Origin: Haliotis rufescens | Lineage: Eukaryota | Direction: 5' to 3' | Length of the DNA stretch: 64,000 nt | Assembly: GCF_023055435.1 (NCBI RefSeq) | Contig: NW_025964001.1 | Location: 42,780,001 to 42,844,000, forward strand | In this document: positions 1-64,000 of the stretch, one piece after another | How positions within the stretch are numbered: position 1 is the first letter of the stretch | Layout of the letters: each line of letters begins with the position of its first letter | Position numbers and translations under genes: made by a program | The notes under the pieces: model-generated | Told to the model about the DNA's origin: nothing | Seen by the model: only the letters and a program-made list of their open reading frames with translations | Databases searched by the model: none

Positions 1-371
1 AGAAACGCCCCAAAATCCAAGCTATCTGTTATCCCAAAACTTAAAATACATTCTCTTTGAAAGTTTCTGTCGTGTTTTCTGCACGAAATGCATTGCCACA
101 CATCCTTTGAATAACTCCTTTGGAGTAACCGCATTTTCTAACCTATAATTGTAATATAATTATTTAAATATGCATACCGACTTTAAAAAGTACTATTCAA
201 TCATTATTAGCTTTCGCTAAATGGGCTGTTTCAATCAGAAGGGGTTAAACGTGATTTGACAACCTCTTAGCGACCAGTCAGAATTGAGTAATTTCCAAAT
301 TCATGGTAGAATTAATAGTAATCGGAAGTGTCAGCTCAACAACTTGTTTGACGGCATAATGAAGGTTTCAG

Positions 372-1086
372 AATACAAGATGACAGCAGTGACAAGAGGA
401 ATTTGTCTTGGCATAAACAACAGTTTAAAAAAGGATACCCTTCACGATCAGGCACAGAAGTCGATGTTGAGAAATTAAGAGAACTGTTCACTAAACTCCA
501 GTTTACTGTGGATGTAAGATTAAATCTTGCTTCAAAGGAGATGAAGATAACATTAACGAGAAGTGCCAAAGAAGACCACAGCAAGTATGATGCATTTTTT
601 TATTTAACAAATGGCACAGTAAATGGTGTACGAGGAACACATGGCGTCGCTGTAAGCATGGACGATCTTACATCTCCCGTTGAAGCATCAAAGTGTACAA
701 CTTTATGGGGTAAACCCAAACTCGTCTTCATTCAAGCATCCAGAGGGGAACTTGTAATGAATAATAAAGTAACAGAAAGCCAGACTGTTGCTGATCACGC
801 AGACTTTCTCATGGGATATAGCACTGTGCAGAGTTATACTGGTGCCAGGAACAACAGAGACGTCAGTTACTTCATCAAGAGTCTGACTCGTATCCTGGAC
901 ATGTATGGTAACCAACGCGACCTTTTGAGCTGTCTGTCAATGATAAACAGAGAAGTGTCACTGTTTAAAATGGCTCCAAATGGGCTCCATCATAACCAGG
1001 TGCCTGCTCCGATTTTCACTCTCACAATGAAGGTTCACTTGACCAGCGATCCTCAGTGTCTCTATCCTTGGCTACATTTGCCGTAG
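372..1086 (+). pseudogene. Terminal (caspase-domain) exon of a caspase-like paralog; frameshifted and catalytically dead
   Basis: Acceptor TTTCAG|AATACAAGATG matches the last exon of the 6434-9392 gene. MTAVTRGICLGINN is in one frame and FKKGYPSRSGTEVD...KPKLVFIQASRG...QVPAP in another: about 4 nt are missing near 420 relative to the paralog, plus an in-frame 6-nt loss (AFFYLTNG vs AFVCFILTNG). Upstream exons would lie outside the window. Confidence 0.8.
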
Positions 1087-1943
1087 AATGAGAAGGCAAC
1101 GTCATATCATTCAAATATAGGTTGCAAATAAACTTGTATCCTTGCAATGTGCCCGTTTTGGGTCCGTGGCACAGCTCAGCCCTATACCTTCTTTGCAGTA
1201 GTTGTGTTTAAAGGATACAAATATAAATTTTACGAGATTGTGTCCATGTGTCAGTTCACTTGCATATGCTATCATGGCGGGCAATAGTTAGAGAAATTTG
1301 ATAACAATGTTCGAAAAATGTTGTGAATTTAATGTTATTAAATGAATGTTATAAAATGTTATCAATTGAATGCTATGAAGTGATCACTGCTAAAACAAGT
1401 CAATGCTGCAATTACATGTCTTGTATTTTGTTTTATCCAAGATGGCGGACGTTTCCGAGCGAAAACGTATATAACGAACAACGGATATAACGAACTGATT
1501 TCTCTGGTCCCTTGTAGTTCGTTATATCCATGTTCTACTGCACTTTTGTTTTGTTTTCTGGCTGTTTTCTCAAAGACGCTAGGGTTATTTCTACTGGACG
1601 GTTTTCTGAATGATGCCTTTAAGGACAAACCTCGTGTAGTGTCACACCATCTGGTTCATACGCTTCAATATGAATGTCAGTGTGAAAATTACTTTTACAG
1701 TTGTACAATCACCTATTTTCGAGAGGTATTTGTTATAAACAAATGTTCAATATCACTGTCAGTAAACTAATTTAAAACATGTACTTGATCTTCTTCACAC
1801 TTGAACCCTTCAAAATATCAATTTATGGTGCCATTGTGTTATTCAAAGGTTTAATATATCATATATTTTCACCAAGCGTGGTTTGGTTACATCGCCATGT
1901 GCTATGTGGAGTGTTTCTCATGTTCTCAGGGTTTCTATGTGAA

Positions 1944-1968
1944 GTGTGTGTGTGTGTGTGTGTGTGTG
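1944..1968. repeat. (GT)n microsatellite
   Basis: Direct observation. Confidence 0.9.
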
Positions 1969-2236
1969 AACATTGGATGAATTGGGATATTACAGCTGTT
2001 GGCGATTCCAGGAATAGGGTCTTATATGTCAAAATAGTGATATTTTGTATTGATTTCAATTAGAAAAGACTGCCTTCACGACCTCAGACTCCCAAAATAA
2101 CATTCCTTCCGGTGCTGCTTGGTGAAGCATATTTCCTACGCATTTACTTTAAGAAGTTTTCTATTGTATTGAATATTCCTTATATGAATGTCCTTTTTTG
2201 TGGTTCTTTGAGGATCGTGAAGAGTGAGTGATTGCC

Positions 2237-2642
2237 CATTTTCCCGAGACGAGGGAGTTAACTGAACAAGGCGGGAAATATGGAGCGACATTTTGGCTGG
2301 ACTAACGAGTCTATGCATAGTCCATTCAAAATCGCGGAACGAACTAGACATCCTATTCATAAACAATATGGCGACTGCCCTGCAGATTTTGATCAATTTG
2401 CAGGATTTGCAGAGCATGTGTATTGTCAACTGGGCGGCGACAGATGTTTTCCATTATTTGTATGCTTGTTATCAAGGTACTCAAGTGATTTCATGTACTT
2501 AGCGGGGTAAGACCCATTTTATTGCAATAAAGATCCTGATTATCGATCGGATCGTCTGGACTGGGCGCCGCCATTTTGTTTGAGGAAAATGCAAGTGACA
2601 TGAGAGGTGGAATCTGATTGGACACTGGTGGCGCTACGATCG
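2237..2642. mobile_element. Partial copy of the CATCTTCC-terminated MITE family
   Basis: Starts CATTTTCCCGAGACGAGGGAGTTAACTGA; internal sequence aligns by eye with 31847-32353. Confidence 0.7.
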
Positions 2643-2859
2643 AGACAATAAATACTATCTTGTGTTAACCGAGTGTTATGGACGGAGTGGCGATTTGTTA
2701 CTGAGGCATCGTTTTCATATTTACATGCGATTCCAAACATCCAAGTTGTGCAATCGCAAGTGCTGGAGAGGCCCCTTACAACTTGTACAAAAAGATGTTC
2801 TGCAGAATAGCTGTTCAACTCATACACTAACATATAATCTTCGCCCAGGAGACATAGCT

Positions 2860-3614
2860 ATTTATCTCACCTTACATTAAAATATGTCTTCTAAATGGTT
2901 AAGAAGCGGACAATTATTTTCTTTGTAGCCCGCTCATGTAGCCCACTGTGAGATCAATCGGAACACATCTCAGGTAACTTTTATATCTCGAATAATATGT
3001 AGTTTTGAATTGAAATGAAGCTGTGTGAATCCGAATGTATTTGGTAAAGAGAAGTTACTCGGTTCGTTTTGCTTCGTCTTCCCTTTGGGTTGTTTTTTTT
3101 TACCGAAGGACACGTATTTCGTACCTGTTGATGAATGTCGGTAAGATAAATTCGTTGTCATCTGATCCCTCGGGCCACATGGTGTGATGTACCCTGTGTG
3201 TGAGCCTATGTTCCCATCGCCCGACATACAGGGTACATCACACCACATACCCCTCGAGATCGGTGGACAACTTATGTTATATTACCTTACATTAAACTAG
3301 TAGTTTCTGATTGGTTAAGGAGCCTGCAGTTATTTTCCATGTAGCCCGCTTACAGGTACAAATTTCATGTAGAACAAATTTTAGGCAACTTGCTTATCTC
3401 GCATAAGTATAGTTTCTGAAATGAACCGATGTTTTTCCGAATGCAATGGGTAAAGGGAATTAACTCGGTTTGTTTGCGTCGTCACTTAGAGTTATACATA
3501 TATTTCGGAACCGTATGAATGAATGTCGGTACGACAGACTCTGGTGTGATGTACTGTGTGTGTGAGCCTGAAGGCTCGGGGTGCATGGGCTCACACACAG
3601 GGTACATCACACAA
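2860..3614. repeat. Diverged ~415-bp direct repeat (2 units), each ending in a TGGTGTGATGTAC...GTACATCACAC hairpin
   Basis: ACCTTACATTAAA...TGTAGCCCGCT...CCGAATG...ACTCGGTT occurs at ~2869 and ~3284; palindromes at ~3180-3246 and ~3542-3613. Confidence 0.6.
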
Positions 3615-4209
3615 GATTCTTGTAGTGTAACATCATGCCTGACCCACAGACGCTCTTCGACCCTGAGATATGCAGAAGATACGGTATGCGACGGGCGTTT
3701 GGTTCGTTTGTATTCGATCCTGGTGAAATGAAATTATAAATCATCTGGTATTCTGACCTCCAAAAAACCCATAGAAATGCATCAATTGGTGACGTTGCCA
3801 GACGTTCATTGAAAAATGTGAATAATACGTTTATACAGGAGACATAGTAGAAGGGTTTAGAAGGAGGTTTTGCGTTATTTTTAAATTCTCCTTGATAGCT
3901 GTATCTTAGTATTAAATCAATTAAATGAATAATTGAGTTTTACTCCTCCTTGAAGAGTATTCCAGTTCTATCACGGATGAGTCAGCTGCGAAAAAGGTTA
4001 GAATACCAGAGAGGATCACTAAAACAGACTGGGTACCTGGGCAAGTGTTGTGTTTTATATGACACCTTGGTAAGAACAAGCTAGCAAATCCAAACTATCA
4101 AACAAAGGACCTGTCAAAGCTTCAGAGAGAAAAGACCAAACTCAGATGTATTGTCTGCGAAAATCTCATCCCCAGAATTTCAACGCAGGACATCACACCT
4201 GGTACTGGT

Positions 4210-4397
4210 GAAGTCGAATTGAAGCAGGTCTCAGACGTTTACCCTCTGGTGAAACCCACGAGCATGGTGCTGTCAAACCTAGAAATATAATCACAACGAA
4301 TCTAAGATTCGTACCCACGGTCATAGGTTTCTGGTACGCACAAGGGACGCAACTCGCGCCGCGTAGTGCAGTGCCTTAGATGACTTGGCTAGCCCTG
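4210..4397 (-). mobile_element. SINE family D (tRNA-Leu-like head), diverged
   Basis: GCAGGTCTCAGACGTTTACC...AAACCTAGAAA...CATAGGTTTCTGG...CAAGGGACGCAACTC is shared with 11878-12095 and 44494-44735. Confidence 0.65.
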
Positions 4398-5198
4398 GTC
4401 ATAAATCATTAAATCAATATTGATAAGATCAACTGAAAATTTCATAATTGAATCATAACTATGAATAACTTTGATGACTGCAGTCGAATATTGACAATGG
4501 TCCGCAGGATCTTTTTGTTTGAGGGTTTATGCGCGCGTGAAGACATACACTGCGGTGTGTATATGTGACCTGTGTAGACTTGCTCAAGTCTCTAATGCAA
4601 AAATGGTTAGTTTAAATCATAATTTCTAGATCACATAAATAAGAAGAACAAGTCGTCCCTATAAGAGACCGGCGTCCTTGTTTCTGAATACCACATTCCA
4701 TTGCCTTGTCAATATTATGTTCTATAATTACATACCACAATAACAATTTTTGACATATGGCTATTGGACAAATCATTTACAAACATATGAGCACTGATAC
4801 AAACAGTTTATACACAGAATGGAATCCAACTCAAAAATGGTCTCACGTGTGAAAAATAAACTGATGGGTGGAAAACGGGGGCCGTGTGGTCAGGTATAGT
4901 TATATACACCCATGGACTTAGTATTCAGTACAGCCTTGGAGCACGGTTATGGTCTGTGTTACCGTGGTAGATAAACTCACCCAATGAGACTGTGTTGCTA
5001 GGATACCAATACCAGAGGCACTATGGATCAGTATTCCGACAGGCATCGCAATGCAAGTACACTATTAATAAACATGACTTTGCAAAGCGTTGAAGCGGAA
5101 CTTTGACACAGCGAAAACCGCATACCACAGCAGCCGAAGCGAGACTGGTCCACACATAAACCGTTCTTTAAATAGATATACACCCTTGCCCTCTGACC

Positions 5199-5392
5199 TA
5201 TATAATCTGCGCTCACTGAGCGCACAGGTTATGGGGTAGGCCTAGCGCTGCATGGAAAGTCTGCATGCATCTTAATAGCCCACGACCCATGGTGAAAGTT
5301 ACACGTGTGTCTGTTCTTCCAGCTGAGCTGTCCTCGTGTCATCGTGTCCTTGGGTCCTGGTGTACTCAACACAGAGCCGTGAAACTGACAGT
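5199..5392 (+). promoter_or_regulatory. Putative promoter and non-coding first exon of the CARD pseudo-caspase
   Basis: TATATAA at 5199, perfect palindrome TGCGCTCA-C-TGAGCGCA at 5208-5224, strong donor GTGAGT at 5393, and a plausible acceptor at 6421 just before the ATG at 6434. Confidence 0.35.
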
Positions 5393-6433
5393 GTGAGTAT
5401 TAATCGCTGATCGCCATGTTCCTAACTCGGAAGTACACGCCCAGCACTTGCAGTGAGGACGTTGTGTACCATGAAACAGAACAACAGCATAACGCATGCA
5501 CGCATGTCTCACTTAATTCATATTAATACACTCTGTAGACGAATGTATGCATTCATTCTCCACTTGCAGAAACTGGGCCGGACAGGGTAGTTGGTGTTCT
5601 ACTTAGCTGTGATGACAAAGGGAAATTCGAACTGAAAGGTTGATCTGGTATGATCTGGTATGAGAAAATAAATATGTCCGTATGCATATATGTAGTAAAA
5701 CACAATCCCATCCCTTATGTATTGTTCTCAGCCCTATATCCGTGTCCATTTCTATAAACCCTTACCTCACATCTATATATATACTATGCCTATCGAATTC
5801 GCCTAGTTTACACACGGGTGTGTTAATCTCGGCTTGTCAGTTGGGCTAAGGTCAAGACAGCTGGCATAATAACACTGAGTATTTCTACACTTCATGTCGC
5901 CGACATAATATGCCAGCCTTAAACCTATCGGGCGTTATAATCTTTACATTACGATCGATATGATTCAAGCAAATGTTGGTATTTGACCTGTTATATAACC
6001 GTTAACTCACGTTATGTTATCGACTTATATATAAATCATCCTCGGGCATTTGTCTCTTGTAGTAATGAGATTGTTGGGCATTTTCCACTTGTTTATAACT
6101 GACTAGTTCTTAAACCTGATTTCATCAATTATAAATCAATTTAATGGTTATAGAGCATCCGCGGTGTCAGGTTTGGTTGCTTCTCCTAATCTACTGGTTA
6201 GATAAAGCACTGTTGGCAGCAAGTATAACAGAAATATGAAACGCCAACGCAAGAACAACCAGTCTCAATGCCATCGTGCGTGATAGGCAAAATACCGGTT
6301 AAAATTATATGAATGTTGAAACTAGATGTTCGCGAAAAGGGTAAGCACGTCCTGCCCTGCACGTGTTCTATGTTAGCCTGTGACTAGATATATTGATGTC
6401 TATCCTCACATCTATTAATAGATAGGTATCAAG

Positions 6434-9392
6434 ATGACCACGGAGAAGAGACGCTTGCCTTATGCAAAGGAGTTTGTCCGGAGTCTGGTGGAGACGACCG
6501 ATGACGAGGAGCGAGTGGCTGAGGTCGAACAGTTCCTGCTGGAGACGATGTCACAGACACTGGCGGAGGTGGAGACGCGGTTCAGAACGTACATGCAGAA
6601 GCTACATCAAGTGACAGGCGAGCAGAATTCCCAGACGATGCGTAGTACGATAACCCGGATGGAAAAACAGATCAACTCGAGATTCCACACAAAAGACTCC
6701 TTCGGTTTGTTTTTTTACATCAAATACTGGTAATGAATAGATGATAATTCAGCTGATATCTTAACCTCCACTAACTCATAGACATGTGTTTTTTGTCAAG
6801 GTCCTGGTATCTAAAAAAGAGTCTTTAAAAGATGTGGAGACATGGTGCAGAGGTTAACATGAAGGATTTCAGAAGTTGATTTTTTCTACTTTTTCGTGTG
6901 CAGCCTTTCTTATGTGTCAATACTAGTAGTCATTAAACTGAGACAATGTGACAAATGATTTAAATACCGCATTACTAATAAATAACTTATTACTTTGGTT
7001 TTGGGTTGTTTTTTTTGCATTTAACAGAAAAGAGGTCAAAGGTTAGTCATATACACAGAGAGGCTCTGAGGAACTGCTACACTTTGCTCACAAGTGACCT
7101 TGAACTCTTCAAATCCAGCATCATTGATGACCTTCTAGCATCGGATGTGATGTCCGTGTCAGACAAGGACAGTATCAGAGGTAAAGACTCGAGGAGAGGT
7201 CAGAACGAGGAATTCTTCAGCTACATCGTGGGGCGTCTGTCTTTTGAGGACTTCCACCGCCTCCTGCTGCCTGCCCTGAGGAAGGATCATCGTCACGTGG
7301 CGGAGGCGCTGATCTCGGAACTGGACAGACTGGAGGAGGAGCATGAGGAGGAGCAGTGCGTGGCCTGTAGAGCCAGGAGATATGTGCAGGTGAGGAAGGA
7401 GTTTCGTATAAAAGGAATTGACTGTTTCAATATTCAGGTTTCCAACAAGAAAATCGTTTATGCCATCTGCAATGAAGATATCGCCATACTTCCTTATCTT
7501 TTACTTTTAGAATCCCCATTCGCTGCACTATTCTCAACATCTAGCACATACTACTGGACCCTCGTGAACTAAGTGACCATCAGCTCAAATAATTATGATG
7601 AACATTTTGAACAGATTCTGTAATATTATTGAACGGCTGATACATAAAATATAGTATATAGTGGAATTTGTTTTTCGTGATTATTAAAAGTATTACATTT
7701 ATCAAAATATGACTACACCTATAGCCCCTAAAGAATTTTTGTTTTCACATTGACAGCTCAAAAGGGTGGCAACTCCTTTGCTACAACAAAAGATTATAGA
7801 AATTCCTCTGTTTGGCGATCTCAAGAGTTCTGGAATGTCCAACAATACCAAATGGACAGAGCTTAGGAAAGAGGTGTCCGACAAAGACATCATTGCTGCC
7901 ATGGCTAAAAAGTATCCTGATCTACACAAGGAATTTAAGCAACTGGAGTGTGACACTCTGAACTGTTCTTGTCCCACTCGCGACGTTCAGGACACTGGTG
8001 TTCCAGAAACACCAGAGAGAGTCTTCACTGCACAGGAAAGTGTCAGTGAATATGAGAGCTGCTTGACAGATTCTTTTGAGATCGAAGAAATTGAAAATAT
8101 AATGGGTGATCTGTCGTTCCAAACAGATAAGTTTGAGGAAGGTAAATTGTCGTTCAGTTGCGTATAATACATCAATACATGAACATTACAGTTTTGGAAT
8201 GTTTATTATTTATAAGCTGCCGGGAAAAAGAATGTATACACCCATATTTGATGGTGGCTAAAAATGAAACAAACAAGGAATGGTTATTCGACGGTGATGT
8301 ATTTGATGCGGGTATGAGAGTTGTGTTTTAGGCCTTTCAGCCCAGTAACGTTTTGATCACGGTTATATTTTTTTGGTCAAATCCAAATTTTAAGTGTACA
8401 CTTTTTTGACCCGGCAGTTTAGTTTACACATGTGACAGCTCTGGACTGATGCTGAAATCACCATTAATCAGTGACTCTGTTTTATGTCCAACTGTGCAAA
8501 TGCTTGCGTCCGATAACATTCAACAGGCTGTCTGGGTTTCTTACATTAAACAGGCAATTATTTTACACAGAGTTTCCGAAGGATCAATGTTTGAAGCCTT
8601 GTTGCAACATTTCTGGGTTTTTTTGTTTCAGAATACAAGATGACAGCTGTTCCTAGAGGCATCTGTGTCATCATCAACAATAAACGCTTCAAGAAAGGCT
8701 TCCCGACAAGAAGAGGGGGAGTGGACATTGACGAAGAACATTTGAGTGAATTGTTCACTAAACTCCAGTTCACCATAAATTTGCAAACAGATTTAACGTC
8801 AGTCGATATGATGAACAAACTAAAGAGCTATGCCGAACAAGATCACAGCGAGTACGACGCGTTTGTTTGTTTTATTCTCACAAATGGTACCGAATACGGT
8901 GTCGCTGGAAGCGATGGTAAACTAGTAAAAGTGCAAGATCTTACGTCAATGTTCCACGCATCAAAGTGTCCAACGTTAGCAGGCAAACCCAAAATGTTCT
9001 TCATCCAAGCATCAAGAGGAGGCAATTTCATGAGTGAATTGGTTCAGGATGACAAGTCGGATATTTCAACTGCTGACGAAGCCGACATTTTCATTGGGCA
9101 CAGCACCGTTCAGGGATACAACAGTGCCAGAAATACAAAATATGGCAGTTATTTCGTCAGTGCTTTGGTCAGAACGTTAGACAACCACGGTGATCAGCAG
9201 GACCTCTTGAGTTGCCTGGCGATGGTCAACAAGGATATATCAAGGATACGAATGGGTCACAAATGGGAAACATATAAACAGGTGCCCGCCCCACAGTTTA
9301 CTCTGACAAAGAAGGTGTACCTGACAAGTGATCCGCAGTGGCCTTATCCCAGTCTGGCGTCCACGGACACTTTAGGGGAGGAGAATCCATGA
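6434..9392 (+). CDS. CARD-containing caspase-like protein, catalytically inactive (pseudo-caspase), 592 aa; exons 6434-6704, 7028-7389, 7757-8141, 8632-9392
   Basis: GT-AG junctions with compatible phases (1,0,1) join into a 1779-nt ORF. Exon 2 is CARD-like (HREALRNCYTLLTSDL...IIDDLLASDVMSVSDKDSI...). The last exon has the caspase p20/p10 fold (RGICVIINN, YDAFVCFILTNG, CPTLAGKPKMFFIQASRG, ADIFIGHST, GSYFV, QVP). Confidence 0.88.
8213..8421. mobile_element. Tc1/mariner-type MITE in the last caspase intron
   Basis: Inverted ends CTGCCGGGAAAAAGAATGTATACAC / GTGTACACTTTTTTGACCCGGCAG with TA-like flanks; homologous to 60204-60893. Confidence 0.6.
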
Positions 9393-9415
9393 TTTTGGGG
9401 GGGATTAGAGGGAGT

Positions 9416-9688
9416 TGGATGGTTGGTTGGTTGGTTGTTTTACGCCGCAGTCAGCAATATCCCAGCTATACGACTGCGGTCTGTAAATAATAGAGTCTGG
9501 ACCAGACAATCCAGTGATTGATATCATGAGCATCGATCCACTCAATTGGGATCGCTGACATGCTTCAACCAAGTCAGCGAGCCTAACCACCCGATCCCTT
9601 AAGTCGCCTCTTACGACAAGCTTAGTCGCCTTTTTACGGCAAGCATGGGTTGCTGAAGACCTATTCTTACCCGGATCTTTCACGGGTC
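9416..9688 (-). mobile_element. SINE family C (GACCCGTGAAGATCCGGG head) in the caspase 3' UTR
   Basis: 11-bp TSD TTAGAGGGAGT at 9405-9415 and 9689-9699; (CAAC)n tail; several other copies in the window. Confidence 0.85.
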
Positions 9689-9799
9689 TTAGAGGGAGTA
9701 CAGACTTTGCTGGTATGGGACAATGAAAGACCTTGAGATGATAAGTAAAATCCCAGATCCCAGGTCTTTAAGAGAATCACAACTCACGGGGAATTACTG

Positions 9800-10470
9800 G
9801 AATCACAGATCCTTATATTATTGTGAGAGTCGCAGATCCTGGTGCTTTTATGAGAGTCGCAGATCCTGCTGTTATTATGATAGTCACAGATGTTGATGTT
9901 ATTATCAGAGTCGCAGAACCTGCTGTTATTATCAGAGTCACAGACCCTGTAGTTATTATGAGAGTCGCAGATCCTGATGTTATTATGACAGACACAGATC
10001 ATGTTATTATCAGAGTCGCAGAACTTGTTATTATGATAGTCACAGACCCTGATGTTAATATGATAGACAGAGATCATGATGTTATTATCAGAGTCGCAGA
10101 TCCTGGTGCTATTATGAGAGTCACAGACCCTGATGTTATTATGATAGACACAGATCCTGATGTTATTATCAGAGTCGCAGAACTTGTTATTATGATAGTC
10201 ACAGACCCTAATGTTATTATGATAGTCGCAGACCCTGGTGTTATTAGGAGAGTCGCAGATCCTGACGTTATTATGATAGTCGCAGATCCTGGTGTTATTA
10301 TCAGATTCACGGACCCTGATGTTATTAGGAGAGTCGCAGATCCTGACGTTATTATGATAGTCGCAGATCCTGGTGTTATTATCAGATTCACGGACCCTGA
10401 TGTTATTACGATCCTGGTGGTATGGTCACAGATCCTGGTGGTATGGTCACAGATCCTGGTGGTATGGTAT
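9800..10470. repeat. Minisatellite with 21-27-bp units (CAGATCCTGATGTTATTATGATAGTCG)
   Basis: Tandem units are visible and generate the repetitive ORFs 9823-10551 and 10074-10484. Confidence 0.9.
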
Positions 10471-10889
10471 TGGGAGAATGACACTACCGTACCGGGTGGT
10501 TATAAGGAGTATATTAAGATCGCCAGAGAAGAATATATGTGCGCTGTGTAAATATTCATATATCAAATGACAAGATTGAAAAAGTAAATAAATGAAACAT
10601 ATGCCCAGTTTGCGACTGACTGTCATCATCAACATTACTCAGGTGCTTGAATACTGTCACCTCAATCACATATCCGTGTCATACCCACATTGTGTTCAAC
10701 ATTAACGACTTTCTCAAGCACAGGATTGAATACACTCATGACTAATTGATACCAACCAACTGAGCAGCACGATTGTAGGACAAACACGTTTATATGTCCT
10801 GCTAATAAATATATTTTTATTACTGCTGCCTATGAATATTGTTTTTAAGCATTGTTGAGAGAAACGGTTGCATAAAAGCGTACAAGTTT

Positions 10890-11612
10890 TCCTGCGGGGC
10901 ACTTGCCACGGTTGTATAAAGGCCTCCATGTATGTCTGCGGGCGCCCTGTCACGTTGCTATAAAGACCTACATGTTTATCTGCGGGGCACCCTGTTACGG
11001 TTGTTTAAAGGCCTACATGTATGTCTGCGAGGCACCCTGTTACGGTTGTATAAAGGCCGACATGTATGTCTGCGGGGCACCCTGTCGCGTTGCTATAAAG
11101 ACCTACATGTTTGTCTGCGGGGCACCCTGTTACGGTTGTATAAAGGCCTACATGTATATCTGCGAGGCACCCTGTTACGGTTGTTTAAAGGCCGACATGT
11201 ATGTCTGCGGGGCACCCTGTCGCGTTGCTATAAAGACCTACATGTTTATCTGCGGGGCACCCTGTTACGGTTGTATAAAGGCCTACATGTATATCTGCGA
11301 GGCACCCTGTTACGGTTGTTTAAAGGCCTACATGTATGTCTGCGAGGCACCCTGATACGGTTGTATAAAGGCCTACATGTATGTCTGCGGGGCACCCTGT
11401 TACGGTTGTATAAAGGCCTCCATGTATGTCTGCGGGCGCCCTGTCACGTTGCTATAAAGGCCTACATGTATATCTGCGGGGCACCCTGTTACGGTTGTAT
11501 AAAGGCCTACATGTATATCTGCGAGGCACCCTGTTACGGTTGTATAAAGGCCTACATGTATGATTGCGGGGCACCCTGTCACGTTGGTATAAAGGTCTAC
11601 ATGTATATCTGC
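10890..11612. repeat. 45-bp minisatellite (GGCACCCTGTTACGGTTGTATAAAGGCCTACATGTATGTCTGCGG)
   Basis: About 16 tandem units; 15-aa periodicity in the overlapping ORFs. Confidence 0.92.
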
Positions 11613-11727
11613 GCCGAAGTTCTGGGTTCAATTCCCCACATGGTTACAATATGTGAAGCTCATTTTTGGTGTCCCGCGCGTAGATATTGCTGGAATACTG
11701 CTAAACGTGGCGTTAAACCATACTCAC
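11613..11727 (+). mobile_element. SINE family A, 5'-truncated
   Basis: GCCGAAG...GGGTTCAATTCCCCACATGG...GCTGGAATACTGCTAAACGTGGCGTTAAACCATACTCAC matches family A. Confidence 0.7.
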
Positions 11728-11877
11728 ATGGGCCTATACGTTGTATCTCTGCGAAGGTCCCTGTGACATTGGTATAAACACAAGTCTACACCTTGTGTCA
11801 TCGGTTTTCACAGGTGATCTTGATAAAATACTATGTATCCCGCCTTGGAGGGAAACACATTTCTCAGCGGGAGAATA

Positions 11878-12095
11878 GTGAGTGAGTAGTTTTTAAAGCC
11901 GCTTTTAACAGTATTACAGTTATATCACGGCGTGTCAGCTTAATGTGGGAGGAAAGCCCGAAGTGATGCAGGTCTCAGACGTTTACCCACGAGCACGGAT
12001 ATGGTGCTGACGAACCTAGAAACATAATCGGGGCAAACCGGGATTCGAACCCACAATCATAGGTTTCTGGCGTGCTCAAGGGACGCAACTCTGCA
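11878..12095 (-). mobile_element. SINE family D, 5'-truncated
   Basis: 13-bp TSD CAGCGGGAGAATA at 11865-11877 and 12096-12108; B box GGTTCGAATCCC on the minus strand. Confidence 0.8.
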
Positions 12096-12775
12096 CAGCG
12101 GGAGAATAAATCACGGCTTCGAAGCAAAAAGCCGCACGTTTCTTCCGAGTCAATGATAGTCCCCTTACATAGTTAACCACAGCTCAGTTGAACAGCTGTT
12201 TTGAATTTGTGTTAAGTCGCTAATTCTTTTACAAATCTTTTACAATGTCATATTTAAACATGTCGGTAAGATAATTCGTAATGGCCGTGTCACCCGAGTG
12301 ACACTGCTACAATTCATAGTATGACCTTAGATACTAATAACATAATAATGAGTCAAGGAAAGTAGATCCCTTACGGACCAACGCAATCCGTGGGTGATAA
12401 TGAAAATGTACTGCAATAGAAACAGCAGAAATTACATAATCTCAATTCCAGCATATCTGGTATGTTTTTACATATAAAGTTGCCCCCCTAGATTTTTTAT
12501 AGAAAACAGTTTTATTTGAATCAAGTCAATTATCAATAATTTGTATCCACAGCCAAAGTCATCTTTATCATTTTTTAGGCTTTATTTTCTTCCGACAGGC
12601 CATTCCCTATGACGTGAAGCATAATAAATATGGATGGAATTTGGGTGCTGTGTCGCGTGGCTCACCGAGCGTAGGCAGAGGGGCGGGGCGTAAGATTCAA
12701 GGGAGATAACTCTAATTTGACGTGTCGCGACCGACGCAAGGCTTTTGTGTTTTGCAGTGTCCGTGAAAGTCAACG

Positions 12776-15700
12776 ATGTCGATCAGTCAAGATTCGTTTG
12801 GTAAATCCGCGGTAGGAGAAGCCGTTACAAGGTGACAGTAGTATTGCACGCATACTTTGATTTCACGTGTCGTTAATGACATCTGACATCCATACGTAAA
12901 TCTACAGTTTGGAACCAAACAGACCTAGATCTATTTGAAACAACCAGTTGAACCACAGCACGAACCAGACGTGTCATTTCACTGTCTGGACGAGCGAGAC
13001 ACATAGTCCCTGAAATATGGTTATCTATACAGTTCAAAGAAATATGTCCTATGTGGGGACCCACAGTGTACCTCTCTTAATTTCAGGAGCATGGGCTGAA
13101 ACATTTGAGAAGGGGATGGGGGTAAATAGCGGTAAATAGAATCTAGTAGGCCTACCTAGTGTAGTGTAGAAAATTCTGGACTGACAATTTATTCATATGG
13201 GTCCAGTGTTTCAGTAATATCACTGAACCTGCTTCAGTGGCCCAGGGTTCACTCTAGGAAGGTTCTGACATGGGCCATTTATGTGAAAATTTCAAATATT
13301 CCAGAGGTACGCCCATACAGCACAATGTTAAAATACCCCCTTGTATTTGAAAATGTGGGCCGTTTTTTCATATTTAGGGGCTAAAAGCACAATGTCCCAC
13401 CCTAGAATTATCGCTGTGGCCTGTGGCTTAGAACTGGGGTCTATAAGAGGGTATACATACTCACTGTCAGACGGCGATAGGAAGACTAGATCTAGATTTT
13501 CATTGGATCCCCCAATAATATAGCTTTATCATATATCTGTCTGTTTTCTCATTTGTTTGTCTATCAACAACTGATACGATTATTCCGGAATCAGATTGTG
13601 TTTGGGTTGTGTGAGGAAACAGGTTAATATTACCATAAAACCAATTTGCAGCTTGTTCAACCCCCAAAGCTGTAAAGTTATCTCAATTTCCTAAAACTAC
13701 TTACATGTTTTATAAATATTGTTTGGCTTCAAGGTTATAGTTTATTTAATCTTACTGTAGTCTTGTGACTCTTTTTCCACAAAAACTTTTTAGCTGTGAG
13801 AAACATAAAGCAAAACCGTTTGAAGTCTATCAGTTGCTACAATAGATACAAGACATAGGCCAGTATAGTTATCATCATTTTACAGTGTGCCTTGCAAAGA
13901 TATACTACCTGTAGGCCTAAATACCAACATTGATGGCAGTGTGTATATTAAATACGCAACTTTGCCCTTCGTTGGTAATATGACAGGTTTTTCTTAGCCT
14001 GTTCGTGAAATACTTTCTTTTCTTTTAAATATCAGTCAGTGAAAAGTTAAAAATTATAATGGTCTACATTTGGAGCAGATCTGCACATGATTCATTTTTA
14101 AGCAGCTGATTACCGTATTAGACGTAATAAGTGCCCCACTCTAATAAGCCCCAACGGCGACATTTGCTAAGATATTGGCTAGTGAACAATCCCAATTAGC
14201 ACCCCTTCCGATTGATCAATGTACACAAGACTTATTTATTCGCGTATAATACGCACTCATGTGTTATATGCACCCTTAATTATGGGCATTTAATTCTGGA
14301 AAAATATATCTGTCGTACATAAACATTTCAGGCTGTCAGCATAAACCACGAAATTTATCTTTCAACTCTGTTTTTTTCACCAAAATAACATTCTAATAAG
14401 AGCCCCCTATTTCTAATTATTTCTTATTATATCGAAGATGGTATATTCATATAAAATTTTATGTTTTTTGCACCTTCATAATTTCAAAATGGTCTCAGAT
14501 TTCATTGTGGTGATCAAATTGATACATTGTGTTTGTAGGAAATAACTGAGCATGATATTGGATAAAAAATAACTTCACCCTCCTATGGTTTGATATCATA
14601 TATATTAACACTGGTCGAGAAAAGTAGAAAATGTCCTCTTCAGCAAGCCTCTAAATACTTGTGTTGATAAGTAATATCAAAAGACACTCAGATTATATTT
14701 CTGTTTATCTAGACAGTTTAAAATAATATATCAATGTAAACATCAATCCACAAAGTGATCTGTTTCCTAATTTCAGATACACGTTCCAGAACAAGAACAA
14801 CGTCCTCGTGAGAGTCCTAGATTATGGCGGCATCATCACTGACATCATCGTCCCGGACAGGAAGGGCAAGATGGAGGATGTCAGTCTCGGCTTTGATAAC
14901 ATGGAAGGTAGGGCCTGCAACAATAAATGTGACCAACTATGAGATAAGGGACCTTTGGGTGACAAATCAGATTTTGACTTCTCATTATATTTCAAAACTA
15001 CAGCATCTTCGGAACACAAAAATAGAATTCACAAGCTTCAATTTATATTTATTACAGAGATGCATGGCATCAAACATTTGGACTCATTTACTGACTTAGA
15101 ACTGTTAGTGCACAAATAATTGCAGTTTTTAGATATAATGTCTGTTCAATGGAAAATAGACATGTATGCCGAAAGTTTTTTTAAATGATTTTTCTATTAC
15201 ATTATGAACTAATGAGAGAAAAAAGATGTGTTTGTACAGTTTGCACACATTGCAATTTTTACTGAAGTAAGTTGACATCAGACGTCTTTATGACGTCACA
15301 GCACAATTGTATCCTAGCATCAATAAGGTCCCTTTTGTCCTGGTGGGTCACAATTGTAAAGTATTTTACTTCATTGAAAACTGTTTAGCATACTTCCATC
15401 ATGACACTCAAAGTATGTGTTATGTTTTAGAATTAATTGATGTATACTTCCAACATATGATCATTATAAATCAATGGCAGAAATATAAACTGAATCAATT
15501 AAAAACTACTGACATATTTTGTCTAAAAAAATCAAGCTAAAATATTTTCTACATTTTGTTGTTTGGACTTAAATTCAGGTGTGTTTGGAAGAAAGAACTG
15601 ATTAAGCTAATATTGACCTACATATTTCCGGTTAGGCTATGCTGGGGGTCCATACATGGGTGCTCTGATTGGTCGATACGCCAACAGGATCGCCGGTGGA

Positions 15701-18700
15701 CAGTTCACTCTAGATGGCGCCTCCTACTCTCTGTTTGTCAACAACGGACCTAACAGTCTGCATGGAGGAAAGAGAGGATTTGACAAGGTGAGAGTACACT
15801 GAGAATAAGCAAGTACACTGTTGGGCAAAACTTTAGCTAAATCTGCATTTTCCACTGGAACTTACGCAGTGTTGAAATACTTTTTAAACCCAACAAGACA
15901 GTAGGGTAGGTGCCCCAAAGTGTTGCCTGCCCATCTTCAAAATGACCTGCCCGCACTCAGACATTATAAATATTACAAAATTGCAAAAACTAAGAGACAA
16001 ATCAAGTCTTGATTCAGTTGAAATCATGCAAACAATTACTTGAGAATCTACCAGGAGTAATAAGAAAACTGAATAAGTAGTCTGAGAATTATCTGCCCAA
16101 CAGTCAGGTAGGTGGAGGAAAATTTGATGCAGCCTGACAGAAAAGGCAGCTATTTTGGACAGTGAACATATGTACATCTCAATATGATATCAGTATGAAT
16201 AACTGAAGCATGTGTCCTCCTTTGATGAGTAGAATTACCATTTTCTTAAACTGAATGCAAGGATCTGAGTGGTTGTGTTCTTTACGCATGTCTATTTGAC
16301 CTTCCATAGATTGGATTTGGTTCCTGCGAAGGTTTGGTTCCTGCGATAATTATTATTTCTTGGTTTGTCAGCACCATACATGTGTCCTTGGGTCCCATTA
16401 AAAAGGTAAACGTCTGAGACCTGCAGCACTTCAGGCTTTCCTCCCACATTAAGCTGACACTGAGATATCACTGGAATACTGTGCAAGGCAGTGTTAAACC
16501 ATATTCACACACTCTTGCGTCGGATCTGTGAAGATCCAGGATAGTATAGGTCTTCAGCAACCCGGGCTTGCTGTAAAAGGCGACTATGCTTGAAAGAAGC
16601 AAGTAAGGAAATCGGGTGGTCAGACTCGCTGACTTGGTAGATGCATGTTATTGTATCCCAATGGTGTGAATTGATGCTTATGATGTCAATCACTGGATTG
16701 TCTGGTCTAGACTCGATTATTTACAGACCAAGTGGTCATATAGGTGGAATATTGCCGAGTGCAGCATTAAAGAAAAAAAAAAAAAAAAAAAGCTCTTGCG
16801 ATCGGGTGGTTGATGCATGTCATCTGATCCCAGTTGCCTAGATCGATGTTTGTGATATCAATCACTGGACTGTCTGGTCCAGATTCGATTATCTACAGTC
16901 CGCCGTCATATAGCTGGAATATTGCTTAATACGGTGTTAAACAACAAACAAACAAACTCTTGTGATCGTACTTGAGGCACAAGAGATTATTTGAAGTGCA
17001 AAGTTGCTTTGAGACATGAGGCCCCATTCTGCATGTTTGGTGCCACGGCTGTCAAAACTCTTAAACAAGACTTTCAACAGTCATAATATGAAGCTTACAG
17101 GTGTTCCTCAGTAGAACAGGTTCTCAACTCTGAAATAACACTGTAGAACCCAAACAAATATGTCTTTAAAAAATTGTTTGTAAGTGTTTTAGCAACCCTC
17201 CATTGTTTGTATTTGTAAACTAACTTTTCATGTAAGTCAGATGTTGGAGTGTCTGGAATTGTGTTGGTTATGGCCCCACCCTGGTAGACTGGACGTACAG
17301 GTTGATTGCTTGGTATGACTTAGGGCCCTATTACGTATGGTGTGAAGGGCCAGTGAGAATAAGGGAAGAGTCTCCAAACTATACAGGTCCTTCATGGTCT
17401 TGAACAGAATACATATTTTTGAGTTTGGTGGGCCTATTTTGTTGAAATATTGATCATATCTGTGTCAGTTTCATAAAAAAAGTCTGCTTTGAAACATTTA
17501 TGTTCTTTGACTGGTAATTTCCGTGAATAGAGCTTCTGCCCAGAGAGCGGAAGGTCGGTGGCTTGATCCCTGGCCGTGTCATACATTCTGGAGCTTAACA
17601 TTAAGGGGCTAAAACAAGGACTGGGTGGCTCGGAGTCAGTATACTGTGTCTGAGTAGGGTATTCATGTTAAACTGTGGCATGGTATCTCAGTGGGTTAGC
17701 ACAATAAAACACATTAGCCCAGATTAGTACAAGCACACATATAACACACAAGTTCAATAATCATATTTAAACTCCATGTCATTATCATATCACCTGACAG
17801 GGAACACAACTTCTTCATTGTAATTTGTATATACAATGAAGAAGTTGTCATCCACATGATCCATTATCTTCCTTGTCATATGCCAACTTCTAAATGCCTG
17901 TAAAGAATCTCGCTACTGATATGGATCCCCAACACCTACTGAGGTTTATACTAACAGGGGCACTATGTTTCACCTCTCTAGCGACTATGGGAGGCTAAGG
18001 TTGATGGCAACAGACTGAGCCTCAAATATGTCAGCCCTGACGGTGAGGAGAACTACCCAGGGGAGGTAACTCTGACAGTCACATACGAACTGACTGATGA
18101 GAATGAGCTGATCATCGACTACACGGCAACATCGACCAAGGCAACACCTGTCAACTTCACCAACCACGCCTACTTCAATCTGGGAGGACATGTGAGTTGC
18201 TTTGGGAACAATTAATCATGCATGGTCTGGTATTTATGTGTTTAAATATAACATTTAAACTCAACGTTGTAGATGTCAAAAGGGTCAAGTGTCACTGGTC
18301 AGTTAGGAAGTCAAGTTTTGAAATCATACTGTGCTGGGTTCAATAGACCATCATGTAAAATAGAATGAAATAAGCTTTGTACTTACTATTCTTGGTATTC
18401 CAGGAAGAGTTATTGCAAAGTGTTATTAAGGATTGACTTCAATATGTTTTTGCCTTTATGGAGTTACATATACTGACATGTTGAAGTATATTCTTATAAA
18501 TATATATGTCAATAGAATAAGACTTTAATATATTTAATCAATAACACACAAAAAATGTAGACAACTGTATGAAATCAGTGACATCATTCAGAGTAATATT
18601 TAACGCAACATAAGCACCGCCCATTTTATTCTCAGCCAGTCAGCGAACAGTAGTCTGCTTTTGGGCTTGGCCTAAAAAATTCAAAAAAAGAATCGCTTGG

Positions 18701-20875
18701 CTAGCCAATAAAATGCCATGGAATTGCAATTTATATATTGAGCTTAATATTAACTTCAGTAACATTACAGCAATGTGTCATCTTTTATATCAATTCATGT
18801 GTGTCAAATTTATTGCCATATATATATGTTGTACTGCATTGCAGTACATGAAAATAATAGATCACTGTCATATAGCTGAAATATTGCTGAGTGCAGCAAT
18901 AGACAACAAGCAAACAAACAATTGTGAATATGATGGTGCATTGTTGTGCTTCTACTGAAGACTGCACATATAGAAAACATCATTCAGCTCCCTATGGCTG
19001 ATAGTTTGATATAATGATGTTTTATAAATGAAATTACAAAATCTCTTGGCAGGCATCAGGGAAGGTTGACGATCATCTTGTACAGATCAATGCGGAACAT
19101 TTTCTGCCCCTGGATGAAAACTCTATTCCTACAGGTACAAAACCCTTATGTGATCTGCATTTCAATACTACACTTGTGTCAGCTGCTGTAACCCATCTCT
19201 ACGCTGCTGCTCCCTATAAATGATTTTTTATAGACTTTTGGGTACAAAGAACTTAGGGCTATTCTATGATGATTTCCAGGGTTCCAGATCCAAATCAGCA
19301 CCACAACTTATATGCTTCTACAACGTGCATGTATCATGATCTAACTTATCTTATACACAATCAAATTCACTGTCTGAACACATTATTTATCTATTCTAGG
19401 TGAGATCCGGGGCGTGGAGGGAACAGAATGGGACCTGAGGACCCCTGTACGACTTGGGGACCGACTTGGACAGGTGCCCGGTGGAAAAGGATTCGACCAC
19501 AACTTCAACCTGTCCCTGTCTGGAGAAAGGCGTCTTGCAGCAAGGTGAGAAGGCAAATTATTAGGAGTAATGAATATTTTCAAATCAAAAACATGATAAG
19601 CATGATGGCACATTTCAAGATAAGTTCAACACAAGCATACATTTTGGATGTCTGAACTGCATGTGATGAAGGTGAAGTGTGATAAAGTGTTTTGTGCCAA
19701 CAGAGTGGAGCACCCCCCGAGTGGACGGTGGATGGAGTGCTACACCACAGAGCCAGGGGTGCAGTTCTACACCAGCTTCTATCTGCAGGACCTCGCGGGG
19801 AAGGGAGGGGCCAACTACTCCCAGTACGGAGGATTCTGTCTGGAGGCTCAGCACTACCCTGACAGCATCAATCAGGTGGGTCAGCACTACCCTGACAGCA
19901 TCAATCAGGTGGGTCAGCACAACCCTGACAGCATCAATCAGGTGGGTCAGCACCTGACAGCATCAATCAGGTGGGTCAGCACTACCCTGACAGCATCAAT
20001 CAGGTGGGTCAGCACTACCCTGACAGCATCAACCAGGTAGGTCAGCACTACCCTTACAGCATCAATCATGTGGGTCAGCACTACCCTGACAGCATCAATC
20101 ATGTGGGTCAGCACTACCCTGACAGCATCAACCAGGTAGGTCAGCACTACCCTTACAGCATCAATCATGTGGGTCAGCACTACCCTGACAGCATCAATCA
20201 GGTGGGTCAGCACTACCCTGACAGCATCAACCAGGTAGGTCAGCACTACCCTTACAGCATCAATCATGTGGGTCAGCACTACCCTGACAGCATCAATCAG
20301 GTGGGTCAGCACTACCCTGACAGCATCAACCAGGTAGGTCAGCACTACCCTTACAGCATCAATCAGGTGGGTCAGCACTATCCTGACAGCATCCCAGCAT
20401 CAGCGTCTGTATGAAAGTCATTCTGCTTTGGAGTTAAAACTTCAAGTGGCCTGTTGAATTTCTGATAATGATGTAGACATGGAATTTATATAATTTTTTT
20501 GTATTGTATAAGAGGGCCCATTTTACTAGCTGGAGACATAATAAAACTAAATATTGTTTTGTTTAATTTATTTCTTAGACCGGAAGCTTTTTAGTAGAGG
20601 TGGCGGGCCCGTGAAATGATAAATAATACATGTATGGCCTTAGATTCATCGGATGAAACCAATGTTATGAAGATGTCTTTCTGTGGGATGACCGTTCTGA
20701 ATAAGGTTAACCAACTAGTGATATCAATGTTGCAATACACATGACCAGTGCTGGCAATGCATCACCTTCTGCAGGCATAAGGTTTCTGTTTCAGCCAAGT
20801 TTCCCAAACTGTATTCTACGTCAAGGGGAAACATACAGACAGACGACATCTTACAAGTTCGGCATCAGCAGCTAA
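12776..20875 (+). CDS. GALM: Aldose 1-epimerase / galactose mutarotase, copy 1 (intact, 342 aa); exons 12776-12831, 14777-14907, 15636-15787, 17982-18191, 19053-19134, 19400-19544, 19704-19875, 20795-20875
   Basis: Eight exons with GT-AG sites give a 1029-nt ORF. Motifs [30 protein letters not shown] (catalytic His), [21 protein letters not shown] (catalytic Glu). CpG/GC-box-rich segment just upstream (~12650-12740). Confidence 0.95.
16310..16511 (+). mobile_element. SINE family D fragment
   Basis: GTAAACGTCTGAGACCTGCAGCACTTCAGGCTTTCCTCCCACATTAAGCTGACAC is the reverse complement of the family D body at ~11935-11987. Confidence 0.6.
16521..16957 (+). mobile_element. SINE family C: one near-full copy (to ~16791, poly-A tail) followed by a partial copy
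   Basis: GTGAAGATCC...GGTCTTCAGCAACCC...GGATTGTCTGGTCTAGACTCGATTATTTACAGACC...GGAATATTGC; the second copy ends in (CAAA)n. Confidence 0.75.
17526..17750 (+). mobile_element. SINE family B, partial
   Basis: GGGGCTAAAACAAGGACTGG...GGAGTCAGTATACTGTGTCTGAGT...GGCATGGTATCTCAGTG is shared with 26081-26424. Confidence 0.75.
19849..20393 (+). repeat. 33-bp splice-donor-spanning tandem array at GALM copy 1 exon 7/intron 7
   Basis: Unit CAGCACTACCCTGACAGCATCAATCAG|GTGGGT (27 exonic + 6 intronic nt), about 16 units. Confidence 0.95.
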
Positions 20876-21039
20876 TTGCTTTACAGCTGGAACAGTCAAT
20901 GAATTCGATCTTTTTCAAAATGCACACTGACAACACTGGGAACTTTCAAGGGCTACTGAGTTCCTCCAGCCTGGACAGTATCTTAGTGTAGGAGCAGGTC
21001 TCGGGATTTCATATGAAGAAGTAGTGACTTTATGATGTA

Positions 21040-21592
21040 CAATCTCATTCAAATCAGATCTCAGTTCCCGCTGCCACTTAACAGTGATCAGAGGACATCC
21101 CATTACGGGTCAGGTCAGAACAACCTTTCATCCGACCAATCAGAGAATCGCTTACTAGATCAGGAAAGTGAAAGTTGGAATGTGTTTTCTAATCAAACAA
21201 TCTCGAAAAAATTTAACACAGGGTATTCTGAATGCCAGTTATGGACTTTGTGACTGATTCTGTCAAAATCATCCTCTATCTCTCGCTTCAATGAGATAAG
21301 CATTCCCCGTGCAAAGTGCTCTCATACAATCTACGCCATCTATTTTGTTCTGTTTTCAAATTTTGAATCAAGACTTGTCAAGATATTTGTCAAAGCCAAG
21401 TCGCCAGTTTGAAACTTGTGTCGTATATCTGGAGAATGCTGCTTTCTGATTGGCTAATGCCGACGTCATGTTAGTCATTTCATTGGTCGGTCAAAGTTCG
21501 CTAAAGGATGTTCTGACATGACCCATTATGGGATGTTCTGAAATCTGTGTTTAGTGGTACCGAGAAACTAAGATCTGAATTTAATGAGGTTG
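21040..21592. mobile_element. MITE-like element with ~100-bp imperfect terminal inverted repeats in the GALM1 3' region
   Basis: CTCATT..ATCAGATCTCAGTT...ACATCCCATTACGGGTCAGGTCAGAACA is mirrored by TGTTCTGACATGACCCATTATGGGATGT...AACTAAGATCTGAATTTAATGAG. Confidence 0.6.
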
Positions 21593-22565
21593 GATGATGT
21601 AAGACTGTTTAGACAGTAGATATTTATTGTCCCAATGTTCTTGGCAGCTACTTCTACCTGGGAGGTTTTTATATGTTACTATGGTTATTTGTTATACATA
21701 GTTTAATCATGTATGAGATTCCATATTTTGAGAAGGTTGTTGTGAGTTGATTTGCATGTAGTTGAAGAATGTTGATGATTTGAGAGACACTATAATGTAC
21801 ACAGCCTCTTCAAGAGATCATCAGGCCAACACAGTCATCACAGTCTCATTGTCAAATCTGACTTTGGTTGATGGTCCAAAATTGATGTTGGGAAGGTTTA
21901 CAATGAACCACAGTGATCAATGCTTTCCCTCAAGTGAAAGGGGGACATCATTTGGTATTCTGAGCAAATACCGGTACATACAAATGCAATTTATCAAAAG
22001 ATTGTTTTTAAGCATCAGTTCAAGAATCCATCACCAAAAAAGTGATAAAAAAAGAGTAAGGCTTAAAAAATAACAGAGTTGGTTCTCAGGAGATGACTTT
22101 TGAAAATATAGTGCTGGCGGTGTTTTTTTTGTTTTTTTGCTTTTTCAATCTAGTATGTAACCAAATAAACAGTATGTGTACCATCAACCTGGGAAAGGGC
22201 CTCCCTACATAAACAAGCACACAAACTCCTATTGCCGCCATGACAACATAAACATGAGATGTGCAGTAAAGCAGTACGCATGTAACGGGAAGTAACTATG
22301 TTGTATTGGATCACATTGTTATTAAGTATTAGGATTTCTTTTTTATATATATATAGAAATAAAAGTTAAACGTGCTGCAGACTTTATGATGATGCGGGCG
22401 GTGCCTGAGAACCAAGACTATAATTTCTTTTAGCCTCAAGAGATGTATTGTTATAGAACTCACATTAACTATTTATGTATACTATTCACCCAACCAATTC
22501 TATCTTCCTTGCAACCCGAGCTTGGCCATGACCTGGATTCCTGTACTGTGCTGTGGCTGCAAGTC

Positions 22566-22652
22566 CATCTTCCTGAGGCAAGGGAGTTAACGGACTAGAA
22601 ATGTCCCGTTTCCACTTTTACAGTCAGTTAACTCCCTTGCCTTGAGAAGATG
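22566..22652. mobile_element. Minimal (87-bp) CATCTTCC...GAAGATG MITE
   Basis: Consists almost entirely of the two TIRs; 9-bp flanks CTGCAAGTC / CTACAATTC. Confidence 0.75.
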
Positions 22653-23831
22653 CTACAATTCCTGTTCCAAGGTGCTGTCAAATATTTTATGGTTATATAG
22701 GAACACTTAGAACAAGCTTGCATTTAGCACAGTTGAAGGATTACATTTTGTTAAAGCCAATATCTTGCTCCACAGTCTTTGTATGTCTGAGGTTATTTTG
22801 GTATATTCTGAGTTTGATTGAATGGCATCATTGAGAATTGATTTTGACAACACTTTGAACAGTATGTCTCTCATATTGGGTGGTTTGACTCGATCACTGG
22901 GTGTTGACTTATTGTATTCCTGATTGTAAAGATTATTGCTCATGTTTCCAGCTACTTGCTTGACAGGTCCATATTCAGTAATTTTGTGAGTGATATGGCT
23001 GTCACGTTGCTGAATGTCGCACTCAGTCTTATATTGTAACTTGTGGGGGGGCTCTACAGATAGCAAGTCGCTCAGGTCATTCGCCCATGACCAGAAAAGC
23101 ATGCTAAGGACCAGCTAAGGGAGGCAACTCTATACAGCATAGCTTACAACCCCAGTCTGACAGGCACAATTACCCTCTTCATAATGAATTAATAAATCAA
23201 TACAAGTTAATCAGCGTGAATGGTAATGAAAAAAACTGAAATACACTGAGCTGAATGTGTCGACTACCTTGTTCTTGTCAGGTTTAGGACTGAACTGAAA
23301 GTCTTTACTAGCCTGGGTAAAGATAAAAAGATGTAATGTTATAATAATGGAGAAATTTTGGAATTTGTCCTAGACCCGGGCTAGGAGGCTTCAGGGAAGT
23401 TGTAACCCTGTCTGGCGTTGATGATCGGTTTTATGAGATGAGGCGTTCCATGACTGTAAATAGATATTCACAGGTATATACCACTCATTGTTAAGTTTCT
23501 GAAGTATTCTTGGCACCAAGTGCAATTGTTATATTTTGCAAGAGAAATCTAAGTTTTATTGAGAGATTATCTAGGATGGCACTAATGTGTAAAGATCCAA
23601 GACATGTGACAGCAGTTTAGTGTTCACAGTACCAATGTATTAAACTGTAGGAAGGAAAGAACATGTTGCCTCTGCTTTTGTCACAGCACAGCTGCTTGAA
23701 TGTCAGTCTTCGTGTCATTTTAATGACAGAATCTGTATGAACCCAAGAGAAGTTCAAGAAAGTATAAGTCATTCAAACACTTCTTGTCAACTTGTATGTC
23801 ATTATGTGTGTCAATCTACAGGTATGATCCT

Positions 23832-24640
23832 CCTAATTACACAGAGACAATGCCTCGGTTCTTAAAATCGGACTAATTACACAGAGATAATGCCTCAGGT
23901 CCACACATGGCACTAATTACACGGAGACAGTGCTTCAGTTCTACAAATGGCACTAGCTACATACAGATAATGCCTCAGTTTTTCAAATGGCACTAATTAC
24001 ACGGAAACAATGCCTTACTTCTACAAATGGCACTAATTACACAGAGACAATGCATCAGTTCCACAAATTGCGCTAATTACACAGAGACAATGCCTCGATT
24101 CAACAAATGGCACTTATTACACGGAGACAATGCCCCGGTTCTACAAATGGCACGATTTACACGGAGACAATGCCTCGGTTCTACAAATGGCACGAATTAC
24201 ACAGAGACAATGCCTCGGTTCTACAAATGGCACTAAATTCACGGAGACAATGCCTTAGTTCTACAAATGGCACTAATTACGCAGAGACAATGCATCAGTT
24301 CCACAAATGGCGCTAATTACACAGAGACAATGCCTCGGTTCTACAAATGGCACTAAATACACGGAAACAATGCCTTACTTCTACAAATGGCACTAATTAC
24401 ACAGAGACAATGCATCAGTTCCACAAATGGCGCTAATTACACAGAGACAATGCCTCGATTCGACAAATGGCACTTATTACACGGAGACAATGCCTCGGTT
24501 CTACAAATGGCACTAAATACACGGAGACAATGCCTTAGTTCTACAAATGGCACTAATTACGCAGAGACAACGTCTCAGTTCCACACATGGCACTAATTGC
24601 ACGGAGACAATGCCTCAGTTCTACAAATGGCACTAATAAT
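23832..24640. repeat. 40-bp minisatellite (CTACAAATGGCACTAATTACACGGAGACAATGCCTCGGTT)
   Basis: About 20 tandem units. Confidence 0.92.
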
Positions 24641-24659
24641 ACTGATAATAATAATATTA

Positions 24660-25122
24660 CGAGAATTTAGTAAGGCATTTCAACGTTGCCCAATTTCCCG
24701 CCTTTGCGTACGATATCGGTGACATAAGTCGCATAAGATGAGGAAGACCCTGCATCAACCCAGCAGCCCAGGGTCGGGACTTCCGGGTCCTACATCTTCG
24801 ACACAGTACACTCGCTTAAACGACCCGTAATTGCACAGACAGTCCGTAAATGATTACAAGCTGCCGGAATCCGAGAAAGACGGTCCGACGTTTGTGCTCT
24901 CCGACGTTTGTGCTCTTTCACGTCAACGTGATCAACTTCAACTTACCCAACGTCGGTCTAGCGTTTGGTTTAGTGACGAATCCGTTTTTCTGCTTCAAAG
25001 GAGACATGGGCAGATCCGTGGGTATGGGCGAGGGAATGAGCGTTATACCGGATGTTGCGTACAAGAAGTCGACAGATTCGGCGGAGGAAGTGTCATGGTG
25101 TGGAAAGACATCTCTTTTGGGC
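24660..25122 (+). mobile_element. Decayed Tc1-family transposase fragment
   Basis: VWFSDESVF...GNERYTGCCVQEVDRFGGGSVMVW contains the first catalytic Asp motif; homologous to 33986-34970. Confidence 0.8.
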
Positions 25123-25126
25123 GAGG

Positions 25127-25266
25127 GGGGCACGGGTGGCCCAGTCGTCTAAGGCGCCGCGATTCGCTGTGCAGTGTTGCGTCCTTTGGGCACGTCAGAA
25201 ATCTATGATTGTGGGTTCGAATCCCGGTTCACCCTGATCATGTTTCTAACTTTGTCAGCACTCACT
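25127..25266 (+). mobile_element. SINE family D head (tRNA-Leu-like, widely spaced A and B boxes)
   Basis: TGGCCCAGTCGTCTAAGGCGCC ... GTGGGTTCGAATCCC. Confidence 0.7.
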
Positions 25267-25664
25267 CTTTTGGGCGAAGAGCAGATATTGTTTAAAAATT
25301 CAGGGCAACGCAACAAGTGTGCGTCATCGTTATGAGATTTTACGGCCTCATTTTGTCCCGGCTGTGCAAGCTCCAGGCGTCGTTTTACAGCATGACAGTG
25401 GTCATCCCCACACTGCAAACATCTGAGCTTATTCTCTGAGAGTACAGAACATAAAATTACTCATGTGGCTGTAATTTATTGTGACTATCCTGCCTATCCA
25501 TGGGAAGGTAGTTGCCTTCTCCATCTCAAAACCCACAGTTCATGGCAACAAGAGATATTTCTTTGTTTTTATTCTTTTCATCCTCTTCTATCGTTATGCA
25601 AAACAAAAAAATCATTCCAGTTGGTACATAACTTTATTTCAAGAGAAAGATGGATTGATAATAC

Positions 25665-26070
25665 ATGGGAGTAAATGATGAAATACATATAGTTTCCGCT
25701 AATTGTAAAGGCCTAGCCGCAAAGACCAAACGAAAAGAAGTCATGAATGTATATAGAAAAAAGAAATTCTCTATCATTTGTTTGCAAGATGTTCATATTT
25801 CCAAAGATAATGAAATTCTTATGAAAAATGAATGGGGTCTTGATAGTGTCATTGCACCGTACAAGTCAAATGCCCGACGTGTAGCAATCTTGAATATAAG
25901 ATACACAAGACTTGTATTGACGATAATGCTAATTACAATATTTTTTACATTACGGTTGACGGTATAAAGTTTAAGCTCACCACAGTGTATGGTCCAAACT
26001 CCGATCACCCTTTATTTTACAAAACATTATTTGAAAAAAATGATTATATGGGTACATTGTATATGACTCT
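25665..26070 (+). mobile_element. L1/Tx1-type LINE apurinic endonuclease remnant (start of ORF2), disrupted
   Basis: IVSANCKGL...KR...IICLQDVH...EWG...SNARRVAIL are APE motifs I/II; the sequence continues out of frame with VYGPNSDHP. Confidence 0.75.
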
Positions 26071-26080
26071 TTAGTAATAT

Positions 26081-26424
26081 ACCGCCTCCGTGGTCTAGTG
26101 GGAGAGCGGAAGGTCCGGGGTTCGATCCCCGGCCGCGTCATACCAAAAGACGTTAAAAGATGGTACTCGTTGTTACCCTGTCTGGCGCTCGACATTAAGG
26201 GGCTAAAACAAGGACTGGTCGGCTCGGAGTCAGTATACTGTGTCTGAGTGGGGTATTCATGTTAAACTGCGGCATGGTATCTCAGTGAGCTTGCACTATA
26301 AATCGGCATCAGTCCGGACTAGTACAAGCAGGCACACACACACATACACGTGCATGCACGTCGCTATATAAGTGCAATAATCTTGGACGCGACGTTAAAC
26401 ACAATTTCACCTCACCTCACCTCA
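26081..26424 (+). mobile_element. SINE family B (tRNA-derived, (CCTCA)n tail)
   Basis: A box GTGGTCTAGTGG, B box GGTTCGATCCCC, conserved body, (CACCT)n tail; several copies in the window. Confidence 0.85.
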
Positions 26425-26663
26425 TGCTATCAACCACTGGTGTGTCTCGCCTAGGTTTGGTTATTTAATTGTTGCCTTGATCACAGAGTATAACAATCCG
26501 AAACCTACTAGGTCTGCATGGCGCCCAGTGGCACTTCCCCCGGTGCCACCTAACTGTCCGGCCTGTCTTGGATGTACTGGTGAAGTGTATCAGACATACA
26601 GGAACATGTCAGTATTCAACGTTCATGGGCGTCTGTAACTAGCAAAGAAAAACGTCTTTTTAG

Positions 26664-29600
26664 ATACACGTTCCAGAACAAGAACAACGTCATCGTGAGA
26701 GTCCTAGATTATGGCGGCATCATCACTGACATCATCGTCCCGGACAGAAAGGGCAAGATGGAGGACGTCAACCTCGGCTTTGATGATATGGAAGGTAGGC
26801 AGAGGGTAGGGGATATTTTACTTGATTGTCGATGACTACATACATAACAATTACATTGTATGTATATATTCTCTTTTACAATATAAGTATATCGATAATT
26901 AAAAAAACTTTCACATTAATAGATCCCCATCATATTCTTAGATCATCTCATGTTCCTCATTTCTTACATGACACAAGGTTATGCTGGGGGCAGATATATG
27001 GGTGCTCTGATTGGGCGAGTCGCTAACAGGATCGCAGGTGGACAGTTCAGTCTCGAAGGCACCTCCTATTCTCTGGCTGTCAACAACGGACCCAACAGTC
27101 TACATGGGGGAAAGAGAGGATTTGACAAGGTCAGTTGTAGGCCTACGACTGTGTAGGCTACACAACGATGTACTGAACAGCATTCCCTCGCTAAGCGATC
27201 TCTCAATTGGAAATGTGGTGAAAGAAATACGTCTCAATCTACTGTTTGTCTCTTGGCCATCTTCCCGAGGTCATCTTTCCTCGCTTGATTTGATGCACTT
27301 CGCGATGTAAGACCCGTTTTATCACAATATAGACCTTGATCATCGATTAGATCGTCTTGACCGGGCGTTGCCATTTTGTTTGAAACAAATGCAAGTGATG
27401 GAATCGGATTGGTCCATAGGACCACTGGTGGTGCTACGATCGAGCCCAGGAATTCGAGCCTAGTTCGGCAAGGGTGGAAACTGGACTTTAAAAGTCAGTT
27501 AACTCTCTTGCCTCGGGAAGATGTCTCTTTGCTGACAGGAAACACTAGTCGTGTGTCCTAAATACAGATAGCAGAATATGTCAGGTTGTAAACGAATGTA
27601 ACATGTGTCACTATAAATTTTCCTCATTATCATAGTCTGAGTAACCCAATGTGAAGAATGTAGTTACTTGCAGAGTCATATGTTCTGCCAATATGTTTAA
27701 TTCATCATGTTGCAAAACTTCTAGAGATTCTGGGAGGCTAAGGTTGATGGCAACAGACTGAGCCTTAAATATGTCAGCCCTGACGGTGAGGAGACCTACC
27801 CAGGGGAGGTAACTCTGACAGTCACATACGAACTGACAGATGAGAATAAGCTGATCATCGACTACACGGCAACATCGACCAACGCAACACCTGTCAACTT
27901 CACCAACCACGCTTACTTCAATCTGGGAGGACATGTGAGTTGCTATGGTTGTTTCAACTATTCAGGACATGTCAGTTAGCATTGTAATAATAATATGTCG
28001 GTACATATATGTTGATTGGAATATTGATATCGAAGTACTAAGAAAAAACTTCAGACACCGATGGGATTATGGGGGTCTCGTAGCTTCTGGATTCGAAGAG
28101 TAACCACGAATGTGAACCTTGTCCTTGGAGCACCGAACAGTGCCACCACATTGTGACGTGTCCTCAGTGACGCATGACATTATTCCTAGGGTTACTGTGG
28201 TCTTATAGTTATATTGTGTGGCTTAATTCGCTAACACCTGGCTGATCCCTGCGTATATTATTCTCCACTGTTGTGCCTTTTACGTCAACGTTGTCGTATT
28301 GCTAATGAGTTTGGAGATGGTATGTCACACAGATGTGGACCTGCAAGTCGTTCCTCCAACGGTACTTTGCTTATTCATGGCTCTTCGTGACAAAAGCAAG
28401 TTGACGGATAAGGCTTTAGGAGACATCAACAGTTGAAGATTTGAAGTATTTATGTTTGCTACACTGAGTGTTCTTACGTTCTTAGGGCGGTCGGGTAGCC
28501 TAGTGGTTAAAGCGTTCGCTCGTCACGCCGAAGACCCGGGTTCGATTCCCGACATGGGTACAATGTGTTAAGCCCATTTCTGATGTCCCCCGCCACGACA
28601 TTGCTGGAATATTGCTAAAAGCGGCGTAAAATCAAGCTCACTCTCACGTTCTTTACGTTCGTGAAATTCCCGAGGACACGTGTCAGTCATGTTGTATGTT
28701 TTCATTTGTCAGGGCTCAGGGAAGGTTGACGATCATGTTGTACAACTCAATGCAGAGTCTTTCTTACCTGTGGATGACAACGCGATTCCAACAGGTAAAT
28801 TTGTAACTATTGGTCACGGTGTGGTTATATAATGTTTGACATAGGTAGAGACGATATACTGACGATCTTCTACCACTTATAACCATGTCTTACTGTAGTC
28901 TCTGGACTTTTCCAGGTGAGATCCGGAGAGTGGAGGGAACAGAATGGGACCTGAGGTCCCCTGTACGTCTTGGGGACCGGCTTGGAGGGGTGCCCGGTGG
29001 AAAGGGTTTCGACCACAACTTCAACCTGTCCGTGTCTGGAGAAAGGCGTCTTGCAGCAAGGTGGGGACTTTTGAATCTTACCATTTCTGCTCCAATGGGT
29101 AAATACGTTAACAGGATATTTCCACATCATGTTGTATGATCCTTGCAACGTCCATTAGGAAATGATAATGCGTGGATATATATACCTGTTAGGCCTGTTC
29201 AATCTACTGTTGGTATCGCCTTTTTCGGAATCAGGCATAATTGTGTTTTACCATTCGCCCGTCCGTAGCTGCAGGGCAAAGAAGCAACCATTTCCAAATC
29301 ACCCTTCAAAGAATCGGAGAAACCAGTGAACCCAGTAGTGATCTGTTGTCTAGTATCTCTAGGTTTAAGTAATACAGGTTACACACATTTCTGAAATACA
29401 TTTATCGTTTTTATGAGATTTCAGTTTGACTGAACAAAGTAATACAGTGACAAAGTGTGAACTCAATGTATCAGACTATGTACTATTGGCACTCATTGTG
29501 GATCGAACTAATTGGATTATTCGAAACATTAGATGGTCCACATGACTTCGAGTTAACGAGTGTTTGTTGTTGTTCCTTTTTTTGGAAACTAGCATTTTGA

Positions 29601-31160
29601 TATACAAAGATGGTGGCTGATTGCAGAGTGGAGCACCCGCCGAGTGGGAGGTGGATGGAGTGCCACACCACGGAGCCAGGAGTGCAGTTCTACACCGGTT
29701 TCTTCATTAAAGATCTGAAAGGGAAAGAAGGGGCAAACTACTCCCAATTTGGAGGATTCTGTCTGGAGGCTCAGCACTACCCTGACAGCATCAATCAGGT
29801 GGGTCAGCACTACGTTGTCAGCATCAATCAGGTGGGTCAGCACTACCCTGACAGCTTCAATCAGGTGGGTCAGCACTACCCTGACAGCATCAATCAGGTG
29901 GGTCAGCACTACGTTGTCAACATCAATCAGGTGGGTCAGCACTACCCTGACAGCTTCAATCAGGTGGGTCAGCACTACCCTGACAGCATCAATCAGGTGG
30001 GTCAGCACTACCTTGACTCCATCAATCAGGTGGGTCAGCACCTTACAGCATCAATCAGGTGGGTCAGCACTACCCTGACAGCATCAATCATGTGGGTCAG
30101 GACTACCCTGACAGCGTTAACCAGGTGGGTCAGCTCTACCCTGACAGCATCAATCAGGTGGGTCAGCACTACTCTGACATCGTCAATCAGGTGGGCCAGT
30201 GCTACCCTGACAGCATCAATCAGGTGGGTCAACATTAACCAGGTGGGTCAGCTCTACCCTGACAGCGTTAACCAGGTGGGTCAGCTCTACCCTGACAGCA
30301 TCAATCAGGTGCGTCAGCACTACCTTGTCAGCATCAATCAGGTGGATCAGCACTACCCTGACAGTATCAATCAGGTGGGTAAGCACTACCCTGACAGCAT
30401 CAGTCTGGTGGGTCAGCACTTGACAGCATCAATCAGGTGGGTCAGCACCTGACAGCATCAATCAGGTGGGTCAGCACTACCCCGACAGCTTCAATCAGAT
30501 GGGTCAGCACTACCCCGACAGCTTCAATCAGGTGGGTCAGCGCTACCCTGACAGCATCAATCAGGTGGGTCAGCACTACTCTGACATCGTCAATCAGGTG
30601 GGTCAGTGCTACCCTGACAGCATCAATCAGGTGGGTCAACATTAACCAGGTGGGTCAGCTCTACCCTGACATCGTCAATCAGGTGGGTCAGCTCTAGCCT
30701 GACATCGTCAATCAGGTGGGTCAGCACTACCCCGACAGCATCAATCAGGTGGGTCAGCACTACCCTGACAGCATCAATCAGACATGAGAGATAGTATATG
30801 CATCTCCAGCACTATCAAGGGGTAGGCCAGATTGTTTCTTGGGTCTCAAGCACATTTAATGTAGTGGGTCAGATATGACCCTGGGTATCCAGGACTACCA
30901 GGGGATATACATGTATGTATATGGAGAAATTCAATCACACCACACGAACTGTTCTAACACATGTTCCAGTTTTATCTTCAGTATAGAACAATTCGTGTCG
31001 TGTGGATATTTTTTAAACTCGTTATATATGTGCACATATAAAACACACATTAACACCATCACGTGTCCAACTGTTTTAGCCAAGCTTCCCCAACAGCGTC
31101 CTACGTCCCGGGGAGATATACCGGCAGACGACATCGTATACGTTTGGTGTCAGCAACTGA
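26664..31160 (+). CDS. GALM: Aldose 1-epimerase copy 2: exons 2-8 intact (26664-26794, 26978-27129, 27725-27934, 28713-28794, 28916-29060, 29627-29798, 31080-31160); exon 1 not found
   Basis: Exon lengths are identical to copy 1 (131,152,210,82,145,172,81), all GT-AG, with no stops; NHAYFNL and FCLE are retained. Confidence 0.85.
27258..27523. mobile_element. CATCTTCC...GGAAGATG MITE with 9-bp TSD (Mutator-like)
   Basis: Flanks TCTCTTGGC / TCTCTTTGC; the paralogous GALM3 intron (~38017-38025) has a single TCTCCTTGC (empty site). Confidence 0.85.
28484..28645 (+). mobile_element. SINE family A (tRNA-derived, (ACTC)n tail)
   Basis: A box TAGCCTAGTGG, B box GGTTCGATTCCC; flanking ACGTTCTT duplication. 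Confidence 0.85.
29772..30781 (+). repeat. 33-bp splice-donor-spanning tandem array at GALM copy 2 exon 7/intron 7
   Basis: Same unit as in copy 1, about 30 units; the first eight donors are in frame. Confidence 0.95.
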
Positions 31161-31846
31161 GGAGAGGAAACTAGAGTCTTCCAAGCCGTATCACATTCAG
31201 TCTTCCCACACCGCTAGTTTATACTTGAGTGTAGCATAATTGAATAATACGGTGTGCTTTGGTCTTTGTGACCTCTGGGCCTTAATTCAACTTGTTGATA
31301 TAAATGTTAAGAACACTTTGTAGTTCCAACTGAAGCGTTTTTCTTATAATTACACTTTGAATTTTCTTGGTGTTTGGTTTGTTTTTTTACATGTTGCTGG
31401 AATGTGTTTATGGCCAGAGGTGTGCCCCAATTCTTATTTTACCTATCGGTATGTTGCCAGGAAAGAGCCTAGCTGTCGGGAAGTGATCTTCTGAAAAGTG
31501 CCTTTCTCGGTGCTTTTTCCTGACTTAACCTTCATAGTTGTTTACAACGACCTGCTATAACGAAGTGAAGGTTTTAACCTTCCCTGCGACATGGAGCTCG
31601 TACGTAACGCTCTTTACTTCTTGGTGCCCGTTGCCTTCTTCTCAGTGCCTGTACCGATGTCAGATGTGTTCTGGCAATACCCTGAGTACAGAGGATTAGT
31701 CTTACATACTGACAACTGAAATCCATGTAAACACTGCAGACGGCCAAAAAGAACATGTAAATATATCTTTGAAACAGGAGAGAAGTGGGAGTTCACCCAC
31801 TTAGGTGTTTAACCATTGAACGTGTTCAGACATGTCATGTATAGAT

Positions 31847-32353
31847 CATCTTCCTGAGGCAAGGGTGTTGACTGACTATAAAAGTCCAGTTTCCACCCTT
31901 GCCGAACTAGGCTGGAATTCCGGAGCTACATTTTGGCTGGACAAACGAGTCTGTGCATAGTCCAATCAATATCGCGTAACGAACTAGACATGCAGATTGC
32001 GGTCGACTGCAGGATTTGCAAAGCATGTGTTCCGCAAACTGGGCGTCGACAGATTTTGCAAATCTTTTCATGTTTTTAATGAAGGTATTCAAGTGATTTG
32101 ATGCACTTCGCGGGGTAGGACCAGTTTTATTACAATATAGATCTTGGTTAACGATCAGATCGTCTTCACTGTGCGCCGCCATTTTGTTTAAAGCAAATGC
32201 AAGTGAGATATGGAATCTGATTGGTCAACAGGAGGGACAAAGAAGGGACACTAGCCACTGATGTCGCTACGATCGAGTCCACAAATTCCAGCCAAATTCG
32301 AGGGTAGAAACAGGACTTTTATAATCAGTTAACGCCCTTGCCTCGGAAAGATG
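31847..32353. mobile_element. Longest CATCTTCC MITE copy (~70-bp TIRs, 9-bp TSD)
   Basis: CATCTTCCTGAGGCAAGGGTGTTGACTGACTATAAAAGTCC... and ...GGACTTTTATAATCAGTTAACGCCCTTGCCTCGGAAAGATG; flanks TGTATAGAT / TTTATAGAT. Confidence 0.8.
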
Positions 32354-32731
32354 TTTATAGATTGAATGATCTTGTACAGATGACACAAAAACGTTCACCC
32401 GTGGGACCTGGTGATAAAGTGGGTCACTGAGTCGGCAGAGTATGGGTCTGATACATTCGCCATCATCTTGTTTGACTGCTTTAGTAGGTTCTGTTTGTTT
32501 GTTTGTTTGTTTGTTTGTTTTGTTTGTTTGTTGTTTAACGCGCCGCCCACAGCAATATTCCTGCTATATGACGGCTATATAACGCTCGATACTGATAGTT
32601 ATTCGTCAGGTAGGAACAGCCTGTCATTATATATGACGAAAATGCTTTGAGATGTGCCCTACTGTCACAAGGGCAGATAACTGCCTCACGTCCTGACCAG
32701 TGCGTGTGTCAGTCTGTCTCACAGCTCAACC

Positions 32732-35700
32732 ATGCCGATCTCGAAGGATTCATTTGGTAAAACTACAGAAGACGAGGAAGTTACAAGGTGACATGACTGG
32801 AGTGTTTAGTTCAGGGATGTGCGTATGTACCATCTGATGTCTGAAGTCTATGTAGGTAGACTATGGCTGTTGGAAGGGGTCGTGATTAGGTTATCAGACA
32901 GGCACTCCAGGATACACCCAGATAGTTAATTATCGCTGCGAACAGTGAAACCCAGTTTCCAGAGATAATAGTAACTGCTATACTTTTTACATAGACTTAC
33001 GGCAGTCGTATTGCTGACATCTCTTTGTAGAGCGGATGCCTGGAAACAATCGAACTTGTATCGAGTTGTGCGGTACTACGGAGTGAAATGTGGTTGTTGT
33101 TTTGTGCCGCAATCTGCAATAGTTAAGCATAATTGTGGCGTGTACATTTTCGAGCATGTTGTTAGCATAAACAAGGGTGGTCGCTGTCAGCTTAATGTCG
33201 GCCAGGTCAAGCAATGTCACCAAACAATCCTCATTAGTTTTTCCTTGCCTTTGCATGTGTTTGTGTCGGGTGACATAATACGCCCACCTTTTCCCGAACA
33301 CCTGGTATCATTCATAAACACATGCTTATAATAAAGTCGGAATCGTGCAGTAAAGATTTCTTATGATTATGAAAATGCGGAGTGACCGTAATTGATGATC
33401 CGAAAAGGATTTGTCTGGAACCATAAGGCTTCGATTGAATGATATATCTAGTTAATGAAAGGCTTTACCGTAATGTTTCTGATAAATGGAAGGACAAGTT
33501 CTTCATATTATGCATTCTCGGGAACTAGACAAAACACGTGTTAAATATCCATACATACAGGCAACATTTTAGATATCTATCTTATGTCAATGTCGGAATC
33601 TTTACCTAGATGTTAATTATGTATGTGAATGTTTTCTGTGATATTCACATACTGTTCTCAGTTGAGAATTATAATTCAACCCTACTAGTCCTTCATAAGT
33701 AATAGTAGCATTAGTCAAGGGACCGCCGCTTCGCCTGGATAACATTGGACGTGTTGGTGCTCCACGGGAGTGGATTGTGGATGGTCCAGCAAAGTTGGAA
33801 AGGAACATCTCATTTATACTCTTAAAAAAACCGCAAAGCCAGATTTGTGAGAGGTGGGAAAATACATTTATACGAGGAACCGTACAAGGTATTGAGCCTA
33901 AATGTTGTGGAGAGAACACTTGGTGATTGTAGTCATCTCAGTTATCGGCACAGAGGAAAAGTCCAAGGTGAAGGTCAGCTACCATCAATAACGCGTATGT
34001 CCTCCGTTGGAATCGATAGCGGCCTGACATCTCCTGCCCATGGAAGAGACGAGTATGCGAATCACATCCTAGGGAATGGTAGCCCACTCGGCCAGCAACG
34101 CAAAAGCCAACTGTTGCAACGTATGGGGCTGTAGTTGACGTCGGCGTAGCCGTCTAACCAATTCATCCCACAGGTTCTCTATCGGGTTCAAATCCGGGGA
34201 TTTGGAGGGCCAGGGGAGAACATCAACATTGTTGTTGTGTAGAGAGGCTCCTGTGATCCGTGCTGTATGCGGTCGAGCGTTGTCCTGCTGGAATACACCG
34301 TTGCCGTTGGCTGCAATTGGGAGGTCGTGTGGGAGGAGAATTTCGTTGATGTATCGTTGAGCCATAAGATTGCCCTGGTTGTGGACCAAACCTGTCCTGC
34401 CATGATGAGAGATAACCGCCAACATCATAAAGCTACCCCCACCAAACCTGTCCACTTCCTGTACGCAGTTTCCAGTGTAACGTTCTCTCCGACGTCTGTA
34501 GACCCCTCCCCACGACGGATGAGAAATCTAGATTCGTCGCTGTACCAGACATCTCTCAATCGCAGTGGAGACAATATCCTGTGTTGACGACACCAATGCA
34601 GTCGTTGTTGACGATGTTGTCGACTCAATATGACGCGTCGAACAGGACGTCTTGCTCGTAGACCTGCTGCTCTTAAACGGTTTTGTACAGTCTGGTCGGA
34701 GATTCTGCGCAGTCCTGGTATTTGGGATGCGGTTGAGGTGGCTGTCGTCGTCCTTTCACGAAGGTGGCGCAGTCGGATGTAGCGATCTTGGGCGGTGTCG
34801 GTTACTCTTGGTCGTCCAGACCTTGCCGATCACGTGTTGACTCATGCTGTTGAAACCGATCCCATAACCCTTGGCACTACATTGAAAACTCTGGCTACAG
34901 CTGATCGGGATTTCCCTGCCTGCAAGCGGCCTATGACATTGTTTCTTTGCACTTCTGTTAATCTTGGCATGACGCAGAAAAAAACCCTGCTCCAGTACCG
35001 TTCATAGTGCTGCTGCACTGGCTAATTTTGATTTTATGGCCAAAAATATCCGTATTGCGTTTCTTTTTTTTAAGAGTATATGTTATGTCCGGTCATGTTT
35101 TCTCTGTTTAAATGTGCAGATTGCTTTGATCTTTCGCTCGTCATACCAAAGACACATGTGTGAAGCCATTTATTCTTGTCCTATGTCGAGATATAACTGG
35201 AATATTTCCAAAAGTGGCGTAAAACCATAATCACTGACATGCACCGCTTTGTGTTGTTCAAAGTTGTGATTTTCAAACACGGCTAAATAACGTACAACAA
35301 GGTGGACATGCTTGCGCATGTTCTGCTTGGTCTGCTTGGCCTTCTTGGTCTGCTTGCTCTGCTTGGCCGCCTTGGTCTGCTTGGCCTTGTTGGTCTGCTT
35401 GGCCATCTTGGTCTGCTTGGCCGCCTTGGTCTGCTTGGCCTTCTTGGTCTGCTTGGCCTGCTTGGTCTGCTTGGCCATCTTGGTCTGCTTGTCCGTCTTG
35501 GTCTGCTTGGCCTTCTTGGTCTGCTTGGTCTGCTTGACCTTCTTGGTCTGCTTGGCCTGCTTGGTCTACTTGGTCTGCTTGGCCATCTTGGTCTGCTTGT
35601 CCGTCTTGGTCTGCTTGGCCTTCTTGGTCTGCTTGGCCTGCTTGGTCTACTTGGTCTGCTTGGCCATCTTGGTCTGCTTGTCCGTCTTGGTCTGCTTGGC

Positions 35701-38700
35701 CTTCTTGGTCTGCTTGGCCTGCTTGGTCTACTTGGTCTGTTTGGCCTTCTTGGCCTGCTTGGTCTGTTTGGCCTTCTTGGCCTTCTTGGCCTTCTTGGCC
35801 TTCTTGGTCTGCTTAGCCTTCTTGGTCTGCTTGGCCTGCTTGGTCTGCTTGGCCATCTTGGCCTGCTTGGTCTGCTTGGCCATCTTGGTCTGTTTGGCCT
35901 TCTTGGCCTGCTTGGTCTGCTTGGTCTGTTTGGTCTTCTTGGCCTTCTTGGTCTGCTTAGCCTTCTTGGTCTGCTTGGTCTGTTTGGTATGCTTGGCCTG
36001 CTTGGTCTGTTTAGTCTGCTCAGCCTTCTTGGTTTGCTTTGTCTGCTTGGTCTGCCTGGTCCTTTTGGTCTGCTTGGCCTGCCTGGTCCTCTTGGTCTGC
36101 TTGGTCTGCTTGGTCTGCATGTTACAATGGAGCTTGGAGAGTCTACGTTTCACTGTTCCAGATACACGTTCCAGAACAAGAACAACGTCATCGTGAGAGT
36201 CCTAGATTATGGCGGCATCATCACTGACATCATCGTCCCGGACAGAAAGGGCAAGATGGAGGACGTCAGCCTCGGCTTTGATGATATGGAAGGTAGGCTC
36301 GAAATAGCAACACATTTTGCATAATTGTCGAGGACACGTTGCACATTGTAGAAGTGTCTACAACAAATGTTACTAAAACACATTAAACACCATTAGATCA
36401 GTCAAGGTCTGTTAAAAATATTGTAAGAAACGATATTGTGTACAGATGTGAATTTGCAACGGCAAATTTTCAAGTGAGTTTCGTGGTTAAACGCCGCTTT
36501 GAACAGTATTTAACTTATATAACCGCATGCCAGTTTGGAGTAATGCAGACTGTCACCACTTTGGTGATACCCACGAGTATGGGTATGGTGCTAACATACC
36601 AATAAATAGACCAGAGCGACCCTGAAGTTGAAGCCATGAGTAACGGTTTCTTGCAAGCCTAATGGACGCGACTCATCACTGAGACGTACGGCACCCATTC
36701 CCTACTCGTGTCAATAAATAATCGAGTCTGGATCAGAGAATCCAGTGACCGATATCATGAGCATCGATCAAAGCAATTTGGATGCAATGACATACATCAA
36801 CCAAGTCATCGAGCCTGACCACCCGACCCCATTTGTCGCATCTTAAGACAAGCATGGGTTGCTGAAGATGTGTTCTAACCCTGATCTTCAAGGGTCAGTG
36901 TTTACGGTGAGGTGAGGTGAAATTGGGTTTAACGAAGCGTGCAAGATTCTTGAACTTACATGGCGACGTGCATGCACGTGTGTGTGGCTGCTTGTACTAG
37001 TCCGGACTGATGCCGATTTATAGTGCTAGCCCAATGAGATATAATGCCACAGTTTAAAATGAACATCCCACTCAGACACAGTATACTGACTCCAAGCCGA
37101 CCAGTCCTTGTTTTAGCCCCTCAATGCCTAACGCTAGACAGGGTAACATCGAGTACCAAGTTTTAACGTCTTTTGGTAAGACGCGGCCGGGGGTCGAACC
37201 CCCGACCTTCCGCTCTCCAGGTCGACGCTCTACCTCTAGACCACGGAGACGGTCAGATGTTTAAGTAACTGAGTATAGGATCAGATGATTAAAATGGTAT
37301 AAGATTCAAGTGAGATGTGGCCAAGACTACAGACATATTTCTACTGAAGATATGAATTTTTATCAAAACATACTCCCTTTTCGCCATTCAGTATTACTTT
37401 TTGCCATACAGTATTATCCCAGCATTTGGAACATCGGCAATGATTTTACTGATTGGAAACCAAAACCTGAGGTAAAACTATACATAAAACATATTCTCCC
37501 GAATGTACTTTCTTCATGACTTAAGGCTATGCTGCGAGTGGGTACATTGGTGCTCTGATTGGTCGAGTCGCCAACAGGATCGCCGGTGGACAGTTCAGTC
37601 TCGAAGGCACCTCCTACTCTTTGGTTGTCAACGATGGACCCAACAGTCTGCATGGAGGAAAGAGAGGATTTGGCAAGGTCGGTGCTAGGCCTCGATTATG
37701 ATGCTTACTTGGACGCAACATATCCTAGATCGCAGGTTTCAGCAACGACCATGTAACTAATATTAATATATAGAAACCTCTCAGACGACGCCTCGAATTT
37801 GTTACTTCAGAATATTAATGGCATTGTCCTGTGCTTCAGGTTCCCCCAACTGTTAGGTACCTGAGCTGACGTTTAAAAAACCGAGGTAAACGGCACCTAT
37901 TCTCTGACGGTGTTCATCCATCTCTTAGCAAACGTTCGTCATAGTTTCACAATATCAATCCATGTTCTGGAGATTCTAGGAAGACATTTAATGATAAAAT
38001 ACGTCTCAATTTACTGTCTCCTTGCTGCCTGGAAACACTAGTCGCATGTCCTTATTACCGATAGCAAAATATGTCAGGTGTTAAACGAATGTAACATGTG
38101 TCACTTTAAATTTTCTTCTGGCACCAAGGAAGCGCTAGCTGCCTCTCTGTCATATATGAGTCATTTTCAAAAGATGTCACTATTTCTGTCCGAACCCATT
38201 ACAAAATTTAAAAAAATATATATTGCAATTCGTTCAGATTATCACCTGCAAAGTAATGCATCTAGTAAAACGGTTATTTTCAATCATTGTGTCATATTAT
38301 GTGTTTTTGATGCGTTTTAAATGGGTAGAAAGTTAATTTTTGGCTGTCCCAGTGCATTTAGATTCAAATTTGAGAAACTGTCATTTTATAAATATTGGCA
38401 TATATCTAATACTACTGTGGTTATCTTATAAAAACTAGATTCATTTAGGAATTTCAGTGTGTAATTTCAATCTAACTGATGTGCACCAGGAGAAAAATAA
38501 GCACCAAAAGTTAACCAAAAAGGTAAGGAACTGATGAGTATTTTCATTTCATGTCTTTCCCATAACGCTATGATTCAATGGAACAGATGCAAAATAGTTA
38601 TTTCAAGTTCCAAGTTTATGTGCCAATTCATGAACAGAAAATTGTGTGAACATTCAGCTTCATGAAGGGACCATTAATTAGTCAATATAATTTTTTATCT

Positions 38701-41700
38701 AATGATTTGTCTTCCCTGTAACAGTCTTTCCTGTAACACTAAATTTTGTTACAGCTAAGACAGATTTTGTTATGGTAATGACTTTCTTCACTTAATAAGC
38801 TATAAAGTAAGAAAACTATTACTTTCTGTTCTTTTTCAACATTCCAACTGAATATTTTAATTCAGCAGTTTGAAAGACAAAGTTGTATTTTATTATTTTG
38901 AGCAACATTGTCAGAACATATTGTTTTTATAAGAAAAGTGTTACAGTAAAGACATATTTTGTTATTGTAATGACATTTTGCAATTGAAAAGTTATAAAGA
39001 AACAAAGTAAATTACTCTCTGTTCTTTTTCAATATTCTAATTAATTATTTCAATCAAGCAGTTTGTAGGATAAACTTGCACTTCATCATTTTATGCAAAA
39101 TTATTGAAACACCTAATTGTTATAAGAAATGTGTTACGGCAAAGACAGTTTTGCTTCAGTAATGACATTCTACATTTCCATAAGACAATCAGAATCAAAG
39201 TAACTATTCTCTGTTATGTTTGATGATATATTGTACTAAAGGGATCAATGAGATTTTAGTTACTTGTTCCTAAGCTTGCTAAAATAAGTGTTTATGATTT
39301 CGGAGTTAATATGGTACCATGGTTATAGAAAAGACAAACTTTACATTTAATATATAATCATGGCAGTGATCATGAAGTACCTAATAGCTTATGGGTATTT
39401 TCTATTTTAAAAGGTCAAACAAGTTTTAGAATACGAGTTTTGGAGGAAAACATTTCTTCACTGCACTAAAATTCAACTCTCCGCGCTTCTTTATTTTCTG
39501 AAAAGGTCTTTGTTGGCAAAGACAAACACTCAAGTATGATAATGTATAGATTTCATAACATCATCAAAATAATTTGAAATTCACTAATGCTGATTTCATG
39601 AAGGTTTACTGAATAGCAATGTGTGCTTGACTGGAATACAAAGCAACTCCAAAGTGGAATTTCAGAGTGGAGCTGTACAACTAAATTAACCATGGCAATG
39701 ACAAATGGTGAGCCGTATCCTTGTACTAGTTATCAAATGGTAACTGCTCACCATCATGTGGCAGTGTACTTGCTTTTGGGACAATTGACAGAGCAGCAGA
39801 AATAACAATGAGAGTAGTCTCTGAACTTGTTGCCAATATGAAGCCAAAGATCTTGATGGAAATTTCCCGTCTCAAGGCATAAAGGAAAGATGTCAGTGTA
39901 AAGAGACATAACTTACCACGTCATTATGCTCAGTATTCTGACATATATGTTCCAGGAACTTGTCTCACAGGGACAACATAGTCCAAAGCATATTTCGACT
40001 CAAAACCCTCAAAGTGAAGAGGGACAAGTCTTTTATGGGAATCTGGCAAATTCACACTTTGGCCAATGTTTTGAACAGACCACTATACACAATCTACCCC
40101 AAACGTGGTTAGTGAAGGAGACAAGGTGAAAGCTGAAGATGCTGTTAGAGATAGAGAGAAAGTGAAGGCTGAAGATGAAGAGGCTAGTGATGGAGAGAAG
40201 TTGAAGGCTGAAGATGAGGAGGCTAGTGAAGGAGAGAAGGTGAAGGCTGAAGATGAGGGGGCTAGTTATGGAGAGAAAGTGAAGAGTGAAGATGAAGAGG
40301 CTAGTGATGGAGAGAAAGCGAAGTCTGAAGATGAAGAGGCTAGTGATAGAGAGAAGGTGAAGGCTGAAGATGAGGGAGCTAGTGATGGAAAGATGGTGAA
40401 GGCTGAAGATGAGGAGGCTAGTGAAGGAGAGGAGGTGAAGGCTGAAGATGAGGAGGCTAGTGAAGGAGAGAAGGTGAAGGCTGAAGATAAGGCTAGTGAT
40501 GGAAAGAAGGTGAAGGCTGAAGATGAGGAGGCTAGTGATGGAGAGAAAGCGAAGAGTGAAGATGAAGAGGCTAGTGATAGAGAGAAGGTGAAGGCTGAAG
40601 ATGAGGGGGCTAGTGAAGGAGAGAAGGTGAAGGCTGAAGATGAGGGGGCTAGTGATAGAGAGAAGGTGAAGGCTGAAGATGAGGAGGCTAGTGAAGGAGA
40701 GAAGGTGAAGGCTGAAGATGAGGGGGCTAGTGATAGAGAGAAAGTGAAGAGGGAAGATGAAGAGGCTAGTGATGGGGAGAAGTTGAAGGCTGAAGATGAG
40801 GAGGCTAGTGATGGAGAGAAGGTGAAGGCTGAAGATGAGGAGGCTAGTGATGGAGAGAAGTTGAAGGCTGAAGATGAGGAGGCTAGTGAAGGAGAGAAGG
40901 TGAAGGCTGAAGATGAGGAGGCTAGTGAAGGAGAGAAGGTGAAGGCTGAAGATGAGGAGGCTAGTGAAGGAGAGAAGGTGAAGGCTAAAGATGAAGCTAG
41001 TGATGGAAAGAAGGTGAAGGCTGAAGATGAGGAGGCTAGTGATGGAGAGAAAGCGAAGAGTGAAGATGAAGAGGCTAGTGATAGAGAGAAGATGAAGGCT
41101 GAAGATGAGGGGGCTAGTGAAGGAGAGAAGGTGAAGGCTGAAGATGAGGAGGCTAGTGATGGAGAGAAAGCGAAGAGTGAAGATGAAGAGGCTAGTGATA
41201 GAGAGAAGGTGAAGGCTGAAGATGAGGGGACTAGTGAAGGAGAGAAGGTGAAGGCTGAAGATGAGGAGGCTAGTGATGGAGAGAAGGTGAAGGCTGAAGA
41301 TGAGGAGGCTAGCGATGGAGAAAAGGTGAAGGCTGAAGATGAGGCTAGTGATGGAGAGAAGGTGAAGGCTGAAGATGAGGAGGCTAGCGATGGAGAAAAG
41401 GTGAAGGCTGAAGATGAGGAGGCTAGTGATGGAGAGAAGGTGAAGGCTGAAGATGAGGAGGCTAGTGATGGAGAAAAGGTGAAGGCTGAAGATGAGGCTA
41501 GTGATGGAGAGAAGGTGAAGTCTAAAGATGGGGAGGCTTGTGATAGAGAGAAGGTGAAGGCTGAAGATGGGGAGGCTAGTGATGGAGAGAAGGTGAAGGC
41601 TGAAGATGAGGCTAGTGATGGAGAGAAGGTGAAGTCTGAAGATGAGGCTTGTGATGGAGAGAAGGTGAAGGCTGAATATGAGGAAACTATAGTGCTGGAA

Positions 41701-44700
41701 ATAAGGTGAGGGCTGAAGATGAGGAGGCTAGTGATGGAGAGAAAGTGTAGGCTGAAGATGAGGCTAGTGCTGGAAAGAAGGTGAAGGCTGAAAATGAGGG
41801 GGGTAGTGATGGAGAGAAAGTGTAGGTTGAAGATGAGGCTAGTGATAGAGAGAAGGTGAAGGCTGAAGATGAAGAGGCTAGTGATGGAGAGAAGGTGAAG
41901 GCTGAAGATGAGAGGCTAGTGAAGGAAAGATGGTGAAGGCTGAAGCTGAGGGGGCTAGTGATTGAGACAATCATCCCAAAGTTACAGAAGACTCCAGAAT
42001 CATCTCATTGTGAGGTTGACAATAACATTTGGTCTACAGTTAAAAGCCACTATGAAGGGGTATAATGTCTTTGGAAGACAGCTATAATCTTTCAACTTTC
42101 TTCTTAGATGGCTTGATGTTTCAAGTGTTGCATTCCAGGTTGTAGTTTAGATTCTTACTTGCAGTTGAAAGTTGTGTTCTAATTGTAGGTCATGTGTTTT
42201 CTGACATTTTCTGAATTGTTCATTCTACAAGATGACCAAGTCTTCATTGTTTCAAGTTTACCACGATTCGTTTACCAGATACTTTCAGTGTTTCACAATA
42301 TTAGTAAAATTAATACTCAACCTCAAAAACTTTGGATTTGATTGTTGATCATAGAAACCATAAAAAGACATGAAAACTATTCTCTAAATGTCTTTAATGT
42401 AACAAAATGTTGTCTTCACCATAACTGTCTTCTATCACATCAATCTGGAGATTTCACAATGAGATCGAAATATAACTATAACTACATCTAGTGGTACCCC
42501 TGTTTGGTAAACCTTTGTTAACTTATGATAGTGAACAAACTAGGCTGACCAAAACTTCGTTTCACATTGTCAGTACTGTAACGTCTTAGGTCTTTCCTGT
42601 AACAGTTATAATGTAGGTCATAGGTAACATTCTTCATATTAATTATTTAAAAATATAAATATCACAAACATGTGCATTGTTATTCAAAGTAACACATTTT
42701 CTATTACAGTAAAATGCGGAAACTGCTTTGTGATCTAAAATGTCTTTGTATGGTAATTTGTTCTGTCATGTAACAAACTTTTGTCCTTACTGTAACAGAT
42801 TTTAGAATTTATCCTTTAAAAAGTTGGAATAAATTTATCAATATCACTGAAAAAAATAATGACTGGTATTACTTTTGCAAACATTATTATATACATGAGA
42901 AACATTTAAGATAATCTTTACCGCTCTTTTCATACTGATGATATGAATTTGCAATGTCTTTTCTGTAACAAATATAGTCAATCCTGTAACATGCATGTCT
43001 TTCCTATAACGCACTCATTTAAAAAATATATATATCTTAATATGTCTTTAGTTTCCGCAATGAGACATAAGTTGATCACAGTTTATCTTTGTTTATCAAA
43101 TAAAAAACCTCCAAGGAATCTTGAAAATTTAGAAATCATAATATTTATGTTGAAGGGGCAACAGTATTTCATAGAATTTACACTGAGTACATATTGGTCA
43201 TTAAGAGACTAAATAAATGCCCTTCATCCTCACTTCAAGTTTAATATACAAAAATATGAAGAAATAAATATGTTTCGTATGTGCTTTTTGCATTTTCATG
43301 AATTTCAAACCAAAATAATTCACACAAACATTGTTATGGGAAAGACAAGCCAAGTTTCAGTTGCCATGGTAACTGGTTATTCCTCTTTCTTAAAAGCATC
43401 ATTAAGACATCCATTTGATGTTACTGACAGCTTCAGATATTTGTTACTCCATTTAAACAAAAAAAAGATATTGTATCAACCATTGGATTTTGTAATTTTG
43501 GAAACTCAAAAAGTGACATCTTTTGAAAATGACTCATATAGCCTGAGTCACCGTTGTGAAGAATGTAGTTGCATGCAGGGTCTTATGCTCTGCCAGTATG
43601 TTTAATTCATCATGTTGCAAAACTTCTAGAGATTCTGGGAGGCTAAGGTTGATGGCAACAGACTGAGCCTTAAATATGTCAGCCCTGACGGTGAGGAGAA
43701 CTATCCAGGGGAGGTAACTCTGACAGTCACATACGAACTGACTGATGAGAATGAGCTGATCATCGACTACACGGCAACATCGACTAAGGCAACACCTGTC
43801 AACTTCAGCAGCCACGGTTACTTTAACCTTGGAGGACATGTAAGTTGCCATGGTAACTTCGAACTGGGGAGACATGAGATGGGAAAGAAGGCTTGTGTAG
43901 AGAGGACTTGCGTCTTTTATAAATTATCCTAGGATCGAATCCAAGATAAGCAATATGCCCTGTCCTCAGGGGTTTCACCAAATTGGTTTGAGCCTACGAC
44001 CTCCATCAACGGTTCTTCTGTCCACTAACACGTTCTGATCCGACTGAAAAGATGCAAACTCAACTCACTTATACACTACTTCAGACACCCCTGTCAGAGT
44101 GAGTGAGTGAATGAGATGATTATTCGCCGCTTCCAGCAATATTCCAGCAATATCACGGCGGGGGACACCAGAAATGGGCAACAGAAATTGTACCCATGTG
44201 GGAAATCATGGTGACGGGTGACGAGGGAACGCTTTAATCACTACCCCACCGCCCCTGTCTTATACTACACGTACTGACAGGTTTAGCAAGAGGAACATCA
44301 CTACTGAATGTGTCTCTTCAATAGCCCGCAATATAACACTTAGACGCACGGTGTCTTGTCCACCCACCCAGTGCAGGCTTGAATTAGGCTCTATATGTTA
44401 ACAAACCAGCTTGTGGTAGTTATTACTGTTCTGGCACAAATTAGAAGGACCGTTGCTTCTTTTGTGGCCATTTACTGTTGCTTTATTGATTTATGAGTGA
44501 GTTGGAATTAACGCCGCTTTGAACAATATTCCAGTGGAAAGCTGGAAGTGATGCAGGTCTCCGACGTTTACCACTTTGGTAAAACCCTCGAGCATAGGTA
44601 TGGTGCTGACAAACCTAGAAACTTAATCGGGTGAACCGGGATTCGAACCCACGATCATAGGTTTTTGGCGCGCTCAAGGGATATAACTCTGCACAGCTAA

Positions 44701-47387
44701 TTGCGGCGCCTTAGATGCTTGGGCTGCCCGTTCCCTATTCATCAAATATTACTGATCCCGGGCGCTGGGGTCACGACGAAGGCCCGGGTTCGATTCCCGA
44801 CATGTATGTGTGAAGCCTTTTTCTGGTGTCCCCCGTCGTGATATTGCTGGAATATTGCTAAAAGCGGTATAAAACCATACTCACTCACTCATTAACCCGA
44901 CATACCGTGATATAAGTGAAACATTGTGATAAAGCGGTGTTAAACCCAACACCATCACTCATGGTCCTCAGAGTTGATAATAATATTACCTCAACATACC
45001 ATCGGGTACCCATTTACTACTGGGTGGGCATAGGTATATTCTTAAGATCAAACATATTCCCCTTGTTCAAGCAGTACACCTAAGCCAGGGCACACGTGTT
45101 GGTCATATTGTATATTTATTTTCTCAGGGCTCGGGGAAAATTCATGATCACGTTGTACAAATCAATGCCGAGTCTTTTTTACCTGTTCATGAACGCGCGA
45201 TTCCAACAGGTAAGTTGCGTGTTGATCTTTGTGTGCATGTAGATAACACTATGACGACTGTTTGTTTGTTTGTTGTTTAACGCCGCAACCTGCAATAGTC
45301 CAGCTAAATGACGGCGGAGTGTAAATAATCGAGTCTGGACCAGACAAGTGAACGATATTTTGAGCAACCATCAACACCGTCGGGGTAGGATGAGATGCAA
45401 TCAACCAAGTCAGCGAACCTGACCATCCGATCTGTCGCCTCAGCATAGGTTGCTGGGGACGAGATCCAACACGGAACCCCCACAGGGCGATGACGGCTCG
45501 TGGTAATATAATGTTTGACATGGGAAGAGACGATATACTGACGATCTTCTACCACTTATAACCATGTCTTACTGTAGTCTATGGACTTTTCCAGGCAAGA
45601 TCCGGAGAGTGGCGGGAACGGAATGGGACCTGAGGTCCCCTGTACGTCTTGGGGACCGACTTGGACAGGTGCCCGGTGGAAAGGGATTTGACCACAACTT
45701 CAACCTGTCCGTGTCTGGAGAAAGGCGTCTTGCAGCAAGTTGGGGTCTATGGAAATGATAAATATTTTCAATGGGTAAATACGGTAACAGGATGATTCAA
45801 CATCATGTTGGTATCGTCCATGCGACTCGGATATGTTAAACCTATCGTCTATTTATCTTTCCGTCGCTATGAAGCCTTCCTTTCATTGATGAATTTCAGA
45901 AACAGAAATCAAGCCAAGGCTTGTTTTAGTATAACCACTAGAATGACAATGACCTAAGTTCGACCTTAGACACATGCCACCCATGTGTAACCTGTTGGAC
46001 AATACATTTTCAGTGCAGTTCACTACAGGTGTTTGTTTTATTGAAGCTGCCATGCAGTGATACCAATAAACCAGATGTTTTATGCCGACAGAGTGGAGCA
46101 CCCGCCCAGTGGACGGTGGATGGAGTGCTACACCACAGAGCCAGGGGTGCAGTTCTACACCAGCTTCTATCTGCAGGACCTCGCGGGGAAGGGAGGGGCC
46201 AACTACTCCCAGTACGGAGGATTCTGTCTGGAGGCTCAGCACTACCCTGACAGCATCAATCAGGTGGGTCAGCACTACCCTGACAGCATCAACCAGGTGG
46301 GTCAGCACTACCTGACAGCATTAATCAGGTTGGTCAGCACTATCTGACAGCATCAATCAGGTGGGTCAGCACTACCCTGACAGCATCAATCAGGTGGGTC
46401 AGCACTACCCTGACAGAATCAATCAGGTGGGTCAGCACTACCTGACAGCATTAATCAGGTTGGTCAGCACTACCTGACGGCATCAATCATGTGGGTCAGC
46501 ACTACCTTGTCAGCATCAATCAGGTGGGTCAGCACTACCCTGACAGCATCAATCAGGTGGGTCAGCACTACCCTGACAGCATCAACCAGGTGGGTCAGCA
46601 CTACCCTGACAGAATCAATCAGGTGGGTCAGCACTACCCTGACAGCATCAATCAGGTGGGTCAGCACTACCCTGACAGCATCAATCAGGTGGGTCAGCAC
46701 CTGACAGCATCAATCAGGTGGGTCAGCACCTGACAGCATTAATCAGGTAGGTCAGCACTACCCTGACAACATCAATCAGGTGGGTCAGCACCTGACAGCA
46801 TCAATCAGGTGGGTCAGCACTAACCTGACAGCATCAATCAGGTGGGTCAGCAATACCCTGACAGCATCAATCAGGTGGGTCAGCACCTGACAGCATCAAT
46901 CAGGTGGGTTAGCACTACCCTGACAGCATCAATCAGGTGGGTCAGCACTACCCTGACAGCATCAATCAGGTGGGTCAGCACCTGACAGCATCAATCAGGT
47001 GGGTCAGCACTAACCTGACAGCATCAATCAGGTGGGTCAGCACCTGACAGCATCAATCAGGTGGGTCAGCGTTTGACAGCAACAGCCAGATGGGTCAGAG
47101 CATTAATCAGCAACAGCACGGGCACTGTTGAAGTGATAGGCCGTAAAGTCGATGAGTGATTAAGGCTTTAGTCTACACAGAAGAGGCAATGACAACGATC
47201 ACAGAGAACCGGTGTTGTTACCATGCATTATACACTGTATATATGCATGTATTTTATTACACATATACGACATACATCAACACCACCATCTCTCCCACTG
47301 TTTCAGCCAAGCTTCCCCAACAGCGTTCTACGTCCCGGGGAGACATACCGGCAGACAACATCGTATACTTTTGGTGTCAGCAGCTGA
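32732..47387 (+). CDS. GALM: Aldose 1-epimerase copy 3, possibly pseudogenising; exons 32732-32787, 36162-36292, 37526-37677, 43630-43839, 45128-45209, 45595-45739, 46092-46263, 47307-47387; the exon-6 donor is TT instead of GT
   Basis: All eight exons have the same lengths as copy 1 and no internal stops. AG|TTGGGG at 45740 versus AG|GTGGGG in copy 2. Motif changes GFGK, NFSSHGYFNL and LPVH. Confidence 0.8.
33817..35078 (-). mobile_element. Tc1-family (DD34E) DNA transposon with decayed transposase (~33986-34970), in GALM3 intron 1
   Basis: TIRs TACTCTTAAAAAAA... and ...TTTTTTTAAGAGTA with TA TSDs. MPRLTEVQRNNVIGRLQAG (HTH), WYSDES, FQQDNARPH-34-SPDLNPIENLW. Stops and frameshifts are present. 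Confidence 0.9.
35322..36118. repeat. 9-bp minisatellite (CTTGGTCTG and variants) just upstream of GALM3 exon 2
   Basis: About 88 tandem 9-mers; source of the (GLL)n and KQT ORFs. Confidence 0.95.
36712..36896 (-). mobile_element. SINE family C, partial
   Basis: Aligns with 9416-9688. Confidence 0.7.
36905..37253 (-). mobile_element. SINE family B
   Basis: Reverse complement of 26081-26424, including the (GAGGT)n tail and tRNA boxes. Confidence 0.85.
39705..40109 (+). pseudogene. Frameshifted OTU-like (vertnin-like) cysteine protease domain inside the Sola-like element
   Basis: Manual translation across frames gives YPC..NGNCSPSCGSVLAFGTIDRAAEITMRVVSELVAN, YAQYSDIYVPG and SFMGIWQIHTLANVLNRPLYTIYPKRG, which match the DGNC and W..xLAxVLxRxIYxIYP blocks of vertnin/OTU-like domains. 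Confidence 0.65.
40110..41962. repeat. 39-bp purine-rich minisatellite (GAAGGTGAAGGCTGAAGATGAGGAGGCTAGTGATGGAGA) inside the Sola-like element
   Basis: About 48 units of 36-39 bp; gives the 534-aa EEASDGEKVKAED ORF. Confidence 0.95.
44098..44254 (-). mobile_element. SINE family A, diverged
   Basis: (GAGT)n tail, CAGCAATATTCCAGCAATATCACGGCGGGGGACACCAGAAATGGG. Confidence 0.75.
44494..44735 (-). mobile_element. SINE family D, near full length
   Basis: Minus-strand head ...TCTAAGGCGCCGC...CGTGGGTTCGAATCCCGG; body shared with 11878-12095. Confidence 0.75.
44770..44891 (+). mobile_element. SINE family A, 5'-truncated
   Basis: B box GGTTCGATTCCC through the (ACTC)n tail. Confidence 0.75.
45259..45487 (-). 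mobile_element. SINE family C, diverged, in GALM3 intron 5 (absent from the GALM2 intron)
   Basis: (GTTT)n tail and TAAATAATCGAGTCTGGACCAGACAA; the GALM2 intron 5 lacks it while downstream intron sequence matches. Confidence 0.75.
46237..47098 (+). repeat. 33-bp splice-donor-spanning tandem array at GALM copy 3 exon 7/intron 7
   Basis: Same unit, about 27 units, many with 1-4-nt deletions. Confidence 0.95.
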
Positions 47388-47934
47388 GCAGCCAGCGTGC
47401 ATCCAAGGTGTCCACATTATCCCGTGTATTGTATCTTATTTCGTTTGTGATAAATACCCACTTTCGGTTCTTTTCGGAAATAACGTCGCCATCGCTTTTT
47501 CAATTATCACTGACTGAGCATATAATTTATCTCGCTCCTGAGAGTCATCTGATTGGACGCTATTTATAGCGTCGTGTCTTACGAATCAGGCTCATAATGA
47601 AGTTATGATGGCCAAAGGGGCATTCATTTTTATTGAATGGAGGCAAAATGTACATGGTAATCAGGACTAGATGTTGTTCCCATGAACAATTGACTTGCCT
47701 GTGCATGTGTTTTTGACGGTCCACCCGGTGGGGCAGGATACGCTCACCTTTTTCGCGACCACCTGGTATCATCACTATTTAATAGCGATTCATAAACACA
47801 TGTTCTTGGTATAGTCGGAATGTTGCAGTCTGCCTTTGGAGGAGATTTCTTGTGGATAAGGAAGGGGGTTAAGCTTTGTGTACTGGTAGTGTGGGATGAA
47901 CAACACCTGGCTATGGTATAATCTGATCCACATG

Positions 47935-48045
47935 ACCCCTGGTTCCACAAAGCGACCTTAACGCCACAACTGTCATAAATCAACGTTAAAGAATGGAAGT
48001 TACGATCGACTTACGGCTAAGATTGATTTGTGGAACGGGACCCTG
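47935..48045. mobile_element. Small palindromic MITE-like repeat (second copy ~54822-54932)
   Basis: TTCCACAAAGCGACCTTA...TAAGATTGATTTGTGGAA; related TCCACAAAGCAATCTTAGCGCT...AGCGCTAAGGTCATTTTGTGGA at ~54832-54921. Confidence 0.55.
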
Positions 48046-49631
48046 ATCCATATGACCGCTCGAACCCCAAGTCGACCGACCGTTACTCTTAATTACAAAT
48101 GCTTTGTAATTCCGACTCAAGCGTTTAATCTAATAGCTCCATACATAGGAACATTGTTATTTTTATTTTTTTGAATAAAAAACATTTGATAGACTAGCCT
48201 CGAGTTTACATGCTGCAATTATTAAACGTCAATAGTCAGCCTCGATTATCCGCCGGAACAGATTCCATTGGGCATAAAAATTATTATGAATATGAATGGA
48301 TCAATGAAAGTCATAGCACCAGGTGTTCGCGAGGAGAACACTAAGAGGACAAACTGACATGGTTTTGACACTTCATACACCTGACTATAACCCACACATA
48401 TACAGTTGCATCTAGTTATATGCATGCAACAATACTGCCTTTTATTATAATGTGTGTTTAGAAGACTGTTAAAGGCCCGATGCGAAACAAGACGAAAAAA
48501 TCCCACTTAGAGTGCCGGAAACCTATGAGCCCTTTTAGCCCTGATTACATAACTCGGTGTTTCAGCATCATAACTCGTCCTCGTGGATTTTACCGAAGTG
48601 GTAAGGACCTGCATCCCTTCGAATTGTTCTCCATCAGTAGCTTGACGCCAGATAGAACTTATATACTGTTCAAAGCGCCGTTAAACCTAACTCACTCACT
48701 TATCATGTAATTCCCTTAAACGTATTTATAGTGGCTGCCTTGATACATCGTTATATATATTTTAAATTCTGCAAAAACTCCTATATTTTATGAAACAGTC
48801 TTTGATATTTAGTAATTAGACTAAAAGGACAATGGTACTAACACATACATGTCCAGGTGCATGTTGTGCAAGTTAACCATAACAAACATCAACATGTTTT
48901 TAGAAGCAAACGCAAACGGGCTGGCATTTAATCTTTGTTTTGGACTGTGGTCAGATTGACCCTGACTTGTAAATGGTTATCTAAGAAACCTCACAAACAA
49001 GGCTTTTAACCCTTCGCGGTGACGTCTATAATGCTGCAACAATCAATGGTCAAGTGAACCTCAGATATATTCTACAGATTTGAAGAAACAGGGAAATCTC
49101 ACCATTGGATTAGCTACTCCTTTTTGGCTGTAATCGCCTTTCAGCTGATAATCCGCTTACAAGAACAATGGTAGGATATGGTATGGAGTAGGTGCACTAT
49201 TGTGGACCATGGTCAGACACTTGCTGACAAGGAACAGGTGAACAGCTGGATTTGGCGGGCGTTGTGAAGGAGTCGACATGAACCGAAGTTAGAAAAATCA
49301 AGATCGGCAGATCCAGCCACATGATACTGATTGGTGAAGAACTTGAGTATTGGGTCTGCTGTTTCAACCTTGATGACATTCTATGAAAACAGCGTTAAGT
49401 GTATAAAGGTGGTGCGACTCGTTGTTTCTGAGGCTGGAGACTGATGAAGTGTTGGATCTGGATGTTAGAAATTGGTAGTTCTTGTCTCCTTTGGATTCAG
49501 GACACTGACGAGGGATCACGCTTTAAAAACGAGGTAATCTAATTTGAAATATGCTCTCGTTTGATACCTGTTCGTTATGGAAGAGGAAAATATATTGACA
49601 TCACATCCTAGCTAGTTGTGTATTTGCTGCC

Positions 49632-51083
49632 ATGATGGGGGAGGTGAAGTTACCAACATTTGAGCCGTCATACGACGCTCGGGACTTCGGACTCGACATA
49701 ACTGTTCCCGATGGTGGCCTTGTGTCGTCTGCTGCCAATCAGAAACAGTATAAGACTGAATGTGGAAGGATATACAAAGAATTCATTGTAACTATGGGCG
49801 ACTATTTCCAAGAGGAAGAGGTAATTAAACAGCAGCTAAAAAAGTTGCAGAGTCAGAAGACGACTGGAAGTCGTATTGGGCAAGATGCTGAGAAGGAGGA
49901 CCTCCTGGAAGACACACTGAGTGCCATCTTTACCCACCGGGGGTCGAGAAAAGGTGGTTTCGTGACCAGAAGTAACAGGCCTCAGACAGCAGGAATGTGC
50001 GCCAAAAGGCAACCAGTCATTGTACCCCACCCTCCCAACAGGCCGTCCACTGTTGCAGACTACCCCAAAGAAGTCAACATCAAGAGACGGTTATCCCACC
50101 CACGCCGACGTTCCTCCGTCCACCACTCGGTGGCGTCTGACCCTTACGACGGGGTCATGGACCAGAATACCCAGCATACACGAGAGCGGAAGCTTAGAAT
50201 GCATGCAATTGCATTCTCTAAACTTCTCGCTGGAGAGGTGAACATCAAACTGCAACACAAAGAGGGGAAGTTTGTGCTGAAGCATGCTGCGATGGGTAGC
50301 ACCCCTGTTGTTTCAGGAGCGAACAGAGAAGCCAGGCGGTCTATGGATTACAAAGAAAGACAAGCGCTCGTGAGACAGAAGACGAACTTCAAGTCCCCGA
50401 CACTTGCTTCTGATCTGAAGATCAATAACTTGGTTGCAATCCAAAAGTCGCTGCTGGGCCTTCCTTCCAAACGTATAACAGTTGGTGAAATCATGGGTAA
50501 AGCGGCAGACAGACGAGCGAGACTGTGCAAGGTAGAAGTGACGAGTGCACAGGATAGAAACGGTGGCATATATGGTGCCGCTGGAAGGTCTGCTCTGGAC
50601 GCGGATCTAGCAGACGACAAAGATGATGTACCTGAGCATGATGGCGTCAGGCTCGTCAAAGTGGAAGCAAGAAAGAGGCGGAATTCCTCTGCATGTACCA
50701 TGTCCCAGGATGGTCAAGACATGAGAAAGTATAAGGAATCGTTTTTAAGCACGATAAACAGGAACAGGAGTTATGACGCTACGCCGAGGAACATGTACAT
50801 TGACAAGAACCGACAGAGTTGTGACGCTACGCCGAGGAACATGTACATTGACACCAGTGCCAAAGACGATGATAACTTGGTATCTGACCAATCAGAGAAC
50901 GAGACCCCACGCGTCGTGACGGCACGTGACGCCGCGCAGCTGGTGAGGCTCTCTAAGGAGGAGGACAAAGAACGCGAACGCCAACTCTTGAGGTGGAGGC
51001 AGAGAATCACGTTTGCTGCCGTTAAAAGAAATGGTCTCGCGAGAGTCTTGTCAGGGACGGGCGCATGCGTAACGTTAGGCTGA
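49632..51083 (+). CDS. Uncharacterised 483-aa basic, largely disordered protein (single coding exon)
   Basis: 1452-nt non-repetitive ORF starting at GCCATGATGG, more GC-rich than its flanks; possible short 5' UTR intron (donor 49534, acceptor ~49611); AATAAA at ~51338. No family recognised. Confidence 0.75.
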   Translation: MMGEVKLPTFEPSYDARDFGLDITVPDGGLVSSAANQKQYKTECGRIYKEFIVTMGDYFQEEEVIKQQLKKLQSQKTTGSRIGQDAEKEDLLEDTLSAIFTHRGSRKGGFVTRSNRPQTAGMCAKRQPVIVPHPPNRPSTVADYPKEVNIKRRLSHPRRRSSVHHSVASDPYDGVMDQNTQHTRERKLRMHAIAFSKLLAGEVNIKLQHKEGKFVLKHAAMGSTPVVSGANREARRSMDYKERQALVRQKTNFKSPTLASDLKINNLVAIQKSLLGLPSKRITVGEIMGKAADRRARLCKVEVTSAQDRNGGIYGAAGRSALDADLADDKDDVPEHDGVRLVKVEARKRRNSSACTMSQDGQDMRKYKESFLSTINRNRSYDATPRNMYIDKNRQSCDATPRNMYIDTSAKDDDNLVSDQSENETPRVVTARDAAQLVRLSKEEDKERERQLLRWRQRITFAAVKRNGLARVLSGTGACVTLG

Positions 51084-51515
51084 CGGCATCATTGAAAGAG
51101 TGCGGTGTGCCAGTGTTGAAGGAATGGTTTCGTCCTGCAATTGGCTTGCACTGAAAGAACACTATACAAGGAGTAATTCAATCAAATAGTGACTACTGAT
51201 AAGTACATGCATATATGATACCAACCTGTGGTTTTAGATGTATCAGGGATGTGTCGTGTCAAGTATGACCCAGATATCGCCAATTTTGTTGCACAAAGTT
51301 TATTTTGTTGCTTCTTTAAAGATTTCACGTTTTATGTAATAAAACATAATGTTTCACGAGAAGGGAATTATCTGCGTCATTATATCTGTGATTAATGTGT
51401 ATGGCATATAAGGCATATCAATGACGGAACTATTGTTACGCGTAGCCTGTCGATGACATCGCCATAGTGTATGGAAAATAGTTTTCGGGTTATTTTGTCG
51501 GACTGCTATTATCTT

Positions 51516-51606
51516 CCATCCCCATCCCCATCCCCATCCCCATCTCCATCCCCGATCCCCTATCCCCGAACCCCCATTCCCGATCCCCTATCCCCGACTC
51601 CGATCC
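51516..51606. repeat. (CATCCC/CGATCCC)n simple repeat
   Basis: Direct observation. Confidence 0.8.
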
Positions 51607-51620
51607 AGTCCTATTTAATA

Positions 51621-51791
51621 GGGGGCGGTCGGGTAGCCTAGTGGTTAAAGCGTTCGCTCGTCACGCCGAAGACCCGGGTTCGATTCCCGACATGGGTACA
51701 ATGTGCGAAGCCCATTTCTGGTGTCCCCCGCCGTGATATTGCTGGAATATTGCTAAAAGCGGCGTAAAACCATACTCACTCACTCACTCAC
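51621..51791 (+). mobile_element. SINE family A, full length, young
   Basis: 12-bp TSD TCCTATTTAATA at 51609-51620 and 51792-51803; intact A and B boxes. Confidence 0.9.
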
Positions 51792-53469
51792 TCCTATTTA
51801 ATAAATTAGCATTCCCTTAAACATGACGGAAATCTCCCAGCAGTCGCCCCACTTAGTTTAATATGGTCACATAATCTTATCGCCACCATGGGCTGAGTTA
51901 ATCTCATCGACCACTTGTCTGATCTGCAATAGCCCTGGGATTTGTGCTGGTTGTGTGAGCGGTGGAAGGAGTTACACCTAGTTCGCTGGGAACTCATGTA
52001 CCCACTGACAGTGATCTTGAGTGTATTGAGAAATGTGAAGGAGGGAGAGGTGGGTTGAATGGATTTGCTCTTGGTGGATTGAATGCCAGATTCCTTATTT
52101 CTAAAACCTAGCAGGAATTTCCAGGTTTATTTTAATGTTACAAATAAATCTCCGACGTTGATTCCATTTTAGAAGATAATTGCAATCATTCTAATTTCAA
52201 CAAGAAAACAGCGTTATCACTAACCCCCGCCATGGAACACATGTTAATGGAACACATATGTTTATTCATATAGTAGAGAATATAAATTATAAAAAAAGAG
52301 TCCTATAAAGCCTAAAGAAGAGATAGGCACCAGGGTCACTTTATGAAAACAGAAAAAATATTAAATGTGAAATTAATACACACAAAACCACTTCTCTGGA
52401 CAAAATAATTTATGGCACCAATTCTCGAACTCGGTCTTGATAAGTATCTCTCAGATAAGCTTGCAAAGTTTCATACATGTAACTTGTCCCCATATTGCAG
52501 ACACTATGCACCAAGTTGAAAAGCACGGAGCAAGGGCCATAACTCTGTAAAAAATGAATTTAAAACGCCAATTTTCGAACTCATTTAAGATCATGACCAG
52601 TAATATCAGTGTGTAAAATTTCATTACTCTTCCTGAAATAGTTTTTGAGAGCATTTATCCCTTTTGAGAAGCGGGCGGACGGACGAATGCCGTTTCTATA
52701 TTCCCCGCTGCACTTCGTGGCGGGGAATATTAATCATAAAAAGAAGCTTCGGCCGAAACTTGATACCAGATCATACCTACCCTCGCGACCTATTCGCCTT
52801 GTTCTACTGACAAATACCATGTGGAGTCACCTATGGCGTCTTACACTTCAAACGACTGACAGACAGATGATCTATATTTCCCCTAAAGCTGTAGAGTAAA
52901 CATGATGATGTATATATTGAATACAGAACACACGAACATGGAATGGTAGTACAATGGGGTTTGTGGTTACCCAGGAGTTTCACGACGATCCTTAAAGTTC
53001 AGTGTGTTATAGTATTTGTCTCTACCGTGAACCTATTGTCGTAAGTAATGCTTATATATTCAAACTCAAAGTTTATGATAGAAACGCCATTAAATATTTT
53101 ATGGATCAAATGTAACATCAATTATGGGGATTTGGTATTCCGTCAAAATATCAAGCAGATATAATGAGTGAGTGAGTGAGTTGGAACGTCCATATAGAAT
53201 GTTGTATGATGGATAATATGCTAATATGTTTTAGATTTCAGTTACTAAATATAAAACGTCAACACCAGAGAACACACAGCCTCGGTTATCCGCCGAAACA
53301 GAATCCAAAGGGCGTAAAAGGCAAATATCGTTGCAAATTATATGAATGGATCACTGAAATTCAGTGATGACACGATATGTTCGCGAAAAGTGTCAGCATA
53401 TAAGAATTGCCTTGATAAATTACAACGCTTCTTCCTTAGTGAGTTGCAAATATTGTTTATTTTGATTCT

Positions 53470-53672
53470 TTATTGATGTTTAACGCCGCAATCCGCAATA
53501 CAATTCAGCTTGAATATGACGGCGGCCTTGACCAGATACACAAGTGATAACGTCCCATCCATCTTGGTACGATGACACGTTATCAACTAAGTCACCGAGC
53601 CTGACCACCCAATCAAGTTGCCGTATGCTACAAGGAAAGGGCGCTGGGGACATACTCTAACCCGGAGACCCC
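53470..53672 (-). mobile_element. SINE family C, diverged
   Basis: TTTAACGCCGCA...GAGCCTGACCACCC...CTAACCCGGA matches family C. Confidence 0.55.
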
Positions 53673-53709
53673 ATGCTGTGTTTGTGTTTATGCTGATAAA
53701 GGATATTGA

Positions 53710-54023
53710 GGTGAGGTGAGGTGAAATCCAAGATTACTGCACTTATATAGCGACGTGCATGTACGTGTGTGTATTTGTGTGGCTGCTTGTACTAGTCCGG
53801 ACTGATGCCGATGCTAGCACACTGAGATACCATGCCGCAGTTTAACATAAAAAACCCTCTCAGACACAGTATAATGACTCCGAGCCGACCAGTACTTGTT
53901 TTTGCCCCTTAATGCCGAGCGCCAGACAGGGTTACAACAAGTACCATCTTTTAACGTCTTTTGGTATGACGCGGACGGGGATCAAACCCCGGACCTTCCG
54001 CTACTGGACCACGGAGGCGGTCT
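53710..54023 (-). mobile_element. SINE family B
   Basis: 14-bp TSD ATAAAGGATATTGA at 53696-53709 and 54024-54037. Confidence 0.88.
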
Positions 54024-54416
54024 ATAAAGGATATTGAATGCAGTACACATTTTAATCAAAACTGTCTGACATGCTTTACCGAACTTCACCTACACCCTGA
54101 CAAGTATAAACGGTGAGCCCAAGTTTTATTGGTGAAATACACCTCAGGTTTACAGTAGGTGGATGCACAGTCATAACAGGTACGAAGACACGGGTGGCCC
54201 AATCGTCTAGAGGACCGACCATTTGAGATTCTGGGATTGTATCGAAAAAGAGAAATTGTCCCCGAAAATTCTTCAAAATATAATTATACTCCAGACTGTT
54301 AAAAAAAGTAATTGCCTGCCACAAAAATAGACATTGTTACAAGGAGGGTTTTTTCTTTTTAAAAAAATCAGGCTCGTAGTTTTAAAGTTTTTGCAGCTAA
54401 TTAAATATCTAACCTC

Positions 54417-54557
54417 NNNNNNNNNNNNNNNNNNNNNNNNNNNNNNNNNNNNNNNNNNNNNNNNNNNNNNNNNNNNNNNNNNNNNNNNNNNNNNNNNNNN
54501 NNNNNNNNNNNNNNNNNNNNNNNNNNNNNNNNNNNNNNNNNNNNNNNNNNNNNNNNN
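54417..54557. other. Assembly gap (141 N)
   Basis: Run of N. Confidence 1.
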
Positions 54558-55063
54558 GTGTTTGAATGTCATGTCTTGGGAATACACGTAATCCCTAAAT
54601 TTTCAGGTATTATACACATTCCCTGATCGAACAAACATTTGTTGTAGACATACATTTATTCCCTGAAACTAGTTTTAGGATTCTCTATTTTTAAACACGA
54701 CAAACGAAATAGTTCATGTGTTGTTTCATGTGAATGCAGTTTTATTTGACATACGATAACAAACATAACTGGCACACATCAGTAACGACTGACTGATTAT
54801 GCAACTCTTGCAGTAAGACACAGGGATCCGATCCACAAAGCAATCTTAGCGCTAAGACTGTCGCAACTCTATGTTTAAGTAGGGGAGTATGATCGTCTAA
54901 GCGCTAAGGTCATTTTGTGGAGCGGAGCCCAGGTGCTTTCATTTAAAATAAACAGATAACCTCGCACTATAATAACCTAATTAAGACGTTGACCCTTTTG
55001 GTTTTTGTTACCACATGTCAGACTTGAGTTGTTTCTAGAGTAACACTACAGCTCAGCCTTGAA

Positions 55064-55146
55064 GGAGCGGTGGGGTAGCCTAGTGGTTAAAGCGTTCGCC
55101 AAAGACCCGGGTTCGATTCCCCACATGGGTACAATGGGTACTCACT
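55064..55146 (+). mobile_element. SINE family A, internally deleted
   Basis: GGGTAGCCTAGTGGTTAAAGCGTTCGC...GGGTTCGATTCCCCACATGGGTACAATG. Confidence 0.75.
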
Positions 55147-55361
55147 TAGCCTTTAAACATGTTCACCTGTGGTCTGAAATTTCTAATTTAATATTGTTGC
55201 ACTGAAAACTAGGCTTCAAACACAAGCATGTGTTGTTTTTACTATATTTTCTTAATAAACTATCTTAGCATTTTTATATTGATACATATACTATAATGAA
55301 TAATTATTGCTATATTTGTTGCTATATCTAATCTTTTCACAGTTTCATCTAACAGTGAGAA

Positions 55362-55519
55362 AGTGAGTATGGTTTTACACCATTTTTAGCAATATTCCAG
55401 CAATATCACGGCGGGGGACACAAGAAATTGGCTTCACACATGTACCCATGTCATGACTCGAACCCGGGTCTTCGGCGTGACGAGCGAACGCTTTAACCAC
55501 TAGGCTACCCGAGCGCCCC
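55362..55519 (-). mobile_element. SINE family A
   Basis: Reverse complement of 51621-51791. Confidence 0.85.
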
Positions 55520-56098
55520 TTCATCAAACAGCAAGTGGTTACATTTCTATCTTTGATATAACTAATGGCATAAACAAATTGTAAAATTAAATAATTTCAG
55601 GGAATATGTAAAAAGAATGTATTGGATCAGGGAATGTGTATAATACCTGACAAAGCTGGGGATTATGTATATTTTCCGAGTAAATCTGACATTACGAAAA
55701 CATGTATTCCCTGAACGTTCTACGATAATACTTATTCCCGGCAACATATACACACGAGGACACCTCACCCCAGGGTCGCCTCGCGTCTCACGGGTATATG
55801 GTTAGTGCAGGGTCCCCGGGTCAACGAGATCTAATGTGACGTGTAAACAAACTTGTATCGATTCCATCGATTTATGCTTTCCTAAATCGCAATGGGTTTA
55901 ATGGAGTTAAACATTTCTCTGATCAGTAGAACCACTACTATACAGCACACGGCAACGGTCTGTGCTTGTGTTGCTGCCGCCCCTCTGTGCGCCAGCCCTG
56001 GTACAGCCCTGCCCCACACAACAGATGAGTGTACTTTCTGTGCACCAACCTTGTATTTTCAGGCTGTGTTTATGAGAATAGAGCTCTATGGGGCGTAC

Positions 56099-56262
56099 GG
56101 CGCGGTGGGGTGGCCTAGTGGTTAAAGCATTCGCTCATCACGCCGTAGAGCCGGGTTCGATTCCCCACATGTGTACAATGTGTGAAGACCACTTCTGGTG
56201 TCCCCCGCCCTGATATTGCTGGAATTTTACTAAAAGCGGCGTAAAATAATACTCACTCACTC
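56099..56262 (+). mobile_element. SINE family A
   Basis: A and B boxes, body and (ACTC)n tail. Confidence 0.85.
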
Positions 56263-58150
56263 TTTAACCTGACACACATATTAGTGAAACATCGTGATGA
56301 AGCGAGTAGGGTGAATCTGTCTAATCCAGACTGCAATCTAAACCGAACTTAAATGTCCGTTGCACCCAAGTTCATTTTAGACAGGTGCCACTGTGTTTCA
56401 ATTAACTGCAAATATACTACTCAAAAAAGTAAATGTCCACCCGATTCTTTCATATTACTAGAATTAATCTATCACAACATGACATGAGGAATATATGTAA
56501 GGTTAATTGTCGGATAAATGTACATTATTTACCGCTTTCTAAGTAGCATGTAAACATAAAACACACACAATATTGTTTGACTTCTACATTCACAGTATGG
56601 CGTCAGGATCATTGATTTTCGGCTGAAGCTTCAGATAGATCACGACCTAAACACTAGTTCTACGATCTGTCAACATTTTTTTTATAAAACCTTAGTTACG
56701 ATGTTGCAAAAAACATTCATTATCGTGACCAGACCGGAGATTGTGTTGGTCTCCAAGGTAAGTGTTTAGTACGAAGGAGCTGCAATAGACGAGGTAACTC
56801 TAGCCGCAGTTTTTTGTATCCTTAATCTGCACCGGCCGTGCGGTAGCAGCACAAGACATTGTATTGTGTCATGGAAGAAGTAAAGGTGGTCACATAACGA
56901 CACCCTTGATCACAGCATGGCGTGCAAGCAATCATAAAGACCTCATCACTTTCAATGACCCTCGCCAAACACTGTACACGGTCCAAGTACATTCACAACT
57001 CTCTCAACTGTGGCTGTAAATCAGTGCGCCTGAAATCACTGAGAGATTATTGTGAGATATGCTCATGAGTCTCGCGGGATAGATAATACACGAAATGTAA
57101 ACACTGCTATTGCCCTGACCACTTAACTCTTGTCCTCAGCTGGAGTCACGGCTCCTATCTCAGCCTGTACACGCTCGGCTGGTGTAGGTACCTGTTCACT
57201 GTGGTTGAGTGGGACAAGATGGCACTCGTGTGAAGCCAGGAGTAGACGTACGACAGGAGTGTGATCATTTTGGTAAAGCAAACGGTTACACCACAATCAC
57301 CGTCTACAAGATGTGGCACAACTTGGTAGAGGCAAATCGTTTTAATTGTGAGTGAATGTTTCGATGGGTAAAAGTTGACCGTTACACAATCGGATATATG
57401 GATTACTGAGCACCATCTCGTACAAAGGCAACTTGGACTCAGATCACAGAAATCACAATCATACAAAACGAGGAACAGAGCAGACATCATGGTGAAACAA
57501 TATGACAACCAGGCCTTGTGGGATATAGTGCATGGAACGCGTGATTTTGTGGACAAATATGACACAATATTGTTGGCGAAGGAAGTCACTGCATTGCCGA
57601 ATCTATTCAGCTTATCACATTACAGTCTGGCCTATTGACAACGTTATTCACTCAAGGACATTCCATTAAGCAATTTTGGATCGGCAATCCAACAGCATGT
57701 TCAAGTGTCCTGTGTCTGTGTACATAATCTTCAAGTCAAGCTCGAGTGCTGATATAAGTTGACCATTTGGATTGCAATCCGGACATTATTTCGATGTTCC
57801 ACCAAGTCCAAAAGCGGCATATAGGCCTGTTCAATTATTTACTTATGCTTATCAACGATTCCCGAGTACCTCTTCGGATCTTGTGTTGTAATTGCACGAG
57901 ATGAAAGGTAAACCTCTCTGTAGTATAATAGTGGTTGATGTGGGCCAGCGAACACCGATGTGCGCTGTTTGTTGGTCACGCCACATTGTGAAAGGATATG
58001 TGAACACGGAGTAACTACATTCTTCCCTATCAGATGAACACATACCAACAACAAAGGAGTTTACAAAGACAAGACTGATAGTGTGTCGAAACATTAGGGA
58101 TTATATTAGTTGGTATTGTGTGTGGTATTGATTTTGAGGTCGCCCTAACG

Positions 58151-59479
58151 ATGGATACGATAGCTGGTGGAAATGCTATACCTACTGATGGCCGACTTGG
58201 AGCATACTTGGACATACCCCAGTTCTCAGAAGTAGATACTGAGGCGAAACTAAGAAATATAATCAGGCATAGATTAGGTACATATATTAATCTGGATCAA
58301 AGTTTCTCAAACTTGACTGGAGGCTCAAGCGGTAACCTATCGCAGTGTGATATTTCTGTCCAGGAACACCAGCATGAACTGTCAACGCAGAGGCGTTTTG
58401 ATGGTGAAATGACTTCATCAGATTCAGCAAGAAACATGGCGGGCAAGGAACGTGGGAGAGGGAGACGACCATCTCTGAAGGAATCGGAAATGTACACCTG
58501 CCCCAGGAGGGCGTCAAGCAACAACTGGGTCACACCCTTTAAGTTCAGTAAAGAAGAACTCAGCGCCTTCCTCCCGCGACGGAGTTTCTTCAGCTGCCAC
58601 GACAAGGCCCTGAAGGATGCTGGGTATGATACAGACCCTTCTACCAAGAAACAAGAAGTCAAAGAAGTCAGACAACAGAATAAGAGAGAGTTGAAGGACG
58701 TTAGAAGAGACAGTGTTGTCTCTGAAAGGAAAGCGTCGGTCATTTCGAAGTGCGAAGAGATGGAAAAGTTATTGCCTGAAATTGTCATATCTCGAAGTGA
58801 AGATGGTCAGGATAGAGAGGTTCGTGATGGATCAAGGCCTAATTCCCCTGCTACGAACGACGGTAAGGCAAAACATGTTTCATCGAAAACTAAACTGGCT
58901 AGGAAGAAGATGGAGGACGATTTCAATAAGAATGCACATAAGGCTGTGACGGAGTATTTAAGACACGTGAAAGAAAATCCAGCTGAATACATTGACCAAA
59001 TCAAGCGCCTTGAAGCTAACTCCATCGAAACGAAGCCAGTCGAGAAGCTGATTAAGACCGCCATGATCTACCAAAGAGGGCAGCATGGCCAGGCACGTTC
59101 CTCGCTCGTGGTGCGGGCATCACATGACCTGACGCTGAGATACACCGATCCGGGCCAATGGCAGAATGCAAACAAAGAAAGGAATCAGACATTTGCCATC
59201 GGGAAGAAAGAGTCCTCTTTGGCGAAACCTGGCCAGGATGGCGACAAGGAAAGTAAACCGGAAATAGATGAAGGCAAGACGGAACTGGATAAATGTCGCT
59301 ACAAGGCAGAGAAGTGGATGAAGACGGTGCCGATGGTTCAGCAGTTGCGTGCCCGCCAGATGGCGCTGGAGGAGGTAGGAGAGGAGGATGGTGAGGTATC
59401 CCAGTGGTGGGACTCCCTCAGAACCTGCAACTATCTCAGAAGGTTTGTTATAACAGACGCAGCAGGCCACAGCAAATGA
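58151..59479 (+). CDS. Uncharacterised ~442-aa protein (single long coding exon) with a C-terminal WWDSLRTCNYLR motif
   Basis: Non-repetitive 1329-nt ORF from ACGATGG; charged and disordered with a helical C-terminal block. No family recognised. Confidence 0.75.
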   Translation: MDTIAGGNAIPTDGRLGAYLDIPQFSEVDTEAKLRNIIRHRLGTYINLDQSFSNLTGGSSGNLSQCDISVQEHQHELSTQRRFDGEMTSSDSARNMAGKERGRGRRPSLKESEMYTCPRRASSNNWVTPFKFSKEELSAFLPRRSFFSCHDKALKDAGYDTDPSTKKQEVKEVRQQNKRELKDVRRDSVVSERKASVISKCEEMEKLLPEIVISRSEDGQDREVRDGSRPNSPATNDGKAKHVSSKTKLARKKMEDDFNKNAHKAVTEYLRHVKENPAEYIDQIKRLEANSIETKPVEKLIKTAMIYQRGQHGQARSSLVVRASHDLTLRYTDPGQWQNANKERNQTFAIGKKESSLAKPGQDGDKESKPEIDEGKTELDKCRYKAEKWMKTVPMVQQLRARQMALEEVGEEDGEVSQWWDSLRTCNYLRRFVITDAAGHSK

Positions 59480-60203
59480 CACCAACTGAACACTGCCGAG
59501 TACCGCGTCTCCAGTATACATTCTATACTATAGTATAGCCATTCTCAGTAATTATCAGGATATGTTAATGCTCGTATATGTTAGTGTAAGGAGTGTAAAT
59601 AAGGAGAAAACATTAACATTTCAGCAGCCATATGAGGATTCGAACCAGGTTTATGTACTGGGGAACACATTAACCAATGGCCTACCCTACAATGGAAAAT
59701 TGTGTCATACAGACGTAGGCTTCTGTGGATGTGAACCACCTGTTACGATTCCACATTACAGGACTGGACGTATGTCAGATACGCTGTGGTGAGACGGAAG
59801 ACTGTGTGGTATGTTCGGTGTATACTAAGCGCTGTCTTGGCAATAGTCCTGGGCATGTGAACGTCAGAGCAGACGACTGTATCTCCTCCATCTGGCATGA
59901 TCTGTCCCATGGACTTAGGTATCAACAAGGGAATAATGTAACGCCTTGCAACCATACCCATACTTTATGTATGTCTATACTGTATCTTGGTCTAAAGCAA
60001 ATTGGTGTTGTGATTTTTGTTGTGAATTGACAACGGTCTGACTGAAGGAAAAGTGTTTTATACTGGTAGCATGTGTCTCTCAAAACTACAGATTTGATTA
60101 ATCCTTCATTTCACGAGTTATACCGGTGTGGCATTTATTGTGAGGCTTCACTGTTGGATTATACCTTCTCGGGTTTAGGACAATGCAAAGCAAATCTTTG
60201 AAA

Positions 60204-60893
60204 TACACTCCCGGGCAAAGGAAAGTATACACCAATGTTTGATTGGCTAAAATGAAATAAACTAGAAATGGTATTAGCTTGAGATGTATTTGATACGGGT
60301 ATCACTGTGGACCTTAAGTTTACAGTGTTTCGGCGACTGTTTTCAGCCTAATAATTTGGGCTGGGACGGGTAACTCGGGTACCCGGGTCGGGTGGGTACT
60401 GAGTAGGACCCGGCTACCCACATGGCTACCTACATGGCTACCCGGACTCGTGATATATTGTTTAATGACAAATATTATCTAGAACTCCATTAGTCACGTG
60501 ATATATTGTTTAATGACAAAAAAAATATCTAGAACTCTATGTTAACACTACAAGTCACTAATGTTCGCATTTCTTTCTGACTGTGCACCTATTCCTTCCG
60601 ATTGTTCATATGGTTGAATAAAGATATAACGTAATTCAACTGCAGTGTATGAATGACCAGATTGTTTAATACATGTATCTAAAAACGTTTTGCCAGGGAT
60701 ATGCTAAAAATGTTCCCTATCGGACATATTGAGACATCTCCTAAGACCTACAGTGGGTACCCGGGTAGGGTCGGGTAATAGGGAGGTGGGTATCCGGGTA
60801 GTAAATTTAGACTCGTCACAGCCCTACTAATAATGTGTTTTTTTGTTCGAATACAATTATCAAATGTATACTTCCTGTTGCCCGGCAGTTTAT
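60204..60893. mobile_element. Tc1/mariner-type MITE (same family as 8213-8421) interrupted by a hAT-type MITE
   Basis: TACACTCCCGGGCAAAGGAAAGTATACA at the left end and TGTATACTTCCTGTTGCCCGGCAGTTTA at the right end. Confidence 0.6.
60356..60826. mobile_element. hAT-type MITE
   Basis: Ends TTGGGCTGGGACGGGT / ACTCGTCACAGCCCTA; perfect 8-bp TSD CTAATAAT at 60348-60355 and 60827-60834; GGGTACCCGGGT subterminal motifs. Confidence 0.8.
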
Positions 60894-61194
60894 AAGTAAT
60901 AACCATGTTTTAATGCACGGGCATGGAATGCTCATTAACGCCTCACATCAGAAAACACAGAAAGTTTTAACGAGGATCTAACAGCATAAGATACCTCGAG
61001 AATGATGATTGTCTCATCAGTATGCCTGTACTAAAATAGTTTATACGACATTAATTACAGAGTAAATCATTTTCATATCTCGTTTACCACTCGTGTTTCA
61101 GAGAAATTTATGTATTACAGCTCTTGTTTGTCATTAAAAAGGCTGTGTTTTGTCTCAATATTGCGAAACGCGTCGTAAAATGTCTCTTTAGGAG

Positions 61195-61512
61195 GTGAGA
61201 TGAGGTGAAATGGGGTTTAACGTCGCGTCCAAGATTATTGCACTTATATGGTGACTTGCATGTACGTGTGTGTGTTTGTGTGGTTGCTTGTACTAGTCCG
61301 GACTGATGCCGATTTATAGTGCTACCTCACTGAGATACCATGCCGCAGTTTAACGTGAATACCCCACTCAGACACAGTCCTTGTTTTAGTCCCTTAATGC
61401 CGAGGGTAACAACAAGTACCATCTTTAAACGTCTTTTGGTATGACGCGGCCGGGGATCGAACCCTGGACCCTCTCCGGGCGGACGCTATACCACTAGACC
61501 ACGGAGGCGATC
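61195..61512 (-). mobile_element. SINE family B
   Basis: 13-bp TSD GTCTCTTTAGGAG at 61182-61194 and 61513-61525. Confidence 0.88.
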
Positions 61513-62092
61513 GTCTCTTTAGGAGAAACGCATTTGGTTTTCAATATAAAGCCAGGTTACTTGTACATTAAACAGCGCTAAATTAAATTTGGAACCGAAA
61601 GCGCACCGTGAGTTTCAAATTTTAAATTTAGGGCGAACTTAAACGACATGTCTAGTCAAGATATTGAACGAAGCGGCCCGGGGCGAATTACTGTATCACT
61701 GTTGACATCATGTCGAGTTTTCCCCATAGCTGCTTTCTGCTTCTGCTCTAAGTTATTTATTAATTATAGACAATAAATAAATTATGACATCCATATGTGT
61801 ATTACTGTTCGTGAAATACAACACTCTTCACACTCTTTTTGTATAATTAGTACAACACACTCTTGTAATAATTCTATGTGTACTATACGTTAAAGTGGGG
61901 TCTATTACCCAGCCACCGTCTACCTTCAGAAACACGTGTTGTTGCATTTCAACGTTACAGCTGGTTTCTATGTTCACACTGTCTTGTGCAAATATACTGA
62001 CGATAACCAACAAAGGCGTCACAGGATCGCTGAGTTGAGTATTTTACTTCTACAAATAATCATTTGCCGTCATTATCACGCGTCATTATCGT

Positions 62093-62153
62093 GAGGTGAG
62101 GTGAAATGGCATCCAAGATTATTGCACTTATAGAGTTCATTCATGTGTGTGTG

Positions 62154-62188
<35 letters not shown>

Positions 62189-64000: not shown

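What the first reader, a model, noticed from the sequence alone, without database searches (positions are those of the whole stretch)
6434..9392. Intact CARD-bearing pseudo-caspase: both catalytic residues replaced, substrate pocket apparently kept
Seen: a clean 592-aa, four-exon ORF whose caspase domain has ILTNG where active caspases have (L/M)SHG and QASRG where they have QACxG. The residues forming the Asp-binding S1 pocket look retained: Arg in RRGGVDID, Gln in FIQAS, Arg in SARN. Established: that His/Cys dyad is essential, and the known dead-caspase regulator c-FLIP uses DED prodomains. Inference: this is an independently evolved CARD-type FLIP analogue. It could be recruited to an apoptosome- or inflammasome-like CARD platform and act as a dominant-negative partner, an allosteric activator or a substrate trap. 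The small His>Asn and Cys>Ser swaps suggest the fold is maintained by selection.
Basis: partly seen in the sequence, partly recalled or inferred. Interest (0 to 1): 0.78.

Follow-up and report, generated by a model that had tools for sequence, protein, structure and literature searches.

The report
Abalone CARD-bearing dead caspase gene
This is a real, expressed red abalone gene for a caspase look-alike that has lost both catalytic residues, one of a small abalone family of such dead caspases; similar dead CARD-caspases have already been described in mussels, so it is interesting but not a new kind of thing.

Summary
Window 6434-9392 (+) is a four-exon gene of 592 codons. Its exon translations sit exactly in the RefSeq protein 'caspase-8-like [Haliotis rufescens]'. 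Spliced transcript contigs cross all three introns in 4 runs from 4 studies.

Exon 4 is a full Peptidase_C14 domain (E 1.8e-51). It has Asn for the catalytic His, Ser for the Cys, and the Arg/Gln/Arg S1 triad kept. Exon 2 is a divergent CARD: below Pfam's cut-off here, above it in paralogs.

The H. rubra caspase-domain model and an intact 584-aa H. asinina ortholog keep Asn/Ser. The gene lies in a tandem cluster with a Gln/Pro paralog and a decayed Asn/Ser copy. It belongs to a 16-row clade in which no member has the Cys. Every caspase domain found next to this prodomain type in the genome is Cys-less (8 of 8).

Old paralogs show pN well below pS. Recent variants show constraint in exons 1-3 but not demonstrably in exon 4.

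A FLIP-like, non-catalytic regulator is plausible but untested. Dyad-mutated CARD caspases are already reported in Mytilus coruscus. Verdict: new member of a known kind, moderate interest.

The parts
6385..6433 (+). 5' untranslated part of exon 1 (minimum extent)
   Evidence: The transcript contig of run X11 starts at 6385; those of X1, X2 and X9 start at 6422 (table 8).
6434..6704 (+). Exon 1 coding part: start codon plus 90 codons and 1 base. Unassigned, probably helical N-terminal region.
   Evidence: ORF. There are only sub-threshold Pfam matches, to unrelated families (best TPR_IMB1, E 0.0011, 18.1 bits against a 29.1-bit cut-off; several coiled-coil families at E 0.02-0.4), and no assignment. 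Homologous exon in paralog A. The junction to exon 2 is seen in contigs of X9 and X11.
7028..7389 (+). Exon 2: divergent CARD (residues 11-91 of its translation), followed by an acidic stretch and a conserved CxxC
   Evidence: Pfam CARD 20.2 bits, below the 23.9 cut-off. Homologs score above it: P0055 27.8 and P0081 24.7; L046 ORF 39.5 and L039 ORF 28.8. Of the 13 PDB hits of the family profile, 11 are CARD chains. Identity to the H. asinina ortholog is 93%.
7757..8141 (+). Exon 3: conserved 'region 2' (about 75 residues ending in CxC), then an acidic, poorly conserved linker
   Evidence: Alignments A2 and A3. There are weak hints that region 2 is a second CARD-like domain.
8632..9392 (+). Exon 4: complete caspase-fold domain without the catalytic dyad, plus the stop codon
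   Evidence: Peptidase_C14 E 1.8e-51. Caspase-3 E 7e-39 and caspase-8 E 1e-36 in the PDB. Contigs of all 4 runs cover it.
8883..8885 (+). AAT, Asn at the catalytic His position
   Evidence: Unchanged in the contigs of X1, X2 and X9.
9012..9014 (+). TCA, Ser at the catalytic Cys position (two base changes away from either Cys codon)
   Evidence: Unchanged in the contigs of X1, X2 and X9.
8712..8714 (+). Arg aligned with caspase-3 Arg64 (S1 pocket). The other two S1 residues are Gln at 9006-9008 and Arg at 9129-9131.
374..1074 (+). Caspase-domain exon of the decayed tandem copy B. It also has Asn/Ser, with one frameshift near 412-421.
   Evidence: Its only other remnant is the 3' half of a CARD exon, about 7.2 kb upstream of the window start, with a 25-base deletion.
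9393..9505 (+). 3' untranslated region, running into a highly repeated element (9406-9700)
   Evidence: Contigs end between 9395 and 9505. Summed depth rises about 10,000-fold from 9406.

Best explanation
The gene encodes a proteolytically dead caspase homolog that is maintained by selection in abalone. It has four parts: an N-terminal, probably helical region; a divergent CARD; a conserved Cys-bracketed region that may be a second CARD-like domain; and a complete caspase fold. The caspase fold lacks both the nucleophile (Cys to Ser) and the general base (His to Asn) but keeps the Asp-binding Arg/Gln/Arg triad.

It belongs to an abalone family of at least seven intact genes with this prodomain type, all without the catalytic Cys. 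The same CARD-plus-region-2 module also occurs in genes without a caspase domain.

Shown: the gene structure, its expression, the loss of the dyad, conservation in three Haliotis species, and family membership.

Inferred: the CARD module brings the protein into homotypic CARD assemblies. There the dead caspase domain acts without cutting, most likely by pairing or competing with active caspases, as c-FLIP-long does for caspase-8 or as proposed for caspase-12.
For: Structure and expression. The exon model is identical to RefSeq P0217. Spliced contigs cross all three introns in X11, introns 1 and 2 plus intron 3 (on two contigs) in X9, and introns 2 and 3 in X1 and X2. That is 4 of 4 runs laid, from 4 studies and 2 organism labels. 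Introns 2 and 3 have no depth outside repeats. No second genomic copy of exon 4 exists that could be a retrocopy: 37 matches in the genome, and the next best is 53% identical.

Loss of catalysis.

Conservation of the catalytic replacements.
- The H. rubra caspase-domain model P0001 (86% identical over exon 4) and the intact 584-aa H. asinina ortholog P0218 keep Asn, Ser and the S1 triad.
- Identity to P0218 by exon is 82, 93, 81 and 83%. Exons 2-4 align without any gap.

Selection.
- Paralogs A and C give dN/dS by exon of 0.43, 0.42, 0.25 and 0.16. In the caspase exon pN is 0.31 against pS 0.73.
- Of 20 listed coding variants in the runs, 11 are synonymous where 21% would be expected (P 9e-4).

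Family.
- A 16-row clade (support 90/88) contains no Cys at all. The local cluster is supported at 99/95.
- Of 17 Cys-less rows, 11 keep the whole S1 triad.
- All 8 caspase domains found beside an exon-2/3-like module are Cys-less. At least 9 such modules have no caspase domain nearby.

CARD.
Against: - Exon 4 shows no detectable recent constraint. Variants are 2 synonymous against 5 non-synonymous (P 0.45; piN/piS about 0.67).
- Exon 4 is more diverged between H. rufescens and H. asinina (83% identity) than an active caspase-3-like gene of the same species pair (90.7%).
- The H. rubra ortholog is annotated as two models because of a one-base frame change in exon 3 (P0205 and P0001). I could not tell whether that is real decay or an assembly error.
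- The neighbouring copy B is a pseudogene.
- dS between A and C is saturated in exon 4, so that ratio is rough.
- No synonymous rate could be measured between orthologs, because no DNA of other species was available.
- No partner, no binding and no activity were tested.
- No active caspase with the same prodomain was found, unlike the c-FLIP/caspase-8 pair.
Confidence: 0.55

Rival explanations
1. Asp-motif binder or decoy. The dead domain uses its intact S1 pocket to hold Asp-containing peptides without cutting them. These could be caspase substrates, cleavage products, or pathogen-made pseudosubstrate inhibitors. It would then act as a trap, sensor or sink rather than as a dimer partner of caspases.
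For: The Arg/Gln/Arg triad is kept in C, its two orthologs and 8 further Cys-less relatives: 11 of 17 Cys-less rows. This holds although the nucleophile was lost before these genes diverged. The caspase domain evolves faster than the CARD exon, as an interface in conflict might.
Against: Positions that shape the S2 and S4 subsites in caspase-3 are replaced, and two of the three differ among the three orthologs. Paralog A and four other relatives lost the triad. Faster evolution is equally explained by relaxed constraint. No test for positive selection was possible.
Confidence: 0.15
2. CARD scaffold only. The conserved, selected part is the prodomain (CARD plus region 2), which works as an adaptor in a CARD signalling assembly. 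The caspase-like domain would be a slowly decaying passenger.
For: Recent variants show strong constraint in exons 1-3 (9 synonymous of 13, P 3e-4) but not in exon 4. The CARD exon is the most conserved part (93%). The same module exists in genes without a caspase domain.
Against: Exon 4 has stayed open and gap-free over 245 aligned residues between H. rufescens and H. asinina. It shows pN 0.31 against pS 0.73 between old paralogs. Seven intact genes keep a full-length caspase fold.
Confidence: 0.15
3. A transcribed gene on its way to becoming a pseudogene, with no function of its own.
For: Copy B next door is decayed. The H. rubra ortholog carries a frame change in exon 3 in the public models. 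Exon 4 has 5 non-synonymous against 2 synonymous recent variants.
Against: The reading frame of 592 codons is intact, with four canonical exons. It is spliced in 4 of 4 runs. A full-length ortholog is intact in H. asinina. There is an excess of synonymous variants overall (P 9e-4). pN is well below pS against paralog A.
Confidence: 0.1
4. Residual or altered catalysis: Ser at the Cys position acts as a nucleophile, making an unusual serine protease.
For: Ser sits exactly at the nucleophile position, and Gly of the oxyanion hole and the S1 triad are kept.
Against: The general base His is replaced by Asn in all three orthologs. Relatives carry Pro, Ala, Asp or Gly at the same position, so the side chain there is not conserved. 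That Cys-to-Ser caspase mutants are used as inactive controls is my recollection, not a result of a call.
Confidence: 0.03

Closest known systems
c-FLIP long form (CFLAR), the vertebrate pseudo-caspase
   Same: It is a death-fold prodomain joined to a full caspase fold without catalytic residues, and the gene sits beside related caspase genes. It is known as a non-catalytic partner that tunes an initiator caspase (PMC11121540, section 9, passages read).
   Different: c-FLIP has two DEDs. Here Pfam finds CARD and no DED at E up to 1. In the tree this gene lies in a mollusc clade, while the echinoderm and hemichordate DED pseudo-caspases pair with active caspases, the acorn-worm one with its own species', so the origin is independent. 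No active sibling with the same prodomain was found.
Caspase-12, discussed as a CARD-bearing pseudo-caspase
   Same: It has a CARD prodomain plus a caspase domain thought to be non-functional, and is proposed to modulate other caspases (PMC11121540, section 9.2, passages read).
   Different: Per that paper, caspase-12 is classified as an inflammatory caspase. In rodents the change lies in an S1 arginine; in humans it lies in the SHG box. Here both dyad residues are replaced and the S1 triad is kept. The best PDB matches are caspase-3, -7 and -8, with no caspase-1 among the 60 shown.
Mytilus coruscus CARD-group caspases with a mutated dyad
   Same: A mollusc has 12 CARD-containing caspases grouped as caspase-2/9. 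Nine have the human-type dyad, and three have His replaced by Gly and Cys by Thr. The authors state that such mutations are ubiquitous in bivalve caspases (PMC10967218, passages in sections 5, 6, 8 and the discussion).
   Different: It is a bivalve, not a gastropod, and has other residues (Gly/Thr). That paper reports no conservation analysis or function for them in the passages I read.
Aedes aegypti CASPS18 decoy caspase
   Same: It is a lineage-specific caspase paralog without catalytic residues, considered a decoy that enhances a paralogous caspase. I read this only as cited in PMC4840389 (passage and reference to Bryant et al. 2010).
   Different: As far as I recall it is an insect effector-type caspase without a long prodomain. 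I did not read the original paper.
Haliotis diversicolor 'caspase-8' (AYK02334.1) and H. rufescens LOC124143787 and LOC124110963
   Same: They have the same architecture and the same clade: N-terminal region, CARD, region 2, acidic linker, Cys-less caspase domain.
   Different: They keep the His and have Ala or Asp at the Cys position. They are only 39-56% identical to exon 2 here. They are named as caspases in the databases, with no note of the missing Cys. My search for the accession in papers found nothing.

Membership tests
Caspase fold (Pfam Peptidase_C14) | Full-length match to the family profile above the curated cut-off | tested here: met
   175.5 bits against a 21.4 cut-off, profile positions 1-233 of 233. 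Caspase-3 in the PDB at E 7e-39.
Active caspase (cysteine protease) | Catalytic His and Cys dyad | tested here: not met
   Asn (AAT) and Ser (TCA) sit at the aligned positions. The same is true in the H. rubra and H. asinina orthologs.
Active caspase (cysteine protease) | S1 pocket Arg, Gln, Arg that binds the substrate Asp | tested here: met
   All three align with caspase-3 Arg64, Gln161 and Arg207.
Active caspase (cysteine protease) | Measurable cleavage after Asp | not testable with these tools
   Needs recombinant protein and substrate assays.
CARD (Pfam PF00619) | Match above the curated cut-off, or a CARD fold | tested here: inconclusive
   Exon 2 itself scores 20.2 bits, below 23.9, and its single-sequence PDB search finds no CARD. 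Homologous prodomains pass: 27.8, 24.7, 39.5 and 28.8 bits. The family profile hits CARD8 (E 0.024) and Apaf-1 CARD (E 0.12) over the whole domain; 11 of 13 hits are CARDs.
c-FLIP / CFLAR | Tandem death effector domains | tested here: not met
   No DED match at E up to 1 in the exons or in the 3 family members P0199, P0055 and P0081. DED was found in the DED-bearing proteins of the same scan, P0066, P0084 and P0092.
c-FLIP / CFLAR | Common descent with vertebrate CFLAR | tested here: not met
   The gene lies in a Cys-less clade that holds no row from a named non-Haliotis species (three of its rows come from unnamed sources). The deuterostome DED pseudo-caspases group with active caspases, the acorn-worm one with its own species' (100/91 and 100/98). 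No vertebrate CFLAR sequence was in the tree.
c-FLIP / CFLAR | Heterodimer with an initiator caspase that changes its activity | not testable with these tools
   Needs binding and activity assays.
Inflammatory-caspase pseudo-caspase (caspase-12 type) | Membership of the caspase-1/4/5/12 group | tested here: not met
   The 60 best PDB sequences shown are caspase-3, -7 and -8 only. The tree places it with caspase-8-like sequences, with weak support at that depth (52/78).
Mollusc dyad-mutated CARD caspases (as in Mytilus coruscus) | CARD prodomain plus a caspase domain with both dyad residues replaced, in a mollusc | tested here: met
   for this gene. The description of the mussel genes is in PMC10967218 (passages). 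Orthology to them was not tested.

The most novel reading that the evidence does not exclude
Abalone have built a signalling set around one CARD-plus-CARD-like module. It is carried both by caspase-less adaptor proteins and by a family of at least seven Cys-less caspase domains, most of which keep the Asp-binding pocket. In this reading the dead domains are not failed enzymes. They are non-cleaving readers or decoys of Asp motifs, for instance sinks for pathogen caspase inhibitors or sensors of cleavage products. They evolve fast at that surface while the recruitment module stays fixed.
Probability: 0.1. Interest if true: 0.7.

Novelty: new member of a known kind. Interest (0 to 1): 0.38.

Why it matters
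Pseudo-enzymes that regulate cell death are few and well studied only in vertebrates (c-FLIP) and a few insects. Molluscs have greatly expanded caspase families whose odd members are listed in papers but not explained.

This locus offers a clean case. The dead CARD-caspase is expressed, intact in species across the genus, and part of a family in which every caspase domain lacks the nucleophile. Most members keep the Asp pocket, and they share their recruitment module with caspase-less genes.

That gives testable partners, and a reason to ask whether such proteins tune apoptosis or immunity in a farmed animal that suffers from Vibrio and herpesvirus disease. It does not open a new category.

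Tried and rejected
- Single-sequence PDB search with exon 2 found no CARD: 3 hits at E 0.12 or worse, none a death-fold protein. I therefore used family profiles.
- Word-based protein search with the first 300 residues of the H. diversicolor relative found only itself and one H. rufescens protein. The spread of this prodomain outside Haliotis therefore remains unknown. Three relatives come from unnamed ENA or Logan sources.
- A first profile comparison of region 2 with the CARD, using 4 and 5 sequences, gave nothing (probability 0.4%). A deeper one gave 1.6% in global mode and 51% in a permissive local mode. I report this as a lead only.
- Rfam found nothing in 5500-11000.
- I considered that the Asn/Ser could be an assembly error or a private allele. 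I rejected this because of the orthologs and the transcript contigs.
- I considered a processed retrocopy as the source of the spliced contigs. I rejected this because the genome holds no second copy.
- I considered that a shared Asn in copies B and C proves one ancient His-to-Asn change. The tree does not resolve this (supports 88/39 and 94/76), and His to Asn is a single base change.
- dN/dS between orthologs could not be computed.
- Expression level, tissue and induction cannot be read from contigs.
- Papers: six searches found no paper on abalone CARD pseudo-caspases. The library lacks most subscription journals, and supplements (for example Table S1 of PMC10967218) were closed, so this is not proof of absence.
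Full report
WHAT IS THERE

The stretch 6434-9392 on the + strand holds four open exon frames with GT-AG borders: 6434-6704, 7028-7389, 7757-8141 and 8632-9392. The phases are 1, 0 and 1. That makes 592 codons plus a stop (sequence, frames). My first scripted check used borders that were off by one, so I fixed the model by arithmetic.

The model is confirmed from outside. A protein search with a Haliotis rubra relative returned 'caspase-8-like [Haliotis rufescens]', 592 aa. It lies on a contig of 67,865,795 bases, which is the length of the window's own contig. Each of my four exon translations is contained in that protein exactly, at positions 1, 92, 212 and 341. The window is therefore red abalone, as earlier notes of this scan said.

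IS IT EXPRESSED?

I laid contigs of four runs, from four studies and two organism labels, on 6000-9900.
- One contig of run X11 lies on 6385-6703, 7027-7386, 7754-8139 and 8630-9439, so it crosses all three introns.
- X9 shows the first two junctions on one contig and the third on another.
- X1 and X2 show junctions 2 and 3.
- The small offsets from my borders are bases that fit on either side of the junction.
- Introns 2 and 3 have no depth outside two repeated elements. Intron 1 has a weak unspliced contig.

The runs are only guessed to be RNA. Contigs that skip GT-AG introns must still come from spliced RNA, because the genome holds no second copy of exon 4: of 37 matches, the next best is 53% identical.

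All differences in the exon 4 pieces of X1, X2 and X9 are accounted for elsewhere. The Asn and Ser codons are therefore transcribed unchanged. In X11, five of six differences are accounted for.

THE DOMAINS

Exon 4 matches Pfam Peptidase_C14 over the whole profile (E 1.8e-51). In the PDB it matches caspase-3, -7 and -8 (best E 7e-39). In that alignment:
- ILTNG lies on LLSHG and QASRG lies on QACRG. The catalytic His is Asn (AAT, 8883-8885) and the Cys is Ser (TCA, 9012-9014).
- TCA is two base changes from either Cys codon.
- The Gly after the His position and the three S1 residues (aligned with caspase-3 Arg64, Gln161 and Arg207) are kept.
- The positions of Tyr204, Trp206 and Trp214 are Asn, Ala and Tyr.
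- The residue numbers follow the chain numbering. Their roles are textbook knowledge and are also stated in PMC10967218 (passages).

Exon 2 matches Pfam CARD at 20.2 bits, under the 23.9 cut-off. Alone it finds no CARD in the PDB. The assignment rests on relatives:
- The homologous prodomains of four family members pass the cut-off, at 27.8, 24.7, 39.5 and 28.8 bits.
- A family profile hits CARD8 (E 0.024) and the Apaf-1 CARD (E 0.12) over the full domain. Of its 13 hits, 11 are CARDs.
- No DED match appeared at E up to 1.

I call exon 2 a divergent CARD.

Exon 1 has only sub-threshold Pfam matches, to unrelated families including several coiled-coil ones.

THE NEIGHBOURHOOD AND THE FAMILY

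The genome search with exon 4 shows a tandem cluster.
- Gene A lies about 11-16 kb upstream of the window start. It has the same four exons, intact, with Gln and Pro at the dyad positions and two of the three S1 residues lost. Its RefSeq model (876 aa, 'alpha-actinin-4-like') adds upstream exons with a calponin-homology domain.
- Copy B has a caspase exon at window 374-1074 with Asn and Ser but a frameshift near 412-421. Its only other remnant is the 3' half of a CARD exon with a 25-base deletion. It is a relic.
- Gene C is the finding.

Elsewhere in the genome, two more genes have the same architecture: LOC124110963 (His/Asp, same four exons) and LOC124143787 (His/Ala, CARD exon split in two).

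Searching the genome with exons 2 and 3 found 18 and 11 matches. Eight of these modules lie next to a caspase domain. All eight are Cys-less: N/S, Q/P, the relic N/S, H/D, H/A, L/S, G/G and E/G. At least nine others, among them several on one contig, have no caspase-domain hit nearby. These are single open frames of 224-308 residues holding the CARD and region 2. I did not verify that.

In a tree of 40 caspase domains:
- The Cys-less sequences that share this prodomain type, plus three from unnamed sources, form one clade of 16 rows (support 90/88). None of them has the Cys.
- The local cluster of five rows has support 99/95.
- Gene C pairs with its H. rubra ortholog at 100/98.
- The clade sits among caspase-8-like sequences, but that deeper placement is weak (52/78).

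ORTHOLOGS

H. rubra has the caspase domain as a 267-aa model, 86% identical, with Asn, Ser and the S1 triad. Its N-terminal exons are a separate 312-aa model, which leaves the frame after 'TELRK' in exon 3 and reads the +1 frame of my sequence. That could be a real one-base deletion or an error in that assembly. I could not decide which.

H. asinina has an intact full-length ortholog of 584 aa, again with Asn, Ser and the triad. Identity to it is 82, 93, 81 and 83% for exons 1 to 4, with no gap in exons 2-4. An active caspase-3-like gene of the same two species is 90.7% identical.

The replacements are old and shared.

SELECTION

Between paralogs A and C, Nei-Gojobori counts by exon give dN/dS of 0.43, 0.42, 0.25 and 0.16, and 0.30 summed. 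In exon 4, pN is 0.31 and pS is 0.73. dS there is saturated, so the ratio is rough, but non-synonymous sites are far from saturation. All members of the clade lack the Cys. By parsimony, this constraint acted on the dead form.

dS differs nearly ten-fold between the CARD exon (0.31) and exon 4 (2.6). The CARD-exon remnant of relic B is 93-100% identical in DNA to that of C. Both points suggest gene conversion or a later partial duplication of the prodomain exons.

Recent variation points the other way for exon 4. Of the 20 coding differences listed by read laying (12 further differences on the stretch were not shown), 11 are synonymous where 21% is expected (P 9e-4). Exons 1-3 have 9 synonymous of 13 (P 3e-4). 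Exon 4 has 2 of 7 (P 0.45).

The prodomain is clearly constrained today. For the caspase-like domain, only the long-term evidence speaks.

REGION 2

The end of exon 2 and the first 75 residues of exon 3 form a block that is conserved in all 14 family members I aligned. It starts with CxxC and ends with CxC, and has an invariant Trp. The evidence on what it is:
- Its profile has no significant PDB match. The best hit is geminin at E 0.27, followed by three CARD11 CARD chains at 0.32-0.40 aligned over almost the whole domain.
- Pfam CARD hits 2 of 14 members (best E 4.6e-4). In one caspase-less gene the best CARD stretch lies in region 2.
- Profile-against-profile comparison with the family's own CARD gives 1.6% probability in global mode and 51% in a permissive local mode, in register over 75 columns.

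This is a lead for a second, Cys-clasped CARD-like domain, not a finding.

HOW IT MOST LIKELY WORKS

Shown: the protein cannot use the caspase mechanism. It is made as mRNA and it has been kept intact across the genus. Its recruitment module is shared with other dead caspases and with caspase-less proteins.

Inferred: the CARD module takes it into homotypic CARD assemblies. There the dead domain either pairs or competes with active caspases (the c-FLIP or caspase-12 idea), or it binds Asp-containing peptides through the retained S1 pocket.
- The pocket is kept in 11 of 17 Cys-less relatives, which is more than I would expect from a passenger.
- The neighbouring subsites are not kept.
- The inter-subunit stretch holds conserved Asp-rich motifs in all three orthologs. 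The protein could therefore itself be cut by caspases. That is inference only.

The strict FLIP analogy is weakened because no active caspase with the same prodomain was found.

COMPARISON WITH WHAT IS KNOWN

c-FLIP and caspase-12 are treated as the two pseudo-caspases of vertebrates in PMC11121540 (section 9, passages read). A mosquito decoy caspase is cited in PMC4840389 (passage read; original paper not read).

For molluscs:
- PMC10967218 reports 12 CARD-containing caspases in Mytilus coruscus. Three have His replaced by Gly and Cys by Thr. The paper says such dyad changes are ubiquitous in bivalve caspases (passages read).
- PMC7836458 notes odd active-site motifs in oyster caspases (passages read).
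- PMC11463336 places a Haliotis diversicolor sequence near the DED caspases and does not discuss dead enzymes (passages read).

Six paper searches found nothing on this abalone family. The kind is therefore known. This member, its conservation, and the all-dead family sharing one module are new details.

TOOLS THAT WERE CLOSED

These were look-up of encoding contigs, structure prediction and the protein atlas for new sequence. As a result there is no structure model, no fold search, and no DNA of other species.

Noticed in passing
window 7330-7389 and 7757-7984 (end of exon 2, start of exon 3); also L039, L042, L044-L046, L052, L053, L056-L058: A conserved block of about 90 residues follows this CARD type in all 14 genes aligned. 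It is bracketed by CxxC and CxC and has an invariant Trp. Weak, consistent hints (CARD11 in the PDB at E 0.3, Pfam CARD in 2 of 14 members, hhalign 51% in local mode) suggest a second CARD-like domain, perhaps held by zinc.
   Followed up: partly
own genome: contig C512 near 1,027,653-1,100,892; C113:7,517,753; C7:648,284-650,585; C46:5,941,787; C594:28,669,429: At least nine open frames of 224-308 residues carry the same CARD-plus-region-2 module with no caspase domain found nearby. Several lie together on C512.
   Followed up: partly
own genome C223, about 11-16 kb upstream of the window start (L031, L033): Paralog A (Gln/Pro at the dyad, S1 pocket partly lost) is intact. In RefSeq it is joined to upstream exons with a calponin-homology domain and a repeated segment, and named 'alpha-actinin-4-like' (876 aa). 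This is either a real fusion or a merged model.
   Followed up: partly
exon 2 of genes A and C, and the relic about 7.2 kb upstream of the window start: Synonymous divergence between A and C is 0.31 in the CARD exon but 0.9 to 2.6 in the other exons. The relic CARD-exon piece of copy B is 93-100% identical in DNA to that of C, although their caspase exons are old (dS about 1.8). This points to gene conversion or a later partial duplication of the prodomain exon.
   Followed up: partly
window 9406-9700: A highly repeated element lies directly after the stop codon. Summed contig depth rises about 10,000-fold in all four runs, with many internal joints. It is probably a SINE-like repeat in the 3' untranslated region. 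It has no Rfam match. Smaller repeated elements lie at 6262-6392 and 8227-8357.
   Followed up: no
window 9806-10408: A minisatellite of 27-base units with 22.7 copies and 78% matches. It produces long open frames on both strands that are not genes.
   Followed up: no
own genome C68:29,754,056 and 29,767,347; C1:73,986,504; C1:78,437,911: Four further caspase-fold exons lack His, Cys and the S1 residues (E/G twice, G/G, L/S). At least three lie just downstream of the same CARD module. One has an in-frame TGA.
   Followed up: partly
window 8099: The transcript contig of the second organism label (run X11) lacks three bases here. This is an in-frame loss of one codon in the acidic linker of exon 3.
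   Followed up: no

What the first reader, a model, noticed from the sequence alone, without database searches (positions are those of the whole stretch)
38158..43535. Sola2-like transposon carrying a vertnin/OTU-like protease cargo
Seen: perfect 24-bp TIRs starting GAG and ending CTC, an ATAT duplication, an empty site in GALM2, three ~190-bp subterminal repeats on the left (~38745-39320) and inverted TGTCTTT(C/A)CTGTAACA motifs on the right. Inside, missed by the ORF track because of frameshifts, are NGNCSPSCGSVLAFG...EITMRVVSELV and FMGIWQIHTLANVLNRPLYTIYP. Established: GRG...CYC ends with a 4-bp TSD describe Sola2, and those blocks resemble OTU-fold proteases and vertebrate vertnin. Inference: a DNA transposon family with an accessory deubiquitinase-like gene, relevant to the transposon origin of VRTN and possibly to counter-silencing. 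I could not identify a transposase in this copy.
Basis: partly seen in the sequence, partly recalled or inferred. Interest (0 to 1): 0.7.

Follow-up and report, generated by a model that had tools for sequence, protein, structure and literature searches.

The report
Dead Sola2 transposon with deubiquitinase relic
This is a broken, non-coding copy of an abalone jumping gene; its intact relatives encode one protein that joins the cut-and-paste enzyme to a predicted ubiquitin-removing protease related to the dead domain of the vertebrate backbone gene VRTN, a design already known from other transposon groups.

Summary
The element is real: 24-bp TIRs, ATAT duplication, paralogous empty site, about 20 sister copies mostly 90-97% alike. 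It is a non-autonomous Sola2 deletion derivative in an intron of an abalone GALM-like gene. The protease piece is not an accessory gene. It is the middle of a former single ORF. Intact relatives in this genome (1286 and 1050 aa) and 53 of 67 long homologues read Sola2 transposase, then vertnin-type OTU; some end in an acidic linker and a Tudor-like barrel. All 67 keep the catalytic Cys and His. The window's family lost the transposase and the His-bearing third of the OTU, shares a founder frameshift and drifts neutrally (23 synonymous, 77 non-synonymous variants). The same OTU type rides on hAT, pogo, MULE and Helitron proteins. OTU-tailed transposases are published for Ginger1; I found no paper for Sola2. 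Vertnin is a structural relative, but other carriers look closer to it than Sola2. This scan already noted vertnin-type OTU on MULEs and once on a Sola2-like fragment in other genomes. Verdict: dead copy; new variant of a known design; interest moderate.

The parts
38154..38157 (.). left 4-bp target-site duplication (ATAT)
   Evidence: 9 of 10 two-ended copies have a perfect 4-bp duplication
38158..38181 (+). left terminal inverted repeat, 24 bp, begins GAG
38553..38738 (+). three plus-strand copies of the 15-bp subterminal motif (likely transposase-binding sites, inferred)
38747..39335 (-). three 192-193-bp subterminal units plus a fourth motif; motif on the minus strand; same motif and spacing in the transposase-bearing sister element in L027
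39705..40109 (+). relic of the N-terminal three quarters of a vertnin-type OTU domain; Cys codon at 39745-39747 kept; broken by a family-wide frameshift and three private indels (about 39728, 39836, 39970); His-bearing part absent
40110..41967 (+). 39-bp (some 36-bp) tandem array, 48 units, reading as an acidic repeat; likely the expanded acidic linker that lies between OTU and C-terminal barrel in intact relatives
41968..42065 (+). last ~30 codons of the C-terminal Tudor-like domain and its stop; older sister copies keep more of this domain
   Evidence: 89% DNA identity to L039, where the domain profile hits
42390..43346 (+). right subterminal region with eight plus-strand motif copies and one minus-strand copy
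43512..43535 (-). right terminal inverted repeat, ends CTC
43536..43539 (.). right target-site duplication (ATAT)
43630..43840 (+). host exon of the third tandem GALM-like (aldose 1-epimerase) copy; the element sits about 90 bp upstream, in the intron that starts near 37677 (gene name from recalled motifs)
27600..27660 (+). paralogous empty site in the same intron of the second GALM-like copy

Best explanation
The element is a non-autonomous deletion derivative of a Sola2 DNA transposon, and its protease-like piece is a broken remnant of an OTU domain that intact relatives carry inside the transposase protein, where it likely works as a cis-acting deubiquitinase. Shown: the parent design is one ORF reading Sola2 transposase core, vertnin-type OTU with Cys and His, acidic repeat linker, SH3-like (Tudor-like) barrel; this family kept the ends, part of the OTU, the linker and the last codons. 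Inferred: it spread by borrowing transposase from a related autonomous Sola2 that recognises the shared ends. Inferred, untested: in the intact protein the tethered OTU strips ubiquitin from the transposase or from chromatin and repair proteins at the cut site (my odds: active isopeptidase about 0.75; main substrate the transposition complex itself about 0.35, nearby chromatin or repair factors about 0.3, other about 0.1).
For: Family structure and TSDs. Intact fused ORFs in the same genome, L030:3679-7536 and L027:2483-5632, bounded by related TIRs (18-19 of 24 bases identical). The L027 element shares the subterminal motif and 193-bp spacing and is 61% identical in the OTU piece. 58 of 67 long OTU homologues match the transposase, 53 of 67 over 300 aa or more upstream of the OTU; 77 of 121 proteins of 1000 aa or more carry the Sola2 core, all upstream. 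Cys and His in 67 of 67. OTU fold: model pLDDT 95, best matches Cezanne and A20, E 3e-7, OTUD1 E 7e-6 by profile. In 22 family loci: transposase profile 0 hits, OTU profile hits in 19, none past position 182 of 217. Shared frameshift in 18 of 18 aligned copies; 23 synonymous versus 77 non-synonymous variants. Older copies keep more of the C-terminal domain.
Against: The direct autonomous parent with the identical TIR was not found; the own-genome searches score only the best candidates. Sola2 membership rests on a by-eye motif match to a published alignment, not a profile score; Pfam gave no transposase family. Seven Sola2 loci in this genome have transposase and barrel but no OTU, several with long open frames and near-identical copies, so the OTU is dispensable for Sola2 transposition. 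The selection test of the intact L030 ORF against decayed relatives was uninformative. No enzyme activity or expression was shown.
Confidence: 0.9

Rival explanations
1. One reading: the family carries a stand-alone accessory deubiquitinase gene that helps it escape silencing.
For: The OTU piece is retained in 19 of 22 family loci while the transposase is gone, and the Cys codon is kept.
Against: His-bearing part missing in all 19; founder frameshift in 18 of 18; neutral variant pattern. In intact relatives the domain is fused to the transposase.
Confidence: 0.03
2. The non-autonomous family makes a functional acidic repeat protein or RNA from the 39-bp array, and this is why the middle was kept.
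For: A 544-codon open frame runs through the array in the window; the array is present in most copies.
Against: A 39-bp unit without stops is open by construction, on both strands. Unit number ranges from 0 to 78 and sister arrays are interrupted by stops and frameshifts. The array matches the position of the acidic linker in intact relatives.
Confidence: 0.04
3. In the intact protein the OTU domain is not a deubiquitinase but cuts the polyprotein itself or a ubiquitin-like modifier, releasing or maturing the transposase.
For: Some viral OTU-fold proteases process other substrates (established knowledge, recalled); the domain has a long insertion relative to OTUD1-type enzymes.
Against: Closest solved folds are the ubiquitin-chain editors Cezanne and A20; the domain occurs at either end of unrelated transposases, which fits a portable trans-acting activity better than a fixed cleavage site.
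Confidence: 0.15

Closest known systems
Sola2 DNA transposons (Bao et al. 2009, not readable here; alignment in Additional file 10 of PMC3627910), nearest rows Sola2-1_BM and Sola2-1_Hrobusta
   Same: Transposase blocks DFSENY, HFGAS-x2-Q-x-T-x-HTG, SDGP-x2-QYR, GHGKG-x2-D match by eye; short TIRs; 4-bp AT-rich TSD.
   Different: The 12 animal Sola2 proteins in that alignment end 19-196 aa after the last block (four marked incomplete), leaving no room for an OTU; the abalone protein has about 600 aa there, with OTU and linker. The window copy has no transposase.
Ginger1 transposases with C-terminal OTU or Ulp1 domains (Bao et al. 2010, PMC2836005)
   Same: A DDE transposase fused to a C-terminal OTU protease; the paper also lists OTU in Helitrons and proposes a role for deubiquitination in transposition.
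   Different: Different transposase superfamily; here the OTU is of the long vertnin type, most members score weakly against Pfam OTU (24 of 64 at E up to 0.1), and a Tudor-like barrel follows.
Vertnin (VRTN), inactive OTU-like protein of vertebrates (PMC10318531, PMC3024977)
   Same: Predicted structures of a clam homologue and chordate vertnin align at TM 0.67-0.69 over 208-218 residues, against 0.44-0.56 for other OTU clusters; motif order matches by eye.
   Different: Vertnin lacks the catalytic residues, has the domain at its N-terminus followed by HTH repeats, and has no transposase core. Vertnin-like residues are commoner in a group of ~2000-aa proteins than in Sola2 carriers.
A20 / Cezanne (OTUD7B) OTU deubiquitinases
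   Same: Best solved-structure matches, E 3e-7 to 2e-6, TM by query 0.5-0.6; Cys and His motifs in the same order.
   Different: 12-16% identity; chain preference unknown.

Membership tests
Sola2 | Sola2-type acidic-triad transposase | tested here: met
   Met in the intact relatives L030 and L027 by motif match to the published Sola2 alignment (by eye, no score). Absent from the window copy, which is linked to them by TIR, subterminal motif and OTU similarity.
Sola2 | 4-bp AT-rich target-site duplication | tested here: met
   9 of 10 two-ended copies perfect (8 ATAT, 1 ATTT), 1 with one mismatch; feature stated in PMC3627910.
Sola2 | Short TIRs with GRG...CYC termini (recalled from Bao 2009; not read) | tested here: met
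   GAG...CTC here and in L030, L027; GGG...CCC in the sister family L053.
Sola2 | Cut-and-paste mobility | not testable with these tools
   Dispersed copies with different flanks and an empty paralogous site show past mobility only.
OTU deubiquitinases | OTU fold | tested here: met
   For the intact domain of L030.
OTU deubiquitinases | Catalytic Cys and His, intact relatives | tested here: met
   C833 and H992 of P0001; 67 of 67 long homologues.
OTU deubiquitinases | Catalytic Cys and His, window family | tested here: not met
   His-bearing segment deleted in the window and in all 19 loci with an OTU hit.
OTU deubiquitinases | Cleavage of ubiquitin conjugates | not testable with these tools
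   Needs a biochemical assay.
Vertnin family | Long vertnin-type OTU-like domain | tested here: met
   Atlas structure search with homologue P0086; many homologues carry automatic names Vertnin or VRTN-like.
Vertnin family | Vertnin middle and HTH regions, no catalytic residues | tested here: not met
   No such Pfam hit in P0001 or P0002 (the Vertnin_mid family may be newer than this Pfam copy); catalytic residues present; architecture differs.
Tudor / royal-family readers | Tudor barrel with methyl-lysine cage (C-terminal domain) | tested here: inconclusive
   Model pLDDT 94; best Z 7.7 (rmsd 1.4, 48 aligned, MTF2) and 7.4 (PHF19), tied with KOW, BAH and chromo barrels and within background; Foldseek best E 0.06. 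Cage not tested.

The most novel reading that the evidence does not exclude
Vertnin-type OTU is a portable, active counter-ubiquitin module that has been swapped among Sola2, hAT, pogo, MULE and Helitron transposases; in mollusc Sola2 it pairs with a Tudor-like reader so that the transposase binds a marked nucleosome and erases its ubiquitin, and vertebrate VRTN is a catalytically dead, domesticated copy of this transposon module.
Probability: 0.25. Interest if true: 0.7.

Novelty: new variant of a known kind. Interest (0 to 1): 0.38.

Why it matters
The copy itself is ordinary decay. The family behind it supplies intact, catalytically complete relatives of vertnin's dead OTU domain, fused to a transposase that also occurs without it in the same genome. 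That makes a question open since 2010 (what transposon-borne ubiquitin proteases do) testable with a matched pair, and adds support to a transposon origin of VRTN, a vertebral-number gene, without naming Sola2 as the donor. It also flags that many mollusc proteins auto-named Vertnin are transposases.

Tried and rejected
Pfam on the two intact ORFs and six pieces: no meaningful hit. Search for the direct autonomous parent: 41 transposase matches and 76 TIR-like matches in the genome; none of the loci I fetched joined this TIR to a transposase; I fetched 12 of the about 35 distinct transposase-match places and not all TIR matches. 39300-39730 shows no match to any stored protein's N-terminus. 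Expression: no RNA holder on record was listed; contigs of two runs guessed to be RNA cover coding and non-coding parts alike, and three small-RNA runs gave 0-14 reads: no verdict. Selection on the intact ORF against decayed relatives L049, L050: dominated by decay, no verdict. Transposase tree of 82 sequences falls into three groups with no outgroup, so gain versus loss of OTU is unresolved. OTU tree: hAT, pogo and one Helitron carrier fall among Sola2 carriers, with mixed support; 40 of 92 Sola2 rows were sampled, vertnin was not available, so no donor is claimed. A 2-bp AT duplication with ATGAG ends was considered and rejected on copy L018. Bao 2009 and a second review could not be read. 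No complex prediction was run. Literature searches without a paper on Sola2 plus OTU or on a transposon origin of vertnin's OTU: (listings only); Repbase Reports and most subscription journals are not searched, so the fusion may be annotated there.
Full report
Observation. The 5378-bp element has perfect 24-bp TIRs and ATAT on both sides. The TIR occurs 25 times exactly in the 1.33-Gb genome, control 0. Of 15 fetched loci plus the window, 10 had both ends (2231-5544 bp); 9 of these 10 have a perfect 4-bp duplication, 8 ATAT and 1 ATTT, which rules out a 2-bp reading. Outside the array, 15 of 20 listed sister loci are 89.8-97.2% identical to the window and 5 are 80.7-84.5%. The window holds three tandem GALM-like genes (name from recalled motifs); the element lies in an intron of the third, and the second lacks it, with a 25-bp indel beside the site. 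Subterminal units and motifs are as described. A source record identical to a protein of this genome is named Haliotis rufescens.

What the protease piece belongs to. Searching the genome with the second peptide block gave 25 matches, among them frames of 1050 and 1286 codons. Both read transposase, then the OTU-like domain, then an acidic tandem repeat; the 1286-aa ORF (P0001) ends in a 90-aa domain. They lie within related TIRs, 18-19 of 24 bases identical to the window's, in elements of 6862 and 6937 bp; the first has an ATAT duplication. The 6937-bp element shares the subterminal motif and 193-bp spacing and is the closest transposase-bearing relative found (61% in the OTU block), but its ORF looks partly decayed and it is not the direct parent. 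The transposase blocks match the Sola2 alignment in Additional file 10 of PMC3627910, best the silkworm and leech rows (by eye).

State of the window's family. Profiles built from the homologues were run on six-frame translations of 22 loci: transposase 0 hits; OTU hits in 19, none past position 182 of 217, while the His lies near 203; C-terminal domain hits in 4 older loci. All 18 aligned copies share a one-base frameshift between the two blocks; the window adds three private indels. Among 16 of these 18 copies (L012 and L022 left out as truncated) 100 distinct single-base variants over 128 codons split 23 synonymous and 77 non-synonymous, close to the neutral expectation. After the array, about 30 codons correspond to the end of the C-terminal domain. 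So the element is a fused gene with two internal deletions and an expanded linker, amplified after it died.

The fused protein elsewhere. The OTU region found 67 proteins of 707-2251 aa; 58 match the transposase and 53 do so over 300 aa or more upstream of the OTU. Named ones are bivalves and gastropods, often auto-named Vertnin; two rows labelled as bacterial metagenome bins are probably host DNA (inference). All 67 keep Cys and His. Of 114 shorter hits 20 match the transposase; 86 keep both residues, 23 are cut short at one and 5 have lost one. With a profile, 77 of 121 proteins of 1000 aa or more carry the Sola2 core. Others carry hAT, pogo-type DDE_1, MULE or Helitron domains (31 proteins scanned), and eight look Zator-like by recalled motifs (unscored). 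The profile reaches 802 clusters at E 1e-30 and 5292 at 0.001. Seven Sola2 loci in this genome have the core and C-terminal domain but no OTU, and the eight complete animal Sola2 proteins of the published alignment have tails of 101-196 aa, so the OTU is an insertion in a subset.

Folds. The OTU model (pLDDT 95) matches Cezanne and A20 best (E 3e-7; 53 matches at E up to 0.001); the profile hits OTUD1 at 7e-6. An invariant upstream Asp (D805, 144 of 155) could be the third catalytic residue as in A20 (recalled, untested). The C-terminal domain is an SH3-like barrel, best Z 7.7 to the MTF2 Tudor, not above background.

Vertnin. PMC10318531 classes vertnin as an inactive OTU-like protein (passages); PMC3024977 noted a transposase-like HTH (passages and supplement 9 part 1). 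A clam homologue aligns to chordate vertnin models at TM 0.67-0.69, behind one unnamed cluster at 0.73 and ahead of other OTUs. At three vertnin-like sites the six ~2000-aa proteins score 5, 5 and 4 of 6, the 92 Sola2 carriers 1, 2 and 2 of 92. Sola2 carriers are therefore cousins, probably not the donor; no tree with vertnin could be built.

Mechanism. Shown: architecture, conservation of catalytic residues, decay of this family. Inferred: cross-mobilisation through shared ends; a tethered deubiquitinase acting on the transposition complex or on chromatin and repair proteins at the cut site, as PMC2836005 proposed for Ginger1 (passages). Counter-silencing is one untested version of this.

Prior knowledge. 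OTU tails are published for Ginger1 and Helitrons. Eight searches gave no paper on Sola2 with OTU (listings only). Passages were read in PMC4455052, PMC5751038, PMC10294476, PMC3627910, PMC5199201, PMC5753468 and bioRxiv 2021.09.26.461848; none mentions it, and their supplements, other than file 10 of PMC3627910, were not seen. The main text of PMC6446971 has no occurrence of OTU or protease (supplements not seen). Earlier notes of this scan report vertnin-type OTU on MULEs and on one Sola2-like fragment in other genomes; look-ups by sequence and by genome gave nothing.

Verdict. Observation confirmed; interpretation partly supported. Dead non-autonomous Sola2 copy; the parent design is a new variant of a known kind. 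Interest 0.38.

Noticed in passing
proteins P0214-P0217, P0219, P0233: About 2000-aa proteins with a central active-looking OTU and a long coiled-coil tail, no Pfam hit in the four scanned; their OTU shares the most vertnin-like residues. Nature unknown; best lead for the VRTN donor.
   Followed up: partly
L053:552-4356 (G000:C2:15363552): A second non-autonomous Sola2 family, ends GGG...CCC, ATAT duplication, about 22 TIR matches, keeping only the C-terminal barrel.
   Followed up: partly
L043-L048, L052: Sola2-type transposases of 850-907 aa without OTU, several in near-identical copies, with different terminal repeats; likely the recently active Sola2 families of this genome.
   Followed up: partly
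L030:2710-9571: The intact 6862-bp element appears to sit inside a high-copy repeat: a deep contig skips it cleanly. One full copy and four or more decayed relatives on contig C90.
   Followed up: no
window 15600-47400: Three tandem GALM-like genes, each with a 33-bp minisatellite in the same intron (19848-20393, 29771-30781, 46236-47098).
   Followed up: no
window 38480: This copy lacks about 165 bp present in the sister copies after element position 322.
   Followed up: no
L023:5867-6868, minus strand: A 334-codon frame whose tail recalls aerolysin-like pore-forming domains (resemblance from memory, untested); unrelated flank of a TIR fragment.
   Followed up: no
P0008, P0026: Sola2-OTU proteins filed under bacterial symbiont genome bins (Sedimenticola, Thiodiazotropha); probably bivalve host contamination.
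   Followed up: no
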